NCBI GenBank assembly: GCA_038889235.1
Contig: JAWAHN010000002.1
Span: forward strand, 403,300 to 435,299
Origin: Candidatus Jordarchaeales archaeon
GTDB lineage: Archaea > Asgardarchaeota > Jordiarchaeia > Jordiarchaeales > Freyrarchaeaceae
Direction: 5' to 3'
DNA: 32,000 nucleotides
Shown here: piece after piece, positions 1 through 32,000 of the stretch
Layout: the number at the start of each line of letters is the position of its first letter
How positions within the stretch are numbered: position 1 is the first letter of the stretch
Translations under genes and position numbers: made by a program
Notes under the pieces: generated by a model
What the model saw: the letters and a program-made list of their open reading frames with translations, nothing else
Database searches by the model: none
What the model was told of the DNA's origin: nothing

Positions 1-2
1 CC

Positions 3-305
3 CAGAGGTACGTGGATTTAGCCAGGAAAATAAGCATGAAGACAAAGGTTAGACTGCCAAAAGCCTTAAGGCGCAGGATCTGCCGCCACTGCGGCTCTTA
101 TCTCTGGCCCGGGGTAAACTGCAGGGTGCGGCTGAGAGTGAACAGGGAGCCGCATATCACGGTCACATGCTTGAAGTGTAGGCGCCAGATGAGAATGTAC
201 TACAAGAAAGCAAGAAAGAAATGCGTCGCGCGAAACTTAGGCGATCGCCAGGTTATCGCGCCCGAAAAGCCGCACCAAACACCCCGAGAAAGCAACGCGA
301 TGTAA
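3..305 (+). CDS. rnp4: Ribonuclease P protein component 4 (Rpp21), 5'-truncated by the window edge
   Basis: The frame is open from the window start (QRYVDLARKISMK). Zn-ribbon CRHC...CLKC and the 'RRICRHCGSYLWPGVNCRVRL' stretch are typical of Rpp21. Confidence 0.9.
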   Translation, partial: QRYVDLARKISMKTKVRLPKALRRRICRHCGSYLWPGVNCRVRLRVNREPHITVTCLKCRRQMRMYYKKARKKCVARNLGDRQVIAPEKPHQTPRESNAM

Positions 306-421
306 AACATTTATGTGGCCTCGCAAGATACCTTTTAATTAGGGAAAGTGTCTTCAACTAACCTGTGAACAGTCCCCTTAACTCTTGAAAATTTTTCTTT
401 CTACCTTGGAGGTGTAACAAA

Positions 422-1030
422 TTGGCCGCCAAAACCGAAGGGGAAGTTAAAGAGGAGGATGTCCAAGCACTCACGCAGATCCTAGAGTACCTGTTTAAGG
501 TCCCAGTGGAAGAGGAAATAGGTCGCAAGGCAGCGGAAATAGACCACATAGAGATCGTTGTCAAGTCCCCCATGCAACCACACTTCAAGGGTACTGTTGC
601 AGACAGGTGGATTCCGAGGTTCACCGTGACGGAGTACAAGGGAGAAACGCTGCGCTTCTATCTCAGAGACCTCTACGAAACAGCTGAGTTCATGAGGACG
701 ATTTGGGAGGAAAACAAGCGTCTCAAAAAAATGGCGGAGGAGCTCAAACTAGTAAACAACCCCGGGTATCATGGAAAGTACCTCGTCACCTCTGTAGCAG
801 TGTTCTTTAAGGATGGAGGGTTCTTCTATTTCAACTACGACCCCAGAAAGCGCCACTACTTCTTCGCCTACCCGAAGAGAGTGGCGCCACGCGAAGTGCC
901 ACCGGAGCAGGTGAAATGGGAGGAAAAGCTGAGAAGGCTGGGATACAAGAAGATAATTGACGAGAAAAAGATAAGGAAGGTCATGGAACGCTATTTCAAA
1001 AGAAAAATGGAGCCATTCATATTCTTCTAG
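422..1030 (+). CDS. Hypothetical protein (202 aa), no family recognised
   Basis: Long ORF with GGAGGTG RBS-like sequence upstream of a TTG start; composition resembles neighbouring genes; no motif recognised. Confidence 0.7.
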   Translation: MAAKTEGEVKEEDVQALTQILEYLFKVPVEEEIGRKAAEIDHIEIVVKSPMQPHFKGTVADRWIPRFTVTEYKGETLRFYLRDLYETAEFMRTIWEENKRLKKMAEELKLVNNPGYHGKYLVTSVAVFFKDGGFFYFNYDPRKRHYFFAYPKRVAPREVPPEQVKWEEKLRRLGYKKIIDEKKIRKVMERYFKRKMEPFIFF

Positions 1031-1150
1031 TCGATCGAAACAAGACCGGAAGCTGCCACGTGAATAACAAAAACAGTTTTATTAGAAAGAATAAATATAC
1101 CCACCATGCTTTTCCTTACTGCGAACACTACTCATGGTTGTTGATCTTTT

Positions 1151-2026
1151 GTGATAAGAAAAGTCTTGATCATTCACAGAACTTCTGGGGTTCCCCTTCT
1201 GGTTGTTAACTTTGAACAGTTGGATAGTAGTCTCGATGACACGCTTCTAAGCGGCATGTTGAAAGCGCTAGAGGGGCTCGCTGAGGAGTTAAAGATAGGA
1301 AGTTTCAGCTCATTCAAAACGACAGACGCCATTTTCCTCGTCGCCTCCCTCAGCAACGTCCTCGTCGTTCTAATGTTGGAGCATGAAGATGACATTGAGT
1401 ACTACAAGCAGTTTGCCGTAGCGATAGCCTGGGATTTTGAGACCTCCTTCAAGTTAGAAAAGTGGAACGGCAACGTTGAGAATTTCCTAAAGTTCAGGGA
1501 CCGGGTCGTCTCCATGCTAGGGAACCTGTCTTGGAAGGAGATGCTCGGAGAGGCGAGGAGGCTACCGGAGGGAGTTGCAGGCTACGTGGTCTACGATAGG
1601 GTTAACCGTCGATTTTGGTCGAATCTAGACGCGAACATAGATGTTGTTGAGTTAATCAATTCATGGGAGGGTATGTCGGGAGAGGTCATTGAGGCGAACG
1701 ATGAAAACCTAATCTACGTTTCTACCAAGTCGAAGCACACACCTTTCGGCGTCATAGGAATACTCCGCAAGCCTCTTCCGGAGAGGGATGTTGAACGCTA
1801 CAAGAAGCTGTTTGCGTTTATAGCCGAAAACGCCGACAAAACGTTCAGCCTGGTTAAGGAGACTTTAAAGGCTGCTGAAAAGCTCTTCGGTAAAGAGGCG
1901 GTTGAAGAAGTAAAGAAGTACGATGGGGGTATGCTCCTAGAAGTTTTGAGTCTCCACGAGGATCCCCTCACTCTCTTGGACCTCGTGCGAAAAATGTGTG
2001 TTCGAGGCGTAGTCTCAATAAAGTAA
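1151..2026 (+). CDS. Longin/roadblock-like domain protein with a second alpha/beta domain and a possible C-terminal winged helix
   Basis: The N-terminal ~125 aa follow the longin pattern (IIHRTSGVPL beta-hairpin, LLSGMLKAL helix, beta-meander, KWNGNVENF tail). The tail motif is shared with 9352..9774. Confidence 0.7.
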   Translation: MIRKVLIIHRTSGVPLLVVNFEQLDSSLDDTLLSGMLKALEGLAEELKIGSFSSFKTTDAIFLVASLSNVLVVLMLEHEDDIEYYKQFAVAIAWDFETSFKLEKWNGNVENFLKFRDRVVSMLGNLSWKEMLGEARRLPEGVAGYVVYDRVNRRFWSNLDANIDVVELINSWEGMSGEVIEANDENLIYVSTKSKHTPFGVIGILRKPLPERDVERYKKLFAFIAENADKTFSLVKETLKAAEKLFGKEAVEEVKKYDGGMLLEVLSLHEDPLTLLDLVRKMCVRGVVSIK

Positions 2027-2042
2027 AGGTTGGATTGGTGAA

Positions 2043-3074
2043 ATGAGCAAAATAGTTTTTCTCTACGAGGTGTTAAAGTCCCCTGTTCTCTTCCTTGAAC
2101 AATTGAGGGTTCTCAACGAGGCAAACAAGTATATGAAGCTCATTGCGGTTGAAGCTTTAGCCCCAGCTTTAAGCAAGCTTGGGGTTGGAGGAAGCGTAGA
2201 ACTCAACGCCTTTATGGAAGCGGAGAAATTTGTCGACCGCTCCCTCCTTGCAGAGCTCCTGGTGCTCGTGGAAGAGGAGGGCATTATTAAGTTAGAGGAA
2301 GAGAAAATCACGCTCCTAAAGAAGCCCCAGCAGATTTCTCTCAGCGAAGCAATGGACAAAGCGCACCCCCTCCTTAGAGAAGCTTTCGGAACCTTCATGG
2401 AGCCGACTATAAGAGTTATCAGGGAGAGACTTTCAGGCAAACCAGCTAGAGATTTCAACTCAGGGGATCTCAGAGTGCACTGGAGCATAGCCCTTGAAGG
2501 TAAATTCTACAGCATTCAAAGGGAGAAAGCGATAAAGTTTGCGAAACTGGTTGAGGAGGCAAAAAGCCGGAGTGGCACTTTCAGAATCCTGGATTATGGT
2601 TGTGGTGGCGGAGCGGGCACAGTGCAACTCTACAACAGTCTTTCCAGAGCAGTTGAAGACTTCGAAGTCGACGGGTGTGATATTTCAGAAGGGTTGCTTG
2701 AGATAGCAAGAGAGGAAGTGGCAGCCGGCCTCCCAATTCACTTCTTCAGCCTGAAAAAAGAGAAGCCCAAAGAAGGACGGTATGACGCCATATTCGCGTC
2801 TCACGTCCTCCACTGGACGGATGACCCTGTCAGGGTGATTGGTGAGCTTAAAAGCTACCTTAAGCCCGGTGGATTCATATTCGGTGTTGAGAGCATAATC
2901 TCAAAAAGACTCTACCCCATAGACCTGTTTATAAGAATATATGGGGCAAAGGGGTTCCCGAGCTTCAAGGAACTTCAAAGATGGTTTAACGAAAACCGCA
3001 TGTCGCTCGAATACGACCCTGTCTGGTTCTCGTTCAAAGCAACGCCGGTACAATTAAACCAGAAACAACTTTAA
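2043..3074 (+). CDS. Class I SAM-dependent methyltransferase with an N-terminal helical/wHTH-like extension
   Basis: Motif I ILDYGCGGGAG, acidic motif II GCDIS, YDAIFASHVLHW and LKPGG. Starts 16 nt after the longin gene. Confidence 0.85.
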   Translation: MSKIVFLYEVLKSPVLFLEQLRVLNEANKYMKLIAVEALAPALSKLGVGGSVELNAFMEAEKFVDRSLLAELLVLVEEEGIIKLEEEKITLLKKPQQISLSEAMDKAHPLLREAFGTFMEPTIRVIRERLSGKPARDFNSGDLRVHWSIALEGKFYSIQREKAIKFAKLVEEAKSRSGTFRILDYGCGGGAGTVQLYNSLSRAVEDFEVDGCDISEGLLEIAREEVAAGLPIHFFSLKKEKPKEGRYDAIFASHVLHWTDDPVRVIGELKSYLKPGGFIFGVESIISKRLYPIDLFIRIYGAKGFPSFKELQRWFNENRMSLEYDPVWFSFKATPVQLNQKQL

Positions 3075-3125
3075 GCGACGCACATCTCTTCTTTCCCAAG
3101 AAGCCTCCTTCAGAGAGGGGTCATC

Positions 3126-4958
3126 ATGGTGAGAGTGGCGGTCATAGACAAGGATAGGTGTAAGCCCAACGACTGCTCAAAGGAGTGCTATAGGTTTTGC
3201 CCTGGAGTGAGGATGAAGCAAGAAACTGTAACGTTCGACGAGGAGACAGGGAAAGCCAGAATAGCCGAATCCCTGTGCACAGGTGAAGGCATCTGCGTGA
3301 AGAAGTGCCCCTTCAAAGCAATACGCATCGTCAACCTACCAGAAGAGCTGGAGGAAGACTTAACCTTCAGGTATGGTCCCAACTCCTTCAAGCTCTACCG
3401 CCTCCCGATACCGAAGAAAGGCAGAGTAACAGGGCTCATAGGCCCAAACGGAGTGGGGAAAACAACAGCTATGCGCATCCTCAGCGGGGAAATCAAGCCG
3501 AACTTTGGGCGTTTCGATGACCCACCAGACTGGGACGAAATCATAAGGTACTATAGAGGAAGCGAGCTTCAAGGATACTTTGAGAGGATGGCCAACGGCG
3601 ACCTAAAAGTGGTTCACAAACCTCAGAACATCACGCTGCTGCCTAAAGTGGTCAAAGGCGTGGTGAAAGACTTACTCGAAAAGGTTGACGAAAGAGGAGT
3701 CATGCGTGAGCTCGTCAGGGGACTTGAGCTTGAAGCAGTGCTTGAACGTGAGCTTGAAGTGCTCAGCGGGGGTGAGCTCCAACGAGTAGCCATAGCGGCG
3801 GCAGCTTCCCGCGACGCCGACGTATACCTGTTCGATGAGCCATCAAGCTACCTTGACGTTTACCAAAGGCTTAACGCGGCGCGGGTCATAAGAAAGCTGG
3901 TCGACTACGGTAAAACGGTCGTTTGCGTCGAGCACGACTTAGCCCTAGCGGATTACCTGAGCGATGTCGTGTGCCTCTTCTACGGCGAGCCCGGGGTCTA
4001 CGGCGTGGTCACCCATCCTCACGGTGTTAGGGAAGGTATAAACATCTACTTAGACGGTTATCTTCCAGACGAGAACCTCAAGTTCAGAAGCGAGTCGATA
4101 AGGTTCCATGTAAACCCAGCCCCCCCAGACAAGTGGGTAAGTGAGAAAGTGATCGTGTCGTTCGGCGAAATGGAGAAGCACTTTAACGGATTCACACTAA
4201 AAGTTGAGGGGGGAGCTGCGCACAAAGGAGAAATCATAGGAATAATAGGGCCAAACGGCATCGGGAAAACGACGTTCGTTAAGCTTATCGCTGGAATAAT
4301 AAAACCTGATGCCGGTAGTCCACCCCCACAAACACTCAAAGTAAGCTACAAACCCCAATACCTGAAGGCGACATACGACGGAACAGTGCAGTCTCTCCTC
4401 ATGGAATCCGGAGGAAAAAAGGTTCTCTCAAGCGACTTTAAAACGTCCGTCCTTGAACCACTAGAAGTGACACCACTAATGGACCGCGAGGTGAAGAACC
4501 TCAGCGGAGGCGAGCTCCAGCGGGTAGCAATAGCAGCCTGCCTAGCGAGGGACGCCGACGTATACCTCATAGACGAGCCAAGCGCGTTCCTTTCAGTCGA
4601 GCAAAGACTTAACATGGCGCGTGTGGTGCGTCGCGTCATAGAGAAATCCGAGGCGACAGCATTCGTGGTTGAACACGACGTGGTTCTGGTCGACGCCATA
4701 TCAGACTCGCTGATGGTTTTCACCGGAAAACCAGGAGTGTTCGGCGTCGCCCACAAGCCCGTCGACTTGAAAACCGGAATGAACAGCTTCCTCGAGCAAA
4801 TGGGCATCACGTTCAGGAGAGACCCCAGAACGGGGCGCCCCCGTGTGAACAAGGAGGGCTCACGCCTAGACAAAATCCAGAAAGCTAGGTCAATGTATTA
4901 CTACATTGAAGAAGCACACGAAGAAGAGAAAGAGGAAGAAAAAGAGGAGGCCACTTAA
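3126..4958 (+). CDS. rli: Ribosome recycling/splitting ATPase ABCE1 (Rli1)
   Basis: N-terminal Fe-S domain (CKPNDCSKECYRFCP...CTGEGICVKKCPF) and two NBDs, each with Walker A GPNGxGKTT, LSGGELQ, DEPS and VEHD; C-terminal TFRRDP..GRPRVNK. Confidence 0.97.
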   Translation: MVRVAVIDKDRCKPNDCSKECYRFCPGVRMKQETVTFDEETGKARIAESLCTGEGICVKKCPFKAIRIVNLPEELEEDLTFRYGPNSFKLYRLPIPKKGRVTGLIGPNGVGKTTAMRILSGEIKPNFGRFDDPPDWDEIIRYYRGSELQGYFERMANGDLKVVHKPQNITLLPKVVKGVVKDLLEKVDERGVMRELVRGLELEAVLERELEVLSGGELQRVAIAAAASRDADVYLFDEPSSYLDVYQRLNAARVIRKLVDYGKTVVCVEHDLALADYLSDVVCLFYGEPGVYGVVTHPHGVREGINIYLDGYLPDENLKFRSESIRFHVNPAPPDKWVSEKVIVSFGEMEKHFNGFTLKVEGGAAHKGEIIGIIGPNGIGKTTFVKLIAGIIKPDAGSPPPQTLKVSYKPQYLKATYDGTVQSLLMESGGKKVLSSDFKTSVLEPLEVTPLMDREVKNLSGGELQRVAIAACLARDADVYLIDEPSAFLSVEQRLNMARVVRRVIEKSEATAFVVEHDVVLVDAISDSLMVFTGKPGVFGVAHKPVDLKTGMNSFLEQMGITFRRDPRTGRPRVNKEGSRLDKIQKARSMYYYIEEAHEEEKEEEKEEAT

Positions 4959-5134
4959 CCATTACAGAGAGAATGGGGTGGACGCGACAAAGAGACCAGC
5001 TAAGCAAACTCTACCTCCAAGTGCCAGCCCCATCAACCGCCCACCGTCCCTCCCTTCTCCTCCTAACGCTTGCCATGATGAAAGTTTTGTTAACATCTGA
5101 ATTGTGGAAGCGTTTCGCCCCCTTCTTTTAGAGG

Positions 5135-6358
5135 TTACGGTCCTATGTGGCCGAAACTGGTTTGAGCAATAACCTTCCTTAACCCCACTCCTAAGAGGGC
5201 CTCCCTCACCGCCTTCATATCCTCGAAGCTTGGCTGGACTATGTCCGACCTGAACTCTGGCCTATAGTCGAGGACGCAAACCTGTATGTCTGGGTCTATG
5301 CTAGCTATCTTATCCCCCATCTCTAAAAGTTCATCTAAGGTTGGGTGGAAGAACTTGTTGTACGGGATTCCTATCCCCATAAACACCCTTTCAGGGTAAT
5401 ACTCGTCCGCAATATACTTGACCGCACTCCAAGATGTTTCAAGGTACAGCTTTGCAAGCTCACGATCCTCAACTCCTGTAATCAGCTGGAACGTTTCCAA
5501 GCGAAGGGCTTTAAGGTCAGGCCCTATGTCCGTCACACCACTTTCAACAAGCTCATCTATCCTCTCCTTGGTTAAAACAGTCGCGTTTGTGTCAAGGTGA
5601 AGCCTAGCCTTCTCATCGGGGTTTAGACGGCGGAGCTCTTTGAAAAACGCGACAAGCCAGCGGTGGTTGATCGTCGGCTCTCCTCCACTCACAGCCATTC
5701 TGTCGACGCCGTAACGCCGCCTCATAAGGCTTAGCTTGCCAGCCGCCTCACGCGGCGTCATCGGCGGCAGAGAACTATTGTAAGTTACATGGTAGTTCTG
5801 GCAGGAAGGGCACCTTAGATTACACCCCGCCGTAAACGCTGCAACCTCTATGTACCCTCCCTTCTTCTTGAGCCAGTAGGGAGTTCCAACTCCACCAACC
5901 TGGTGAGGGATGAATCCTTCAACTATCCTAAGTGGACTCCTACTTTCAACTCTCGTTTCAACGACGTCTCCTTCGTTAATCTTAGTGTGGCAAGCCGCTC
6001 TAAGCTCACCATTCACTAACACTGAGCAGTTGTAGCACCCCCCAGTGAGGCATGGAGAGAAAATGGCTCCCTCCCTCGGAAACCTCGAAAACTTGTACCC
6101 CAGAAATTCGAGCGCAGCCTTAACAGTTACGCCTCCGGGGACCTCGCACCTAACTCCGTCAACAGTGACGGTTATCTTCTCCCTCGGCTGCTCGTCTGGG
6201 ACAGGCCTACGCGCCATGAAGGGGCATGCCAGATAGCATGAGCCGCAGCCGACGCACCTTTCACGGCCCGGACAACTAACAACTGTTTCACAGAAGCCGC
6301 AGCCGACGCACCTTTCGGTTCTAACGTATTTCAGGTATTGCTGCAAAGAAACCCCCAA
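5135..6358 (-). CDS. Radical SAM protein (PFL-activase-like) fused to N-terminal [4Fe-4S] ferredoxin and [2Fe-2S]-type domains
   Basis: CNLRCPSC radical SAM triad plus SGGEPT and DTN motifs; N-terminal CVGCGFC...C and CVGCGSCYLACP; middle CLTGGCYNC...AAC. Confidence 0.88.
   Translation of the reverse strand: MGVSLQQYLKYVRTERCVGCGFCETVVSCPGRERCVGCGSCYLACPFMARRPVPDEQPREKITVTVDGVRCEVPGGVTVKAALEFLGYKFSRFPREGAIFSPCLTGGCYNCSVLVNGELRAACHTKINEGDVVETRVESRSPLRIVEGFIPHQVGGVGTPYWLKKKGGYIEVAAFTAGCNLRCPSCQNYHVTYNSSLPPMTPREAAGKLSLMRRRYGVDRMAVSGGEPTINHRWLVAFFKELRRLNPDEKARLHLDTNATVLTKERIDELVESGVTDIGPDLKALRLETFQLITGVEDRELAKLYLETSWSAVKYIADEYYPERVFMGIGIPYNKFFHPTLDELLEMGDKIASIDPDIQVCVLDYRPEFRSDIVQPSFEDMKAVREALLGVGLRKVIAQTSFGHIGP
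6241..6316. repeat. 22-bp perfect direct repeat (AGCCGCAGCCGACGCACCTTTC) at 6241-6262 and 6295-6316, inside the ferredoxin domain
   Basis: Read directly from the sequence; both copies encode E-R-C-V-G-C-G on the minus strand. Confidence 0.9.
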
Positions 6359-6395
6359 GAGATTTAAAGAGGGATAGGACGTTTTTTCCTTTTCC

Positions 6396-8168
6396 TCATC
6401 CCTCGTAACGTTCTAGTCTGTGGATCCCTATTTTTAAGAAAGCGTATATGGTGATTAAGCCGAGCGCGACCGAAGTTGCGTATCCTGTGAGTTGAACTTC
6501 GGGGCTTACCTGCACCAGGTTAACTACATTATTCGCCAAAACCCAGCCAAGCATTATTAATTCGGGTTGAGGAAACTTTGATGTTATTATGTCCAGCATC
6601 GATAGCACCGTCATCAAGTTGAAAATCCACGGCATGAACGTGGCAATCATTACGAATAATATTATCTCAGTTACGATGGACGTCGCTAGGAAATTCACTA
6701 AGTGGCCTAATCCTCCCTCCTTAAACACGGGTCTCGACGCGTAAACTCCAGTCGCTATAGCACTACTAATGGTCACCGCGAAGGGCGTTATGGTCAGGAG
6801 CAGTACAATGTTCACCACACCACCCATTACTAAGTAGAACAGTAGGGCTAGAATGACGGACACCGGCACACTTAAAATTAGCGTCTCAATGAATATAGAG
6901 TAAACTAGGAACCTGACGCCATTAGGTGTTTTCTTTATAGTCAAAAGGAGATCTTTTCTTCCTATGAAAACGTAGGGGACTATCATTATGGGAAGAATGA
7001 TGCAGGCTAGTGAAAGGAAGGCGGAAGAGATGGGAACGAGCTGAATTCTGGGGTCTACAATTTCAGATTGCATGATCCGACCGATGAGAAACACTATTAA
7101 GGGAAACACGTAGACTGATGCAAGCATTGCAACATGGTCCATCCTTCTCGTGAACTCTTTCAATTGTGATACTACTATGACGCCCAACGGGTACGAGAAC
7201 ATGCCCCTAACTGTTCTGTAAAACAGGTTCTCCTCTTTCACGACTATTTTCTCTTCTTTTCCTTCAATCATGCTCGTGAAACTTATCCTACTAGAGTAGG
7301 CTAACCCCGCCAGGAACGAGAAAGCGGAGAAAACAGCCACGAGTGCAAGACTCGTCCATCCATCGGGTTGAAGTGGAACAAAGAAATATGCAGAGCCAAT
7401 TTTCACGATAGCCACGTTGCTTCGCGTAACGGCGAAGTGTACTACGTTGGCAACCCACACCGGCGGCAGGAACCAAAATCCCGTAGGAACAGTTGACGTT
7501 GTTAAGACGAGGGTGACTAGAGCGAAAGCTATCCCTATGCCCCCCAGCAAAGCTCTTAGAATGGCTTTGGCCCTACTCGTGAGTTCACGTGTGAATAGAT
7601 ACGTTGAAATAAGCACTGCGATCCAGATCCCGGTGAGGTTTGTCAAGATCAAAGTTGCAAATATCAGGATGATGGTCTGAGGTGGCAGGCTGAAGGAGAA
7701 CGCGACAGGGAGGAGAAGGAACGTAGATATTAGCAGGCTGATTGGTATCGTTATCAAGTTAACCACAAACTCTCCAATGACAAGGTGAACGGGTTTAAGC
7801 GGTGACGAGAGCAAAATGTCCTTACTGACCACCTCTACTTCCTCGAGTTGCCGTGCAAAGGCGGCTAAGATGGGGATGAAAAGAGAAAAGAACCCTGCGA
7901 GTGATCCCATAGTCCAGACTAAAGACGTGTCAGTAACAAGAGGAAAATGAAGCGCACTTAGTACGGCAGGGGATGTCATCGCGCTCCTCAAGTAGCTTCC
8001 AAGTCTAAAGTGTATAAAAGAATGATACGAAACTACTGATAGGAACGCGCCCATCGCCACAACACTAAATGAAAGTATGAATGGGAGGGGTTTACGCAGC
8101 CGCCTCCTTATCTTCCCGGACAGCATCAGCCGGTACTCGTTTTTCGCCACAGCCAGCCAGGGGGGCAA
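6396..8168 (-). CDS. ABC exporter permease (large multipass membrane protein)
   Basis: Many hydrophobic helices in two halves, with ABC-2-like 'LLSSPL' and 'SQLKEFTR' segments; 3 nt downstream of an ABC ATPase. Confidence 0.8.
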   Translation of the reverse strand: MPPWLAVAKNEYRLMLSGKIRRRLRKPLPFILSFSVVAMGAFLSVVSYHSFIHFRLGSYLRSAMTSPAVLSALHFPLVTDTSLVWTMGSLAGFFSLFIPILAAFARQLEEVEVVSKDILLSSPLKPVHLVIGEFVVNLITIPISLLISTFLLLPVAFSFSLPPQTIILIFATLILTNLTGIWIAVLISTYLFTRELTSRAKAILRALLGGIGIAFALVTLVLTTSTVPTGFWFLPPVWVANVVHFAVTRSNVAIVKIGSAYFFVPLQPDGWTSLALVAVFSAFSFLAGLAYSSRISFTSMIEGKEEKIVVKEENLFYRTVRGMFSYPLGVIVVSQLKEFTRRMDHVAMLASVYVFPLIVFLIGRIMQSEIVDPRIQLVPISSAFLSLACIILPIMIVPYVFIGRKDLLLTIKKTPNGVRFLVYSIFIETLILSVPVSVILALLFYLVMGGVVNIVLLLTITPFAVTISSAIATGVYASRPVFKEGGLGHLVNFLATSIVTEIILFVMIATFMPWIFNLMTVLSMLDIITSKFPQPELIMLGWVLANNVVNLVQVSPEVQLTGYATSVALGLITIYAFLKIGIHRLERYEG

Positions 8169-8171
8169 TGT

Positions 8172-8942
8172 TCACACCCACTCAATCATGTCTTTGGTAG
8201 CTTTCCTTCCAGTAACTTGAAAGAAAACCTCTTCCAGGTTTTTCGCCCCATACTTCTCCTTCAACTCCTCAGGAGAGCCGACTTCCCTAAGGCGGCCCTG
8301 GTCTATTATACCCACTCTCTCACACAACTCTTCAGCGAGAGGAAGTATGTGAGTGCATATGAAGAACGTCTTATTAGTTTCTGAGGCGAGCATCCTTACG
8401 AGGTCTTTAACCATGCGGGACGAAACAGGATCTAGGCCACTTGTCGGCTCATCTAAAAAGACTATCTCAGGGTCATGAATAAGGGCGGAGGCAAGCAAGA
8501 CCTTTTGCTTCATCCCCTTACTGAACCCTTCAAGAAGCTCGTCCGCCCTATTGTCGAGCTCAAAGAAGCTCAACAACTCCTCCATTCTCCGCTTCAAAAC
8601 CTGCGGCGGAACATCGTAAAGACTTCCTATGAACTCGAGAAACTCGCGCGCTGTGAGCTTATCGTAAACAGTTGGAACCTCCGGGAGGAGCCCCGTTATC
8701 CTCTTAACTCTTTCACTCTCGCTCAGAATGTCATACCCTCCAACCCTCGCACCCCCACTAGTCGGCCGGATGATACAGTTCAGCAACCTCACAGTAGTAG
8801 TTTTACCCGCACCGTTTGGACCAAGAAACCCGAAGGTCTCGCCTTTCAAAACCTCCAAGTTGAGATCCTCTACACCAACCCTCGACCCGTAAAACTTCGT
8901 CAAACCAAAAGTTTTGATCGCCTCCAAGTAAAGTCCCTCCAA
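8172..8942 (-). CDS. ABC transporter ATP-binding protein (ABC-2/CcmA-like exporter family)
   Basis: Walker A GPNGAGKTT, signature FSKGMKQ, Walker B FLDEP and H-loop CTH. Confidence 0.95.
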   Translation of the reverse strand: MEGLYLEAIKTFGLTKFYGSRVGVEDLNLEVLKGETFGFLGPNGAGKTTTVRLLNCIIRPTSGGARVGGYDILSESERVKRITGLLPEVPTVYDKLTAREFLEFIGSLYDVPPQVLKRRMEELLSFFELDNRADELLEGFSKGMKQKVLLASALIHDPEIVFLDEPTSGLDPVSSRMVKDLVRMLASETNKTFFICTHILPLAEELCERVGIIDQGRLREVGSPEELKEKYGAKNLEEVFFQVTGRKATKDMIEWV

Positions 8943-9351
8943 AGGTAACCCTCAATCCGCAGCTGTTTCCCTATTCACCGCAAGCCACACCTCTCCGTCT
9001 ACTATTACACACCTCACAGTCCCCACCACTTATAACTTTTATTAATGTCTTCACTAGTTCCGTCAAAACTCTTCACACCATAAATAAGCAGGCAAATTAT
9101 AACGAGGCTTCCCACCTGTACACGTGTGTCCAAAAATTGCGAACTACGCTTTAAAAAAAGAGGTCTTTACGCGAAAATTTACTTTTGTAAAGCCTATCTT
9201 TAAACAAAGCAACTTCATGTATCCAAAAACTGCCACTTCCAGCTCTCCAAAAATAAAAATTTCGTAACAAAATATTTTCTAGGAAAAATTTTTATTCGAA
9301 GCATGCTGTAATTATTTTTAGCCCAACAACGATGAGGAGAGCAAGCCAGTT

Positions 9352-9774
9352 TTGATACGGGAGCTGTTTATATTAAAAGAAGGTGTACCTATTTTTGCGT
9401 ACGAAAAAGGAAAAGGTGCGCTGAAAGAACCATTGTTATCCTCGGGATTCATGAACGCAGTCTACCATCTAGCTAAGGCTGAGCTTAAAGAGGGAATAAA
9501 CGTAATAAAAATGGACGACTCTATTATCTGCCTAAAGGAAATACCGCCAATTCTAATAGTAGTAGTGTGCGACAATGAAAAAGAAGGAAAACTGTTTGCA
9601 GAAAGAATAGGAGAAGAGTTCCTTAAAGAATACGGTAGGACCATAGAAAAATGGAACGGCGAGATCAGCGTCTTCCGCGATTTCCATAAAAAAGTGGACC
9701 GCCTATTAAACAAGAGAAAGTCTATCGACAATGAACTAGCTGAAACACTAAGTAAAGTGTTAGACCGCCTTTGA
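9352..9774 (+). CDS. Stand-alone longin-like domain protein
   Basis: 140 aa: LFILKEGVPIF hairpin, LLSSGFMNAVYHLA helix, ILIVVVCD strand and KWNGEISVF tail. Paralogous to the N-terminus of 1151..2026. Confidence 0.72.
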   Translation: MIRELFILKEGVPIFAYEKGKGALKEPLLSSGFMNAVYHLAKAELKEGINVIKMDDSIICLKEIPPILIVVVCDNEKEGKLFAERIGEEFLKEYGRTIEKWNGEISVFRDFHKKVDRLLNKRKSIDNELAETLSKVLDRL

Positions 9775-9795
9775 AAGGGGAAGGGGGAAGGGGAC

Positions 9796-9825
9796 GTTGC
9801 CGGGACGGCTCTTCGTCCCGGCAAC
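9796..9825 (+). terminator. 12-bp perfect GC-rich hairpin followed by a T-tract; putative terminator between convergent genes
   Basis: GTTGCCGGGACG-gctctt-CGTCCCGGCAAC, 21 nt after the longin stop, followed by GTTGTTTTTTC. Confidence 0.5.
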
Positions 9826-9976
9826 CTCTCCAGTTGTTTTTTCACCCTTCTCCTGGGAAACCGTGTTTCAGTAAATGATATTATGGCTGCATTTATGATG
9901 CTGGAGGTCATTTAACTGCGCTAGGCTCCCGGGAAAAGACTGCTCGAGAAAGACTAGCCGTGCCCTAGTAAGTGTC

Positions 9977-12370
9977 TTAGGTTTTTATTTCGAGCAAGAA
10001 CCTTTTTCCTTCATCTGGAACTCTGACGACTACTACTTTTTCTTTCTCGAAGTATTCCCATGAAGGTGTTTCCTGGCTTCCTTGCTGCAACTCCTTACCA
10101 TTCCAGAGGACCTTCGACGGTTTAAGTTCTACACCGTTGAACCTTACTTCTAGTGTTCTCATGCCAGGGTTGTAGTTTCCCTTCTTCTCACTAGCCTCGA
10201 ACTTTATGGTGTCCCCGTTCTTCGTGCAAGTGTATTCGACGATAAGGTATTCTCCTTTAGTGTAGTTGAAGCTTACCCCGTCGTCTTCGTAATATTCCAC
10301 TTTTGACGTTCCTGAAGGGTATACATTGAGCACAAGTGGGTTTATGGGTTTCTCGTCGGAAAACTGTACTACGTTGCGCATGGGGATTATCGCTCCCCCT
10401 TTGACGAAGATGGGGCAAACGTCTAGGGGGGCTTCAACTATTATTGGGAGTCCTCCAGTGATCTTTTCGTTCGTCCAAAAGTTGAACCACTCTCCTTTGG
10501 GCAAGTAGACTATGCGCGTTCTCGCTCCTTCGTAGACTATTGGGGCAACGAGCAGCCAGTCTCCAAACATGAACTGTCTCTCTGAGACGTAGCCGTCGAT
10601 GGTGCCGGAGAATATGTGCGGGTCGTCTGGAAACTCGATGAACATTGCGCGCATCACGGGGACTCCTGTCTTGTACGCTTGGTAGAAGCAGTTGTAGATG
10701 TATGGAAGGAGCCTATACCTAAGCTCGATGTACTTGCGACTGATTGACTCCACCTCTTTCCCGAAGGCCCACGGCTCCTGGTCTGGTGTCCCCGTCATTG
10801 TGTGGTTTCTGCAGAAAGGATAGAAAACGCCGAGCTGAATCCACCGGGCGAACAGTTCGGGTGACGGGCTCCTCCTAAACCCCCCTATGTCTACCCCTAC
10901 AAACGGCACGCCTGAAACACCTAGATTAAGGCACATGTTGATGCTTAGTCTCAAGTGCTCCCAGCTGCTTTCGTTGTCCCCCGTCCAGACGGCTGCATAG
11001 CGCTGGATGCCGGCAAAGAAAGAGCGCGTCAGTATGAAGGGGCGCTCGTTAGGCTGGTGGCGGAGCAAGCCTTCATACGTAGCCTTAGCCATGAGGAAGC
11101 CGTAGACGTTGTGGATCTCTCTGTGGTCTGTAAGTCTGCCGTCAGCGTTGTGAACGGCGTCAGGCCGTATGGTCTTGTTGGGGAAGACCGAGGGCTCGTT
11201 CATGTCGAGCCATATCCCCGCCACTCCCATGTCTAAGAGCTCCTTGAATAGAAGACCCCACCATTCTCTAACCTTCGAGTTGGCGAAGTCGGGGAAGTGG
11301 CATGGACCAGGCCATACGTCACCTGTAAAAAGTTCGCCGTTTGGAAGGCGGACAAAGCAGTCGTGTGCAAGCCCTTCTTCGTACACATGATACCCTTTCT
11401 CCACCTTAACCCCCGGGTCAACTATGACTACAGTTTTGAATCCGTCTCGGCCGAGCTCCTCTATCATTTTCTTAGGGTTGGGGAACTTTTCCTTATCCCA
11501 AGTGAAAACACGGAAGCCGTTCATGTGGTCTATGTCAAGCCATATGGCGTCGCAAGGTATTTTTCTCTTCCTGAGCTCGGATGCAACCTCCTTAACCTTG
11601 CTCTCCGGATAGTAGCTCCACCGGCACTGGTGATAGCCTAGACTCCAGACGGGCGGAAGGAAGGGCCTCCCAGTCAGCTCAGTGTAGTAGAAGAGCACTT
11701 TTTTCGGCTCTGGGCCATAAATAAAGTAGTATTCGAGAGGCCCCCTCTCTGCTCCAAACGAGTAGTAGCTTGCAGACTCTTTCCCCATGTCGAACGACGA
11801 GCGGTGAGTGTTGTTGAAGAATATGCCATAACTCCTCCCGTCCCTTAAAGCCATGAAGAAAGGCACGGAGCCGTAAATCGGGTCAGTGGGCGTATAGTGG
11901 TAAACGTTGTCCGTGTTCCACATGGTCAGAGCCTGGTCACGCTTGTCGAGGGGGCCGGTCTTCTCGCCGAAGCCAAAGTAGTGTTCGTTTTCAGGCATCT
12001 CCTTCCAGCACCTAACCTGCTCCCCATCCCACCCCATCCCCTTACCCAAGTCGTCGCGGTTTATCATCCAACCGTCACAGGAGTAGAACTCCAGCCTGCA
12101 CGGGTTCTTGCGAACCTTCAAAATCAAGTTTTCGGTTGAAAGCGTGAGGAACTCTCCTTCATCCCTAAACTCGGGGCTCACCGCGGCACCATGTTCCCTA
12201 ACGATCCATGGAGGGCTGGGCGCCTTATCTGGAGTTACGAGGCGAACCCGGATGACATTGTGGCCTAAAACTTTCACCTCTGCTTCAAGCTCGCCGCAGT
12301 CTAGTGCTAAAACGTTGCCCTGCAAAGTGTACCCCTTAACCCTACCAATGGACCTCCATTCCCCGCGCAA
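9977..12370 (-). CDS. Glycoside hydrolase family 31 (alpha-glucosidase-like)
   Basis: Catalytic nucleophile motif WLDMNEP, acid/base motif WTGDN, plus GYHQCRWSY, WLDIDHM and FCRNH. Confidence 0.95.
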   Translation of the reverse strand: MRGEWRSIGRVKGYTLQGNVLALDCGELEAEVKVLGHNVIRVRLVTPDKAPSPPWIVREHGAAVSPEFRDEGEFLTLSTENLILKVRKNPCRLEFYSCDGWMINRDDLGKGMGWDGEQVRCWKEMPENEHYFGFGEKTGPLDKRDQALTMWNTDNVYHYTPTDPIYGSVPFFMALRDGRSYGIFFNNTHRSSFDMGKESASYYSFGAERGPLEYYFIYGPEPKKVLFYYTELTGRPFLPPVWSLGYHQCRWSYYPESKVKEVASELRKRKIPCDAIWLDIDHMNGFRVFTWDKEKFPNPKKMIEELGRDGFKTVVIVDPGVKVEKGYHVYEEGLAHDCFVRLPNGELFTGDVWPGPCHFPDFANSKVREWWGLLFKELLDMGVAGIWLDMNEPSVFPNKTIRPDAVHNADGRLTDHREIHNVYGFLMAKATYEGLLRHQPNERPFILTRSFFAGIQRYAAVWTGDNESSWEHLRLSINMCLNLGVSGVPFVGVDIGGFRRSPSPELFARWIQLGVFYPFCRNHTMTGTPDQEPWAFGKEVESISRKYIELRYRLLPYIYNCFYQAYKTGVPVMRAMFIEFPDDPHIFSGTIDGYVSERQFMFGDWLLVAPIVYEGARTRIVYLPKGEWFNFWTNEKITGGLPIIVEAPLDVCPIFVKGGAIIPMRNVVQFSDEKPINPLVLNVYPSGTSKVEYYEDDGVSFNYTKGEYLIVEYTCTKNGDTIKFEASEKKGNYNPGMRTLEVRFNGVELKPSKVLWNGKELQQGSQETPSWEYFEKEKVVVVRVPDEGKRFLLEIKT

Positions 12371-12531
12371 GAAACCACCACCCAGCTACCTTATCCTTTC
12401 ACATCGCTTATTCTAAAAGATTTGTGGAAAATTTTTTAAAAGGGAATTTTTGGCGCCGCTCTGGCTCTGAAAATATTTATACACCGCTTTTCCAGTTCAT
12501 AGCAGCTTAACATTTCCACTGGTGGGCTGCT

Positions 12532-12849
12532 TTGGACGAGCTTGAAAGCGCCATCCACCATCTTCTCAAAGCCAGGGAACTGCTTGAGAACGGGGGAGAC
12601 TGCAAAGTTGAGCTCTGGTTTGCCCGCTCTAAGATAGAGGTTTTCCTAGCTAAGCTTTCGCTAAAGCACGGGCTTGAAGAAGTTGCTACTCCTAGGATTA
12701 AAGGTAAGGTTAACTTAAACCTCGAAGTTGTAGACGAGCTTGTGAAGGAGTTGGGCTCAGCAGCCGAGTCCTACTGCTCAGGTGATTTTGAAGGAGCATT
12801 CAAGACCGGGTGGAACGTTCGCGAAAAACTGACGAAGCTACTACTCTAG
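12532..12849 (+). CDS. Hypothetical small helical protein
   Basis: 105-aa amphipathic-helix ORF 9 nt upstream of the DUF99 gene; TATA-like AAATATTTATA upstream. Confidence 0.65.
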   Translation: MDELESAIHHLLKARELLENGGDCKVELWFARSKIEVFLAKLSLKHGLEEVATPRIKGKVNLNLEVVDELVKELGSAAESYCSGDFEGAFKTGWNVREKLTKLLL

Positions 12850-12858
12850 ATTGGAGGC

Positions 12859-13485
12859 ATGCATTTGATCAAGCGCGGTGTGAGGGTTTTAGGTATTGCG
12901 GAAAGCTTCGTTAAAGGCGCCAAGCGCTCCATAATTTCGGGTGTCGTCATGAGAGGGGACCTACAGATCGACGGCTTCTCCTTTGCCACGGCCACAGTCG
13001 GTGGAATGGATGCAACGCAGAGCGTGCTTAAGCTTTACGAGGACCTGAACAGGAGGGATGTCAACGTCATAATGCTGAACGGATGCGTCATAAGCTGGTT
13101 CAACATAATAGACTTGGACGCCGTTCACGCAGCAACAGCCAAACCGTTGATCGCCGTTACATACGAGGAGTCGGAGGGGCTTGAAAAGTACCTCAAACAG
13201 TACTTCGAAGACTGGGAGCAGAGACTAGCTGTATACAGGCGGCTCGGCGAAAGGGAGAAGGTCACGCTTCACACAGGGCACCAAGTGCTAGTCCGCTACA
13301 TAGGCATATCACAGAGGAAAACTCGCCTAATACTGAACCGCTTCACGCTTCAAGGAGCAGTTCCAGAGCCCCTCAGAGTAGCCCGCATACTTTCAAGAAG
13401 CATTTTAAGAAGCGGACTAGTGCCAGAGGCAACGAAGAAAGAGGAAACGACGATGAATGTAAATGGTGGCGACTTCACGTTTTAA
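12859..13485 (+). CDS. DUF99 family protein (endonuclease V-like / uracil-DNA endonuclease fold)
   Basis: VRVLGIAESF, VGGMDAT, GCVISWFNIID and C-terminal VPEPLRVA motifs. Confidence 0.85.
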   Translation: MHLIKRGVRVLGIAESFVKGAKRSIISGVVMRGDLQIDGFSFATATVGGMDATQSVLKLYEDLNRRDVNVIMLNGCVISWFNIIDLDAVHAATAKPLIAVTYEESEGLEKYLKQYFEDWEQRLAVYRRLGEREKVTLHTGHQVLVRYIGISQRKTRLILNRFTLQGAVPEPLRVARILSRSILRSGLVPEATKKEETTMNVNGGDFTF

Positions 13486-13644
13486 TTGAAACACTCAGCA
13501 GTAAGTCTTGTACCCGGCAAGCCTGCTTCAAAGCTTCAGGATAGATTGAACGTCCATAAGCTCAGTTAGATCGTGCATGTTGAAAAGGGGCTATAAAAAA
13601 GAAGGGTAAGTGTGCCTCTCGTTTCTGGTGTAATGGCTTCCAGG

Positions 13645-14520
13645 CTAAAGGTTGACCAGGTTTTCGACCGGGCTCTTGTTGAGGTCTAAGCCGAGCTTGC
13701 GCGGCTCTATTCCCATGGCAAGCCCAACGAGCTGAGTTAGGTAGAAGACTGGAAGCGAGATTTCGGGGTCGTTCATAACCTGCCTTATGACATCCTGTCT
13801 CGCATCGTAGTTTGCCTGGCAGGCGGGGCATGAGGTCACCAGTGCGTCGAACCCCCTAGCCTTAACTGCTTTAAGCTTCCAGCCACAGAGACGGGCAACC
13901 AGCTCGGGTTCGACAACGTTTGCCCCAGCCCCGCAGCACTCAAGCCTCTCAGGGTAGTCTCCAGTCTTAGCTCCTATCGCTTCAAGTATTGCCTCCATCT
14001 TCGTTGGCTTTTCAGCGTCGTCAACACGGGGAAAGTCAGCCGGCCTGATTATGTGGCAGCCGTAGTGGCATGCCACCTTGAACCCCAAAGGCTTCGTGAC
14101 AACGCTCTTAACCTTCTCCAATCCGATCTCGTCGTGCAACACTTCTATCGTGTGCAGGATCCTAACTTGGTTGCTGGGGTCGAACTCCAGACCCTCTTCC
14201 CAGAGTAGTTCGTTAACCCAGCCGGCAAGCTTGTCGCGAGCCGCTAAGATGTGTTGTGCTTCGCAAAGCGATATGTGGCATCCATTGCATGGGACAAACA
14301 GGGGGTAACCGGATTTCTGTGCCTCAGCCAGTATGCGGCTCGCGAGGTAAAGCCACACCCTTGTGCTAACCTGCATCAAGGGGTAGCCGCAGCAAGCATT
14401 CCATCCTAGCTCGACGAGCTCCACGCCAAGTTTCGGAAAGACCTCGCGCACCGAGACCTCATACCCGTACTCCACAGTGGCTATCATGCAACCCCAAAAA
14501 ACTTTGTACTTAGCCCCCAC
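13645..14520 (-). CDS. hdrB: Heterodisulfide reductase subunit B (two CCG domains)
   Basis: FWGC...ACCGYP...PCNGC and CHYGCH...ECCGAG...SCPAC, giving two intact CCG domains. Confidence 0.93.
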   Translation of the reverse strand: MGAKYKVFWGCMIATVEYGYEVSVREVFPKLGVELVELGWNACCGYPLMQVSTRVWLYLASRILAEAQKSGYPLFVPCNGCHISLCEAQHILAARDKLAGWVNELLWEEGLEFDPSNQVRILHTIEVLHDEIGLEKVKSVVTKPLGFKVACHYGCHIIRPADFPRVDDAEKPTKMEAILEAIGAKTGDYPERLECCGAGANVVEPELVARLCGWKLKAVKARGFDALVTSCPACQANYDARQDVIRQVMNDPEISLPVFYLTQLVGLAMGIEPRKLGLDLNKSPVENLVNL

Positions 14521-14521
14521 A

Positions 14522-15019
14522 CTATTCCCTCCTAATTTCAGCGGTGAGCTTCTCCAAGTTTCGCCTGAAAGCCTCCATGTTCGCAGGCTTCCCTAAATCT
14601 GGAAGTTTAAGCGTGTCCCTGGAAACAAAGTCGAAGTCCTTGTTCATCACCTCTTGCGGCGGCTGTATTGTAGCGTAGCGAACCACGTTCTCGAGCATAA
14701 CCCTGTACCCTTTGGGCGGCGGTGTGCCGCGAGCTACGAGTAGGTTTCTCAAGGCGAGTATCAGCATCGCAGGCCTAGCGTTTTGAGGACATCTAGTATC
14801 GCACTTGAGGCACTGGCAACATGACCACACCCCCCTCTCCACGCCCTCAATTAAGCCGAGCTTGAACAGCTGGATTATTGCGTGGGGGATACACTCTGCG
14901 TCAACCATGACGCAGCCCGAAGAACAACGGGCGCAGCTGTAACACACCGACGGCGTAAGGTTTGCAACCTTTTCCTTCAGCTTCTCTAAAAGCTCGTCGA
15001 CCTCCCTAAGTGCCTGCAC
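14522..15019 (-). CDS. hdrC: Heterodisulfide reductase subunit C (2x[4Fe-4S])
   Basis: CYSCARCSSGC and CCQCLKCDTRCP; lies between mvhD and hdrB with gaps of 3 nt and 1 nt. Confidence 0.9.
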   Translation of the reverse strand: MQALREVDELLEKLKEKVANLTPSVCYSCARCSSGCVMVDAECIPHAIIQLFKLGLIEGVERGVWSCCQCLKCDTRCPQNARPAMLILALRNLLVARGTPPPKGYRVMLENVVRYATIQPPQEVMNKDFDFVSRDTLKLPDLGKPANMEAFRRNLEKLTAEIRRE

Positions 15020-15022
15020 ACC

Positions 15023-15445
15023 TTACACCTCCACAGACTCCTTCTTGAGGGGATTTGGCCCCAGTTTCCTGAGCTCCTCCACGAAGTCGCTGACTATGCG
15101 TGCAAACTTTTCCCCCTCCGACGCTGACACCCATTCAACCCTCACCCTCTCCGGTTCTATCCCAAGCTGCTTGAGCATTTCGCCGAGCAGAGCCGCCCTG
15201 CGCTGCGTCCTATAATTGCCGTTGACGTAGTGGCAGTCCCCAGGATGACACCCCGAGATTAGCACTCCATCAGCACCGTTCTTAAGAGCGTAGAGTACGT
15301 GGGTCGGATCAACCCTGCTGCTGCACATAACCTTTATCACTCTAATGTTCGCAGGGTACTCCATTCTACTCATTCCCGCCAGATCCGCGCCGCTGTAACT
15401 GCACCAAAAGCACAGAAAGGCTATCACAAGTGGCTCGTAACTCAA
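15023..15445 (-). CDS. mvhD: MvhD ([2Fe-2S] hydrogenase/Hdr adaptor subunit)
   Basis: CFWCSYSGADLAG, RVIKVMCSSRV, GCHPGDCHY and WVSASEG; ATGA overlap with the hdrA stop. Confidence 0.95.
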   Translation of the reverse strand: MSYEPLVIAFLCFWCSYSGADLAGMSRMEYPANIRVIKVMCSSRVDPTHVLYALKNGADGVLISGCHPGDCHYVNGNYRTQRRAALLGEMLKQLGIEPERVRVEWVSASEGEKFARIVSDFVEELRKLGPNPLKKESVEV

Positions 15446-17409
15446 GTGCCCACCTCCGATATTAGGGCTTTTATCTGGGCTAGGATCTGCTTCTCCGTGA
15501 AGCCTTTCAACTCCAAGGCGTTGCTAGGGCAAGCTGCAACGCAAGCCCCACACCCCTGGCAGAGTGCGTCCACCACCTTGGCCCTTTTCCTTCCCTCGTG
15601 CTCCGCCAGCCTTATCGCCTTATAGGGGCACACTCCCACGCAAACTTCACAGCCCGAACATATTTCAGGGTTCACGGACGCCACCAGCGGCTCGACTTCA
15701 ACAACTCCCTTTGAGAGGAGGGCTAACGCCTTGGCTGCCGCCGCGCTGGCTTGGGCAACCGTCTCAGCTATGTCCTTCGGGCTGTGGCAGCATCCCGCGA
15801 AGAATACCCCACGTGTGCTCGCTTCAACAGGCTGAAGCTTCGGGTGTGCCTCCATGAAGAAGCCCTCAGAGTTCAAAGACACGTTCAACATTTTTCGGAG
15901 CTTTTCGAAGTCCTCTGTCGGCTCTAAGCCCGTCTGGAGCACCACCATGTCCACTCTGAGCTCGAGCAAGCGTCCCACCGTCTGGTCGAAGACCTTAAAC
16001 CTGAGCTTCCCGTCGACGTCCTCAAGTATCTCCGAGGGGACTCCGTGTATGAAGCGTACACCCATGTCCCTCAGTCTCCTGTAGAATTCCTCGTACCCCT
16101 TCCCGGCAGTCCTCATGTCTATGTAGCATACGTAGACCTCTGTTTCGGGGCTCTCCTCTTTTATGAGGAAGGCCTGTTTGAGCGTCGCCATGCAACCTAT
16201 CTTGCAACACCAACCATTATACTTCAAGTCCCTTGAGCCAACGCACTGTATGAAAGCCACGCTTTCAGGCTTCTTGCCCGAGGACGTCAAGATGGCTCCG
16301 CCCGTCGGGCCCGAAGCACTCGAGAGTCTTTCGAGCTCTAACCCGGTGATGACGTTCTTGTACTTGCCATACCCCAGCTGCGGAACTCTCCTAGCGTCAA
16401 ACGTCTTGAAGCCTACTGCGACAATTATTGCCCCAACCCTTATCTTCACCTCTTCGTCCTTCTGGTTAAAGTCTATTGCCCCGCGAGGGCAGGCTTCGAC
16501 GCAAAGCTTGCAGCGCCCATACTTCATGTAGAGGCAGTTTACCGGGTCCACAGTGTACTTTAAGGGGACTGCTTGGGGGAACGGGACGTATATTGCTTTC
16601 CTCTTGCTGAGCCCGACGTCGAACTCGTTGGGAACCTTCCTCGGACAAGCGTCGGCGCACGCCCCACACCCAGCGCACAGTTTTTCGTTCACATAGCGCG
16701 CCCTCCTTAGAACAGTCACTTCGAAGTTTCCAACGTAACCTTCAACTCTAACAACCTCGCTGTACGTGAGGAGGGTTATGTTTGGGTGTTTTGCAACGTC
16801 AACCATCTTGGGGGTCAAGATGCAGGCGGCGCAATCAATTGTGGGGAATGTCTTGTTAAGCTGCGCCATGTGTCCTCCTAAACTGGGGGATTTTTCAACA
16901 AGGTAGACTTTTAGCCCGGCGTCGGCTAGGTCTAGAGCCGCCTGTATTCCAGCTATACCACCACCTATAACGAGAACCGATCTCTCGACGGGCACAATCT
17001 TCTTCTCCAACGGCTCGAGCAACCTAGCCTTGGCTACAGCCGCTCTCACGAGGGCTTTAGCTTTCTCCGTGGCCTTCTCTTTCTCCCTGAAGTGAACCCA
17101 CGAAACCTGCTCCCTTATGTTCGCCACTTCTAAGAGGTAGGGGTTTAAACCCGCCGACTCCAAGGTTTTCCTAAACGTGCTCTCATGCATCTTAGGGGAG
17201 CAAGCAGCTATGACCACACGGTTCAGGTTGTACTTTTTAATGTCCTCCCTTATCACACCTTGTCCTTGGTCTGAACAAGTGTACATTATGTTTCTCGCTA
17301 CAACAACGCCTGGCAGAGTAGCTGCATACCTGGCGACCTCCTCGACGTCCACTACTCCAGCAATGTTCGTGCCACAGTGGCAGACGTAAACGCCTACACG
17401 TATTTCCAC
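15442..17409 (-). CDS. hdrA: Heterodisulfide reductase subunit A (FAD, electron-bifurcating)
   Basis: VYVCHCG, AACSP, NIRE, GGGIAG FAD-binding motif, FPTIDCAAC, inserted ferredoxin domain, CVGSRD and C-terminal 2x CxxCxxCxxxCP. Confidence 0.96.
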   Translation of the reverse strand: MEIRVGVYVCHCGTNIAGVVDVEEVARYAATLPGVVVARNIMYTCSDQGQGVIREDIKKYNLNRVVIAACSPKMHESTFRKTLESAGLNPYLLEVANIREQVSWVHFREKEKATEKAKALVRAAVAKARLLEPLEKKIVPVERSVLVIGGGIAGIQAALDLADAGLKVYLVEKSPSLGGHMAQLNKTFPTIDCAACILTPKMVDVAKHPNITLLTYSEVVRVEGYVGNFEVTVLRRARYVNEKLCAGCGACADACPRKVPNEFDVGLSKRKAIYVPFPQAVPLKYTVDPVNCLYMKYGRCKLCVEACPRGAIDFNQKDEEVKIRVGAIIVAVGFKTFDARRVPQLGYGKYKNVITGLELERLSSASGPTGGAILTSSGKKPESVAFIQCVGSRDLKYNGWCCKIGCMATLKQAFLIKEESPETEVYVCYIDMRTAGKGYEEFYRRLRDMGVRFIHGVPSEILEDVDGKLRFKVFDQTVGRLLELRVDMVVLQTGLEPTEDFEKLRKMLNVSLNSEGFFMEAHPKLQPVEASTRGVFFAGCCHSPKDIAETVAQASAAAAKALALLSKGVVEVEPLVASVNPEICSGCEVCVGVCPYKAIRLAEHEGRKRAKVVDALCQGCGACVAACPSNALELKGFTEKQILAQIKALISEVGT

Positions 17410-17578
17410 GCATCTGCCTCCACAGCAATCCTTCTAGATCGGCTTCGTCGAACCCGAAGAGACATTCACCCATATTACATTAACGCTTAACTTCTTTTTA
17501 CAAGCGCTTTTGGAAAAAATATATTTCTCGGATGAGTTTACCATTTAAACGTTGAAACGTGGTGGGGGCTTTAAGTGA
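17410..17578. promoter_or_regulatory. Divergent promoter region shared by hdrA-mvhD-hdrCB and the glcD-like operon
   Basis: 169-bp AT-rich spacer between head-to-head ORFs, with TATA-like AAAAAATATATTT and TTTAAA elements. Confidence 0.55.
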
Positions 17579-19021
17579 ATGTTGGACCAAAATGAGATAT
17601 ACCGTTTTCTCGTGAGCGTCGTCGGCGAGGATGATGTGAGCATCGATATCGCTGACCTCTTCGCCTATAGCATGGATGCCTCGTTGAGGATGAGCATGCC
17701 AGCCGCCGTAGCGAGGCCAGAGAACAGGGAGGAGGTCGCTGAGATACTCAAATGGGCTGACGAAAATAGGGTTCCGATAGTTCCCAGAGGAGCTGGGACA
17801 AGCCTAAGCGGGCAAGCTGTCCCTGTGAAGGGAGGCGTCATTCTCGACATGTGCAAGATGGACCGTATAAAGGAGGTCAACCTTGAGGACAGGGTGGCTG
17901 TAGTTGAGCCGGGCGTGATATACGACGAGCTCAACAAGGTGCTAGGTAAGCTTGGGTACGTTTTCCCGCCAGACCCTGGATCAGCTATAGCTTGCACTGT
18001 CGGTGGCATGGTCGCCAACAACGCCAGCGGCATCAGAGCACTAAAGTACGGGGCGACAGTGGACCACGTGCTTGGACTCGAGGTGGTCCTTCCCGGGGGA
18101 AAGATAATTAGGACTGGAGGAAGGGTTTGGAAGTCTTCTTCCGGTCTCAACTTGACCAAGCTGTTCGTTGGCTCTGAAGGGACGCTGGGCGTCTTCACCG
18201 AGATAATACTTAAGATAACTCCCAAGCCCCGCTACTATGGGCTGACCATCCCAGTCTTCCAGAAGCTGGAACAAGCCCTAGAGGCTACTGTCGAGATAAT
18301 GAAGAGGGGCATCCTCCCATCGGCGATGGAGCTGCTCGACGACATCTGTATAATGCTCATAAACAATGTGCTTGAAGACAAGCTGCCGATGGGAGAAGCT
18401 TTGTTATTCATAGAAAACGACGGCTACAGTGAGAATACTGTTGAGGAAGAGAGCAAGATGGTTAAAGAGATATGTGAGGAGAAGGGCGCCCAGAAGATAA
18501 TATACACGACAGATAACAAGAGGATAGAAGAGTTGATGAGGCTGCGCCACACGCTGGCCAACATATTGTCAAAGCTCAGGGGGGAAAATGTCCCCTTAAA
18601 CAACATACAGGACTTCGCTGTCCCAATAGGAAAGATACCGGAAGCCGTCCGCGAGCTAAAAGAAATGGCGCGGAGCCAAGGGAGACTGATGGTAATGTTC
18701 GGACACATAGGTGACGGCAACATACACCTCGGAACAGCAATCAACCCTTGGAAGGAGGAAGATAGGAGGGCTGGCGCCGAGTTCGCCAGGATGCTTGCAG
18801 AGATAGTCGTCAAGAAGTACGGTGGGACCCTGTCAGCCGAGCACGGTCTCGGCGTCACTAAGGCGAGCCTGGTAGAGCTGGAACACGGCGACACACTAGA
18901 GTACATGAGGGCTATAAAGAGGATCTTCGACCCGCACGGGATAATGAACCCCGGTGTTATGGGGCTTCTCGAAGTTCCAAAAGACGAGTTCGTTTACATG
19001 CCAGCAAAGGTGGTGGTCTAA
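17579..19021 (+). CDS. glcD: FAD-linked 2-hydroxyacid dehydrogenase (GlcD / D-lactate dehydrogenase family)
   Basis: PRGAGTSLSG, PPDPGS, GSEGTLG, and the metal-binding GHIGDGNIH and EHGLG motifs. Confidence 0.9.
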   Translation: MLDQNEIYRFLVSVVGEDDVSIDIADLFAYSMDASLRMSMPAAVARPENREEVAEILKWADENRVPIVPRGAGTSLSGQAVPVKGGVILDMCKMDRIKEVNLEDRVAVVEPGVIYDELNKVLGKLGYVFPPDPGSAIACTVGGMVANNASGIRALKYGATVDHVLGLEVVLPGGKIIRTGGRVWKSSSGLNLTKLFVGSEGTLGVFTEIILKITPKPRYYGLTIPVFQKLEQALEATVEIMKRGILPSAMELLDDICIMLINNVLEDKLPMGEALLFIENDGYSENTVEEESKMVKEICEEKGAQKIIYTTDNKRIEELMRLRHTLANILSKLRGENVPLNNIQDFAVPIGKIPEAVRELKEMARSQGRLMVMFGHIGDGNIHLGTAINPWKEEDRRAGAEFARMLAEIVVKKYGGTLSAEHGLGVTKASLVELEHGDTLEYMRAIKRIFDPHGIMNPGVMGLLEVPKDEFVYMPAKVVV

Positions 19022-20137
19022 GTGGAGGAGCTTAATAAGTTTAGAACGCAGATTGCTATGTGCAACGTGTGCGCCTGGTGTAGAACAAAGTGCCCGGTTT
19101 ACAGCACCACAAAGTGGGAGTCTGAGGGTCCCAGGGGCAGGATGGTTCTGCTCAGAGGAGTTGTCTACGGCCTGCTCGAGCCGACACCAAGTGTCGTCGA
19201 AAAAATATACGAGTGTACTTCGTGCGCCATGTGCAACCTGAACTGCGACGCACAAATATCCCCCCTGGAAGTAATACTCGGCGCCCGGAGGGCCTTCTCT
19301 AGCGCCGGCATAGCTCCTCCTCCACCAAACAAGAAGATAGACGCGAGGGTTTTAAGAGACAAGAACCCCTACGCTGCTCCTCAGGAAGAGAGATTCCAGT
19401 GGCTAGACGTGTCTTTGCCCGAAAAAAGCGAGAATGTGTTGTTCATCGGGTGCGTCAACGCTTACAGGCAGACTGAAACAGCCAAGAACGTTGTCTCGAT
19501 ACTCACAGCCGCGGAGTACGATTTCACTGTGCTAAAGGGTGAAGTGTGCTGTGGGATGCACCCGTACTGGGATGGTCAAACCGAGCTGGCGAAGCAGCTA
19601 GCAGAGCAGAACACGTCGCTCTTCGACAAGGCGGGGGCTTCGACGCTGATCACCCCGTGCGCAGGGTGCTACTCAACCTTCCTCAAAGCTTACCCGCAGC
19701 TCGTCGAGAACTTCGGCTTCAAGGTCAAGCATGTCTCAGAGGTTATAAGAGACCTCGTGAAGGAAAGTGCCATCAAGTTAAAAGACGGAGCCGTCAAAGT
19801 CACGTATCACGACCCATGCCACCTTGGAAGGCACTGCAACTTTTATGACCCGCCTAGGGAGCTCATAAAGCTCATTCCGGGTGTCAAGCTCGTAGAAATG
19901 GAGAACATGATGGCTGAGGCAAACTGTTGCGGTGGAGGCGGCGGACTATTCACCTTGAAGCCGGAGTTGTCAGTTCGCATCGCCGAGAGACGGGTTAGGG
20001 AGGCTGAGGCAACGGGCGCGAAGTACCTTGTTACGACGTGCCCGCTGTGCAGAACAAACCTCGACCTGGCTTCTAAGAGGCTTGAATCACACGTGAAGGT
20101 GTGCGACCTAGTAGACTTGGTGGCCAGTCGCCTCTAA
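19022..20137 (+). CDS. Fe-S oxidoreductase, GlcF/HdrD-like (2x[4Fe-4S] plus two CCG domains)
   Basis: CNVCAWCRTKCP, CTSCAMC, FIGC..CCG..PCAGC and YHDPCH..CCGGGG..TCPLC; starts immediately after the glcD stop. Confidence 0.9.
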   Translation: MEELNKFRTQIAMCNVCAWCRTKCPVYSTTKWESEGPRGRMVLLRGVVYGLLEPTPSVVEKIYECTSCAMCNLNCDAQISPLEVILGARRAFSSAGIAPPPPNKKIDARVLRDKNPYAAPQEERFQWLDVSLPEKSENVLFIGCVNAYRQTETAKNVVSILTAAEYDFTVLKGEVCCGMHPYWDGQTELAKQLAEQNTSLFDKAGASTLITPCAGCYSTFLKAYPQLVENFGFKVKHVSEVIRDLVKESAIKLKDGAVKVTYHDPCHLGRHCNFYDPPRELIKLIPGVKLVEMENMMAEANCCGGGGGLFTLKPELSVRIAERRVREAEATGAKYLVTTCPLCRTNLDLASKRLESHVKVCDLVDLVASRL

Positions 20138-20156
20138 GCGGGGAGGCTGCAGCACT

Positions 20157-20825
20157 GTGTGCACGGTCAAGGCGGTAGTGTTTGACCTCGACGGAACCCT
20201 AATAAAAATTCCCTCAACAAATTTTTTCGACAAACTTTTGGTTAAAACCCTAAGCAAGCTGAACGTCCCAGTCCCCCCAGCAGGTGAAAGAGCAAAACTG
20301 TGGGTTAGCGGGCAGGGACACGAGGAACTCCTGAGGAGCTGGGGGGTGAGTGACCCGTACGTTTTCTGGAGGACGTTTGACGAACTAGACTACGAGACCA
20401 GAAGGGAACTAATAAGGCGCGGCGTCATACGCCCATATGAGGATGTTTCGTTTCTCGAGGATCTTAGCCTCAGGGTTCCTCTGGGCTTGGTCACTAATAC
20501 TTCCCCCAGAGTTACTTTTCTTGAAGTGGAAGAGTTCGGTCTCAGAAAGTTCTTTAAAGTCATAGTGGCTCTCGGAACGGAGAGGCAGAGCGAGGCGAAG
20601 CCTGAAACAGCAGGAGTGCTTGAAGCGTTCAGAGTGCTCGGGTGCCATCCTTCAGAGAGCATCATGGTGGGAGACAGTGACGCAGACGTGCTTGCCGGGA
20701 GAAAGGTTGGGTCAAAGGCCGTCGTGGTTAAACGCCCGCACGTAAGGTTGAAAACTGAGCCGGACGCATACATTGAAAGCCTATACGAGCTCAAGCAATT
20801 AGTCCACCAAACAAGAGATGTATGA
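20157..20825 (+). CDS. HAD-superfamily hydrolase (phosphoglycolate phosphatase-like)
   Basis: Motif I FDLDGT, motif II VTN, motif III KP and motif IV GDSDAD; 19 nt after the GlcF-like gene. Confidence 0.88.
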   Translation: MCTVKAVVFDLDGTLIKIPSTNFFDKLLVKTLSKLNVPVPPAGERAKLWVSGQGHEELLRSWGVSDPYVFWRTFDELDYETRRELIRRGVIRPYEDVSFLEDLSLRVPLGLVTNTSPRVTFLEVEEFGLRKFFKVIVALGTERQSEAKPETAGVLEAFRVLGCHPSESIMVGDSDADVLAGRKVGSKAVVVKRPHVRLKTEPDAYIESLYELKQLVHQTRDV

Positions 20826-21069
20826 AGACCAATAATCAACACCATAATTAACAATAGCAACCAAAAAAAGGAGAAAGCAAAGGTAAACAGGAACGAACCA
20901 TTAGAAAAACAAGATATACCTTTCTCAGCGACCATCGAAACATCACCCCCCATTACAAATCAAACACGAGGGACAACGTTTCATCATCTACAACATAAAT
21001 TTTCAAACATACTCAAAATATTCACGAAAAATTCATGAAAACAAGTAAAGGGAGGCATGTGAAAGGGGC

Positions 21070-21777
21070 TTACACTGTGTATAGTTCTACCCCATGTGTT
21101 ATGCAGGCCGTTTTTGCCTTATCGTCAGCATAAGGGGAGACTATTATCAATCGGTCGACTTTCCTACCCTCGACTTTACTGTAAAATTCGGCTTTCCTCT
21201 TCACAAGAAAAACATCCGAAATTTTAGCATGCGATGTGACCTCAACAAGTATAACTTTTCCATCCGAAATCGCCAGGTCTATTTCAACTTGCTCCTTATA
21301 ACCGAAAACGTATCCTTCATGGTCAGTGCGAATCCACCTCTCCACCTTGAAGCCGAACTCCTTCTCCAGTATCCCTCTCAAGCTCTCCCTGAAGCACTCT
21401 TCAGCCATAATCCCCCATCTCGCACCCAAAGCATCCAACTTCCTATTTATAACACTAAAGTCCTCCCTGAGACTCCTGACCTCCTCCCACAGCTTGTTCT
21501 GCCCTTCCCTGAGACTCCTGACCTCCTCCCACAGCTTGTTCTGCCCTTCCCTGAGACTCCTGACCTCCTCCCACAGCTTGTTCTGCCCTTCCCTGAGACT
21601 CCTGACCTCCTCCCACAGCTTGTTCATGTTCTCCCATAGCTTGATCTGGTTTTCCTCGAGTTTGTCCATTCTTTTGAGTATTTCTGCTAGTCCCAAGTAG
21701 CCTGCGACAGCATACCTGAACTCCTTGTCCCTCTCAAGAAGCTCCATGAACCTCTCCTTTAACTCGACGTCCATCAC
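21070..21777 (-). CDS. Coiled-coil plus PD-(D/E)XK nuclease-like protein (DUF3782-like archaeal family)
   Basis: N-terminal 'ELLERDKEFRYAVAGYLG', heptad repeats, 'ALGARWG' and C-terminal EIDLAI...VEVTS...RLIIVSP. Confidence 0.8.
   Translation of the reverse strand: MMDVELKERFMELLERDKEFRYAVAGYLGLAEILKRMDKLEENQIKLWENMNKLWEEVRSLREGQNKLWEEVRSLREGQNKLWEEVRSLREGQNKLWEEVRSLREDFSVINRKLDALGARWGIMAEECFRESLRGILEKEFGFKVERWIRTDHEGYVFGYKEQVEIDLAISDGKVILVEVTSHAKISDVFLVKRKAEFYSKVEGRKVDRLIIVSPYADDKAKTACITHGVELYTV
21464..21625. repeat. Perfect 42-bp tandem repeat, about 3.9 copies (14-aa unit QNKLWEEVRSLREG)
   Basis: The unit TCCCTGAGACTCCTGACCTCCTCCCACAGCTTGTTCTGCCCT starts at 21464, 21506, 21548 and 21590 (last copy 36 nt). 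Confidence 0.97.
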
Positions 21778-22014
21778 GCTCCCTCACTATACAAAGTGTT
21801 AAGTTGCTTATTTAAACGTGCCCTAAAGGAGATCGTTGGCGACGCTTCATAACCCCCAATGACATCACCTGCTTAATCCTCAACGAAAAAGCAATCAACG
21901 CCCATTTCTACTTTTCCATGTCCCGATTTCATTAGAAAAAGTAAATGATAATTTAATCCACTTATAGATGAGCGCCTGCATTGTTTTAAAAGGGGGTTCG
22001 CTGAGGGAGGGGGG

Positions 22015-22650
22015 TTATGTAGGATACAGTTCTTTGAGGTCGAGGAAGATCAGCGACAACATTATGAACGCTACGAAGAGTAATACGTAAGCAAAGTAGT
22101 ATATAAAAAAGAAGAGAATTGTATTCATTAACCAAGGTAATGGTTGCAATAGTAAATATGGTAATAATAATGAGAAAGAGGCGATGATGCTGAGGATCCC
22201 TGCGATTAGGGGTGCTGAGCTTCGTGTGGTGTAACTACGCATAGTTATGCTGGCAATTCCAAATCCTATGAGTGAAAAGCAGGGAATATTTAATATCAAG
22301 AGGTAGTAGGGGAAGCCAAATATGGCTTCTTGATGCCACGAGTATAAGTTAAAGGCATAAAGCTGACGGAAAAAGTAAACAAGGGTGAGGACGGCCACGA
22401 TTGAGCCTGTAAGTCCAACTATGAAGGCGGCCAAGTAAACGTTGCGCTTAATGATTTTGTAAACGCCGTAAAAACCTATACTGATTAGAGTAAAGCTTGC
22501 AGACGCTAAAGCCAGCTCGCCAAACAACGACGGGCCAGTAGATCCAAAGGGGACTGGCAGCGTTAAGCCGAAGCCACTAAGACGGATAAGGCTTGCCAAG
22601 GCTCCTATTAGGCCACCTAAAAAGCCTGCCATCAACTTCCAGTCAGACAA
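22015..22650 (-). CDS. Multipass membrane protein, paralogous to the C-terminal domain of 26673..27620
   Basis: About six hydrophobic helices. LISIGFYG resembles LICVGFHG, and MRSYTTRSSAPLIAGILSIIAS resembles TREWTTRPFMAGAVGVLSIISG. Confidence 0.7.
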   Translation of the reverse strand: MSDWKLMAGFLGGLIGALASLIRLSGFGLTLPVPFGSTGPSLFGELALASASFTLISIGFYGVYKIIKRNVYLAAFIVGLTGSIVAVLTLVYFFRQLYAFNLYSWHQEAIFGFPYYLLILNIPCFSLIGFGIASITMRSYTTRSSAPLIAGILSIIASFSLLLPYLLLQPLPWLMNTILFFFIYYFAYVLLFVAFIMLSLIFLDLKELYPT

Positions 22651-22863
22651 CGCACAACCCCCACAACACCACAGTTTTTAAGGAGAAAAACACCTCACTC
22701 TCCCTTTTTCACACCCTCCAGTTCCTCATCTGGTATCCTTAAGACCTTACATAATATTTCCTTTTAAGGCAACTTATTATTTGGTAAGACTTATGCTGTT
22801 TTTGAAGCGTTTAACCTAAAACCGTTGAAAGTGAAGTGGTCAGACCACCCGATCGCCTTGCCT

Positions 22864-23023
22864 CTACGAGAATATCCTCTTTGACGAAATGAAGAGTACG
22901 GTCAGATAATGGGTGCTGTCAGCATTAAAACGAAGCCAACGAACAACACAAGATACCAAGCGTAGCCAGTAAAGAATATCCCACTCAAGACGCACAGTAT
23001 AAGGGCGAGGAAGGGTCTCGCTT
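22864..23023 (-). pseudogene. Frameshifted remnant of the C-terminus of the same membrane-domain family
   Basis: Translates as ...LSGIFFTGYAWYLVLFVGFVLMLTAPII/W-TVLFISSKRIFS* (1-nt deletion near 22903), matching ISGVVFLFSYIWHLVLFISFALMLTASILWIISFLSSKKAYS* at the end of 26673..27620. Confidence 0.75.
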
Positions 23024-23294
23024 GTTGAAGCTACCCTCCTACTATTATATTTGCAACCTCACTTTGAGTCATTAATATGGACATTTTAAGAGAAAAGATA
23101 AAATCGTAGGAAGCAGAGAATCGAGCAACTATTTTACGTTGAGATTAAATGGTTAGCTTAAACCTGAAATGTCATTTGCTTGAAAATGCCTCTCTTACCT
23201 TGTTTGATTTTATAGACAAGGGTGTTCTTTAAGGATGCAATTATAAAAGCGCCGTAAGTCCTATTACACAAAAAAGAGAGTTAAACCGAGAAGT

Positions 23295-23832
23295 TTATTG
23301 TTGTGAGTGAAAATTAATAATAGAAATAGAAGGTGGAGAAAGGCGTTTTTCTGCCAGCACAGTAAATGAGACGGTCGCCATGGACATGTTACCCGCTTTG
23401 TCGTAAGCTATCACGGTTATAGTGTGAGTTCCATCGCTGGGCGATGGAAAAGTATAATTTGTTGATGTTCCAACGTCAATCCCCACGTCGTTGTCTATTC
23501 TTCAATAGTTTATTCCGCTAACAGGGTCGTCACCACTCCAATACACAGTAACTGATGATGCATTTAGAAGCGAGCCTGCTTTTGGCGAAGTAATAGTTAG
23601 CGTCGGGGTAGTGTCAATATGGAATGGCCCTATGTGGTAAGCCGTGTCTGCCCAATTTCCTGCCTGATCACATGTCCTTCTATTGAGGTACCAGCACCAT
23701 CAGGTAGTGGGGGCTGGTTAGGCTGGTATTTGCAACGTCTACTGTCGTGTCTGGTATTGTCGGGGGCATTACTCCACAGTATGGAGAAACCATAGACTCC
23801 GCTATGCAAGTCTGAGGCATTGTACCAGCGCA
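23295..23832 (-). pseudogene. 3' part of an Ig-like-repeat surface protein gene, interrupted by IS607 (frameshifts plus in-frame TGA)
   Basis: VRWYNASDLHSGVYGFSILWSNAPD...PD; then after frameshifts DQAGNW..HIGPFHIDTTPTLTITSP...SG INY*RID...DGTHTITVIAYDKAGN. TGA at 23502-23504. Confidence 0.8.
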
Positions 23833-23849
23833 CCGTTGTCGGATAGTTA

Positions 23850-25002
23850 ACTTTTTTTATAACTATCCATTCCACCTCTTTAAGTTCATTGGTGGCTTTC
23901 GCCGCCAACGGTAAAGGACGGCACATCGGGAGCTTCATAGCTATGTTCCAAGCGGCGACAAGGTGTCTATCTGACTGGAACCCGCACCGCCTACATTTGA
24001 AGACATGCCCATTCGGCTTACTAATTTCGCCACATATCGGGCATGTTCTGGAGGTGTTCTTAGCGTCAACGGTTTCCGGCTTAAAGCCATGCTCCATCGA
24101 CTTATAAGAAATGTAAAGCTGGATTTTTCTAAATGGGATGCTGTGGAGCCTTCTATTCATCACCCTACCATACCGTATCCTCTCCCTGATATGGGTGAGC
24201 TCCTCCATTACAGGTCTAGCGTTTTCCTCGGCAACCACACCAGCTACAATCTTCGCCGCCCTATGAAGTATGTCGTTTACTCTCCGCTCCTCCCTCCCAG
24301 AATACTTCGCCAGCAGCCTAGCTCTTGTTCCCCCAAGGTCTTGCTCTGAATGCTCCTCCTCTTCCTGAAGTACCTGCCTCTAATGTGTTTCGCCTCACTT
24401 ATATCTATCTTGATGAACCTAACCTTACCCGGCTTCACAACAGCCAAATCTACACCACCCTCGTTAACATCGATACCCAGTATGCCTTCAGCCTCTCTCT
24501 CCTCAACAGTCCTCCTAAAAGTAACATGAAGATAGTATTCATTATTGGACCTCACAAGCCTCGAACCTTTAACCTGCCAACCCATGAACTTCCTTGAATG
24601 CTCATGAACCCTGAACGGAATCGTAATGTGTCCTTTGTGCGTAGCCAGCCTTAGACTCCCCCAACTGAACCAGAACAGGTGGGCATCGTCCAAGAGGATG
24701 CTTATCTTTTCAACTCTTGGAGGACCAGTTTTCTTTCTCCTCTTCCTAGAGAGCCTCCTGTAGGATTTGAATATGCTTAGAGCCTGTGTTATAGCCGTAT
24801 AAATGTAATGGGATGGGTGGTTCGGATACTTCGTCCTCAGCTCCTTATAAATTGCTTCATGAAGCCTCCTACGTGAGGTTACATTTAAACGTATAGCCCT
24901 ATCCAAACATGCTTTAACCATCTCTGAGTAAGTCTTGAAGAGATCCTCGAGAATTGCCGCTTGTTCATCGTTGGGCTGGAGCTTAAAACTTGCAGGTTTC
25001 AT
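23850..25002 (-). pseudogene. tnpB: TnpB (RNA-guided RuvC nuclease family), frameshifted near 24330
   Basis: RuvC-I GIDVN, RuvC-II VMEEL, Zn finger CPICG...CRRCG and RuvC-III region DRHLVAAWNI. One extra G in the G5 run at 24330-24334 joins ORFs 24277..25002 and 23630..24238. Confidence 0.9.
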
Positions 25003-25617
25003 TCAGCAATAAGCTGTTTGACACCCTCAACAACCTTCTCGTACTTGTGGCTTCTCAATCCGTATAGCTTTTCAGCAAAGCTTGAAACCAAAGTGATGAG
25101 GTCCTCTATCTTGGTAGGCATCTTTAGGCGCCTCACCGTTAACGACTTCGATTTTTACGTTGTGAGAGGCGAAGTAGCGCTCTAGGTATTTGAAGCCGAA
25201 CCTCGTAAGCCTATCCTTGAAAGCTATTATGACGGCTCCTACCCCCCTTTCTCAACTATATCAAAGATCTTGTTCAGCGACTTTCTGTTCTCGTTGAGTC
25301 CGCTTGCCACATCCTTCTAAGATCGCGACAACCTCATACCCCTTCGATTTGGCGTAACTCAGTAAACTTTGCTTCTGCCCCTCTAAATCCCCTTTCTGGT
25401 CATGAGGGGAAACTCTGGTATAAATCACGGCTTTTTTGGGCATGTCTGTTTTAGCGATGCCCATCAAACGCTCAACTTCACTCTCAGGTATTCTCCTACC
25501 ACCAACAGTCCTAACAACTCTAATCTTCCCCTGCCTATCCCATTTTCTAAGCGTATTTGGATGAATGCCTAATCTCTCGCAGGCTTCGCTAAGCGTCAAC
25601 AACCTCTCAATCATCAT
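24999..25617 (-). pseudogene. tnpA: IS607 TnpA (MerR-type HTH plus serine recombinase), three frameshifts
   Basis: LTLSEACERLGIHPNTLRKWD HTH and YTRVS catalytic Ser. Later frames give DVASGLNENRKSL, KDRLTRFGF and EDLITLVSSFAEKLYGLRS. Confidence 0.9.
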
Positions 25618-25675
25618 ACAAAAATGTTAAGAAAAGTTATATAAAGAGAGTTATCTATTCAGGAACTGCTGCAAA

Positions 25676-25790
25676 CCCAAACTGTATTATCGTTAGACCA
25701 AGCATTGAGAGCATAGTCTGAAGAGTAATATGATGGGTTTCTGGGCTGGGATAGCTTGTTATGAACTGTGACCTTTGAGCACGTTTTTCG
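25676..25790 (-). pseudogene. 5' remnant of the Ig-like-repeat surface protein gene, left of the IS
   Basis: KVTVHNKLSQPRNPSYYSSDYALNAWSNDNTVW, which continues in frame as VRWYNASD after the IS is removed. Confidence 0.7.
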
Positions 25791-25888
25791 GTTGGAAGAG
25801 GCGTTCACGTTGCCCTAAACGAATTTTTTTATGATGTTGAGTTGTTCTTAGTATAGAATTCTGTTGTGTTTGTGGGGGTGTTGGCGAG

Positions 25889-27620
25889 TTGGGTGCTGGG
25901 TGGGGGTTGCGCCTGCTTCTCGTTGTTATTGTAGTTGTGGCTGCTGCAGCCATGGCGGCTCCAGTTGAGGGCTGGGCCCACCTGCCCGCGGAAATAAACC
26001 TGTCATCCGCCTCCGGTGCCCCTGTGCTGCGGGGGGCGCCCTCATCATAGACTCGGACTACAACTTCACAGGAGACATCAGCAGACCGGTAGTTGTGGCG
26101 GTGGACAACATCGTTATAGACGGGAAGGGGTACGGGCTGATTGGCGGCGGTTCCGGCTGCGGATTCAACCTAACAGGAAGAACTAACGTAACCATAAGGA
26201 ACGTGGTGGTCAAAGGCTGGAAGATAGGGTTCCTACTCGACAACAGCCACAACAACACGATAACAAACAACACCGTGAAAATAACGGTCACTGAAAGCAC
26301 CGGGTTCGAACTCCTTAACTCAAACAACAACACCCTCACCGGCAACACTATAAGTGGAGAGAGCTGGGAGTGGTCTCCACCACTAGTAATTAGGGAGGGA
26401 GATGGTTGGGGTTTCCGCCTCAATAGTAGCCATGGTAATGTTTTGGCGCGAAATGTTGTCTCGTTTCTCCGTTATGATGGCTTTTACTTGTTTAATAGTT
26501 CGCATAACATGGTTTCGGGCAACACCATATAAAATATACTGCAGGGGCCGCCCTTTCGCTTGAGAGCTCAAGCCATAACGCCCTTACAGGCAACACCATC
26601 AAGTACTGTTACCAGACGATAAATCTTCGGTATAGTTCGGATAACGATGTCTCGGGCAACATCGTTATAAGTGTGTGGGGTTACGAGGAATTGGCCGGAA
26701 ATAATACTGTTGTCATTACTGGCCCATTTATACTGGCTGCCATGCTGTATAATGCCTGCGTTTCACTCTGCCTCCACCAGCAGAGCGTGCTCCCAGCCTC
26801 AGCCCTAGTACTGGCGGCATCCCTGGCAGCGGCCGCCATAATAGCAGCCGCCTATAGGAGGATTACAGGGAGGGGAGGGATGATGCCTAGAGACGCCTCC
26901 GCTGTTGGAGCAGTGGGAGGAGCGATTGGAGCAATGGCAGCAGCAACTGGAATAGCGTGGACCACAACAACAAACACGCTACTAACAGAAACAAACACAT
27001 ACTTATTTTACTTCGAAAGGTTTTTGCTCGAGTCTCTTAACTCCCCCATCTTCCGTATTCCTTCCATTGAGTATGAGTATTACTCTTTGATTGTGCCTGT
27101 TTATCCTTCTTTCTGGTCGTTCTGTGTGCTTTCAGCTGTGCTGTTTGCGCTTCTCACTGCAGCCAGCATGCTCATCTGCGTCGGCTTTCACGGCTACAGG
27201 GCCGGTGAGCTCGTCGGATTAAAGAGAATAGCGTTCGCCATAGGGGGAGCAGCGCTAGGGGGACTACTCATATTAACGGGAGCACTAACAACAGGGTACA
27301 TGTACGCCCGCGCGATAAGGGGGGAATACATGATCTTTACCGTGCCTGTACCTGCACCGAATCTCTCTCTTGCGTGGTTGGGCTTCGTCGTGTTAGGCCT
27401 ATCCGCTATACTGCTTGGCTCGGTGAGCATTTCTACGCGTGAATGGACGACAAGGCCCTTTATGGCTGGTGCCGTAGGGGTCCTAAGCATCATAAGCGGA
27501 GTAGTCTTTCTGTTCAGCTACATTTGGCATCTCGTGCTGTTCATCAGCTTCGCGCTGATGCTGACGGCATCCATCCTTTGGATTATATCTTTCCTCTCAT
27601 CAAAGAAAGCGTACTCCTAG
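25889..27620 (+). pseudogene. Signal peptide plus NosD-type parallel beta-helix plus C-terminal multipass membrane domain; two frameshifts (~26031-26040 and ~26530)
   Basis: Hydrophobic leader LRLLLVVIVVVAAAAMAA; repeats SHNNTITNNTV, SNNNTLTGNTI, SHGNVLARNVV and SHNMVSGNTI; the repeats continue (SHNALTGNTI, SDNDVSGNIV) in the frame of ORF 26673..27620. Confidence 0.8.
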
Positions 27621-28048
27621 AGGCGAGGCCGCTTAATGATGAGGGTGAAACTAGTCGGATTTTCAATCGACTGAACGCCTTAAAACCGCGAAGCAAAACT
27701 TGCCTGATGTGAGGGTTGTTGGGTTTCGCTTTTTCTTTTCGTGGAATTCTTGGTGGTTATTAATTTTCTGCGAAAGAGACGCGGTACTCATCTCAGGCAA
27801 CTGACTTCTTCATTTCGATGGCATGGCTCGAGTGGGCAATGTTTCGGTGATCTCGGTCTTTCTTCCTCACGTTCCTGCCGTGATAATTCTTTGTGGAGTG
27901 AAATAAGGATCTGGATTTTCTCAGGGAATTTAATCATTAACGTTGCTTTTCTTTTTCGAGGATGTCGAAAAGTTTAACTTTGAGGAATCTTACAAATTCT
28001 CCTGCAGTTTTAATGGGGGTTCTTCTCTCTTTCTTGGAGGTCAAGTGG

Positions 28049-28630
28049 TTGATTGAGAAGAAGGTTGAGTATAAGCCTCTTAGTGTGAAGACTCTTCTAA
28101 CTTCCATTAAGAACATTTCCGAGCTGACTGTTGACTTAGCTTACTCAGCTGTTCTTTTCAATGATGCTGAGCTCAGGGAGGAAGTGCTCGAGCTTGAAGA
28201 GTACGTAGACTACCTGATTTACCTCCTCTTCATGAGCGCCTCATTCGCCGTGAGAGACAGGGAGGACGCTGAGATGATGGCGGGAATAATGAAGCTTGCC
28301 ATGGCTGCGAACAGGATTTCTGATGCCGCGGGGGACATCGCTTCGACCATTGTGCGAGGAGAGGGGCTAAAGATACTTACGCAAGCCTTCAGTAAGACCG
28401 AGGAGAGGGTGATGCGTCTCACGGTGAACAAGAACTCACCTCTCTGCAACAAGAAAATAGACAGCTTGAAGGGGCAGCTTGGAGTTGACGTGATAGCCAT
28501 TAAGAGGAAGGGCAGACTTTTAATTAATCCAAAAGAGAACTCTAAGTTGATAGCTGACGACGTTGTAATAGTTCGCGGAACAGACAAGAGTGTTCAGGAG
28601 TTCAAGAAGATGGCTGAGGGAGGCTGCTGA
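28049..28630 (+). CDS. PhoU-like plus TrkA-C (RCK_C) domain protein
   Basis: ELTVDLAYSAVLFND...AEEVLELEE N-terminal helices and VDVIAIKR...IVRG C-terminal domain. Start moved to the TTG at 28049, which follows a GGAGG RBS. Confidence 0.88.
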   Translation: MIEKKVEYKPLSVKTLLTSIKNISELTVDLAYSAVLFNDAELREEVLELEEYVDYLIYLLFMSASFAVRDREDAEMMAGIMKLAMAANRISDAAGDIASTIVRGEGLKILTQAFSKTEERVMRLTVNKNSPLCNKKIDSLKGQLGVDVIAIKRKGRLLINPKENSKLIADDVVIVRGTDKSVQEFKKMAEGGC

Positions 28631-28632
28631 AA

Positions 28633-29223
28633 GTGAAAAGTGACGAGGTAGTTGAAATTGAAAAGATGCTCGTTGAGATGAAGAACACATCGGAGTTCAT
28701 GTTGGACCTAGCTTACTCGGCGTTCCTTTTCAACAACAAGGAGATAGCTGAAGAGGTCATGGAACTGGAGGAGCTCTTCGACAAGTTCCACGTGAACTTC
28801 GAGCTCAAAGTTCTGGGCGCAGACGACGAGGTAATAAACCCCGAAGCGAAGCTCGCACTGATACGCATAGGACTCGCAGCGGAAAACATAGCTGACGCCG
28901 CAGCAGAGATAGCTGATGCCGTGATAAGGGGAGTTGAACCCCACCCCATTCTAAAGATGGTCATAGAAGAGACAGACGAAACAATAGTGAAAACATGTGT
29001 CGGAGCCGAGTCAGAGCTCGAAGGGAAGACTATAGGGGAAGTGGCAATAGACGACAGGCTTGGGATGAAGATAATCGCCATAAAAAGAGGGGATGAGTGG
29101 ATTTACTCCCCCCCAGACTCCCACGTCTTAAGGAGGGGTGACATCATAATAGCTAAGGGTTACAAGCAAGGGAAAGACTTACTTTTAGAGATGGCTAAAG
29201 GAAAAAAGTGCGAAGCCACCTGA
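28633..29223 (+). CDS. PhoU-like plus TrkA-C domain protein (second paralog)
   Basis: MKNTSEFMLDLAYSAFLFNNKEIAEEV and GMKIIAIKRG...GDIIIAKG; 2 nt after the first paralog. Confidence 0.9.
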   Translation: MKSDEVVEIEKMLVEMKNTSEFMLDLAYSAFLFNNKEIAEEVMELEELFDKFHVNFELKVLGADDEVINPEAKLALIRIGLAAENIADAAAEIADAVIRGVEPHPILKMVIEETDETIVKTCVGAESELEGKTIGEVAIDDRLGMKIIAIKRGDEWIYSPPDSHVLRRGDIIIAKGYKQGKDLLLEMAKGKKCEAT

Positions 29224-29242
29224 ACGGTGAACTCAAAAATCG

Positions 29243-29602
29243 CTATGCAGGCGGCTGGTGTGCCGGTGTGCTCGCTGCTCCCCCAGAAGCCCGGGAAGGC
29301 CTCCTCAACATGACCAACGGCTTGTCCGAAACGACTTCAAAGTCAAACTTTTTATACCAGTCGACTAGGTACTCGAAGGTTTCAACTATTATCGTATGGT
29401 CGGAGTGGTCGTCAACTATCCTGGCAAGCAAGACAGTGCCGATCCCCTTATGCCTGTGCTCCCTGCTCACGTTTATCACTTTTATCTCCACGTAACGGTC
29501 GTTTCGCACAACTCTCGCGTATGCTATAACGCCGACTCCATACTCGTCGTAAATCATGTACTCGTAAACTGATTCTTCAACGGCGCACTCAATGCTGTTC
29601 AA
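29243..29602 (-). CDS. GNAT-family N-acetyltransferase
   Basis: Motif A VSREHRHKGIGTVLL and 'WYKKFDF'. Likely start is the TTG at 29602 after GGAGA; the longer track start would overlap the tRNA promoter. Confidence 0.82.
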   Translation of the reverse strand: MNSIECAVEESVYEYMIYDEYGVGVIAYARVVRNDRYVEIKVINVSREHRHKGIGTVLLARIVDDHSDHTIIVETFEYLVDWYKKFDFEVVSDKPLVMLRRPSRASGGAASTPAHQPPA

Positions 29603-29704
29603 CTTGTAACATCTCCTAGGAAGTGATGACTGAACAAACCTTAACTGAAATATAACTGTTGTGGCTAAACCGCACCCGAAAACCCAGCGCGGAGACACCA
29701 TAAG

Positions 29705-29712
29705 TTTTAATA
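29705..29712 (+). promoter_or_regulatory. TATA box of the tRNA-Ser gene
   Basis: TTTTAATA ends 27 nt upstream of the tRNA 5' G, a normal archaeal spacing. Confidence 0.6.
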
Positions 29713-29739
29713 ACTGTTTGTCTCCTCTAGATTCATGGT

Positions 29740-29906
29740 GCGGGGGTAACCAAGCCCGGTTATACCCATGCTGAACGCCGAAAGGTGCTGGCCTGCTAAA
29801 TGAGGCGTGCGCCGTCTCTTGCTGAAAGCCAGTTCCCCGTTGGGGAGCGCGGGTTCAAAACCCCGTGAGGCTAAGCTCTGGGGTGGTAGTCCCGCCCCCC
29901 GCGCCA
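29740..29906 (+). tRNA. tRNA-Ser(GCT) with three introns (29763-29782, 29799-29826, 29860-29889) and encoded CCA
   Basis: Acceptor GCGGGGG/CCCCCGC, G73, CCA; D stem ACC/GGT; anticodon arm CTGGC-CTGCTAA-GCCAG; long variable arm TCCCC/GGGGA; T arm GCGGG-TTCAAAT-CCCGC. The spliced product is 89 nt. Confidence 0.9.
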
Positions 29907-30028
29907 AAAATTGAAAACTGTTACGACTTCTACAGCTGACTACCTTACCCGTGTAAGGAAAAGGTTTTATTCCTTTAGTTTTTGAAAGATTGACGGTAGC
30001 GTTCTGTGTTCCTTCGGAGGATGATGCT

Positions 30029-30706
30029 TTGTCCACCGGTATATTAGAGGGAGTTCATCCAACGCGTATGGAGCTCTTAGCGCTGAAAAGAAGGATGACC
30101 CTAGCCGAAAAGGGGTATGACTTACTAAAAGAGAAGCGCGACGCCCTAGTCATGTACTTCTTCGACGTTCTTGAGGACGTTGGCCGGCTCAGGAGGGAGG
30201 TAAGCAAGGTGCTCAAGGAAGCCTTCGACGCGCTTGTAGTGGCGAAGATGGTCATGGGTCCACTTAAAATCGAGGAAGCCGCCATGAACGCTGAGTCGCT
30301 CTACGACGTCGACGTTTCTCTCCAGAACATCATGGGAGTCAAGGTCCCCTTGCTGAACGTTAAGGAGCGGGAGGCGAAGATGCCGCCATACGGCTTCACA
30401 GACACCTCAGCTGCTCTCGACGAGGCAGCTAAGAAGTTTAAGGAAGCTTTGAAGCTCATCATCCAGCTAGCAGAGGTTGAAACCGCTGTCAAGAAGCTTG
30501 CCAAGGAGATCGACAAGACGAAGAGGCGAGTCAACGCGCTGAAGTACATAATTATCCCAAGACTGGAAAACACCATCCGGTACATATCGCTCCACTTGGA
30601 GGAACGTGAGCGAGAAGACTTCTTCAGACTAAAGCGAGTTAAAACGCTGCTCGAAAGAAAAGAATTGAGAGCGGTTGAAGAGTCTCTCTCCCAGCCTTCT
30701 CTTTAA
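30029..30706 (+). CDS. atpD: A/V-type ATP synthase subunit D
   Basis: PTRMELLALKRR...GYDLLKEKRDAL, NIMGVKVP, KTKRRVNALKYIIIP and LEEREREDFFRLK. Start set to the TTG at 30029 after GGAGG. Confidence 0.95.
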   Translation: MSTGILEGVHPTRMELLALKRRMTLAEKGYDLLKEKRDALVMYFFDVLEDVGRLRREVSKVLKEAFDALVVAKMVMGPLKIEEAAMNAESLYDVDVSLQNIMGVKVPLLNVKEREAKMPPYGFTDTSAALDEAAKKFKEALKLIIQLAEVETAVKKLAKEIDKTKRRVNALKYIIIPRLENTIRYISLHLEEREREDFFRLKRVKTLLERKELRAVEESLSQPSL

Positions 30707-30708
30707 CA

Positions 30709-31047
30709 CTACTTTTTGAGTAGAAGTATTGCCCGTGCCAAGTCTCCCTCGGTCTCGATTAAAGCCTTCCTCGCCTCCTCAGGAGTGACGCCCGCCTGCT
30801 GCGCCACGAGCATCACGTCTGCTTCAGGTATCTCAACCTGCTTTTTTTCTGCTTCAAGCACTTTTTCCTCCACGACCCCCGAAACCTGGTAGACGCGTTG
30901 CCCCGCTACTCTCATCTCAACAACTTGCGGGTTATTCACAACGATCTCTTTGTCAGCGCATTTTATGACGACCTGGACAGCAGGCACCTCCTTTACTCCC
31001 ATCTGCTTCATTATCTTTTTCAGCTGCTTGGAGCTGACCTTCTTCAA
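30709..31047 (-). CDS. nac: Nascent polypeptide-associated complex protein (archaeal NAC)
   Basis: MKQMG..EV...NPQVVEM...GQRVYQVSG NAC domain plus UBA-like DVMLVAQQAGVTPEEARKALIETEGDLARAIL. Confidence 0.93.
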   Translation of the reverse strand: MKKVSSKQLKKIMKQMGVKEVPAVQVVIKCADKEIVVNNPQVVEMRVAGQRVYQVSGVVEEKVLEAEKKQVEIPEADVMLVAQQAGVTPEEARKALIETEGDLARAILLLKK

Positions 31048-31050
31048 GGC

Positions 31051-31554
31051 TCAAACCTCCAACCTGCCTTCTTTCAGAAAAGACGGGTTCCCGGTTCGCG
31101 TCTTCACAGCGATACCCCTCGAGAAAGCCACCATTTCCTCCCCGTTTAGCACAGCCCTCCCAACGGCAACCAATCTGTCGTCTTCATCCACAACTATAAC
31201 CTCGTCCCAGGGTCTTATCTCCGGGTCAGCTTCAACCACGTGCTTAGCAAAGACACTCCGCCCCTCAGCTACCGCCCTGGCAACCTCTCTCTTTATGACT
31301 GCCCTCAAACGTGGCCTCTGAGTGCTTTTTAAGAGAAGTTCAGCCCCCTTTAACCCCAGCGCTAACGTCCCTTCATCCGACCTAAAACTGGCGATGAGCA
31401 CCCCTCCAAATCGAACCTCCTTGAACCTCCCGGTCCTAGAAGAAAATGAAACCTCAACGTCGTCGGGGAACAGTATTCTTCCAGCTCCGGGGAAAAACTG
31501 GTAGTCTGCTATAAGTCGCAGCTTACGCAAAACCCAGTAGTCGGCTTTCCTCAA
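31051..31554 (-). CDS. PUA-domain protein resembling the C-terminal region of archaeosine tRNA-guanine transglycosylase
   Basis: IADYQF..GAG, TGRFKEV and a C-terminal PUA domain (GRSVFAKHVVEADPEIRPWDEVIVV...AVG). Confidence 0.85.
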   Translation of the reverse strand: MRKADYWVLRKLRLIADYQFFPGAGRILFPDDVEVSFSSRTGRFKEVRFGGVLIASFRSDEGTLALGLKGAELLLKSTQRPRLRAVIKREVARAVAEGRSVFAKHVVEADPEIRPWDEVIVVDEDDRLVAVGRAVLNGEEMVAFSRGIAVKTRTGNPSFLKEGRLEV

Positions 31555-31587
31555 AGAGCAGCCTCCAATAGCAGGCCTTGACCATCT

Positions 31588-32000
31588 TCAACTGTAAATC
31601 CTCGGCGGGCTCGCGCCTTTAGACCTTCTCATCACCTTTTCTATGGCTTTCTCAAAGTCGCTGAAGGTAACCTTCGTCCTGAAATCTCTTATAGCAAACA
31701 TTCCCGCCTCGGTGCATATCGCCTTTATATCCGCTCCGCTGGCCCCCTCCGTCATCTCGGCGAGCGTGCGTAAGTTCACGTTCTGGTCGAGCTTCATACG
31801 CCTAGTGTGTATTCTGAAGATTTCCTCTCTTGCGTCGAGATCTGGGAGGGGGAAGTAGATTATCCTGTCAAAGCGTCCAGGCCTAAGAAGCGCTGGGTCA
31901 AGTATGTCGGGCCTGTTCGTAGCACCTATTATCTTCACATTCCCCAACGGGTCGAAGCCATCCATTATCGATAGAAGCTGCATTAACGTGCGTTGCACCT
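31588..32000 (-). CDS. pan: Proteasome-activating nucleotidase (PAN), C-terminal part; 5' end outside the window
   Basis: [38 protein letters not shown] (second region of homology) and [17 protein letters not shown]. Confidence 0.93.

Follow-up and report, generated by a model that had tools for sequence, protein, structure and literature searches.

Described systems closest to the locus

The enzyme pairing considered here is not new. The text of Sun et al. (2021, ISME Commun; PMC9723677) describes Jordarchaeia with as many as 13 Dld-HdrD pairs, and its model for Sifarchaeia and Jordarchaeia combines such pairs with HdrABC-MvhADG. As worded there, lactate electrons would reduce CoM-S-S-CoB, followed by confurcation through Hdr-Mvh to H2; the same text gives CoB biosynthesis in Jordarchaeia as incomplete.

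The Hdr side can be compared with the methanogen complex MvhAGD-HdrABC (PDB 5ODC; Wagner et al. 2017, cited in PMC6019823) and with the F420H2-dependent HdrA2B2C2 of Methanosarcina acetivorans (Yan et al. 2017, cited in PMC6019823). Methanogens are known to have MvhD/HdrABC units whose genes are not next to mvhAG, and MvhD partners are shareable or exchangeable (PMC6019823). On the dehydrogenase side, Ldh-EtfAB of Acetobacterium woodii (LctBCD; PDB 7QH2; PMC9232219) faces the same thermodynamic problem as the present locus, needing the help of reduced ferredoxin for lactate oxidation. GlcDEF glycolate oxidase, Dld-II/LdhAB of sulfate reducers and TfrAB thiol:fumarate reductase all join a flavoprotein to an Fe-S subunit with two CCG domains. 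In TfrB, thiol/disulfide chemistry takes place at the CCG domains.

Two head-to-head gene units

The window (the whole stretch of DNA analyzed, 32,000 nt) comes from a hot-spring Asgard archaeon of the Jordarchaeia, and contains two divergent units with these features:

13645–14520, minus strand: hdrB, subunit for disulfide reduction at CCG (non-cubane cluster) domains, 291 aa (PF02754 twice, 75 bits)
14522–15019, minus strand: hdrC-like, ferredoxin-type subunit with two [4Fe-4S] clusters, 165 aa (two CX2CX2CX3C motifs; weak HdrC/QmoC matches)
15023–15445, minus strand: mvhD, [2Fe-2S] adaptor, 140 aa (PF02662, 192.6 bits)
15442–17409, minus strand: hdrA, FAD and Fe-S subunit of soluble heterodisulfide reductase, 655 aa (NF040770 HdrA2, 928.7 bits)
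17410–17578, no strand: divergent spacer of 169 bp, putative control region
17579–19021, plus strand: glcD-like, FAD-dependent D-2-hydroxyacid dehydrogenase ("Dld" of the literature), 480 aa (FAD_binding_4, PF01565; FAD-oxidase_C, PF02913)
19022–20137, plus strand: FeS/2xCCG partner, HdrD/TfrB/GlcF-like, 371 aa (Fer4_8, PF13183; PF02754 twice, 126.8 bits)
20157–20825, plus strand: HAD-IA family hydrolase/phosphatase, 222 aa (PF13419, 74 bits)

All seven ORFs of these units are intact. Much of what the original prediction had read from the window held up. The hdr genes are tightly packed (a 4-nt overlap between hdrA and mvhD, then gaps of 3 nt from mvhD to hdrC and 1 nt from hdrC to hdrB), the 169-bp spacer separates the head-to-head units, glcD and the CCG gene abut with a gap of 0 nt (TAA then GTG), and 19 nt separate the CCG and HAD genes. 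Domain content and cofactor motifs upheld the gene identities in both units; Fe-S, CCG and FAD motifs are intact in all six redox proteins, and the four CCG domains in two proteins all have the full C...CC...CxxC cysteine pattern. As also noted there, the window lacks genes for MvhA, MvhG and formate dehydrogenase.

When the spacer was aligned with two same-genus genomes, two blocks proved conserved: an A/T-rich box resembling a TATA box, ~55 nt upstream of glcD (~17515–17526), and the element GTTTA..TTTAAACGTT at ~17536–17553, which was not found at the genome's remaining Hdr and GlcD loci. Both are putative control elements.

By its gene content, hdrA-mvhD-hdrC-hdrB is predicted to encode a complete soluble flavin-based heterodisulfide reductase plus MvhD adaptor, without a hydrogenase of its own. 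HdrA aligns to NF040770 model positions 1–642, with its FAD/Rossmann motif at residues 144–182, N-terminal and central Cys clusters, and inserted and C-terminal ferredoxin domains, the same domain plan as in the methanogen complex. Also shared with that complex are the MvhD [2Fe-2S] ligands (Cys12/15/41/66/71, conserved in 27 relatives), the two [4Fe-4S] motifs of HdrC and the two complete CCG domains of HdrB (C11..C43C44..C78xxC81 and C151..C195C196..C231xxC234). Unlike the methanogen system, the operon here is without mvhA/mvhG, has mvhD inside it, and encodes HdrB and HdrC that score under curated equivalog cut-offs (HdrB, TIGR03288 222.5 bits, cut-off 345.15; HdrC-like, TIGR03290 37.1 bits, cut-off 160, and QmoC 38.7 bits). 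HdrB shares only 31–36% identity with any HdrB from beyond family f1, and orthologues of the HdrC-like protein are 68–79% identical in f1 and 36% in f4. This divergence may point to another substrate for these two subunits. The host was rightly predicted to be non-methanogenic, given its Asgard lineage and the lack of any McrA found in a 95% complete genome; with no Mcr, direction and disulfide may differ from those in methanogens.

The top NCBIfam match of both hdrA (928.7 bits) and mvhD (193.4 bits, against the MvhD part of the model) is HdrA2, whose complex HdrA2B2C2 likewise has no hydrogenase as partner. In HdrA2 the HdrA and MvhD parts are fused into one protein; at the present locus they are encoded separately, and neither alone reaches the 1100-bit cut-off.

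The glcD-like gene and its neighbor most likely encode a soluble two-subunit D-2-hydroxyacid dehydrogenase, with D-lactate as the presumed substrate. GlcD scored 393 bits with TIGR00387 (cut-off 567.9), and its best solved relative is mammalian D-lactate dehydrogenase (8jdc, 255 bits), followed by LctD of Acetobacterium (7qh2_C, 239 bits), glycolate oxidase (9qgz, 237) and D-2-hydroxyglutarate dehydrogenase (181 bits). Like the Acetobacterium system, the locus would use a GlcD-family lactate dehydrogenase, with a CCG/Fe-S protein as partner in place of EtfAB. That partner has an N-terminal two-[4Fe-4S] domain followed by two CCG domains, with 18 of 18 motif cysteines invariant or nearly so among 18 relatives. 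Its top NCBIfam match is TfrB (204.6 bits, cut-off 385), with GlcF at 78 bits (cut-off 333) and DsrK at 75. Matches to the GlcDEF, Dld-II/LdhAB and TfrAB group all fall short of curated cut-offs, the locus has neither a GlcE nor any sign of a membrane or quinone connection, and the flavoprotein is of GlcD type, not of fumarate-reductase type.

A proposed lactate confurcation scheme

We tentatively favor, at a little short of an even chance, a coupling of the two units via a shared thiol/disulfide pool in lactate confurcation, the disulfide, substrate, direction of flow and coupling itself all being presumed. GlcD would oxidize D-lactate to pyruvate and pass the electrons to its partner's two [4Fe-4S] clusters and on to the CCG clusters, which would reduce a fairly high-potential disulfide, either a CoM-type heterodisulfide or another thiol carrier. 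HdrB and HdrC would reoxidize the thiols, and HdrA would join these high-potential electrons with low-potential ones from reduced ferredoxin, supplied by pyruvate:ferredoxin oxidoreductase. The merged electrons would exit via MvhD, and their acceptor would have a potential between the two. The shared control region would perhaps also couple the units; docking of GlcD onto MvhD is not part of the scheme.

With lactate/pyruvate at -190 mV and CoM-S-S-CoB at -140 mV, disulfide reduction is feasible. Entry of lactate electrons at MvhD, as originally predicted, is not, since a -190 mV donor cannot bifurcate to ferredoxin and a -140 mV disulfide; lactate electrons can enter only at the high-potential thiol/HdrBC side of confurcation. 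The broader predicted link between a lactate-type dehydrogenase and Hdr is plausible but already in print for Jordarchaeia (PMC9723677). The present case matches that published model in organism class, in the two genes (a Dld of GlcD type, then a CCG protein resembling HdrD), in the CoM/CoB-thiol logic with H2 evolution and in the CoM biosynthesis genes, and differs in having six GlcD-like genes, not 13. The main and supplementary text and legends of that paper discuss Mvh-linked Hdr, without mention of a hydrogenase-less hdrA-mvhD-hdrC-hdrB operon facing a Dld-HdrD pair; gene neighborhoods are drawn in its Figure S15a. As for the proposed independence from Etf, there is no Etf at the locus, but two etfAB pairs lie elsewhere in the genome, one (etfBA) adjoining another GlcD-CCG pair (C1:122–127 kb).

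Conservation and genome context

The head-to-head layout was kept only within family f1, in two genera, with identities of 72–90% across the redox genes and 65–77% for the HAD gene. Outside this family the units are unlinked, which, together with the mvhAG genes elsewhere in the host genome, tells in part against the original prediction. The CCG gene lies directly 3' of glcD in all orthologous loci of three Asgard families (GlcD identity 83–90% in f1, 64–66% in f2, 54% in f13), so that the glcD-CCG pair is a conserved unit. In f2 and f13 it has no Hdr neighbors and lies among unrelated genes (pgk, RACo, KaiC, topoisomerase IB), and the sister hdrA-mvhD-hdrCB clade in f4 has no glcD neighbor, so either unit can be found by itself. 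RNA-library contigs from a strain ~95% alike map to genes of both units, which speaks weakly for the favored scheme, since flanking genes are covered too and DNA carry-over is possible.

The limited conservation bears on a rather unlikely, though by no means negligible, alternative, that the units are unrelated neighbors, a lineage-specific accident amid many Hdr and GlcD paralogues. GlcD-CCG would then deliver electrons to quinone or another acceptor, as in GlcDEF and Dld-II-type enzymes, and Hdr, independent of lactate, would work with MvhAG or, as HdrA2B2C2 does, with F420H2. Restriction of the layout to one family favors this, common descent sufficing at such identities, as do the solitary orthologues of either unit and the absence of hdrA or mvhD within 10 kb of the GlcD homologue at all 80 loci from other species. 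The genome is also rich in such genes, with six each of hdrA, mvhD and the GlcD-like type and ~14 for CCG proteins. From these gene counts we roughly estimate the chance of immediate hdrA/glcD-like adjacency at a few percent per genome, and with six hdrA and six GlcD-like genes, a single chance adjacency inherited in one family is not improbable. The top match to F420H2-dependent HdrA2 (PMC6019823), and a CofD-family gene and FrhB-like genes in the genome, are in keeping with the F420H2 variant.

Against mere neighborhood, the short 169-bp divergent spacer is kept across two genera, and the partner subunit has complete disulfide-reductase-type CCG motifs without a membrane partner gene. The Mvh-linked hdrA has another GlcD paralogue at a distance of 6.5 kb, and two of six GlcD-like genes in all are within 8 kb of an hdrA (chance expectation ~0.27, Poisson P ~0.03, a rough estimate), and another family has a separate, similar divergon built from other paralogues, frhB-mvhD-hdrA(Sec) facing frhB-frhB-glcD-CCG.

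A direct supercomplex, which would come close to the original prediction, seems improbable. Here GlcD-CCG would dock on HdrA/MvhD, via MvhD or via its HdrC-like N-terminal domain at HdrA's HdrC site, and confurcate without a free thiol carrier, as an Etf-independent analogue of Ldh-EtfAB. The partner subunit does resemble an HdrC-plus-HdrB fusion, and other hdrA paralogues adjoin partner modules: mvhDGA is divergent from hdrACB at the Mvh locus, and at another locus hdrA(Sec)-mvhD precedes an FrhB-like gene. However, the operon already has its own HdrC and HdrB, the phylogenetic profiles are uncoupled, with either module alone in sister families, and lactate entry at MvhD for bifurcation would be uphill (-190 mV donor, acceptor mean about -320 mV).

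The predicted salvage route, in which the HAD enzyme would act on RuBisCO-made 2-phosphoglycolate and GlcD-CCG would oxidize glycolate to glyoxylate with electrons passing to Hdr, is very improbable: despite one RuBisCO large-subunit gene in the genome, weak HAD likeness to bacterial phosphoglycolate phosphatase models and a solved glycolate oxidase among the good GlcD matches, the HAD protein reaches only 38–59 bits with those models (cut-offs 180–466) and more with PpaX (75.7 bits, cut-off 218), D-lactate dehydrogenases match GlcD at least as well, and RuBisCO needs O2 to make 2-phosphoglycolate in what is an anaerobe-type genome. The HAD gene adjoins glcD-CCG only in f1; its relatives (40–46% identity) are single-copy and placed elsewhere in f2 (146 kb from glcD in one complete genome), f3 (where three sampled genomes had no hdrA match at E <= 1e-80), f6 and f12. 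Exceeding the cut-offs of TIGR01509 and TIGR01549, it is a generic HAD-IA hydrolase, unrelated and appended to the glcD-CCG unit.

Candidate disulfides and electron acceptor

For coupling through a thiol pool, two concrete candidates can replace the "unknown disulfide acceptor" of the original prediction: CoM-containing disulfides and a lipoyl GcvH-like protein. Genes comA, comB and comD are present, comD exceeding its curated cut-off; no ComC of the Ldh_2 type and no DsrC were found in the genome. The second candidate recalls sHdr systems with the lipoate-binding protein LbpA and the archaeal GcvH-HdrB idea (PMC9723716), since a GcvH-like gene stands head-to-head with the f4 sister hdrA-mvhD-hdrC-hdrB operon and others adjoin hdrA in f15 and f17. 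The host has three GcvH-like and two lipoate-ligase-like genes; none of the GcvH-like genes is in the window, and the nearest type is on another contig beside Nuo-like genes. The lipoyl couple, at ~-290 mV, would be a poor acceptor for lactate oxidation.

The genome has one copy of mvhAG, with its own mvhD and hdrACB, beside comA/comB. The MvhD of that locus is 62% identical to the one studied here, and in the HdrA tree our hdrA falls in a clade of f1 and f4, separate from the Mvh-linked HdrA clade. In the favored scheme, the simplest acceptor for the MvhD electrons would be this single MvhAG hydrogenase, so that lactate oxidation would end in H2, and the step from thiols and ferredoxin (~-500 mV) to H2 is feasible at low H2.

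Gene content of the two units

The seven ORFs lie as the original prediction described them, in coordinates, gaps and spacer, and their families were confirmed by Pfam and NCBIfam. A 169-bp spacer separates the hdr operon, which is joined from hdrA to hdrB by a 4-nt overlap and then gaps of 3 nt and 1 nt, from the divergent glcD unit.

Genes of the head-to-head units (window positions)
13645-14520, minus strand: hdrB, two CCG domains, ORF intact
14522-15019, minus strand: hdrC, two [4Fe-4S] motifs, ORF intact
15023-15445, minus strand: mvhD, assigned by Pfam and NCBIfam, ORF intact
15442-17409, minus strand: hdrA, assigned by Pfam and NCBIfam, ORF intact
17579-19021, plus strand: glcD-like flavoprotein gene (FAD_binding_4/FAD-oxidase_C)
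19022-20137, plus strand: Fe-S (CCG) gene, starting directly after the glcD TAA stop
20157-20825, plus strand: HAD hydrolase gene, beginning 19 nt past the CCG gene

HdrA has the HdrA-type architecture: a FAD-binding thioredoxin-reductase-like core (FAD/Rossmann motif at residues 144-182), an N-terminal Cys cluster and ferredoxin domains. The 2x[4Fe-4S] ferredoxin domains are inserted and C-terminal; CX2CX2CX3C motifs were found at 245, 584 and 617, and additional Cys clusters were noted at 10/12/45/70 and 389/401/402/406. Taken together, hdrA and mvhD best matched the NCBIfam HdrA2 model (NF040770) of the HdrA2B2C2 enzyme, where the two parts are fused, whereas here they are two genes; hdrA alone scored 928.7 bits (model 1-642) and mvhD 193.4 bits (model 647-774). 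The cut-off of 1100 bits is set for the HdrA-MvhD fusion; the rough sum here is 1122, but from two separate genes. MvhD belongs to the MvhD/FlpD family (PF02662, 192.6 bits against a gathering cut-off of 22.3). Among 27 relatives its [2Fe-2S] ligands C15, C41, C66 and C71 were invariant and C12 nearly so, and it is 62% identical to the MvhD of this genome's mvhAG locus.

Both CCG patterns of HdrB are complete for non-cubane [4Fe-4S] clusters (C11..C43C44..C78xxC81 and C151..C195C196..C231xxC234). Its score against TIGR03288, 222.5 bits, is below the cut-off of 345.15, short of the equivalog level that would imply CoM-S-S-CoB as substrate, and other Asgard HdrB proteins share 31-36% identity with it. 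HdrC has both CX2CX2CX3C motifs, scored 37.1 bits against TIGR03290 (cut-off 160) and is 36% identical to its counterparts in another Asgard family, f4. The GlcD partner combines an N-terminal 2x[4Fe-4S] ferredoxin-like domain (CX2CX2CX3C motifs at 14 and 65) with two complete CCG patterns (spanning 144-216 and 266-343, Cys conserved in 18 relatives) and thus has the HdrD/TfrB/GlcF architecture; its TfrB model score was 204.6, under the cut-off of 385. The expected four CCG domains in two proteins were therefore confirmed, HdrB and the GlcD partner each having two complete patterns.

The glcD product is a member of the broader FAD_binding_4/FAD-oxidase_C family of D-2-hydroxyacid dehydrogenases. 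It scored below the glycolate oxidase equivalogs (TIGR00387, 393 < 567.9; NF008408, 244.1 < 897), and its best solved-structure matches were D-lactate dehydrogenases, at least as good as the match to a glycolate oxidase. The operon has no second FAD_binding_4 gene (GlcE) and the GlcF model reached 78 against a cut-off of 333, so this is not a GlcDEF complex.

The HAD protein passed only generic HAD-IA models. Against phosphoglycolate phosphatase models (TIGR01449, NF009694-NF009700) it scored 38-59.5 bits where cut-offs are 180-466 (the best being 59.5 against 225); it scored higher on PpaX, 75.7, yet under that cut-off of 218. Only in one family is the gene linked to glcD: relatives in four other families (f2, f3, f6 and f12) are single-copy and located elsewhere, 146 kb from glcD in one complete genome. 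These scores, the family-specific linkage and the D-lactate dehydrogenase matches of GlcD give no support to the phosphoglycolate salvage that had been proposed from the HAD gene.

Two further ideas about the glcD unit were discarded. In the window glcD and the CCG gene share a frame with a 0-nt gap, as for a read-through fusion, but stop codon and frame offset differ among close relatives (TAA+GTG, TAG+ATG, and TAA plus 1-3 nt), and we reject the fusion on that ground. A conserved spacer element, TTTAAACGTT, was considered as a shared regulatory motif; it was found 16 times genome-wide, and the remaining copies are at no Hdr or GlcD locus. Nothing here points to a regulon.

Genomic setting

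The source genome is 2.14 Mb in 8 contigs and 95% complete. No McrA was found in it, supporting the view of the organism as a non-methanogen. The search for mvhAG, etfAB, dsrC and RuBisCO genes returned one mvhAG, two etfBA pairs and one RuBisCO large-subunit gene; DsrC was not found in the genome. The single [NiFe] hydrogenase, of Mvh type, is on contig C3 with its own mvhD and a divergent hdrA-hdrC-hdrB. The locus itself proved free of Etf as predicted: no ETF domain occurs within the window, which thus lacks the etfA and etfB encoded with a GlcD-type dehydrogenase that characterize Ldh-EtfAB. One of the etfBA pairs elsewhere adjoins, and converges with, another GlcD-CCG pair (C1:122058-127342), possibly an Ldh-Etf-type confurcating dehydrogenase in this genome.

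Redox modules of these types are numerous: this genome has six hdrA paralogues (two with in-frame TGA) and as many mvhD copies, CCG domains number 27 across ~14 proteins, and of six FAD_binding_4 genes four adjoin a CCG protein. Modules adjoining other hdrA paralogues are mvhDGA, an FrhB-like protein and a polyferredoxin, one of each. A molybdopterin search for a formate dehydrogenase partner gave two weak matches (54 and 46 bits), neither of them anywhere near an Hdr locus. At C1:297590-304004 an hdrA-mvhD fusion (791 aa), a 447-aa polyferredoxin, hdrC and hdrB form a run divergent from a luciferase-like (F420-dependent-type) oxidoreductase gene. In each of the hdrA-mvhD paralogues at C1:439272-441637 and C1:746756-750872, both hdrA and mvhD contain two in-frame TGA codons, which fits the selenocysteine forms of HdrA and MvhD that have been reported for the class. 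Downstream of one pair lies an HTH-ferredoxin-FrhB-like gene; downstream of the other, a weakly FrhB-like Fe-S protein is encoded.

Other genes of the window are unrelated: a GH31 glucosidase, ABCE1, ABC transporters, a radical SAM protein, endonuclease dU (12859-13485, plus strand) and a DUF3782 plus PD-(D/E)XK nuclease-family protein (21070-21777, minus strand). Contigs of several sequencing runs break or diverge at ~21334-21366 and at 21594, pointing to an element there that is variable or repeated. The window's DNA was found in hot-spring metagenomes, and a Candidatus Jordarchaeia archaeon contig shares synteny with a different part of this genome, with 62-79% identity at the amino-acid level.

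Proposed route of lactate electrons to Hdr

Jordarchaeia were reported to have up to 13 'Dld' genes, most collocated with an HdrD gene, and electrons from lactate were proposed to reduce the CoM/CoB heterodisulfide (Sun et al. 2021, PMC9723677). An H2-evolving, electron-confurcating HdrABC-MvhADG was proposed to re-oxidise the thiols together with reduced ferredoxin; comABCDE was reported in Jordarchaeia MAGs, with CoB biosynthesis incomplete (PMC9723677). The gene content of this scheme is present in our genome: Dld-HdrD pairs, mvhAGD, hdrABC and comA/B/D. The central claim of the original prediction, Etf-independent lactate or glycolate oxidation wired to HdrABC-MvhD, is therefore essentially the published model for the class. 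It is plausible and in line with that model, but was largely anticipated there, and the locus adds no new principle.

Where the electrons enter is a different matter. In methanogens it is well established that Hdr units can include mvhD with mvhAG located elsewhere or missing; a hydrogenase-free, F420H2-dependent HdrA2B2C2 whose HdrA has a fused MvhD is likewise well known (PMC6019823). Carriers of intermediate potential (H2, formate, F420H2) are served by the MvhD port, and electrons entering it at ~-400 mV are split between ferredoxin (~-500 mV) and disulfide (-140 mV) (PMC6019823). With a potential of -190 mV, the lactate/pyruvate couple lies much too high to be a donor at MvhD for bifurcation, and the predicted entry of lactate electrons there is not supported. 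In the confurcating direction, high-potential electrons would come in at HdrB/HdrC as thiols and MvhD would be the exit, which leaves only two routes by which lactate could serve Hdr. In the first, lactate would reduce a disulfide by way of the GlcD partner's CCG clusters, a step that would be exergonic for a carrier at -140 mV; this is the published scheme and the most likely explanation. Electrons would then leave most simply through the single MvhAG of the genome. In the second, a minority rival, the HdrC/HdrB-like partner subunit would itself plug directly into HdrA. A complex prediction for GlcD, the CCG protein and, as partner, MvhD (own alignments A2-A4) scored 0.00 and gave no verdict, so it bears on binding in neither direction.

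Conservation and expression

Among 40 sampled relatives, GlcD orthologues were 87-90% identical within the genus, 83% in the second genus of the window's family (f1), 64-66% in the sister family f2 and 54% in a further family, f13. The full divergon, HAD-CCG-glcD facing hdrA-mvhD-hdrC-hdrB, is kept in both genera of f1, with the spacer enlarged to ~740 bp in the second; a contig end cuts it in the third genome of the window's genus. Outside f1 the layout is not kept. The glcD-CCG pair is kept in f2 and f13 among unrelated neighbours (pgk, RACo, glucose dehydrogenase, KaiC, topoisomerase IB), with no hdr or HAD gene next to it; the closest hdrA in f2 is 8-15 kb from glcD and of another paralogue type. 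In a tree of 29 HdrA sequences, the window's HdrA grouped with its four f1 orthologues, and the sister of this group was formed by f4 hdrA-mvhD-hdrC-hdrB operons (SH-aLRT 99), apart from the Mvh-linked HdrA clade that includes this genome's C3 copy. The divergent neighbour of hdrA in f4 is a GcvH-like gene, not glcD. Each unit thus occurs without the other in related families.

A wide survey took the best 80 GlcD-homologue loci, one genome per species; most were bacterial, with 33-44% identity. No hdrA or mvhD occurred within 10 kb of any of them, while a CCG partner accompanied 22 and etfAB a single one; the survey says little about Asgard archaea, because their close orthologues were absent from it. 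Counting toward a link, a second GlcD paralogue of this genome is 6.5 kb from the Mvh-linked hdrA; for two of the six GlcD-like genes an hdrA lies no more than 8 kb away, which has a roughly estimated chance probability of ~0.03. The genomic link is genuine within one family and is not kept beyond it, and is therefore weak evidence for a dedicated partnership.

Also in favour of a link, a further Asgard family, f16, has an independent head-to-head Hdr/GlcD arrangement made from other paralogues: at G028:C132:1-9105, a frhB-like gene, mvhD and hdrA(Sec) diverge from a unit in which two frhB-like genes precede a glcD-CCG pair.

Sequence from both units occurs in an RNA library. This metatranscriptomic library, from a strain ~90-99% alike, gave contigs on hdrB, hdrC/mvhD, hdrA, glcD and the CCG gene, and weakly on the HAD gene. 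The library's contigs also cover genes flanking the two units, and such assembled contigs carry no information on co-regulation, transcript ends or levels. A second RNA run (X7) gave no contigs on these genes, which does not argue that they are silent.

Candidate carriers: a CoM disulfide or a lipoyl protein

At C3:426805-435085, comB and comA are on the same strand directly beside mvhA-mvhG-mvhD, divergent from hdrA-hdrC-hdrB. A comD at C3:289485-289946 scored over its cut-off, and no Ldh_2-type comC was found in the genome. CoM genes are thus present; CoB synthesis is doubtful. Within 12 kb at the C3 mvh locus there are also an HdrD-like gene, an Iso_dh-family gene and a GlcD paralogue with 41% identity to that of the window. 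We considered a GlcD paralogue as the missing sulfolactate dehydrogenase and rejected it on stereochemistry, because (2R)-sulfolactate has the L-type configuration and GlcD-family enzymes are D-specific.

A lipoylated GcvH-like protein is a candidate alternative to the CoM disulfide as carrier. GcvH-like genes of lipoyl-carrier type are immediately beside hdrA in f4, f15 and f17 and within ~6 kb of it in f12 and f7, all other Asgard families; the f4 hdrA concerned belongs to the clade that is sister to the hdr operon in the window.

GcvH-like genes near hdrA in relatives
L025:2338-2787 (genome G012)
G023:C112:85-531
G036:C11:209591-210004
G026:C74:1690-2100
G039:C23:147581-147991

In the f4 copy, whose sequence was read, G-K-W replaces the usual V-K-A at the lipoyl lysine; the copies of the other families were located by search alone. 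This genome has three GcvH-like genes and two lipoate-ligase-like genes. No glycine-cleavage genes were found beside the two GcvH-like genes with annotated immediate neighbours; the third was partly checked. At C1:547500-552950, this genome's G-K-W type gene is divergent from a Nuo-like/group-4-hydrogenase-like cluster holding NuoB, NuoC, NuoD-like and NuoH homologues, and in f2 the G-K-W type adjoins a lipoate-ligase-like gene (G005:C475).

At ~-290 mV, the lipoyl couple would be poorly suited to accept electrons from lactate oxidation. HdrB and HdrC are strongly divergent in the f1 and f4 hdr operons. These operons could represent a distinct, hydrogenase-independent Hdr class acting on the dithiol of a lipoylated GcvH-like protein, not on CoM-S-S-CoB, with the f1 GlcD/HdrD-like enzyme as a dedicated second enzyme on the same carrier; we think this unlikely. 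If true, the two together would link 2-hydroxyacids/2-oxoacids with ferredoxin through a shuttle that needs no Etf, in a eukaryote-related lineage, and an f1 and f4 Hdr clade working on protein-bound lipoyl dithiol is the most interesting residual possibility.

Implications

The locus is a concrete, clonable set of seven genes that would allow a lactate-type dehydrogenase to be tested together with a complete Hdr-MvhD complex. A broader lead, and a more useful one, is that GcvH-like genes recur next to hdrA elsewhere among Asgard families. The fate of organic-acid electrons in Asgard archaea, and the choice of disulfide by their many Hdr complexes, bear on syntrophy models of eukaryote origins.

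Follow-up and report, generated by a model that had tools for sequence, protein, structure and literature searches.

The segment 29740-29906 on the plus strand of the window (by which we mean the whole 32,000-nucleotide stretch of DNA that was analysed) is very probably a genuine tRNA-Ser(GCT) gene of Candidatus Jordarchaeum that is interrupted by three introns. Joining the four exons (Table 1) gives an 89-mer that ARAGORN identifies as tRNA-Ser(GCT) and folds with a 7-bp acceptor stem, a 3-bp D stem formed by the pairs A10-U25, C11-G24 and C12-G23, a long variable arm with a stem of 4-5 bp, the T loop TTCAAAT, G73 and an encoded CCA. The product has the attributes of a class II tRNA-Ser, namely the serine anticodon GCT, the long variable arm and the G73 discriminator followed by CCA. 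The cloverleaf recognized by ARAGORN and by a rule-based finder of our own also carries U33, a purine at position 37, T54, T55, C56 and A58, G18 and G19, and A14. The boundaries of intron 1 can be slid by 1 nt and those of intron 2 by +/-1 nt with no change in the product.

Table 1. Features of the probable three-intron tRNA-Ser(GCT) gene and of the promoter-like block upstream of it (positions are those of the window).
Feature	Positions	Strand	Description
Promoter-like element ACCATAAGTTTTAATAA	29697..29713	+	Nearly invariant in orthologous loci
TATA-like TTTTAATAA	29705-29713	+	Centre ~31 nt upstream of the mature 5' end
Exon 1	29740..29762	+	Acceptor 5' strand, U8, A9, D-stem 5' strand (A10 C11 C12), D loop to position 21; 100% identical in five genomes
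Intron 1	29763..29782	+	20 nt, D loop 21/22; hBH-type relaxed BHB
Exon 2	29783..29798	+	D-stem 3' strand (G23 G24 U25), G26, anticodon-stem 5' strand, anticodon loop through A37; anticodon GCT at 29795-29797
Intron 2	29799..29826	+	28 nt, canonical position 37/38; outer helix is the anticodon stem
Exon 3	29827..29859	+	A38, anticodon-stem 3' strand, long variable arm, T-stem 5' strand, T loop 54-59 (TTCAAA); 96% identity in five genomes
Intron 3	29860..29889	+	30 nt, T loop 59/60; outer helix is the T stem
Exon 4	29890..29906	+	U60, T-stem 3' strand, acceptor 3' strand, G73 (29903), CCA (29904-29906); 100% identical in five genomes

The first-pass annotation of this DNA had proposed that the cloverleaf arises only after the removal of 20, 28 and 30 nt and that the gene would be likely to escape standard annotation. 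All eight combinations of insert removal were passed through ARAGORN and a tRNA was called in just two of them: that with all three inserts out and that with inserts 1 and 3 out, where the program reports the remaining middle insert as a canonical 28-nt intron of the same tRNA. On the unspliced locus ARAGORN called no tRNA, and the Rfam tRNA model gave no match there at the gathering score, nor at E<=10 when run over the whole genome. Our finder, which anchors on the T arm and acceptor stem, tolerates no more than one intron in each arm and accepts non-canonical sites only where a relaxed bulge-helix-bulge (BHB) motif is present, independently placed the same three introns at the same positions. 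Both proposals are borne out, including the boundaries.

Forty relatives were searched at the DNA level and four of them had the locus: three belong to the same genus and one to the same family. Orthologous loci lie in Candidatus Jordarchaeum sp. LHC_1308, Ca. Jordarchaeia QC4 and Ca. Jordarchaeales JZ-1, and a fourth exact-pattern match is in a record named just 'Thermoproteota archaeon'. These Jordarchaeum-lineage records place the genome, that of a hot-spring archaeon previously regarded as putatively Asgard, in the Asgard genus Candidatus Jordarchaeum. In the alignment the inserts occupy the identical three sites in all four orthologues. Across the five genomes the identities of exons 1-4 are 1.00, 0.97, 0.96 and 1.00, and those of introns 1-3 are 0.32, 0.41 and 0.52, with lengths of 14-20, 19-30 and 26-34 nt, respectively. 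Within the otherwise diverged introns 1 and 3 the strands that pair with the exons are conserved: GCCG of intron 1, the partner of exon CGGT, is kept in four of the five genomes, and the 3' strand of intron 3, TG(G/A)(T/C), keeps its pairing with U55, C56 and A57 of the exon in all five. For the relatives with the strongest motifs our finder placed the introns at these three positions too and gave a mature sequence that did not differ.

Two stem pairs that span introns have changed on both sides. In the family-level relative (G004) U29 is replaced by C in exon 2 and A41 by G in exon 3, a compensated change in an anticodon-stem pair that spans intron 2. The A10-U25 pair spans intron 1; since G10-C25 stands there in the Freyrarchaeaceae orthologues and in the Ser(TGA) paralogue, both sides of this pair have changed together. 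The same comparison agrees with the earlier remark that A10-U25 is atypical. All five Jordarchaeaceae Ser(GCT) genes have this pair (window positions 29749 and 29786) where G10-C25 is usual; the archaeal methylation of G10 could not be made on an A.

The locus might instead be a decaying remnant or pseudogene broken up by insertions, and the functional Ser(GCT) gene might lie in the 5% of the genome that is missing from the assembly. A Ser(GCT) gene could have been missed, because the assembly is 95% complete and our census of tRNA genes recovered about 21 of the approximately 45 expected. Against this, the exons are 96-100% identical in five species-level genomes and the stem changes are compensated, each relative matches Ser(GCT) at the interrupted gene and nowhere else, conservation extends to the promoter block and nearly all of the other recovered tRNA genes are interrupted too. 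We regard a remnant as highly improbable. A second Ser(GCT) gene, which the first-pass annotation had raised as a matter to be checked, was absent from the ARAGORN, Rfam and own-finder calls, a single recovered gene having the anticodon GCT; this holds for the incomplete census and assembly just described. A crude scan for further anticodon stem-loops of Ser(GCT) produced 306 hits, most of them random, and was replaced by the structured finder.

The splice sites of the three-intron gene were scored for a 4-bp central helix and a 3-nt bulge on each strand, with the cut after the second bulge nucleotide. The first-pass annotation had described each site as a 4-bp central helix between 3-nt bulges. 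This is correct for intron 1, which has the strict BHB motif: its central helix CGGT/GCCG forms 4/4 pairs, one of them G-U, between the bulges TA|T and AA|A. Introns 2 and 3 lack the strict motif, with 3/4 central pairs each, and belong to the relaxed class only, with strong outer helices; the earlier description of intron 2 was nonetheless exact. The pairing CTGC/GCTG of intron 2 contains the U-U mismatch that had been pointed out earlier, and is accompanied by an inner helix of 1 bp and a 6-bp outer helix, the anticodon stem. For intron 3 the pairing TTCA/TGGT and the inner helix CCCC/GGGG (5 bp when written CCCC(G)/(U)GGGG) were correctly recognized, but the mismatch of U54 facing a U was overlooked; U55 forms a wobble with G, and the outer helix is the 5-bp T stem. 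Intron 2 has the weakest of the three motifs. Its central pairing falls to 2/4 in two of the relatives (G001 and G002), and in the family-level relative the best motif is shifted one nucleotide on with the product unchanged. Given the imperfect central helices of introns 2 and 3, cleavage there would depend on a tolerant enzyme.

The geometry of intron 1 is as had been claimed, with bulges TAT and AAA, no inner helix, and an outer helix, GCC/GGT, of 3 bp, in which the D-loop GCC pairs with G23-G24-U25 in competition with the D stem. These two peculiarities lend something to the idea of a two-intron gene with an expanded D arm, in which only the 37/38 and T-loop inserts are removed and the mature tRNA keeps the D-loop insert of 20 nt; furthermore, D-arm insertions are the class that annotation most often leaves in 'mature' tRNAs, and tRNAscan-SE often reports such genes in this form (10.64898/2026.10.13.758758). 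The D-loop insert, however, has lengths of 14-20 nt and an identity of 32% amongst close relatives, while the D-loop nucleotides that flank it are invariant, and the one block of it that is conserved pairs 4/4 in a central helix whose 3-nt bulges fall exactly on the predicted cut sites, in four of five genomes. Retention would also produce a D loop of about 30 nt, which is incompatible with the tertiary contacts between G18-G19 and the T loop. A retained insert is therefore very unlikely in our judgement, and we treat the D-loop insert as the first of three introns.

The genome encodes two EndA paralogues, each with both Pfam domains. The catalytic subunit (C1:1056164-1056754, where C1 is a contig of the assembly; 196 aa) matches the Aeropyrum pernix EndA catalytic subunit (3P1Z chain B) at 4e-47. 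It keeps the Tyr/His/Lys triad, and its KPK aligns with K44-P45-R46 of 3P1Z_B, which contains the CSL loop lysine. In the second paralogue (contig C3, 195 aa) Lys replaces the catalytic His, as would be expected of a structural beta subunit. The Crenarchaea-specific loop and its Lys44 give A. pernix EndA a broad substrate range (PMC3241643), and an (alpha-beta)2 EndA with an L1 loop has already been reported in Asgard archaea (Kaneta et al., 2018; PMC5829648). It had been argued that the relaxed motifs need a broad-specificity EndA, and the enzyme classified here as (alpha-beta)2, with the triad and the Lys44 equivalent, fits that argument. The EndA of this genome would be an (alpha-beta)2-type enzyme with a broad-specificity loop. 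It resembles A. pernix EndA (PDB 3P1Z/3AJV; PMC3241643) in the triad, the Lys44 equivalent and the His-less second paralogue; for the Jordarchaeum enzyme the heterotetramer and the substrate range are predictions. An RtcB ligase is also encoded.

From these components we infer the following pathway. The gene would be transcribed as a precursor of about 167 nt, probably from the conserved TATA-like element about 30 nt upstream. The introns of 20, 28 and 30 nt would then be cut at their relaxed BHB sites, at bonds predicted from the motifs, by the (alpha-beta)2 EndA, with the key lysine in the Crenarchaea-type L1/CSL loop of its catalytic subunit, and the four exons would presumably be ligated by RtcB to yield a normal class II tRNA of 86 nt plus CCA. 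The intron 1 site needs the D-loop GCC to be paired with G23-G24-U25, so the precursor would have to pass through a conformer that is not the cloverleaf. A further proposal, which we offer as a speculation that is more probably wrong than right by some distance, is that the D-loop intron is cut only from the GCC/G23-G24-U25 conformer, that with the three-site layout present in at least four genes this imposes on Jordarchaeum an obligatory order of intron removal or a folding helper of a kind undescribed for archaeal tRNA splicing, and that 59/60 is perhaps a universal landing site, the exon half of its motif (T stem plus U54-A57) being identical in almost all tRNAs.

Three raw-read hot-spring metatranscriptomes contained 0 reads on the gene. 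An RNA-library contig of 2903 nt from a sediment metagenome starts at 29880, inside intron 3, and extends downstream only. It runs into the ATP synthase subunit D gene, is about 97% identical and thus from a related strain, and has one base dropped at 29906.

Upstream of the gene the ACCATAAGTTTTAATAA block is nearly invariant in all four of the orthologous loci that have upstream sequence, and the spacer around it diverges. The block looks like a BRE/TATA promoter, a role suggested by what is known of archaeal promoters. The locus is flanked by two genes, one for a GNAT acetyltransferase (29243-29701, minus strand) and one for subunit D of the ATP synthase (29990-30706, plus strand). Further downstream, at 31051-31554 on the minus strand, a stand-alone protein of 167 aa with TGT_C2 and PUA domains, which we take to be the C-terminal module of archaeosine tRNA-guanine transglycosylase, is encoded between a NAC gene and an AAA ATPase gene. 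We considered whether it might be one piece of a split gene and rejected this because these flanking genes are unrelated.

The genome-wide census was based on the strict set of our finder, which needs an intact GTTCRA and recovers about half of the expected tRNA genes. This set comprises 22 loci in the genome against 0 in a reversed-genome control. The control bears on a further explanation, that the locus is no RNA gene at all and is either part of an antisense open frame of 109 aa (29707-30036, minus strand), which does overlap it, or a chance cloverleaf. The frame has no Pfam match and is ruled out by the insert lengths amongst the relatives (for example 20/19/15/14 nt), which differ by non-multiples of three. 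With the finder silent on the reversed genome, we find a non-RNA origin scarcely credible.

A relaxed version of the finder (acceptor mismatches, no U8) gave 27 real and 11 null loci, and the additions were control-like, all with three or four long introns. One of those found only in this way, a 'Stop(tta)' at C1:988560, overlaps the Ser(TGA) gene and was discarded as false. Within the strict set one locus is probably false, a 'His(atg)' at C3:354296 that has four introns, the longest of 108 nt.

About 21 credible tRNA genes were recovered, compared with about 45 expected, and they carry 1.95 introns per gene. Introns occur in 20 of the 21, with two or three in 12 and three in seven; a 59/60 T-loop intron is likewise present in seven. 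The layout of D-loop, 37/38 and 59/60 introns is common to Ser(GCT), Met, Arg(CCG) and His(GTG). In the same 2.14-Mb genome, which is 95% complete, ARAGORN called 14 tRNAs and Rfam 12. When the three Ser(GCT) introns were compared with the whole genome by blastn-short, only self matches and chance 10-13-mers were returned, and there is no evidence from this search for intron transposition or copying.

Several other tRNA genes are miscalled. At C1:481105-481197 and C1:1088321-1088413 ARAGORN reports 93-nt tRNA-Leu(taa) genes that are better read as Ala(CGC) and Ala(TGC), both of which contain a D-loop intron of 16 nt with a central helix of 4/4. The 'tRNA-Gln(ctg)' with a 47-nt intron at C1:988589-988715 (minus strand; locus L013) is actually Ser(TGA), which has two introns, in the D loop and at anticodon-stem position 29/30, and no encoded CCA; it has the acceptor stem, the variable arm and nearly the whole T arm in common with Ser(GCT). 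The only intron-free tRNA found, Arg(CCG) at C6:391-465 (plus strand), lies on a contig of 5.7 kb with 41.6% GC and duplicates a three-intron Arg(CCG) at C1:487194-487347; this contig may come from another organism, the contamination estimate for the assembly being 3.3%.

The gene had been thought to extend multi-intron tRNAs to the Asgard archaea. That inference fails because two reports already describe multi-intron tRNA genes in this group. In Freyarchaeia and Atabeyarchaeia, introns are present in 92-95% of tRNA genes, often at non-canonical positions, and more than half of the genes have several (Valentin-Alvarado et al., 2024; PMC11291895). The second, a bioRxiv preprint of October 2026 (Goswami et al.; 10.64898/2026.10.13.758758), names the family: it gives 2.0-2.4 intervening sequences per tRNA gene, and up to five, for Jordiarchaeaceae and Freyrarchaeaceae, finds a two-subunit EndA in most genomes, describes repeated intron gains and notes that tRNAscan-SE misses 30% of the intervening sequences, mostly in the D arm. 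The Ser(GCT) gene is typical of its genome and lineage, a clean example of a published feature and not a discovery.

Taken singly, the gene is of small import, one more case of the extreme tRNA intron load in Jordiarchaeia. Nevertheless, since ARAGORN and the Rfam model miss it and several other tRNAs are miscalled, inferences on codon usage or tRNA complement in such genomes call for curation that takes introns into account. Its four orthologues and clean boundaries would also make the gene a convenient substrate for studying an Asgard (alpha-beta)2 EndA on three relaxed motifs.

The nearest points of comparison are the Ser(GCT) genes of Freyrarchaeaceae in the same order (loci L006-L008). 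They are orthologous, with a similar variable arm and T arm and with the T-loop intron at 59/60, so this site is common at the order level. They differ from the Jordarchaeum gene in having G10-C25 in place of A10-U25, an anticodon-stem intron at 29/30 in place of the canonical 37/38, and a D-loop intron that is absent (genomes G007 and G008) or at a different D-loop site (G006). Of the Ser(GCT) introns, those at 37/38 and 21/22 were seen only in the Jordarchaeaceae genomes examined. Recurrence of the 59/60 intron, including that in Freyrarchaeaceae, may be explained by the near-universal exon half of the motif (T stem plus U54-A57). The distribution of the Ser(GCT) intron sites within the order fits the repeated gains described in the preprint (10.64898/2026.10.13.758758).

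Two- and three-intron tRNA genes in Thermoproteales were reported by Sugahara et al. (2008), as cited in PMC11291895 and 10.64898/2026.10.13.758758. They too have BHB-type introns in the D, anticodon and T loops and an (alpha-beta)2 EndA with the L1/CSL loop; they belong to another phylum, and related introns recur across their genes, which the preprint attributes to transposition. The three introns of Jordarchaeum Ser(GCT), in contrast, have no paralogue in the genome by blastn-short.

The multi-intron tRNA genes published for Jordiarchaeia (Freyrarchaeaceae plus Jordiarchaeaceae) as well as Atabeyarchaeia represent the same lineage, matched at the family level, and share with Ser(GCT) several short introns at canonical and non-canonical sites. 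As in the present genome, where most of the recovered tRNA genes are interrupted, many of them by two or more introns and at non-canonical sites, their D-arm introns are missed by annotators. The 1.95 introns per gene of our census compare with 2.01 reported for Jordiarchaeaceae, and between the published genes and the Ser(GCT) locus there is no essential difference.
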